Shown: in pieces, positions 1-24,155 of the stretch
How the letters are laid out: each line of letters starts with the position of its first letter
Numbering within the stretch: position 1 is the stretch's first letter
Origin: Octopus sinensis
Taxonomy: Eukaryota
Reading direction: 5' to 3'
DNA length: 24,155 nucleotides
NCBI RefSeq assembly: GCF_006345805.1
Contig: NW_021836651.1
Coordinates: 1 to 24,155 of the forward strand
The notes under the pieces: model-generated
The model's input: only the letters and a program-made list of their open reading frames with translations
Database searches by the model: none
Told to the model about the DNA's origin: nothing
Program-made: the position numbers and the translations under genes

Positions 1-360
1 AAATAACAAAACACATATATATCTATGCATAATTCTAAAACAAATGCTAAAGTTCTATATAAAAAAAACAAAAGAAAAAAAACAAAACAAAAACAGCATA
101 AAATTCAAGTCAAATAAAACAGAAACATAATAGGAAGAAGACACAGCATGTAGTGCCATATGTTGTTGTTGTTGTTGGTTGTTTGGTGGTGGTGGTGGTG
201 GTGGTCGTGGTGAGAGAAGTACTATTCTAATTAGTGTTTTTCTTTATTAAATATGTTGGGTGTTCAGGTTTCATTCTCTCTTCGCAATCATCTTTTATCC
301 TGAAAAACCTCCATGCAAAGAATTTAAAATTCTTTCTTTGTCTTCAGTTTAATTATATAT

Positions 361-540
361 GTGTGTACAGGCATTCATGTGTGCGTGTGTGTGTGGTGTG
401 TGTGTGTTCATGTGTGTATGCATGTGCATGTGTGTTGTGTGTGTGTGTGTGTGGTGTGTGTGTGTTCCTGTGTGTGTGCGTGTGTATGTAGTGTGTGTGT
501 GTTCATGTGTGTGTGTGTTTGTGTGTGCTTGTATGCACAT
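361..540. repeat. (GT)n-rich degenerate microsatellite
   Basis: Visible GT/GTGTAT iterations; source of the C/V-rich and H/T-rich pseudo-ORFs. Confidence 0.9.
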
Positions 541-575
541 ATGTACATATGTACACACAAACTTACATGGAACCA

Positions 576-945
576 CATCATCATCATCATCATCATCATC
601 ATTGTCGTTTAACATCTGCTTTCCATGCTGGCATGGGTTGGATGGTTTGACTAAGTGCTGGCGAGCCAGAATGCCGCACCAGGCTCCAATCTGATCTGGC
701 AAAGTTTCTACAGCTGGATGCCCTTCATTATGCCAACCACTCCAAGAGTGTAGTGTGTGCTTTTTATATGCCACCAGCATGAGGGCCAGTCAGGCAGTAC
801 TGGCATTGACCACACTGGAACGGTGCTTTTTATATGACACCAGCAGGGGAGCCAGTCAAGTGGCATTGGCAATGACCATGCTCGAATGGTGCTTTTTACA
901 TGCCACTGGAACAGAAGCCAGTCAGGCGGCACTGGCAATGATCAC
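576..945 (-). mobile_element. (GAT)n-tailed SINE/LINE-tail repeat (family C) with three ~63-bp internal subrepeats
   Basis: catcatcat..gtttaacatctgctttccatgctggcatgggttgga..cagctggatgccctt recurs at 5556, 6960, 16688 and 20293; the subrepeat tgctttttaYRtgccacc occurs three times. Confidence 0.8.
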
Positions 946-974
946 ATACATATCTACACACACACATACACATG

Positions 975-1745
975 TAATAATAATAATAATAATGAAATTA
1001 TTGTATACAGTGCTCAGGTGCACCACAACTTGTCAGAGTATATGCAGTAATGTACAAATGTCTGGAAAGCGAACAATGTATGAGTCAGATACATGCTTGT
1101 GTGTGTATGGAGGGGAGAAAATCAGGTGTTAGTATGGCGAATCTCAGAAAGCATGGAAGTTTTGAAGGATGCAGTGCTCCAACAACTAACAGCTGATGCC
1201 GGCAGTTTGTTCCATGCTTCAGCAACTCTCAGCGTGTGAAAAAATGCTTCCTAAAGTCATGGGAGCTGCGGCTGTTTTCTGACTTTGTAATATGTCCATG
1301 GATGTTAGACGGGTGGAGTTTGAAAAGGTGCTCAGAGTTATTGTTTGTAAGATGGTTGATAATTTTATGGGTGTCTGCCAAGTCAGCTGCCAGACGTCGG
1401 AGTTTCAATGTGTCCATGTCCAGCTTCAGCAACTTTCAGCGTGAAAAAATGTTTCCTGAAGTCATGGGAGCTGTGCTGTTTTCTGACTTTGTAAATATGT
1501 CCACGGGTGTTAGACGGGTGGAGTTTGAAAAGGTGCTCAGAGTTATTGTTTGTAAGATGGTTGATAATTTTATGGGTGTCTGCCAAGTCAGCTGCCAGAC
1601 GTCAGAGTTTCAATGTGTCCATGCCCAGGGAAGAAAGGCGTTCAGAATATGGCAAATGCCTGATGGAGGGCATTCTTTTAGTTGCACGTCGCTGAACGGC
1701 TTCCAGATGATTGTGGCCTGGGCAATGTACAGTAAGCATCATACT
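975..1745 (-). mobile_element. 5'-truncated CR1-type LINE 3' end (decayed ORF2 C-terminus, 3' UTR, (ATT)n tail)
   Basis: Minus-strand translation gives LEAVQRRATKRMPSIRHLPYSERLSSLGMDTLKL*RLAADL..TRGH..RKHFFTL(R/K)VAEAWNKLP..SFK, the typical CR1 ORF2 C-terminal motif series; it has stops and frameshifts, and a short tandem-repeat tail at ~975-992. Confidence 0.85.
1216..1623. repeat. ~205-bp tandem duplication inside the CR1 fragment
   Basis: 1216-1418 is near-identical to 1423-1623; TCCATG occurs at 1211, 1413 and 1618. Confidence 0.9.
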
Positions 1746-1785
1746 TAAGAAAAAAATAAGTACTGGGGTTGATTTGTTTGATTAA

Positions 1786-2226
1786 ACGCAGGAGTGGCTG
1801 TGTCGTAAGTAGCTTGTTTACCAACCACATAGTTCCGGGTTCAGTCCCACTGCGTGGCACCTTGGGCAAGTGTCTTCTACTATAGCCTCAGGCCGACCAA
1901 AACCTTGAGAGTGGATCTGGTAGATGGAAACTGAAAGAAGCCCGTCGTATATATGTGTTATATAATATAATATATATAATATATATATATATGTGTGTGT
2001 GTGTGTTGTGTATAGTTTGTGTGTCTTGTGTTTGTCCCCCTAGCATTGCTTGACAACCGATGCTGGTGTGTTTATGTCCCCGTTACTTAGCGGTTCGGCA
2101 AAGAGACCGATAGAATAAGTACTGGGCTTACAAAAGAATAAGTCCGGGATCAAGTTGTTCGATTAAAGGCGGTGCTCCAGCATGGCCGCAGTCAAACGAC
2201 TGAAACAAGTAAAAGAGTAAAGAGTA
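1786..2226 (+). mobile_element. tRNA-derived SINE, family A (internal (TA/TG)n, AAAGAGT-type tail)
   Basis: A-box-like TGGCTGTGTCG and B-box-like GGTTCAGTCCC; same sequence at 3996, 11379, 18333 and 21413. Confidence 0.9.
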
Positions 2227-2252
2227 TATGTGTATATATATATATATATATA

Positions 2253-2697
2253 GCATGGTTCAGTGGTTAGAGTGCCAGTCCCACAATCATGAGATTGTGA
2301 GTTTGCTCAAGAACACAACACATATGTGTGTATGTGTGTGTGTATGTGCGTGTGTGTGGTGTGCGTGTGTTCATGTGTGTGTGCTTGTATGCACATATGT
2401 ATACACAAACTTACATGGAACCACATCATCATCATTGTGTTCTTGAGCAAGACACTTTATTTCACATTACTCCAGTTCACTCAGCTGTAGAAACGAGTTT
2501 CACTGTCACTGGTGCCAAATTGTCTCAGTCTTTGCCTTTCCTTTGGATAACATTGGTGGCATGGAGAAGAGAGGCTGGCATGCATGGGTAATTACTGGTA
2601 TTCCATCAGCAGCCTTGCTGAAACTTGTGCCTTGGAGAATAACTTTCTAGTTGCAATCCCATGGTAATTCATGACCAAAGCGGGGCTTTACCCTTTT
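2253..2697 (+). mobile_element. tRNA-derived SINE, family D, interrupted by a templated insertion at ~2302-2436
   Basis: Aligns along its length to the more intact copy at 22916-23252. Confidence 0.8.
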
Positions 2698-2699
2698 AC

Positions 2700-2738
2700 A
2701 TTTACATATATGTATATGTGTGTATATATATGTATGTG

Positions 2739-2784
<46 letters not shown>

Positions 2785-2922
2785 ATAAATATACGTATAT
2801 ATATATATATATGTATATATATATGTATATATATATATATATATTATTTATAATATTATATAATATAATATTATATATACATATATATATAATAAAAATA
2901 ATAATATATTTATATATATGTA

Positions 2923-2954
<32 letters not shown>

Positions 2955-2983
2955 AATGTAATAATGATAAATAATAATAATAA
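2700..2983. repeat. (TA)n/(TAA)n microsatellite tract
   Basis: Directly visible. Confidence 0.95.
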
Positions 2984-3496
2984 ATAATATAAGGGATATT
3001 AGCCAACCGAATATGGTTAGGGACAGGGCAGGGTGGTAGGGGTGTCACTGTTGCATTTAGCCCCAGGCGAACATCAACGTCACCAGATAGGCCTGACGCC
3101 ATCACGGCGTCCTCTATCTTGCAAAGGGAGATCACTCACCAAGAAGCGGATACCACACACGGACCTAGGTTTCAAGGTGTATTGCCTATTATCAACGTGT
3201 GGTAGGCATCGCCTCTCGATGAACGACCAACTGTGCAAGATATATATAAGGATTTTCAAGTAAATACATTTACTGATTTCGAAAATCTGTTCGACAGCAA
3301 TAATAATTCTCTAAATGAGATATAGACAGTGACTGCTCCATAATATAAGGGATATTAGCCAACCGAATATGGCTAGGGACAGGGCAGGGTGGTGGGGGTG
3401 TCACTGTTGCATTTAGCCCCAGGTGAACATCAACGTCACCAGATAGGCCTGACGCCATCGCGGCGTCTCCTCTAATGCAAAGGGAGATCACTCACC
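2984..3496 (-). mobile_element. Retrozyme-like element 1: 356-nt unit plus 157-nt terminal redundancy
   Basis: 2984-3140 repeats at 3340-3496 (period 356); contains a hammerhead motif on the minus strand; homologous to 5789-6216. Confidence 0.8.
3156..3201 (-). ncRNA. Type I hammerhead ribozyme, U3-A8 variant core
   Basis: Minus strand reads CACACG UUGAUAA U AGG CAAUACA CCU U GAAAC CUAG GUC^ CGUGUG: 6-bp stem I, 3-bp stem II, short stem III with palindromic loop; predicted cleavage between 3162 and 3161. Confidence 0.75.
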
Positions 3497-3645
3497 ATTT
3501 TAAAATTTTAACTTTAAATTTAAATAATTTTAAATTTTGAATTTTATATTATATATTTTTGTATATTATATTAATTAATTTTATTTCTATGTATTGGTTT
3601 ATGTTTTTCACTGTTTGATTTGCCTAATAGTGGTTTTATCTCTAA

Positions 3646-3687
<42 letters not shown>

Positions 3688-3995
3688 CATAATATGACAT
3701 TGACAAAAGAACTTGAAATTATGCAGGGAAACATGAATATACATATATATATAGGCACACAAGTGTATGGAAATGTACTTAATGGATGAAGTCAAGGCCA
3801 GATTAAGCCATATATTAGCCCTAAGCACTTAAAAACTGTTGGTGCCCCCACACATATATATATGTAATTAAAAATATAAACCATAATATACCATAATAAA
3901 CCATAAAATAAATATTTATCTTTAAAAATGAATCAAATCTAATAAAAAAGATGGAAAATAATGTTTCTTTTTGTATATTTCTACTTTATTTATAT

Positions 3996-4392
3996 TACTC
4001 TTTACTCTTTTACTTGTTTCAGTCATTTGACTGCAGCCACGCTGGAGCACCGCCTTTAGTCAAGCAAATCAACCCCCGGGACTTATTCTTTTGTAAGCCC
4101 AGTACTTATTCTATCGGTCTCTTTTGCCGAACCGCTAAGTTACGGGGACGTATACACACCAGCATCGGTTGTCAAGCGATGCTAGGGGGACAAACACAGA
4201 CACACAAACACGCACACACACATATATACAACGGGCTTCTTTCAGTTTCCGTCCACCAAATCCACTCACAAGGCTTTGGTCGGCCCGAGGCTATAGTAGA
4301 AGACACCTGCCCAAGGTACCACGCAGTGGGACTGAACCCGGAACCATGTGGTTCGTAAGCAAGCTACTTACCACACAGCCACTCCTGCGCCT
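3996..4392 (-). mobile_element. tRNA-derived SINE, family A, full length
   Basis: Reverse complement of the 11379-11790 copy. Confidence 0.92.
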
Positions 4393-5089
4393 TGTTTTTT
4401 AACTCATCTAAATATTTCATGATATATAGATAGATATAATATATTTTGTCATATATGTGGTTTATAAAGTCTAAGATTCTAGGTTTTAAATGCTTATCAT
4501 TTAAAATTTGAAATATTCAAAGTATGATGATTAGTAAGGCATCTAAATATAAGGATCAAAATCAAATTAAAATAAGTGATACGTAATGAAATCTATCAGT
4601 TGAAAAGGGAATGATTAAAGCTAGATAAGTAGAAAAAGTAAGAAGTTGGGAGATTCAAAATACAATTGTTGAAGAAAGAGGAAAGAAAAGAATCTAGAAA
4701 TACAAAAATGTGAGGGGACGATATATATATAAAAGGAGTTTGAATGGTGAGAAGGAAGAGAAAAAAACGAAAGAGAAATTGTATATATGAATTATTGTAT
4801 AGTAGAGGGTTCAATTATTTTAGCCATCTTAAGTTATTATTGCGTAATAGAGAAAACATAAATATTGAAGAGAAGAGTAAGTGAAAGATTAATGTATATA
4901 AATGTAATTATAGAAGTAAATTGAAGAAAAAGAAGAAAAAAAAAGAAAGAAAATTAAATTTTGGGGAGAGATAAATTCATTATTGTTTGCGAGGAATTGA
5001 GAAATAGATTCATGGATTTGTATCCAAATTGTTGTAGAAGAAAGGAAGGGGAAGAAGGATTCCCTTGAAGAGAAAGAGAAAAAAGCATA

Positions 5090-5133
5090 GTTCATATATA
5101 TATATATACATAGTGTGTGTATATATATATATA

Positions 5134-5166
<33 letters not shown>

Positions 5167-5242
5167 GTGTATATATATATATATATGTATATATGTGTGT
5201 GTATATATATAATATATATATAATATATATATGTGTGTATAT

Positions 5243-5273
<31 letters not shown>

Positions 5274-5281
5274 GTGTGTAT

Positions 5282-5317
<36 letters not shown>

Positions 5318-5523
5318 GTGTATATATATATATGATATGTGTATATATATGTGTATATATATATGATATGTGTATATATATATATATATATGATATGTGT
5401 ATATATATTTGTATATATATATGATATGTGTATATATATGTGTATATATATGATATGTGTATATATATATGATATATATATATGTATATATATGTGTATA
5501 TATATATATATATATCATATATA

Positions 5524-5556
<33 letters not shown>
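5090..5556. repeat. (TA)n/(TATG)n compound microsatellite
   Basis: Directly visible; explains the I/Y-rich ORFs. Confidence 0.95.
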
Positions 5557-5727
5557 CATCATCATCATTGTTTAATATCTGCCTTCCATGCTGGGATGGG
5601 TGACATGGTTTGACAAGAGCTGGCCAGACTTCTGTAACTGTTTTGGCAAATTTTTACAGCTGGATGCCCTTCCTAACACCAACAACTCAGCAGAGTGGAC
5701 TTAGTGGCTTTTATGTGGCACAAGCAT
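5556..5727 (-). mobile_element. Family C repeat fragment
   Basis: catcatcat..ttccatgctgggatggg..cagctggatgcccttcctaacaccaac matches 576-945. Confidence 0.75.
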
Positions 5728-5745
5728 AGCAAGTTCAATATATAT

Positions 5746-5787
<42 letters not shown>

Positions 5788-5788
5788 C

Positions 5789-6216
5789 AATATTAAATCT
5801 CTGAACGAGATGTAAACAGTAACTGCTCGACAACGTAAAGTATAATAGCCATCTCAATATGGCTAACCACTAAGGGTGGGTGTTACTGTAGCTTTTAGCC
5901 CCAGGAGATCATCGTCTCCAGCTGGCTTTAGGCACACTTTCTGTGCCCTTATGGTATTTGCAAAGGGAGGTCATCCCTCTCTCGTAAACCTAAGTGACAC
6001 GCACGGACTGCAGTTTCTAGGTATTTGCCTGTCTTCGGCGTACGGCAGTCACCGGTTTACGATGAAAGGGAGACCTGTCTGCTAATACTTATTGTTTTTT
6101 TAGTAACTTCCGTCACTGATTTCGTAAAACTGTCTGCAGGGAATAATAAATCTCTGAATGAGATGTAAACAGTAACTGCTCGACAACGTAAAGTATACTA
6201 GCCATCTCAATATGGC
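5789..6216 (-). mobile_element. Retrozyme-like element 2: 353-nt unit plus 75-nt terminal redundancy
   Basis: 5789-5863 repeats at 6142-6216 (period 353); conserved blocks are collinear with element 1 but the endpoints differ; minus-strand hammerhead. Confidence 0.8.
6001..6043 (-). ncRNA. Type I hammerhead ribozyme, CCGAAGA variant core
   Basis: Minus strand reads GUACG CCGAAGA C AGG CAAAUA CCU A GAAAC UGCA GUC^ CGUGC; predicted cleavage between 6006 and 6005. Confidence 0.75.
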
Positions 6217-6309
6217 CAAGGTGCTGTACAGTGAGACTGAACCCAATACTACAAGGCTGGGAAGCAAGCTCCTGTGTAAAGCATAATGCATACCCACTCA
6301 ACTAGTCTC

Positions 6310-6680
6310 TCAATGCCACACTTATGCATGAAGGCAGTTACCGCTCTCAACTCAACCAGATCAGTTAATAGTAAACACTACATAGGTATGTTAGAGAGTA
6401 ATCTCAAGCATAGATACATGTACAACTCTGCTTCGTTTAGACCTTCTGACAAAGGGAAAAATCTCATTTTTATCCAACTAGAGATATTGGCTAGAAAAGA
6501 ACCTTATAGTCTATCAAAATGAAATGGGAAATACTGGAGAGTAGATCACACATAAATGTTATGAGGCAATGCTGTATATGCACTGCAGCGAAGAGTATTA
6601 TATTGAAGAACATCAAAGCCCATCAAAATATTTAAATACGATGTTGCTGCTTTGATAAATTTCTGATGAAATTTTGGAAT
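6310..6680 (+). pseudogene. Decayed Penelope-like GIY-YIG endonuclease C-terminal fragment
   Basis: KHYIGMLESNLKHRYMYNSASF resembles the PLE motif YIGxTExxFKxRYxxHxxSF; a downstream frame gives CSEEYYI..YLN, resembling CLxEKxxI..LN; multiple stops and frameshifts. Confidence 0.5.
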
Positions 6681-6959
6681 TCCATTGTACCACCACACCG
6701 AACAGGTGCAAGCAGTAACAGCAAGGCTGTTCAGTGGCCTCTACACATGATGATTCCATCTTCTGTATATTTAATAGAACCACATCTTTTACTAACTTCT
6801 ATTATTACGGAATACACAGGCTCGTACCGAACCTCCTACAAATCCTACTGGACCCAGTTGCTGCCTCCATCATTACTGCCCCCATTCCTTATCACCTGCT
6901 TTCTGAGAAATGAACCTTTTACGGTGTAATAATTCCATGGTCATTCCATTCTTTTAATC

Positions 6960-7090
6960 ATCCTCTTCATCATGATCATCATCATTGTTTAACATCCATT
7001 TTGCATGCTGGCATGGGTTGGCCGGTTTGACAGTTGTCTGTTTTGGTATGGTTTCGATGGCTGGATGTCCTTCCCAATAACCAGGAGCAC
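6960..7090 (-). mobile_element. Family C repeat fragment
   Basis: catcatcattgtttaacatcc..catgctggcatgggttgg. Confidence 0.7.
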
Positions 7091-7112
7091 CTTTGGATTT
7101 AATTATCCCCTG

Positions 7113-7350
7113 GAGGTGGCGATCTGGCAGAAATGTTAGTGCACCGGGCGAAATGCTTAGCGGTATTTTGTCTGTTGTTATGTTCTGAGTTCAAGTTCTG
7201 CCGAGGTCGACTTTGCCCTTCATCCTTTCGGGGTCGATAAATAAAGTACCAGTTGTTTCGCACTGGGGATCGATGTAATCGACTTAATCCCTTTGCCTGT
7301 CCTTGGTTGTCCCTTCTATGTTTTAGTCCCTTGTGGGCAGTAAAGAAATA
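7113..7350 (+). mobile_element. tRNA-derived SINE, family B (Deu/Nin-like central domain)
   Basis: B-box GAGTTCAAG; central gccgaggtcgactttgcccttcatcctttcggggtcgataaa..gtaccag resembles, from memory, the conserved Deu/Nin SINE domain; further copies at 17011 and 21045. Confidence 0.85.
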
Positions 7351-7659
7351 TATATATATATTTGAAAGGCTTTGTGAAAATTACTTGATGCAGTTTTTAT
7401 GTATAATGGGGATTTTTTTTAAAAGATTATTTTTTAAAAAAATTTATAAAATCTTTTATCAGATTGTTACCAACCTTTTTGGAAGAAGTTTTTTTTCTAG
7501 TGTTTGTGAGAGTGCATTTGATTAATCTTTTCAAACACACCTGCTATTGGATATACATATATGTGACTGCCCAGTATTACAAAAAATATTTATACTCTAC
7601 TTTTGTGTTGATATACATGCATACATCCAGTGTATGCATTATGTATGTTTGTGTGTATA

Positions 7660-7721
<62 letters not shown>

Positions 7722-7823
7722 GGAGTAAACACATAAATGTGAAACAAGGTGGAAAAAAGAGTACTCAAATACCAGTGGTAGAGTAATATGCTTTATTCAA
7801 AATCAGCAGAAAATTCAACAAAA

Positions 7824-7862
7824 CCTGTTACTCAGAGTTTCCCGTTGCCGTTCGTCGGACAG
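7824..7862 (-). ncRNA. Minimal hammerhead (CCGACGA core), minus arm
   Basis: CUGU CCGACGA ACG GCAA CGG GAAA CUC U GAG UA^ ACAG; 4-bp stem I; one stem II mismatch. Confidence 0.55.
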
Positions 7863-7897
7863 TCTGACGAACGGGAACGTGAAACTCAGAGTAGCAG
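7860..7897 (+). ncRNA. Minimal hammerhead (canonical CUGACGA core), plus arm
   Basis: CUGACGA at 7864-7870, ACG-GGAA-CGU stem II, GAAA at 7881-7884, ACUC-A-GAGU stem III, GUA^ at 7891-7893; stem I is imperfect. Confidence 0.6.
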
Positions 7898-7930
7898 GTT
7901 TTGTTGAATTTCCTGCTGCTTTTGAATAAA

Positions 7931-7986
<56 letters not shown>

Positions 7987-8762
7987 ATGCCCACACACAC
8001 ATATATATACATGTACACATACGCAGATTTAATGAATAGTTGTATCCATACACATACACATTTCTACGCATTTGTGTTGTAGTTGTGTTACTTTGCAACA
8101 CCATGTTGTAGCCATAAGCAAGTTCCACATAATGTTTTATATCAGTCATCCTGATGGAAAGTAAGTGCCATACACTCTTCACAGATGAACAGTTAACTGC
8201 TGGAAAGGTGTCAGTCAGCTGGAAAATCAGTTTCCTCACCTCCTAGCAATTCATCAGACAAATGTCCTAATTTCCTAAAAGAAAACAAAAAAAGCAGAGC
8301 ATGGAAATATAAACAATGACAATGATTTTTATGAAAGACACTCATCCTACATCGACATGTATACATACATACTGTACACACACATACACCACACACACAC
8401 ATACATAAACACATGCACTTGTACATGCGTGTGTGGTTGATACTTGTGAAATGAATGTGTGAGTGTGTGTTTGTGTCTGTCTATTGTATGTGTACTGTAA
8501 TGTGTTGGAATGCATGTATGCACATCTATGTTTATATATGTATATATCTATATGTGTGTGTGTTTGTATACATATATATATACATATATAAACAGAGTAT
8601 ATTTCTGTGTTTTATACTGGCATGCATGTGTATCCCTTTTCTCTCTGCTACTGTGTGCACACACACACACACACACACATACACAAACGCATGCACACAC
8701 ACACACACAGAAAGCCAAAGGAAAAAAACAAGGCAAATGTGTTTGTCTGTGTGTGTGTGTGT

Positions 8763-8798
<36 letters not shown>

Positions 8799-8801
8799 AT
8801 A

Positions 8802-9016
8802 CCGGAGTAAACACATAAATGTGAACAAGGTGGAAAAAAAGTACTCAAATACCAGTGGTAGAGTAATATGCTTTATTCAAAATCAGCAGAAAATTCAACA
8901 AAACCTGTTACTCAGAGTTTCCCGTTGCCGTTCGTCGGACAGTCTGACGAACGGGAACGTGAAACTCAGAGTAGCAGGTTTTGTTGAATTTCCTGCTGCT
9001 TTTGAATAAAGTATAT
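8802..9016 (-). mobile_element. Second copy of the pLTR-like hammerhead hairpin
   Basis: Duplicate of 7720-7936; CUGACGA at 8944-8950. Confidence 0.7.
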
Positions 9017-9824
9017 ATATATATATATATTATATATATATATATATATACACACATACATGCCCACACACACATATATATTACATGTACACATACGCAG
9101 ATTTAATGAATAGTTGTATCCATACACATACACATTTCTACGCATTTGTGTTGTAGTTGTGTTACTTGACTTTGCACACCATGTTGTAGCCATAAGCAAG
9201 TTCCACATAATGTTTTATATCAGTCATCCTGATGGAAAGTAAGTGCCATACACTCTTCACAGATGAACAGTTACTGCTGGAAAGGTGTCAGTCAGCTGGA
9301 AAATCAGTTTCCTCCTCCTCCCTAGCAATTCATCAGACAAATGTCCTAATTTCCTAAAGAAAACAAAAAAGCAGAGCATGGAAATATAACAATGACAATG
9401 ATTTTTATGAAAGACACTCATCCTACATCGACATGTATACATACATACTGTACACACACATACACACACACACACATACATAAACACATGCACTTGTACA
9501 TGCGTGTGTGGTTGATACTTGTGAAATGAATGTGTGAGTGTGTGTTTGTGTCTGTCTATTGTATGTGTACTGTAATGTGTTGGAATGCATGTATGCACAT
9601 CTATGTTTATATATGTATATATCTATATGTGTGTGTGTTTGTATACATATATATATATACATATATAAACAGAGTATATTTCTGTGTTTTATACTGGCAT
9701 GCATGTGTATCCCTTTTCTCTCTGCTACTGTGTGCACACACACACACACACACACATACACAAACGCATGCACACACACACACACAGAAAGCCAAAGGAA
9801 AAAAACAAGGCAAATGTGTTTGTC

Positions 9825-9856
<32 letters not shown>

Positions 9857-10659
9857 CACACACACACACAAATACAAACATGCATAAATACACATTTATG
9901 TGTCTGTATGTGATGAATTTTTTTCTCATTCAAGTCAAAACAAATTTGCAACAATGCTCTTCATACCTGGATCACATCACCAACTTCTATCGTTATTTCA
10001 ACCTTAATGTCTGTTTTCATTTATTTATGAGTGTGTGTATATATATGTATGGTTGGGTGTGTGTGTTTGTGTATACACACACTAACCCACATACACACAC
10101 TTGTTTGTCTTATCTTTTCCCTTTCCCTTTCTCTTTCTACACCCATTTACAGAGCTTCGGTTTGCCTTTGTCAATGAGATATATGGCTAAAGGTTGTTGA
10201 TGTTGGTGTTATGGTGATGGAAGTGATGATAAAGGATTTGCATCACTGCATTCTTTGGTACTGTTCTGCACCATTTCTATAGCTAAGAGCCTTCACTCTT
10301 GGAATTCATATTTATTCCTTGTCTGCTATTATTTCTAAATAACTGCTATGGTATAATCACATATTTACACGAAGCTATAATCTTCTTTCTCAGCAGTATT
10401 TTGTAATTTGCATAATTAATGAATGCTAATGACAGACAAATGTGTAAGCAAGTAACTCTGTGAGAAGCAAAACCAAAAAAAAAAAAAAAACAGAAAAGAA
10501 AGAAACAGTCTTAGAATTTAAAACTCTTTCTTTATTATTTGTCGAGCTATTGAAATTCTTTTTCCTGTAATGTTTTATCCAAAAGTAAAGGGCTGTAGGC
10601 TCTCCAAGATAGGTGACGTTTAAATTATTTTTAAGGGATTCAAAATAAAAATTTACATG

Positions 10660-10804
10660 AGGTGCAACTGGTAATTAGTTTATCACCCCTAAAAGAAATT
10701 TAAACAAAGTTAACCTCAGCAGCATTTGAACTCAGAGCATAAAGATGGACGAAGTGCTGCTAAGCATTTGGCCTGGCATGCTAATGATTCTGCCATCGTG
10801 CTGC
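10660..10804 (-). mobile_element. Diverged family B SINE fragment
   Basis: Reverse complement reads tggcagaatcattagcatgccaggccaaatgcttagc..tgagttcaaatgctgctgaggttaactttg. Confidence 0.7.
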
Positions 10805-11276
10805 AATGTTACCTGGTGTCTATTAACTATAAAAAAAAATCAAGCGTATGTTTACACGTTTGGTGTGAACTTTTTTGTTGCTTTGACAAATGATAGTTCA
10901 GCAAAGCACAACTGCACGGTTCTCTTGGTTGCCATGGCTGCCCTGTATGTAGGGTCAAAGCTGAAGACTTCCTGTAGCATCGTCTCTCTCTCTGTCTTCA
11001 TCACCTCTTCACTATCACCTCTGGACTTACGAAGAGAGCATGATGGTGTTGGTCTCTTGGTTCTCTAAATACCCTGCATGATGAATATTGAATGGTTTGT
11101 GTGGCCAGTCTGATCCTCTCATCCTTCAAACTTGTATCGGTCGGGTGCAACGAGTATCATGAGCCAAGTAATTATCAACATGCAGCATCTCTATGGCAGT
11201 GCCTTCTCTTACACCAAACATGTAAACATACGCTTGAGTTTTTTTTTTTATAGTTAATAGACACCAGGTCACATTG
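10804..11276. mobile_element. Unclassified TIR element (MITE-like), ~63-66-bp terminal inverted repeats
   Basis: 10804-10866 (caatgttacctggtgtctattaactata..tttggtgt) is the reverse complement of 11211-11276 with ~3 differences; no clear target-site duplication. Confidence 0.75.
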
Positions 11277-11378
11277 TAAAAAGAAGAAATCACAGATAAA
11301 CCTCAGGGTCGTTTAGTTTCCTCATTTATTAACACCACAGAAGAGATCAAACAGATCTTCACTATAAATAATCACTAT

Positions 11379-11790
11379 AGGCGCAGGAGTGGCTGTGTGG
11401 TAAGTAGCTTGCTAACCAACCACATGGTTCCGGGTTCAGTCCCACTGCGTGGCATCTTGGGCAAGTGTCTTCTACTATAGCCCCGGGCCGACCAATGCCT
11501 TGTGAGTGGATTTGGTAGACGTAAACTGAAAGAAGCCTGTCGTATATATGTATATATATGTATATGTCTGTGTATATGTTTGGGTGTCTGTGTTTGTCCC
11601 TCTAGCATTGCTTGACAACCGATGCTGGTGTGTTTACGTCTCCGTCACTTAGCGGTTCGGCAAAAGAGACCGATAGAATAAGTACTGGGCTTACAAAGAA
11701 TAAGTCCCGGGGTCGATTTGCTCGACTAAAGGCGGTGCTCCAGCATGGCTGCAGTCAAATGACTGAAACAAGTAAAAGAGTAAAAGAGTA
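11379..11790 (+). mobile_element. tRNA-derived SINE, family A, full length
   Basis: aggcgcaggagtggctgtgtgg..gaaacaagtaaaagagtaaaagagta. Confidence 0.92.
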
Positions 11791-12280
11791 TGCACACACA
11801 CTCACACGTGCGTGTGTGTATACATATCCACATATACATACACACAGAAATACATGCACACATACACGCAGAAATACATGCACACATACACACAGAAATA
11901 CACGCACACATACACACATGCACAGAAACATATACTGTATATATACTGTATATATACATAGATTACACAAATACATGCATACTCACTCATAGAGATAGAT
12001 AGATATTAAAGCTGGAACTGCAGATTTCCTGATTCTGAATTTCAGCCACATTTTTTCCGTCCCCCCGCCTTTATTTGTTTAACGTGAAGTGTTTATATTC
12101 AAATTTTCACATGTGTGCATTTATATGCGCACACACAGACACACAGACACACGCATACACTCACATGCATACACTCACATGCACGCACACACATTTTCGT
12201 GTGCGAATGTGTTAGAAAACTCCAGCTTGCTGCTCAAAGGGAAAGTGAAAGTAGATAGAAAGTTTGAAATCAAGATTAAG

Positions 12281-12294
12281 ACTACAACTCCCAG
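12281..12294. promoter_or_regulatory. ACTACAACTCCCAG motif (ZNF143/SBS-THAP11-type promoter element)
   Basis: Exact match to ACTACAnnTCCCAG, in TE-free DNA upstream of a relatively CpG-rich stretch (12565-12680). Confidence 0.45.
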
Positions 12295-12759
12295 TAGCAG
12301 CAGCAGCAGCAACAACAGCAAAAACAACAGCAGCAGCAGCAGTTTCAAAACATTTGTAGATTATTTTTTAAAGGGTTTTACTTGCTGGTTGCAGTTGGCT
12401 AGGGGGCAGGGGCTGCTTATTCACTCTCTCCTCTTTCAGCTCCATAACACACACACTTTCTTGCTTGTTGTTGTTGTCGTTGTTGTTGTTGTTGCAAAAT
12501 CTCACACCATTCACATAAATTTTTCTTGTAACTTATGAAAAATTTTCTTTCTCGCTTATATTTTATTTGCCGCCGCCGTCGTCGTCGTCGTTTTCTTTTC
12601 TTTTCTTTTCATGTCTTCGACTGGAGACTTGATTCTGAACTCGTTCAGTTTACCGCAACCGTTCTTAGTATCCGGCATCAATGGAAAGCTGGGAAGTGTC
12701 TTTTCAGCAAAGGATAATCAAATTTACATTTGAATTATTTGAACAGACAGCAACTTTAT

Positions 12760-13004
12760 TCATCATTGTCTTCATCATTGCTGTCATCATCACCACCATC
12801 ATTATCACTATCACCACCAACAACATTGTCACAATCATCATCACCACCACCACCACCACCACCACCACCACCACCATCATCATCATCACCACCCATATCA
12901 TATTTCATTTTCAGAATTATTATTTCTACTTCTGTTATTATTATTATTTTTGTTATCATGTCACTATTATTAACATTATATAGTTTTATTGTAACTAATT
13001 TATT

Positions 13005-13051
<47 letters not shown>

Positions 13052-13357
13052 GTTATTGTTACCTTTTATTATAATTATTATTTATTATTATTACCATCAT
13101 CATAATCATCATTTTATTACGGTTTTATTATTATCATTTTATCATTATTTATATTATTTTCTGTTATCATTATTACTATTGATATCACCCCCTTACTTGA
13201 TGTAAATCATCCACTATTTTCATTTGTTGTTGTTGTTGTTACTATTATTATTATTATTATTATTATTATATGTTTTTTGAATTTAGCTGTAATACTGCCC
13301 CCAACATCTTGGGCTCTAGTGGCCAATAAAAGAAATCCTTATTATATTTTAAAAATC

Positions 13358-13392
<35 letters not shown>

Positions 13393-13410
13393 TGGTGGTG
13401 GTGGTGGTGA
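12760..13410. repeat. (CAT)n/(CAC)n/(TAT)n/(GTT)n trinucleotide tracts
   Basis: Directly visible. Confidence 0.9.
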
Positions 13411-14053
13411 GGGTGGTGTTATTTTCATTTTTTGTTTTCAATTCATTTCATTTCATTATCAGGCCCAGTGGTTCCCAACTAATTTTACTCCGCCTCCACT
13501 CTACTCCCTCGTCACCCCCTCACCTCCCATTCTAGATTGCAGACAAAATGCTACTTTATTACCAACAATGCTGCAATATTTGTGGTACAATTTTCAGCTT
13601 GCCAGGTTCTAGTTTTTGCCTTCATTCAAATAATAATGTTATGTGTGCTTAGTGTTTGTGTATTTTATATAGATTCATATATATCATCAGCATCATTTCA
13701 ATGCCCACCTCTCCTTGCTTGTAGTTTATTGAGATAAATTTTCTGTAGCTGGATACCCTTCCTGCTACCAACCCTTACTTGTTTCCAAGTAAGATGATAT
13801 TGCCTCAAGGCTGGATGTGTTCTTGCAGACTATTGGAAATGTATGGCACTGCTTGTACGACAGTAACAATCATTTATGACTATCGTTCAGTATCAAGAGA
13901 AAGAAACACACACACACACACAATAGGTTTCTTTTAGTTTCCACCTCTCAGATCCATTCGCAAAGCATTGTTTAGTCCAGGACTATAGCAGAAGACATTT
14001 GTCCATATATACACATGCACTTACCCACACATATCAAATTCACTAGCCCCTGT

Positions 14054-14095
<42 letters not shown>

Positions 14096-14529
14096 AACAC
14101 ATTCTCACATACATACACGCACACATATTCACCTTTGTTTTGGGATCACCAATACTTTATTATCTCCCCTTCTGTCAACCTCTTCTTTCAAACTTTTTTT
14201 CTAATCAGTCGCCATGCTTAATCGCTAAATCCACAAGATTTTTTTATTCTCTCTTTATTTTTTCTTATTCTTGAGCATCAAGCTAACACACCTGCTTGTT
14301 GTTCATAAACTTGTCTTTTTCTTTTAGTGTGTGTGTGTGTGTGTGTGTGTAGATCTATCTATCTATCTATCTGTCTGTCTGTCTGTCTATCTATCTGTCT
14401 GGTTAAGAGACACTTGGACAAGTTGCTATGCAGTAGGACTGAACCCGGGACTTTGTGATTTCAATGTAAAAACTTCACAACCATTCAGCCATGATGCGTC
14501 CATTGTGATGATGGTAAACACCATGGAGG

Positions 14530-15760
14530 ATGCTACATTGTTATCATGATGACGACGATGATGATAATATTCTCATCCTTTTCATCATCATCATCATCAT
14601 CATAGCATTATTATCATTCCTCTCTGCCTCCTTCTTGCCGTCATCGGCGTCATCTTCGTCATCATTGCTGTCATCATCACCTTCATCATCTTCATCTTTA
14701 TCATCATTGTCATCCTCATGATGATGATGATCATCACCATTAACATGATCATTGTCATTATCAGCTTCGTCATCAGTGTCATCATCATGGTCCTCCCGTC
14801 CTCCTCATCATCGTCATCATCCTCTTCATCATCATTGCCCTTCTCATTGTCATCATCATCATCCTCATCATCATCATCTTCATCATCATCATCACTGTCA
14901 TCATCATTGTCTTCAACATCATCACCGTCATCATCACTTCATCTTTGTCCTCACCGTCATCATCATCCTCCTCATCATCATCATTTTCTTCATCATCATC
15001 ACTGTCATCATCATCAGCATCATCATTGTCTTCAACATCACCACCGTCATCATCACTTCATCTTTGTCCTTCTCATCGTCATCATCATCCTCATCATCAT
15101 CATCTTCCTCATCATCATCACTTCATCTTTGTCCTTCTCATCGTCATCATCCTCATCATCATCTTCCTCATCATCATCATCAGCATCATCATTGTCTTCA
15201 ACATCACCACCATCATCATCACTTCATCTTTGTCCTTCTCATCGTCATCATCCTCATCATCATCTTCCTCATCATCATCATCAGCATCATCATTGTCTTC
15301 AACATCACCACCGTCATCATCACTTCATCTTTGTCCTTCTCATCGTCATCATCATCCTCATCATCATCATCTTCCTCATCATCATCACTTCATCTTTGTC
15401 CTTCTCATCGTCATCATCCTCATCATCATCTTCCTCATCATCATCATCAGCATCATCATTGTCTTCAACATCACCACCGTCATCATCACTTCATCTTTGT
15501 CCTTCTCATCGTCATCATCATCCTCATCATCATCATCTTCCTCATCATCATCACTTCATCTTTGTCCTTCTCATCGTCATCATCCTCATCATCATCTTCC
15601 TCATCATCATCATCAGCATCATCATTGTCTTCAACATCACCACCGTCATCATCACTTCATCTTTGTCCTTCTCATCGTCATCCTCTTCAGCATTATCATT
15701 GCCGTCGTCATCATCATCATCATCATCCCCATCTTCAACTTCTTCATTAGGTTGATCTTC
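14530..15760. repeat. (CAT)n-derived minisatellite with higher-order units
   Basis: Marker cagcatcatcattgtcttcaac recurs at ~15016, 15181, 15279, 15448 and 15614. Confidence 0.9.
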
Positions 15761-15768
15761 ATCTTTAC

Positions 15769-15846
15769 CTTGCTGTTGCAGCATTTCAAATTATTCTCCT
15801 CTCTGACAGCCGTTCTGTGGCAACACCCATATTCACTTGTCAAAAT
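15769..15846 (-). CDS. Candidate 78-nt internal exon (ILTSEYGCCHRTAVREENNLKCCNSK), product unknown
   Basis: tttcatag| acceptor and AAG|gtaaag donor; open only in phase 0; no recognised homology. Confidence 0.2.
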
Positions 15847-16495
15847 CTATGAAATATTGTTTCCCTACAACTACACTATTAAACAATCTCGATCATGAAA
15901 AAGGAAATGATTTCATGTTTTCCAAAAAAAAAAAAAAAAAAAAGCAAAAAAAAAAAAACGGAAGGTAAATAAACAGTAATAATAAAATATCAAAAACAAA
16001 TAAACACAAAAACCTTTTTTTGCTCAAAATTATTAATTAAAACCTATTTCATTTCATTTCTCTTTCTGCTTATTTGTATTGTCTATAAATTTAAACATGA
16101 TTTTAGTAATCACAGTTTTTTTAATCAGTTGTGTTTTTTTTTCTTCATTTATTTCGGAACAAACGTTGGTTGTTTTGCCTTCGTGTGTGTTTGAGTTATT
16201 TAAATTGTCTGCTTTTGGTATTGTGATACGCAAACAACAGTGTTCTTGGTTACAGGATTCCAAAGCGATAATCTTAAGTGCACTTCATTTCTGGTGACTA
16301 GAGTGACAGGGGAGTGTCTGTGATGCATTGCTGAACAAATATTGTCAGGGGCTTTTTTCTTTTTTTAAATGCACCAGATTTTCAGTTTCCTTACTGATGT
16401 TTACTCTCTTCACTGGTGTACATCAGCAAAATTTAGACATGAGCATTTAAAAGTGTGTATACATAGGTATTTGTGTATGAGTGAGTATGTGTTTC

Positions 16496-16526
<31 letters not shown>

Positions 16527-16530
16527 TTAT

Positions 16531-16599
<69 letters not shown>

Positions 16600-16601
<2 letters not shown>

Positions 16602-16990
16602 ACTGTGTTGTAAGTGTCTTCTACTATAGCCTCGAGCCAACCAAAACCTTCTAAGTGGATTTGGAAGACAGAAACTGAAAGAATCCTGTCATCATCATCA
16701 TCATCATCATCGTTTAACGTCCACTTTCCATGCTAGCATGGGTTGGACGATTTGACTGAGGATTGGCGGTGGGTGAGTGTGGTGTGTGCGTGTGCCCTCA
16801 TCACCACTTAAAAACTGGTATTGGTTTGATTACGTCCCCATACTTAGCAGTTCATCAAAACAGACCAATAGAATATTAGGCTAAAAAATTAAGTCCTGGG
16901 GTCGATTTGTTCAGCTAGAACCCTTCAAGATGGTGTACCAGCATGGCCATGGTCAAATGACTGAACCAGCGTAAAGGTAAGGGATAAAAG
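16600..16990 (+). mobile_element. Degraded family A SINE interrupted by a family C fragment (16688-16770)
   Basis: gtgtcttctactatagcc..gaaactgaaagaa head and acgtcccc..cttagc..ggtcaaatgactgaa tail. Confidence 0.65.
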
Positions 16991-17002
16991 ATATAGGTGC
17001 AG

Positions 17003-17245
17003 ATAAAAGATAAGGCGGCGAGCTGGCAGAATTGTTAGCACGCCGGGCAAAATGCGTAGCCGTATTTTGTCTGCCATTATGTTTTGAGTTCAAATTCCGC
17101 CGAGGTCGACTTTGCTTTTCATCCTTTCGGGGTCGATAAATTAAGTACCAGTTACGCACTGGGGTCGATGTAATCGACTTAATACCTGTGTCTGTCCTTG
17201 TTTGTCCCCTCTCTGTTTGGCCCCTTGTGGGTAGTAAAGAAATAC
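17003..17245 (+). mobile_element. Family B SINE with a 12-bp target-site duplication
   Basis: ATATAGGTGCAG at 16991-17002 and 17246-17257. Confidence 0.88.
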
Positions 17246-17247
17246 AT

Positions 17248-17420
17248 ATAGGTGCAGGTGTGGCTGTGTGGTTAAGGTGCTTGTTTCTCAGCCATGTGGT
17301 CTTGGATTCAGTCTCACTGTGCAGCACCTTGGACAAGTGACTTCCATTATAGCCCCAGACCAACCAAAGCCTTGTGGTTGGATTTCAGAGAGAGAAACTG
17401 AAAGAAGCCTGTTGTGTGTC
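17248..17420 (+). mobile_element. Family A-like SINE head (degraded)
   Basis: ataggtgcaggtgtggctgtgtgg..gaaactgaaagaagcc. Confidence 0.7.
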
Positions 17421-17621
17421 TGTGAGTGTGTGTATTTGTGAAAGCATGTGGTTTAGTGGTTATAAAGTCATTAATTTGATCCCTGGTGGCACATTATGTT
17501 CTTGAGCAAGACACTTTATTCCCCATTGCTCCAGTTCACTCAGCTGTCAAAAAATGATTTGAACCTGTATTTCAAAGGCCCAACCATGTGACATTCTGTG
17601 TCATGCTGAATCTCTCTTGAA

Positions 17622-17840
17622 CAGTGCTTTTCAAGCTTTTTGCTGGAGTGGAACCCCAAGGAAACATTCCACTGGCTCGAGGAACCCCTGTGCAATAATT
17701 TAATAGTCTTATGCACACATTTCTGCACAGGAGAATTAAAAATTACTGCTGATTGTAGCAGTTTTGTAAATTTTTGTGGAACTCATGGACTGTACTGGCG
17801 GAACCCTAAGGTTCCGCGGAACCCTGGTTGAAAACCACTG
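17622..17840. mobile_element. hAT (Charlie-type) MITE
   Basis: TIRs CAGTGCTTTTCAA and TTGAAAACCACTG; 8-bp target-site duplication CTCTTGAA / CTCTGGAA (7/8), resembling the NTCTAGAN target; subterminal ggttccgcggaaccc. Confidence 0.85.
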
Positions 17841-18332
17841 CTCTGGAAACTATTTTAAGGGTGCACATGTCTGTGGAGTACTCAGCCATTTGCATTTTAA
17901 TTTCACAAACAGGTTGTTCTTTTGATCAGATCAGCCGGACCCCTCATCATCATAATCGATGCAGGGCCAATTCTTGTGTGTGTCCAACATATAGTCAAGG
18001 CTGTTCAAACCCAATTTACTTTGGAAGAAATATGTCTGGCTATGCAAAAATATTACCATGCTTGGCAAAAATGAAAGGCATCTCATTGCAGAAAGTCTCC
18101 CATGATAAATTCTGTCTCACTCATGGAAGCGTGGAAAAATGGATGTTTGATGATGATACAAAGACACATACACACTGATCTTTATGTGTGTGTGTGTGTG
18201 TATATGTAATATATATATATGAGGGGTTGATGAAAAATTCCTGGTTATTAAGAACAACTTTACATTAAACCGTAGGATTACTCAATACATTTCTCTTGAG
18301 AGCAAATCTACATTGTAGATGTATATAATACA

Positions 18333-18495
18333 TGTGGCTGTGTGGTAAGTAGCTTGCTTACGAACCACATGGTTCCGGGTTCAGGCCCACTGCGTGGCAC
18401 CTTGGGTAAGTGTCTTCTACTATAGCCTTGGGCCGATCAAAGCCTTGTGAGTGGATTTGGTAGACAGAAACTGAAAGAAGCCCGTCGTATATATG

Positions 18496-18526
<31 letters not shown>

Positions 18527-18740
18527 ATGTGCGTGTTTGTGTGTCTGTCTTTGTCCCCCCAACGTCGCTTGACAACCGATGCTGGTGTGTATACGTCCCC
18601 GTAACTTAGCGGTTCGGCAAAAAGAGTCCGATAAAATAAGTACTAGGCTTACAAAGAATAAGTCCTGGGGTCGATTTGCTCGATTAAAGGCGGTGCTCCA
18701 GCATGGCGGCAGTCAAATGACTGAAACAAGTAAAAGAGTA
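18333..18740 (+). mobile_element. tRNA-derived SINE, family A
   Basis: Aligns with 11379-11790. Confidence 0.9.
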
Positions 18741-18742
18741 TA

Positions 18743-18966
18743 TATGAGGGGGTGGTGATGAAAAGTTCATGGCTTTAGGTAACAGAAAATACAGGAGGCT
18801 CAGTTAATTATGATTTTATTCAATATATTTCTCTATCAGATTCACACAATTATTGTAGTTGTCTTTCAGGTATTCTAAGCCCTATAAAATGAACTCAGAA
18901 GGCTTGGCCTCCAGCCAGGCCTTTTGCAAAGCCCTTAAAGCCAGGAATTTTTCTGCAGCCCCTCAT
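18743..18966. mobile_element. Tc1/mariner-type MITE
   Basis: Ends tatgaggggg..gaaaagttcatggcttta and taaagccaggaattttt..cccctcat are inverted; homologous to 20643-20871; a single TIR fragment also lies at ~18218. Confidence 0.75.
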
Positions 18967-19851
18967 CCATCCAAGACTGGACTACCTATGACCCATTGGG
19001 TTACCGGGAAGGCTGAGTTTCCCAACAATGGAGTTTTGTTTGTGGGGGGTTTTTTTTCTTTTCCAGGTGATTTTGCATGCTTTCAATGAATGTAACATCG
19101 AAATCACACATAATTGGCTCCTTTCTCCAGAAAAGAAAAGATTTAGTTGCTATTTCTTCCACACCCTGCAACCACATAACAGGTCCTTTATCACAAATAG
19201 CTGTTACGTGGTAGCAAGGCATGCTACAAATAGCAGCCAAATCTTTGGGGGTGAGATATGTTGAATGCACTTGAAAAAACCTATAGAAAAAATATATTTC
19301 TCACTGAGGTTATGAACAGGTCTTTTACGAAATATTTACTGTCTTTTTAAAGTCATTTTCACTTTCAAATATTTTTTAAATATGCCAAAAAAAATTTTTT
19401 TTTAATGGTATTCACTTGACAAGAATTTAAAAAAACATTAAAATATTATCTGTTTGAAGAAAGCTAAAATATAAATACTGTACAAACAATTTACATTGTT
19501 GAAATCACATTCACATAAAAATATTTCTAAATGATTAAAATATTGTATTTAACAAAAGCAAAAATAAAAACATTTACTGTAAAAAACCAAATCGTATTTT
19601 TCGTTGTCAAGTCACTGTGTGTAATCGAAAAGTAAGAGTTTCTTCCTTTCAGGGTTAAGTTATTTTTAGAATATTTTCACATTATGCATCGTTTTGGGAA
19701 TTCATACCCTGAAAACCCCTCATATCTCAACACTCACTTTATGTGAAACTTGTTTTATTCCGTTCGTATTCACATTTCGAGGGAACTTAATTCATAGAAT
19801 TTGCCCATTATGTGCCACTTAGGCTGGTATTATATATATATATATATATAT

Positions 19852-20269
19852 GAGCAGTGGTGGTGTGGCGCGCAGACCTATACAGGGTGGAAGCGCTCAG
19901 TCAGCCAGCTTCAAAATCCCTTCTTCTATTGCCTCCTCCCCTCTGATCCCACCTCTTCCTACCAACAGCGAGTGTCCTCCACCATCCTCGACCTCATCTC
20001 CTCTTCTGCTCTCCACCCCACCGCCACCAACCTCATCGTCTGTACACCCCGAACCTCCCCAAAATGTGACCACGTGTGTACCGTTGGCGATTTTTTTTCC
20101 TCTGTCTTCCCTTCTCTGGATCTTTCCTTCTCTGTTTCCGACGAAGAGCTCCGCCCGAAACGTTAAACCCTCCTTCTTTCCTTCTTTTCTGAGCGTCCAA
20201 TAATACTATATTTGTTCCACGTCCTCGCGTTGTTGTGTTTTTTTTGTGCTTTCTTGTTTGGATTAACTT
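19852..20269 (+). mobile_element. Internally deleted Penelope-like element (pre-RT ORF fragment fused to 3' terminal repeat)
   Basis: Translation AVVVWRADLYRVEALSQ(4-bp duplication)LQNPFFYCLLPSDPTSSYQQRVSSTILDLI..LIVCTPRT matches the PLE DKG-VVV..DPT..PRT region; followed by a minimal hammerhead; (TA)n on both sides. Confidence 0.75.
20134..20168 (+). ncRNA. Minimal hammerhead (CCGACGA core, loopless palindromic stem III)
   Basis: GUUU CCGACGA A GAGC UCC GCCC GAAAC GUU^ AAAC; 4-bp stem I; predicted cleavage after 20164. Confidence 0.65.
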
Positions 20270-20292
20270 TATATATATATATATACATATAT

Positions 20293-20581
20293 ATCATCGT
20301 TTAGCGTCTGCTTTCCATGCTGGCATGGGTTGGACGGTGCAACTGGGGTCTGGGAAGCCAGAAGGCTGCACCAGGCTCCAGTCTGATCTGGCAGTGTTTC
20401 TACAGCTGGATGCCCTTCCTAACACCAACCACTCCGTGAGTGTAGTGGGTGCTTTTTACGTGCCACCTGCACAGGTGCCAGACAAGTCTGGCAATGGCCA
20501 CGGTCAGATGGTGCTTTTTATGTGCCACCGGCACGGAGGCCAAGCGAGGCTGGCAAACGGCCACAATCGGATGGTGCTTTT
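20293..20581 (-). mobile_element. Family C repeat
   Basis: Matches 576-945, including the subrepeats. Confidence 0.8.
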
Positions 20582-20642
20582 ATATATATATATATATACA
20601 TATATATATAAACATATATATATATATATATGTGTATGTATA

Positions 20643-20871
20643 TATGAGTGGGTACTGAAAAGAGAGTTGCTGGCTTTGAATAAAAGAAAATAGAGGAGGT
20701 TCAATTAATTATGATTTTATTTAACATGGTCCCTTCTCAGATACTCACACACCTATTGCAGCAGTCCTTCAGTTTTTCTAAACCCTGTAAAAGAACTCGG
20801 AAGGTTGGGCCTCCAACCAGGCCTTTCATGACACCCTTAAAGCCAGGAACTTTTCAGCACCATCTTGCATA
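20643..20871. mobile_element. Tc1/mariner-type MITE
   Basis: tatgag..ctgaaaag..ctggcttt and aaagccaggaacttttcagcac..cata are inverted ends at TA sites. Confidence 0.75.
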
Positions 20872-21044
20872 CTCTCATGCAGGCACACAGAGGAAAGGGG
20901 TTTTTTTTTTCTGAGTTTCTCTTAAATTCTACTCAGAAAGTATTGGTCAGCCTGAGGCAATAATAATAATAATAATAATCCTTTCTACTGAAGGCACAAG
21001 GCCTTGAAATTTCGGAGGAGGGGACTCGTCGATTACATCAACCC

Positions 21045-21279
21045 ATAAGGCGGCGAGCTGGCAGAGACGTTAGCACGCCGGGCGAAATGCGTAGCCGTAT
21101 TTCATCTGCCATTATGTTTTGAGTTCAAATTCCGTCGAGGTTGACTTTGCCTTTCATCCTTTCAGGGTCGATAAATTAAGTACCAGTTACGCACTGGGGT
21201 CGATGTAATCGACTTAATCCGTTTGTCTGTCCTTGTTTGTCCCATATGTGTTTAGCCCCTTGTGGGTAGTAAAGAAATA
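21045..21279 (+). mobile_element. Family B SINE nested in an antisense family B-like SINE (20980-21400)
   Basis: Target-site duplication GATTACATCAACCC (21031-21044) / GATTACATCAAGCCC (21280-21294). Confidence 0.88.
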
Positions 21280-21412
21280 GATTACATCAAGCCCAGTGTT
21301 TCACTGGTACTTAATTTATTGATCCCGAAAGGATGAAAGCAATGTTGACCTCAGTGGAATTGAACTCAGAGCATTGCAGCAAATGAAATATCCTTAAGGA
21401 TTTTTCCCTGTC

Positions 21413-21803
21413 TACTTTACTCTTTTACTTGTTTCAGTCATTTGACTGCGGCCATGCTGGAGCACCATCTTTAGTCGAGCAAATCTTTTGTAAGCCCAGT
21501 ACTTATTCTATCGGACTCTTTGCCGAACCGCTAAGTAACGGGGACGTAAACACACCAGCATCGGTTGTCAAGCAATGCTAGGGGGACAAACACAGACACA
21601 CAAACACACACATGCATATATATATATATATATATATATATCATATATACGACGGGCTTCTTTCAGTTTCCGTCTACCAAATCCACTGACAAGGCTTTGG
21701 TCGGCCCGAGGCTATAGTAGAAGACACTTGCCCAAGGTGCCATGCAGTGGGACTGAACCCGGAACCATGTGGTTGGTAAGCAAGCTACTTACCACACAGC
21801 CAC
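21413..21803 (-). mobile_element. tRNA-derived SINE, family A
   Basis: Reverse complement of family A. Confidence 0.9.
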
Positions 21804-21815
21804 TTGTGTGCCTTC

Positions 21816-21850
<35 letters not shown>

Positions 21851-22252
21851 GACTTAATCAAGGTGGATGGTGCATGCGTACAGTCAAGAACCGTAACACT
21901 ACCAAGCATACTCAATAACCATTAGGCTATTGTCTATATTCTTCATTTTGTTTTTCCATGTCAATTTAAAAAAAAAAAAGCACCTACTTATTGTTTATTC
22001 ATGTGTGCATATGTGTGTGTGTGTGTGTGTGTGTGTTTTTTTGTATGTGTATGTTGGTGAATACATGTGTGTGTGTGTGTGTGTGGATTTATAATTTTAG
22101 TAATATATATGCAAAGTAGAAATGAACAACTCCTGATTTTAAGCATTTATAAATAAAAAAACCCCACCAATCACTGATGCCACATTTACTATTATTATCC
22201 AAATAGATATGTACATTTTTTTTTTCTGTGGGTATTAAATGACTTTGTGCAC

Positions 22253-22306
<54 letters not shown>

Positions 22307-22915
22307 TGTATTTATATATGTATGGTTATGTATAAATGTGTATGCTTAGAAATATGCGAGTGAAATTTGTTTGGAATATATGTGCATACACATATATTCA
22401 TCAGTGTGTGTGTATATGTGTGCCAACTTGAAAGAGAGATGTTAAAAGATGATACACACACACACATGTGTGTGTGTGTGTGTGTGTGTTTGAGTATATA
22501 TTTGTATGTTTATGCACATACATATATCTGTACAAATATAACACACACACACACACACACACATGCATTGCTATTATTTAACTTAAGTAATGAAGTTTTC
22601 ACCACAAATTTTCTGGTTGAAAAAGTTTTTTTTAAGGAAAAAGAACAATAAAAAATCCAAAAATTCAAATTTCATATTTATACTCTAAATGTAAAACAAA
22701 CAAAGGAAATAAATAAAAAAAAAACGTTCTTTTCAGAATGTTTTCTAATTTACACATTTATCTTCAAGATAGAATTCTGTCTTTGAAATAAGAGAAACGG
22801 TGTACTTGTAATTCCTGAGGTGCTCAGACGAACACCTTCTAGCGGACACCATATGAGAAGTACCATTGTTGGTGGCATTAACTCGTATCCAAGTTGTTAA
22901 TCTGCAGTGTGTCAA

Positions 22916-23252
22916 GGCGCATGGCTCAGTGGTTGGAGCATCGAGCTTACGATCGTGAGGTTGTGAGTTCGATTCCCGGACTGGGCTGCATGTTGTGTTC
23001 TTGAGCAAAACACTCTATTTCACGTTGCTCCAGTTTCACTCAGCTGTAGAAATGAGTTGTGATGTCACTGGTGCCAAGCCTGTATCGGATCCTTTTGCCT
23101 TTTTCCCTTGGATAACATCAGTAGTGTGGAGAGGGGAGGCTGGTATGTATCGGCGACTGCTGGCCTTCCACAAACAACCATGCCCGGACATGTGCCTCGG
23201 AGGGTAACTTTCTAGGTGCAATCCCGTGGTCATTCATGACTGAAGGGGGTCT
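22916..23252 (+). mobile_element. tRNA-derived SINE, family D
   Basis: A box TGGCTCAGTGG and B box GTTCGATTCC; homologous to 2253-2697 and 17445-17560. Confidence 0.88.
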
Positions 23253-23455
23253 CCTCCTCCTCCTCCTCCCCTCCCTTCCTCCTCCTTCCCCCCTCCCACT
23301 CCTCCTTCTCATCCTCTCCCCTCCGGTGCTCAACTGGTACTCATTTCATCAACTCCAAAAGATTAAAAGGGAAAAGTTGATCCTGGAGTCATTTGAACTC
23401 AGAATGTCAAGTTGAAATACTGATTCTATTGGCTCACTGCCTTAATAATAATGAT

Positions 23456-23492
<37 letters not shown>

Positions 23493-23493
<1 letters not shown>

Positions 23494-24051
23494 GATGCCC
23501 TGATGCAGTACCAGGCAGTGGCTCTCATGGCTGCTGATCTTAACTGATTGGAAGCGTTATCATGTACATTGTTTTGTCTTGGTATAAAAGATGGGCTACA
23601 GCAAATATTCTGCTCAATACCACAGATTTGCTTGTCAGTTGTTTGACCGTAACCAGTTGATCATGTCCCTTAATGGCTGACGATATGTGCATCTCTGATC
23701 ATGAGCAGAAGTAGTTGGGGATCATCATAGCCATGTATTGAGAGGAATTTTTGGGGGTTTGAATAATTCACCTCTGGAAACATGGGTGTTTCGTTCAACA
23801 TCCTTAAACAACCCTTATTCAGGGACCTTTTGAGCGGGATGGGTTACTCGACCAGAAGAAAATTCTAACTGGGCTCCACCTGCAAGGTCATGTGCTGTTT
23901 ATCTTGATATGAGATCACCATGTCACACGCATATGGTTGTGATGCATGTGCCTGGTGTACCCTTATCAGACGGGTAGTCATGATGGGTATACTGGGCTTC
24001 GTATATTTGTACCCCAGTGTTACTTTGATGGCATACACAGCTCTCTCACTC
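23493..24051 (-). other. Unclassified ~560-bp probable retroposon with a (TTA)n tail
   Basis: GC-richer block with (AAT)n on both sides and the long tract at the minus-strand 3' end; single copy in this window. Confidence 0.35.
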
Positions 24052-24079
24052 AATAATAATGATAGTTTCAAATTTTAAC

Positions 24080-24155
24080 ATAAGGCCACCAATTTCAGGG
24101 GAGGCAAAAAGTTGATTACGTTGACCCCAGTACTCTACTGGTACTTATTTATTGA
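24080..24155 (-). mobile_element. Family B-like SINE fragment, truncated by the window end
   Basis: gattacgttgaccccagtac..actggtacttattttattga. Confidence 0.6.

What the first reader, a model, noticed from the sequence alone, without database searches (positions are those of the whole stretch)
2984..6216. Two diverged, circularly permuted ~355-nt hammerhead elements: a candidate cephalopod retrozyme (circular RNA replicon) family
Seen in sequence: 2984-3496 is a 356-nt unit plus 157 nt of redundancy, and 5789-6216 is a 353-nt unit plus 75 nt. They share collinear blocks (TAGCCA..AATATGGCTA, GGTGTYACTGT, TTTAGCCCCAGG, TGCAAAGGGAGRTCA, CACGGAC, ACTGATTTCG) but start and end at different points of the unit. 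Each has one minus-strand type I hammerhead at the homologous position and encodes no protein. Established: metazoan non-LTR retrozymes are ~150-400-nt tandem units with type I hammerheads that yield circular RNAs. Inference: more-than-unit-length, permuted insertions are what reverse transcription around a circular template produces. I do not recall this family being described in octopus.
Basis: partly seen in the sequence, partly recalled or inferred. Interest (0 to 1): 0.92.

Follow-up and report, generated by a model that had tools for sequence, protein, structure and literature searches.

The report
Two old hammerhead retroelement (retrozyme-like) copies
Two decayed, non-coding ~355-nt mobile-element copies sit 2.3 kb apart, each longer than one unit and each carrying one variant hammerhead self-cleaving RNA motif; they look like an undescribed family of the known animal "retrozyme" class, not a new kind of element.

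Summary
The repeat anatomy is real. A (2984-3496) is 1.44 copies of a 356-nt unit. B (5785-6216) is 1.22 copies of a 353-nt unit. The internal overlaps are 94% identical, and A and B are about 67% identical (E 1e-20). Their ends fall at different unit positions.

Both carry, at homologous minus-strand positions, a type I hammerhead-shaped motif: 6-bp helix I, 4-position helix II, GAAA, an 8-nt palindromic helix III and GUC. A relaxed descriptor finds only these two sites in the window and none in 200 shuffles. All 18 modelled pairs hold in both copies, four by compensatory change, including C3-G8 in B versus U3-A8 in A.

The cores are not consensus. B has C4, and both mismatch 10.1-11.1. Rfam gives nothing at gathering score. 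Each locus has only one ribozyme, so neither can release a unit-length RNA.

Best reading: two independent old insertions of diverged subfamilies of a non-autonomous, Penelope-dependent hammerhead retroelement (non-LTR retrozyme class). Both landed at AT microsatellites and were copied from a template that spans the cleavage junction. A circular RNA template is plausible but not distinguished from an uncleaved multimer.

No other copy could be retrieved, and neither the taxon nor family-level novelty could be tested. Verdict: new member of a known kind, moderate interest.

The parts
2984..3496 (-). Element A: 1.44 copies of a 356-nt unit. In RNA-sense unit coordinates it is 22..356 then 1..178.
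   Evidence: Direct repeat with 356-nt spacing, 94% identity. Boundaries.
2984..3141 (-). A, redundant segment copy 1. It pairs with 3340-3497 and plays the pseudo-LTR role.
   Evidence: The differences are 4 transitions plus one small rearranged patch at 3110-3119 / 3466-3475.
3340..3497 (-). A, redundant segment copy 2.
3143..3213 (-). A hammerhead-like domain. Sequence: helix Ib, UAC bulge, helix Ia CACACG, core UUGAUAA, helix II UAGG/CCUU with loop CAAUACA, GAAAC-CUAG-GUC, predicted cleavage between 3162 and 3161, then CGUGUG.
5785..5863 (-). B, redundant segment copy 1. It pairs with 6138-6216.
   Evidence: four substitutions (5788, 5793, 5806, 5845), about 95% identity.
6138..6216 (-). 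B, redundant segment copy 2.
5785..6216 (-). Element B: 1.22 copies of a 353-nt unit. In RNA-sense unit coordinates it is 143..353 then 1..217 (221 counted to the 5785 edge). The right edge is ambiguous up to 6219.
   Evidence: Direct repeat with 353-nt spacing, about 95% identity. 67.5% identity to A.
5987..6056 (-). B hammerhead-like domain. Sequence: helix Ib, UGC bulge, helix Ia CGUACG, core CCGAAGA, helix II CAGG/CCUA with loop CAAAUA, GAAAC-UGCA-GUC, predicted cleavage between 6006 and 6005, then CGUGCG.
   Evidence: No Rfam match.
2706..2983 (.). (AT)n / (AATAAT)n microsatellite abutting the RNA-sense 3' end of A. Probable insertion target.
5738..5784 (.). (AT)24 microsatellite abutting the RNA-sense 3' end of B. 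Probable insertion target.
6217..6300 (-). Diverged tRNA-like SINE head joined to the RNA-sense 5' end of B, on the same strand, with a GGC(C/T)AA overlap at the junction.
   Evidence: (family D13) and the alignment to the window's five SINE copies.

Best explanation
A and B are two independent, old, dead-on-arrival insertions. They come from two diverged subfamilies of one short (about 355 nt), non-coding, hammerhead-bearing retroelement. The class is that of metazoan non-LTR retrozymes, that is, non-autonomous passengers of Penelope-like elements.

Inferred life cycle:
1. Master loci with two or more tandem units are transcribed on the strand that is minus here.
2. The type I hammerheads have helix III reduced to two pairs plus a palindromic tetraloop. 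They therefore pair between neighbouring units as a double hammerhead and cut after GUC.
3. [quoted passage not shown]
4. A Penelope-type endonuclease and reverse transcriptase nicks a (TA)n-type microsatellite.
5. cDNA synthesis is primed on an AU-rich patch of the RNA. That would explain why both 3' ends sit on AU-rich unit positions next to AT repeats.
6. The enzyme copies past the cleavage/ligation junction for more than one unit before the cDNA is joined to the chromosome.

Shown here: the repeat anatomy, the motif and its covariation, that the template spanned the junction, and the microsatellite flanks. Inferred: cleavage activity, circularisation, and the identity of the reverse transcriptase.

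With one ribozyme each, the two copies in this window can at most cut a read-through transcript once.
For: 1. Units of 356 and 353 nt, 1.44 and 1.22 copies, 94% internal identity.
2. A and B are homologous but only 60-67% identical. Their internal repeats are 94% identical, so these are separate insertions, not two LTRs of one event.
3. The hammerhead topology occurs only at these two sites and in 0 of 200 shuffles.
4. All 18 modelled pairs are standard in both copies, against 17-47% when partners are slid. Four pairs change on both sides, including C3-G8 to U3-A8.
5. U3-A8 is a documented natural active covariant. U4C is a documented natural variant that still supports viroid infectivity (PMC3088659).
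6. A U.U mismatch at the base of helix II occurs in the axolotl HHR_Amex2 of a 353-nt retrozyme (PMC7229834).
7. ACCUAGGU (A) and ACUGCAGU (B) differ in sequence but are both 8-nt palindromes. Dimer cofolding returns the double hammerhead with an 8-bp intermolecular helix III. This is the published dimer-dependent architecture (PMC4209133, PMC7229834).
8. The sense-strand circular folds are unusually stable, z = -4.4 and -6.2, with a long extended helix I. GC is 44.7%.
9. Both predicted cleavage sites are internal to the insertions. The template was therefore not a cleaved linear monomer.
10. Both RNA-sense 3' ends abut AT microsatellites. That matches the (TA)n bias and partial-tandem habit of Penelope-like elements and their non-autonomous derivatives (PMC8557442).
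11. No ORF has homologues.
Against: - No Rfam hammerhead model reaches its gathering score. A scores 14.9 bits against 52, and B scores nothing.
- Core deviations (C4 in B, U3/A8 in A) and a non-paired 10.1-11.1 in both predict weak or no cleavage.
- There are only two sequences, so the covariation is anecdotal. 41 of 500 shuffles reach the observed score, and the structure and descriptor were drawn from these same sequences.
- Neither locus has the tandem arrangement of two or more ribozymes that defines a retrozyme.
- No other family member, no Penelope-like element and no RNA data could be obtained.
- No target-site duplication is discernible.
Confidence: 0.7

Rival explanations
1. Same element class, but the template was an uncleaved multimeric or read-through linear transcript, inserted in the usual Penelope manner. 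That manner gives a 5'-truncated upstream copy forming a pseudo-LTR, plus an occasional 30-40-bp tail. No circular RNA is involved.
For: Penelope-like elements and their non-autonomous derivatives form partial tandems, head-to-tail multicopy insertions and 30-40-bp tails without any need for circles (PMC8557442). B's 3' end lies about 41 nt beyond A's in unit coordinates, which is tail-sized. The variant cores and dimer-dependent helix III predict inefficient cleavage, so uncleaved multimers would be plentiful.
Against: Published metazoan retrozymes of this size accumulate mainly as circles (PMC7229834). With n = 2 the data cannot separate a fixed 3' end plus tail from free start points on a circle.
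Confidence: 0.35
2. An ordinary dispersed repeat or short satellite whose hammerhead resemblance is a fossil or coincidence. On this reading no self-cleavage occurs in any family member.
For: All Rfam thresholds fail. There are non-consensus core positions and a mismatched 10.1-11.1. Each locus has a single motif. The descriptor and structure tests were designed after seeing the motif.
Against: 0 of 200 shuffles contain such a motif, while two homologous sites do. Helix I, the 3-8 pair and the helix III palindrome are kept through compensatory changes in copies that are otherwise 60-67% identical. Both core variants have natural active precedents (PMC3088659).
Confidence: 0.15
3. A and B are the two pseudo-LTRs of one decayed Penelope-like element, or the remnants of one old tandem array, lying between about 2984 and 6216.
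For: They have the same orientation. The ribozyme-to-ribozyme distance is 2844 nt, close to the approximately 3 kb reported for Penelope pseudo-LTR pairs (PMC4209133).
Against: A and B are 67% identical, while each one's own internal repeat is 94% identical. The intervening 3497-5784 holds a SINE, microsatellites and low-complexity DNA. It has no unit-like sequence and no RT or endonuclease ORF.
Confidence: 0.04

Closest known systems
Metazoan non-LTR retrozymes (Cervera & de la Pena 2020, PMC7229834), for example the Mytilus galloprovincialis 350-390-bp units and the axolotl Rtz353
   Same: - Non-coding unit of about 355 nt and GC below 50%.
- Type I hammerhead with a 6-bp helix I, a 4-position helix II and a short palindromic helix III.
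- U.U at the base of helix II, as in HHR_Amex2.
- A highly self-paired predicted circle.
- More-than-unit genomic copies.
   Different: - Only 1.2 to 1.4 units and one ribozyme per locus, not dimers to multimers.
- Core variants U3-A8 and C4.
- No expression or circularity data.
Penelope-like elements and their non-autonomous derivatives with pseudo-LTRs (PMC8557442, PMC4209133; bioRxiv 10.64898/2026.07.22.740005)
   Same: - Partial-tandem (pseudo-LTR-like) insertion architecture.
- Insertion next to (TA)n-type microsatellites.
- No clear target-site duplication.
- A hammerhead on the transcribed strand.
   Different: - No RT or GIY-YIG ORF.
- The ribozyme is of the canonical metazoan shape (helix I 6 bp, helix II 4 positions, helix III present). 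It is not the minimal Penelope variant, which has a 6-8-bp helix II, a bulge after A9 and no helix III.
- In A the duplicated segment does not contain the ribozyme.
Newt/salamander satellite 2 and the schistosome Sm-alpha SINE-like hammerhead repeats. The Sm-alpha comparison is from my own knowledge and was not checked here.
   Same: - About 330-nt units.
- Type I hammerhead that is dimer-dependent through a weak helix III.
- Loop 2 of B (CAAAUA) resembles what I recall of the schistosome motif.
- B is joined to a tRNA-like head, reminiscent of Pol III-type SINE-like hammerhead elements.
   Different: - No sequence comparison could be run.
- The tRNA-like head is present at B only and may be an unrelated neighbour.

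Membership tests
Hammerhead ribozyme, type I | Three-way junction with helix I open and helices II and III closed by loops. | tested here: met
   Helix I is 6+6 bp, helix II has 3 pairs plus one mismatch with a 6-7-nt loop, and helix III has 2 bp plus a tetraloop, in both copies.
Hammerhead ribozyme, type I | Conserved core: C3 U4 G5 A6 N7 G8 A9 ... G12 A13 A14 ... A15.1-U16.1, H17. | tested here: inconclusive
   G5, A6, A9, GAAA, A15.1-U16.1 and GUC are present in both. A has U3/A8, a documented active covariant. B has C4, a documented attenuated natural variant (PMC3088659). The strict consensus is not met.
Hammerhead ribozyme, type I | G10.1-C11.1 pair at the base of helix II. | tested here: not met
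   U.U in A and C.A in B. U.U has a precedent in axolotl HHR_Amex2 (PMC7229834).
Hammerhead ribozyme, type I | Score at or above the gathering threshold of an Rfam hammerhead model (clan CL00010). | tested here: not met
   No hit at gathering score. A reaches 14.9 bits on HH9 against a cut-off of 52, E 0.23 in a 111-nt search. B has no hit at E <= 10.
Hammerhead ribozyme, type I | Site-specific self-cleavage. | not testable with these tools
   Needs in vitro transcription of monomer and dimer constructs.
Metazoan non-LTR retrozyme | Short (about 150-450 nt) non-coding unit with a type I hammerhead, low GC, and no LTR, PBS or PPT. | tested here: met
   Units of 356 and 353 nt, GC 44.7%. No ORF has homologues.
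Metazoan non-LTR retrozyme | Head-to-tail tandem copies giving two or more ribozymes per locus, so that a unit can be excised. | tested here: not met
   The loci hold 1.44 and 1.22 units with one ribozyme each. They correspond to the 'monomer derivatives' of bioRxiv 10.64898/2026.07.22.740005.
Metazoan non-LTR retrozyme | Highly self-paired unit RNA. | tested here: met
   Circular MFE of -109.7 and -115.9 kcal/mol, z = -4.4 and -6.2 against shuffles. The antisense strand is weaker.
Metazoan non-LTR retrozyme | Expressed as linear and circular unit-length RNA. | not testable with these tools
   No transcriptome access.
Metazoan non-LTR retrozyme | Multi-copy dispersed family that co-occurs with Penelope-like elements in the genome. 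| not testable with these tools
   Only two copies lie in 24 kb. No cephalopod genome is reachable. The literature reports Penelope-like (Naiad) families in Octopus spp. and Penelope elements in the giant squid (PMC8557442, PMC6962438).
Penelope-like element (autonomous) with pseudo-LTR hammerheads | An RT plus GIY-YIG endonuclease ORF between the direct repeats. | tested here: not met
   No such ORF lies in or between A and B. Pfam returned nothing for the ORFs tested.
Penelope-like element (autonomous) with pseudo-LTR hammerheads | Minimal hammerhead: helix II of 6-8 bp, an extra nucleotide between A9 and 10.1, and helix III absent or purely palindromic. | tested here: not met
   Helix II has 4 positions and helix I is 6 bp with an internal bulge. 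Only the palindromic helix III is shared (PMC4209133).

The most novel reading that the evidence does not exclude
An active, so far undescribed cephalopod retrozyme family with three features. Its subfamilies use naturally co-varying catalytic cores (C3-G8 versus U3-A8). It makes abundant ~355-nt circular RNAs. It integrates by microhomology-primed reverse transcription at (TA)n microsatellites. At least one lineage may have captured a tRNA-like Pol III head, as the B junction at 6217-6300 hints.
Probability: 0.25. Interest if true: 0.55.

Novelty: new member of a known kind. Interest (0 to 1): 0.36.

Why it matters
If confirmed genome-wide, it would add cephalopods to the animals known to carry retrozyme-type circular-RNA retroelements.

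It would also give a natural pair of subfamilies in which the hammerhead C3-G8 pair has switched to U3-A8.

Finally, the insertion end-points at AT microsatellites could help decide how Penelope-type enzymes prime on retrozyme RNA, from a circle or from a multimer.

As it stands, it is a plausible annotation of two decayed repeat copies. It is useful for repeat libraries, because Rfam-based screens would miss it, but it is not a new mechanism.

Tried and rejected
Searches for other family members:
1. Exact degenerate DNA patterns from a conserved block and from the ribozyme, against JGI metagenome contigs and IMG/VR. No hits.
2. Chance ORFs of the element used as handles into the 5.8-billion protein collection and the 1.84-billion representative library. 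No hits.
3. An ORF of the window's very abundant SINE used as a handle to reach related genome contigs. No hits. The collections evidently do not hold non-genic ORFs of this organism.
4. Look-up of a long window ORF to identify the source contig. Not on record.
5. Literature string searches for the ribozyme, a conserved block and the two SINE families. Only irrelevant primer matches, or none.

Other checks that gave nothing:
6. A covariance model built from A and B finds no third copy in the window.
7. ARAGORN finds no tRNA in the SINE heads.
8. The bacterial promoter and terminator scan is uninformative for this sequence.

Readings rejected:
9. A and B as LTRs of one element or relics of one array: 67% identity between them against 94% within each, and no RT between them.
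10. A second ribozyme class on either strand: no Rfam hit at E <= 10.
Full report
**Observation**

The region holds two direct-repeat structures. 2984-3141 repeats at 3340-3497, with 356-nt spacing and 94% identity. 5785-5863 repeats at 6138-6216, with 353-nt spacing and about 95% identity. Locus A (2984-3496) is therefore 1.44 copies of a 356-nt unit, and locus B (5785-6216, right edge ambiguous to 6219) is 1.22 copies of a 353-nt unit. Tandem Repeats Finder does not list them.

A and B align to each other at 67.5% identity over 348 nt (E 1e-20). Nothing else in the 24-kb window resembles them.

**The ribozyme-like motif**

On the minus strand both units contain, at homologous columns, the following sequences:

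| Part | A | B |
|---|---|---|
| Helix I, 5' strand | CACACG | CGUACG |
| Core | UUGAUAA | CCGAAGA |
| Helix II and loop 2 | UAGG-CAAUACA-CCUU | CAGG-CAAAUA-CCUA |
| Junction and helix III | GAAAC-CUAG-GUC | GAAAC-UGCA-GUC |
| Cleavage site, then helix I 3' strand | CGUGUG | CGUGCG |

This is the type I hammerhead topology. It has a 6-bp helix I followed by a 3-nt bulge and a second 6-bp helix. Helix II has four positions with a 6-7-nt loop. Helix III is a 2-bp stem closed by a palindromic tetraloop.

I scanned with a deliberately relaxed descriptor. It required GAAA, A15.1-U16.1, a 15.2-16.2 pair, H17, helix I 6/6, helix II at least 3/4, and at most two core deviations. It finds exactly these two sites on both strands of the window and none in 200 dinucleotide-preserving shuffles.

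All 18 pairs of the model are standard pairs in both copies, against 17-47% when the 3' partners are slid by 1-3 columns. Four pairs differ on both sides between A and B. One of those four is the tertiary 3-8 pair, which is C-G in B and U-A in A. Perreault et al. describe exactly this covariation as natural and active (PMC3088659).

The helix III sequences ACCUAGGU and ACUGCAGU differ at four positions, yet both are perfect 8-nt palindromes. Cofolding two copies returns the double hammerhead, with an 8-bp intermolecular helix III, as the minimum-energy dimer. That is the dimer-dependent design described for newt, axolotl and Penelope-associated hammerheads (PMC4209133, PMC7229834).

**Caveats on the ribozyme**

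- Neither core is consensus. B has C4 instead of U4. That variant is known from a viroid, where it lowers activity in vitro but still allows infectivity (PMC3088659).
- Both copies have a non-pair at 10.1-11.1. It is U.U in A, as in axolotl HHR_Amex2 of a 353-nt retrozyme (PMC7229834), and C.A in B.
- Rfam finds nothing at gathering score.
- In a 111-nt search A reaches only 14.9 bits on Hammerhead_HH9, whose cut-off is 52. B gives nothing at E <= 10.
- With two sequences the covariation is suggestive, not a statistic. 41 of 500 shuffles reach the observed score.
- The structure and the descriptor were drawn from these same sequences.
- Activity is untested.

**Whole-unit properties**

Each unit has 44.7% GC, in a window that averages about 37%. 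Folded as a circle in the ribozyme sense, the units give -109.7 and -115.9 kcal/mol, z = -4.4 and -6.2. The antisense strands are less exceptional, at z = -1.2 and -3.9. The fold is dominated by a roughly 30-bp extension of helix I that is kept in both copies through several compensatory changes.

ORFs are 80 aa or shorter. They have no homologue in the word-indexed collection, none in the 1.84-billion representative library, and no Pfam match.

**Insertion anatomy**

In RNA-sense coordinates, with position 1 just after GUC, A is 22..356+1..178 and B is 143..353+1..217. Three things follow directly.

1. Both predicted cleavage sites are internal. The template was therefore not a self-cleaved linear monomer. 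It was either a circle or an uncleaved multimer.
2. Each locus holds one ribozyme only. Neither can release a unit-length RNA. They are dead-on-arrival copies of the kind Li et al. call monomer derivatives (bioRxiv 10.64898/2026.07.22.740005).
3. Both RNA-sense 3' ends lie on AU-rich unit sequence and abut AT microsatellites: (AT)n/(AATAAT)n at 2706-2983 and (AT)24 at 5738-5784.

Penelope-like elements and their non-autonomous derivatives are reported to prefer (TA)n and other microsatellites, to obscure target-site duplications there, and to insert as partial tandems (pseudo-LTRs) with 30-40-bp tails (PMC8557442). B's 3' end lies about 41 nt beyond A's in unit coordinates. That is compatible either with such a tail or with free priming around a circle.

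I therefore infer target-primed reverse transcription by a Penelope-type enzyme, primed by AT/AU microhomology. Two copies cannot discriminate a circular template from a multimeric one.

**Independent insertions**

A and B are separate events from diverged subfamilies. They are 67% identical to each other, while each one's own overlap is 94% identical. The 2.3 kb between them holds a SINE (3996-4392), microsatellites and low-complexity DNA. It contains no unit-like sequence and no RT ORF. That rules out the reading of A and B as pseudo-LTRs of one Penelope element or as relics of one array.

**An unexpected junction**

The RNA-sense 5' end of B is joined, on the same strand, to about 85 nt resembling the tRNA-like head of the window's abundant SINE. 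The resemblance is about 70% identity, running from roughly the head's 5' end to its last bases. The junction has a GGC(C/T)AA overlap. It could be any of three things:
- a template switch at the end of reverse transcription;
- insertion into an older SINE fragment;
- a Pol III-headed variant.

A has nothing comparable. This is left open.

**Comparison with known families**

The closest known class is the metazoan non-LTR retrozyme (PMC7229834, PMC7761336). The two loci match it in unit size (mussel units are 350-390 bp), GC, ribozyme architecture, predicted self-pairing and more-than-unit copies. The tandem arrangement with two or more ribozymes is not met at these loci. Expression as circles could not be tested.

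The ribozyme is not the minimal Penelope variant. Its helix II has 4 positions, not 6-8, and it has no bulge after A9.

**Limits and novelty**

No tool here reaches cephalopod genomes, Dfam or Repbase. Every attempt to fetch relatives failed. The octopus origin and the claim that the family is undescribed therefore remain unverified.

My literature searches found no octopus or cephalopod retrozyme paper. The giant squid genome paper already counts 235 Rfam Hammerhead_1 loci (PMC6962438), and Penelope-like families are reported in Octopus spp. (PMC8557442).

**Verdict**

The retrozyme reading is the best available at about 0.7. The circular-template step is plausible but unproven. The find is a new member of a known kind, of moderate interest.

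Noticed in passing
window 6217-6300 (minus strand): A diverged tRNA-like SINE head is fused directly to the RNA-sense 5' end of element B, on the same strand, with a GGC(C/T)AA overlap. It could be a template-switch chimera, a nested insertion, or a Pol III-headed hammerhead SINE like those reported in schistosomes.
   Followed up: partly
window 1787-2227, 3996-4392, 11379-11790, 18330-18740, 21415-21813: Five 400-430-nt copies of one tRNA-headed SINE, 82-90% identical pairwise, in both orientations. One lies between A and B. ARAGORN calls no tRNA in them.
   Followed up: partly
window 352-946, 5553-5737, 20235-20645: A second repeat family. It has 62-66-nt internal tandem units, a (CAT)n run at one end, and in two of its three copies a (TA)n run at the other. 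The (AT)24 next to B belongs to, or abuts, the 5553-5737 copy.
   Followed up: no
window 7652-8778 and 8738-9856: A 1.1-kb tandem duplication at 97% identity. It contains a 151-nt inverted repeat (7786-7936, 8866-9016).
   Followed up: no
window 7114-7356, 17010-17250, 21045-21282: A third dispersed repeat of about 240 nt, 84-92% identical between copies. At 17250 it is adjacent to SINE-like sequence.
   Followed up: no
window 14671-15727: A 1-kb TCA-rich minisatellite with higher-order periods of 101, 166 and 267 nt and a strong negative GC skew.
   Followed up: no
window 10730-11065 (+): A 112-aa ORF gives a weak, sub-threshold Pfam match to Transglut_C (E 0.008, 16.7 bits against a cut-off of 26.6). 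It could be chance or a decayed exon.
   Followed up: no
window 1211-1628: A 205-nt unit repeated twice at 93% identity, inside a 183-aa ORF with no Pfam match.
   Followed up: no
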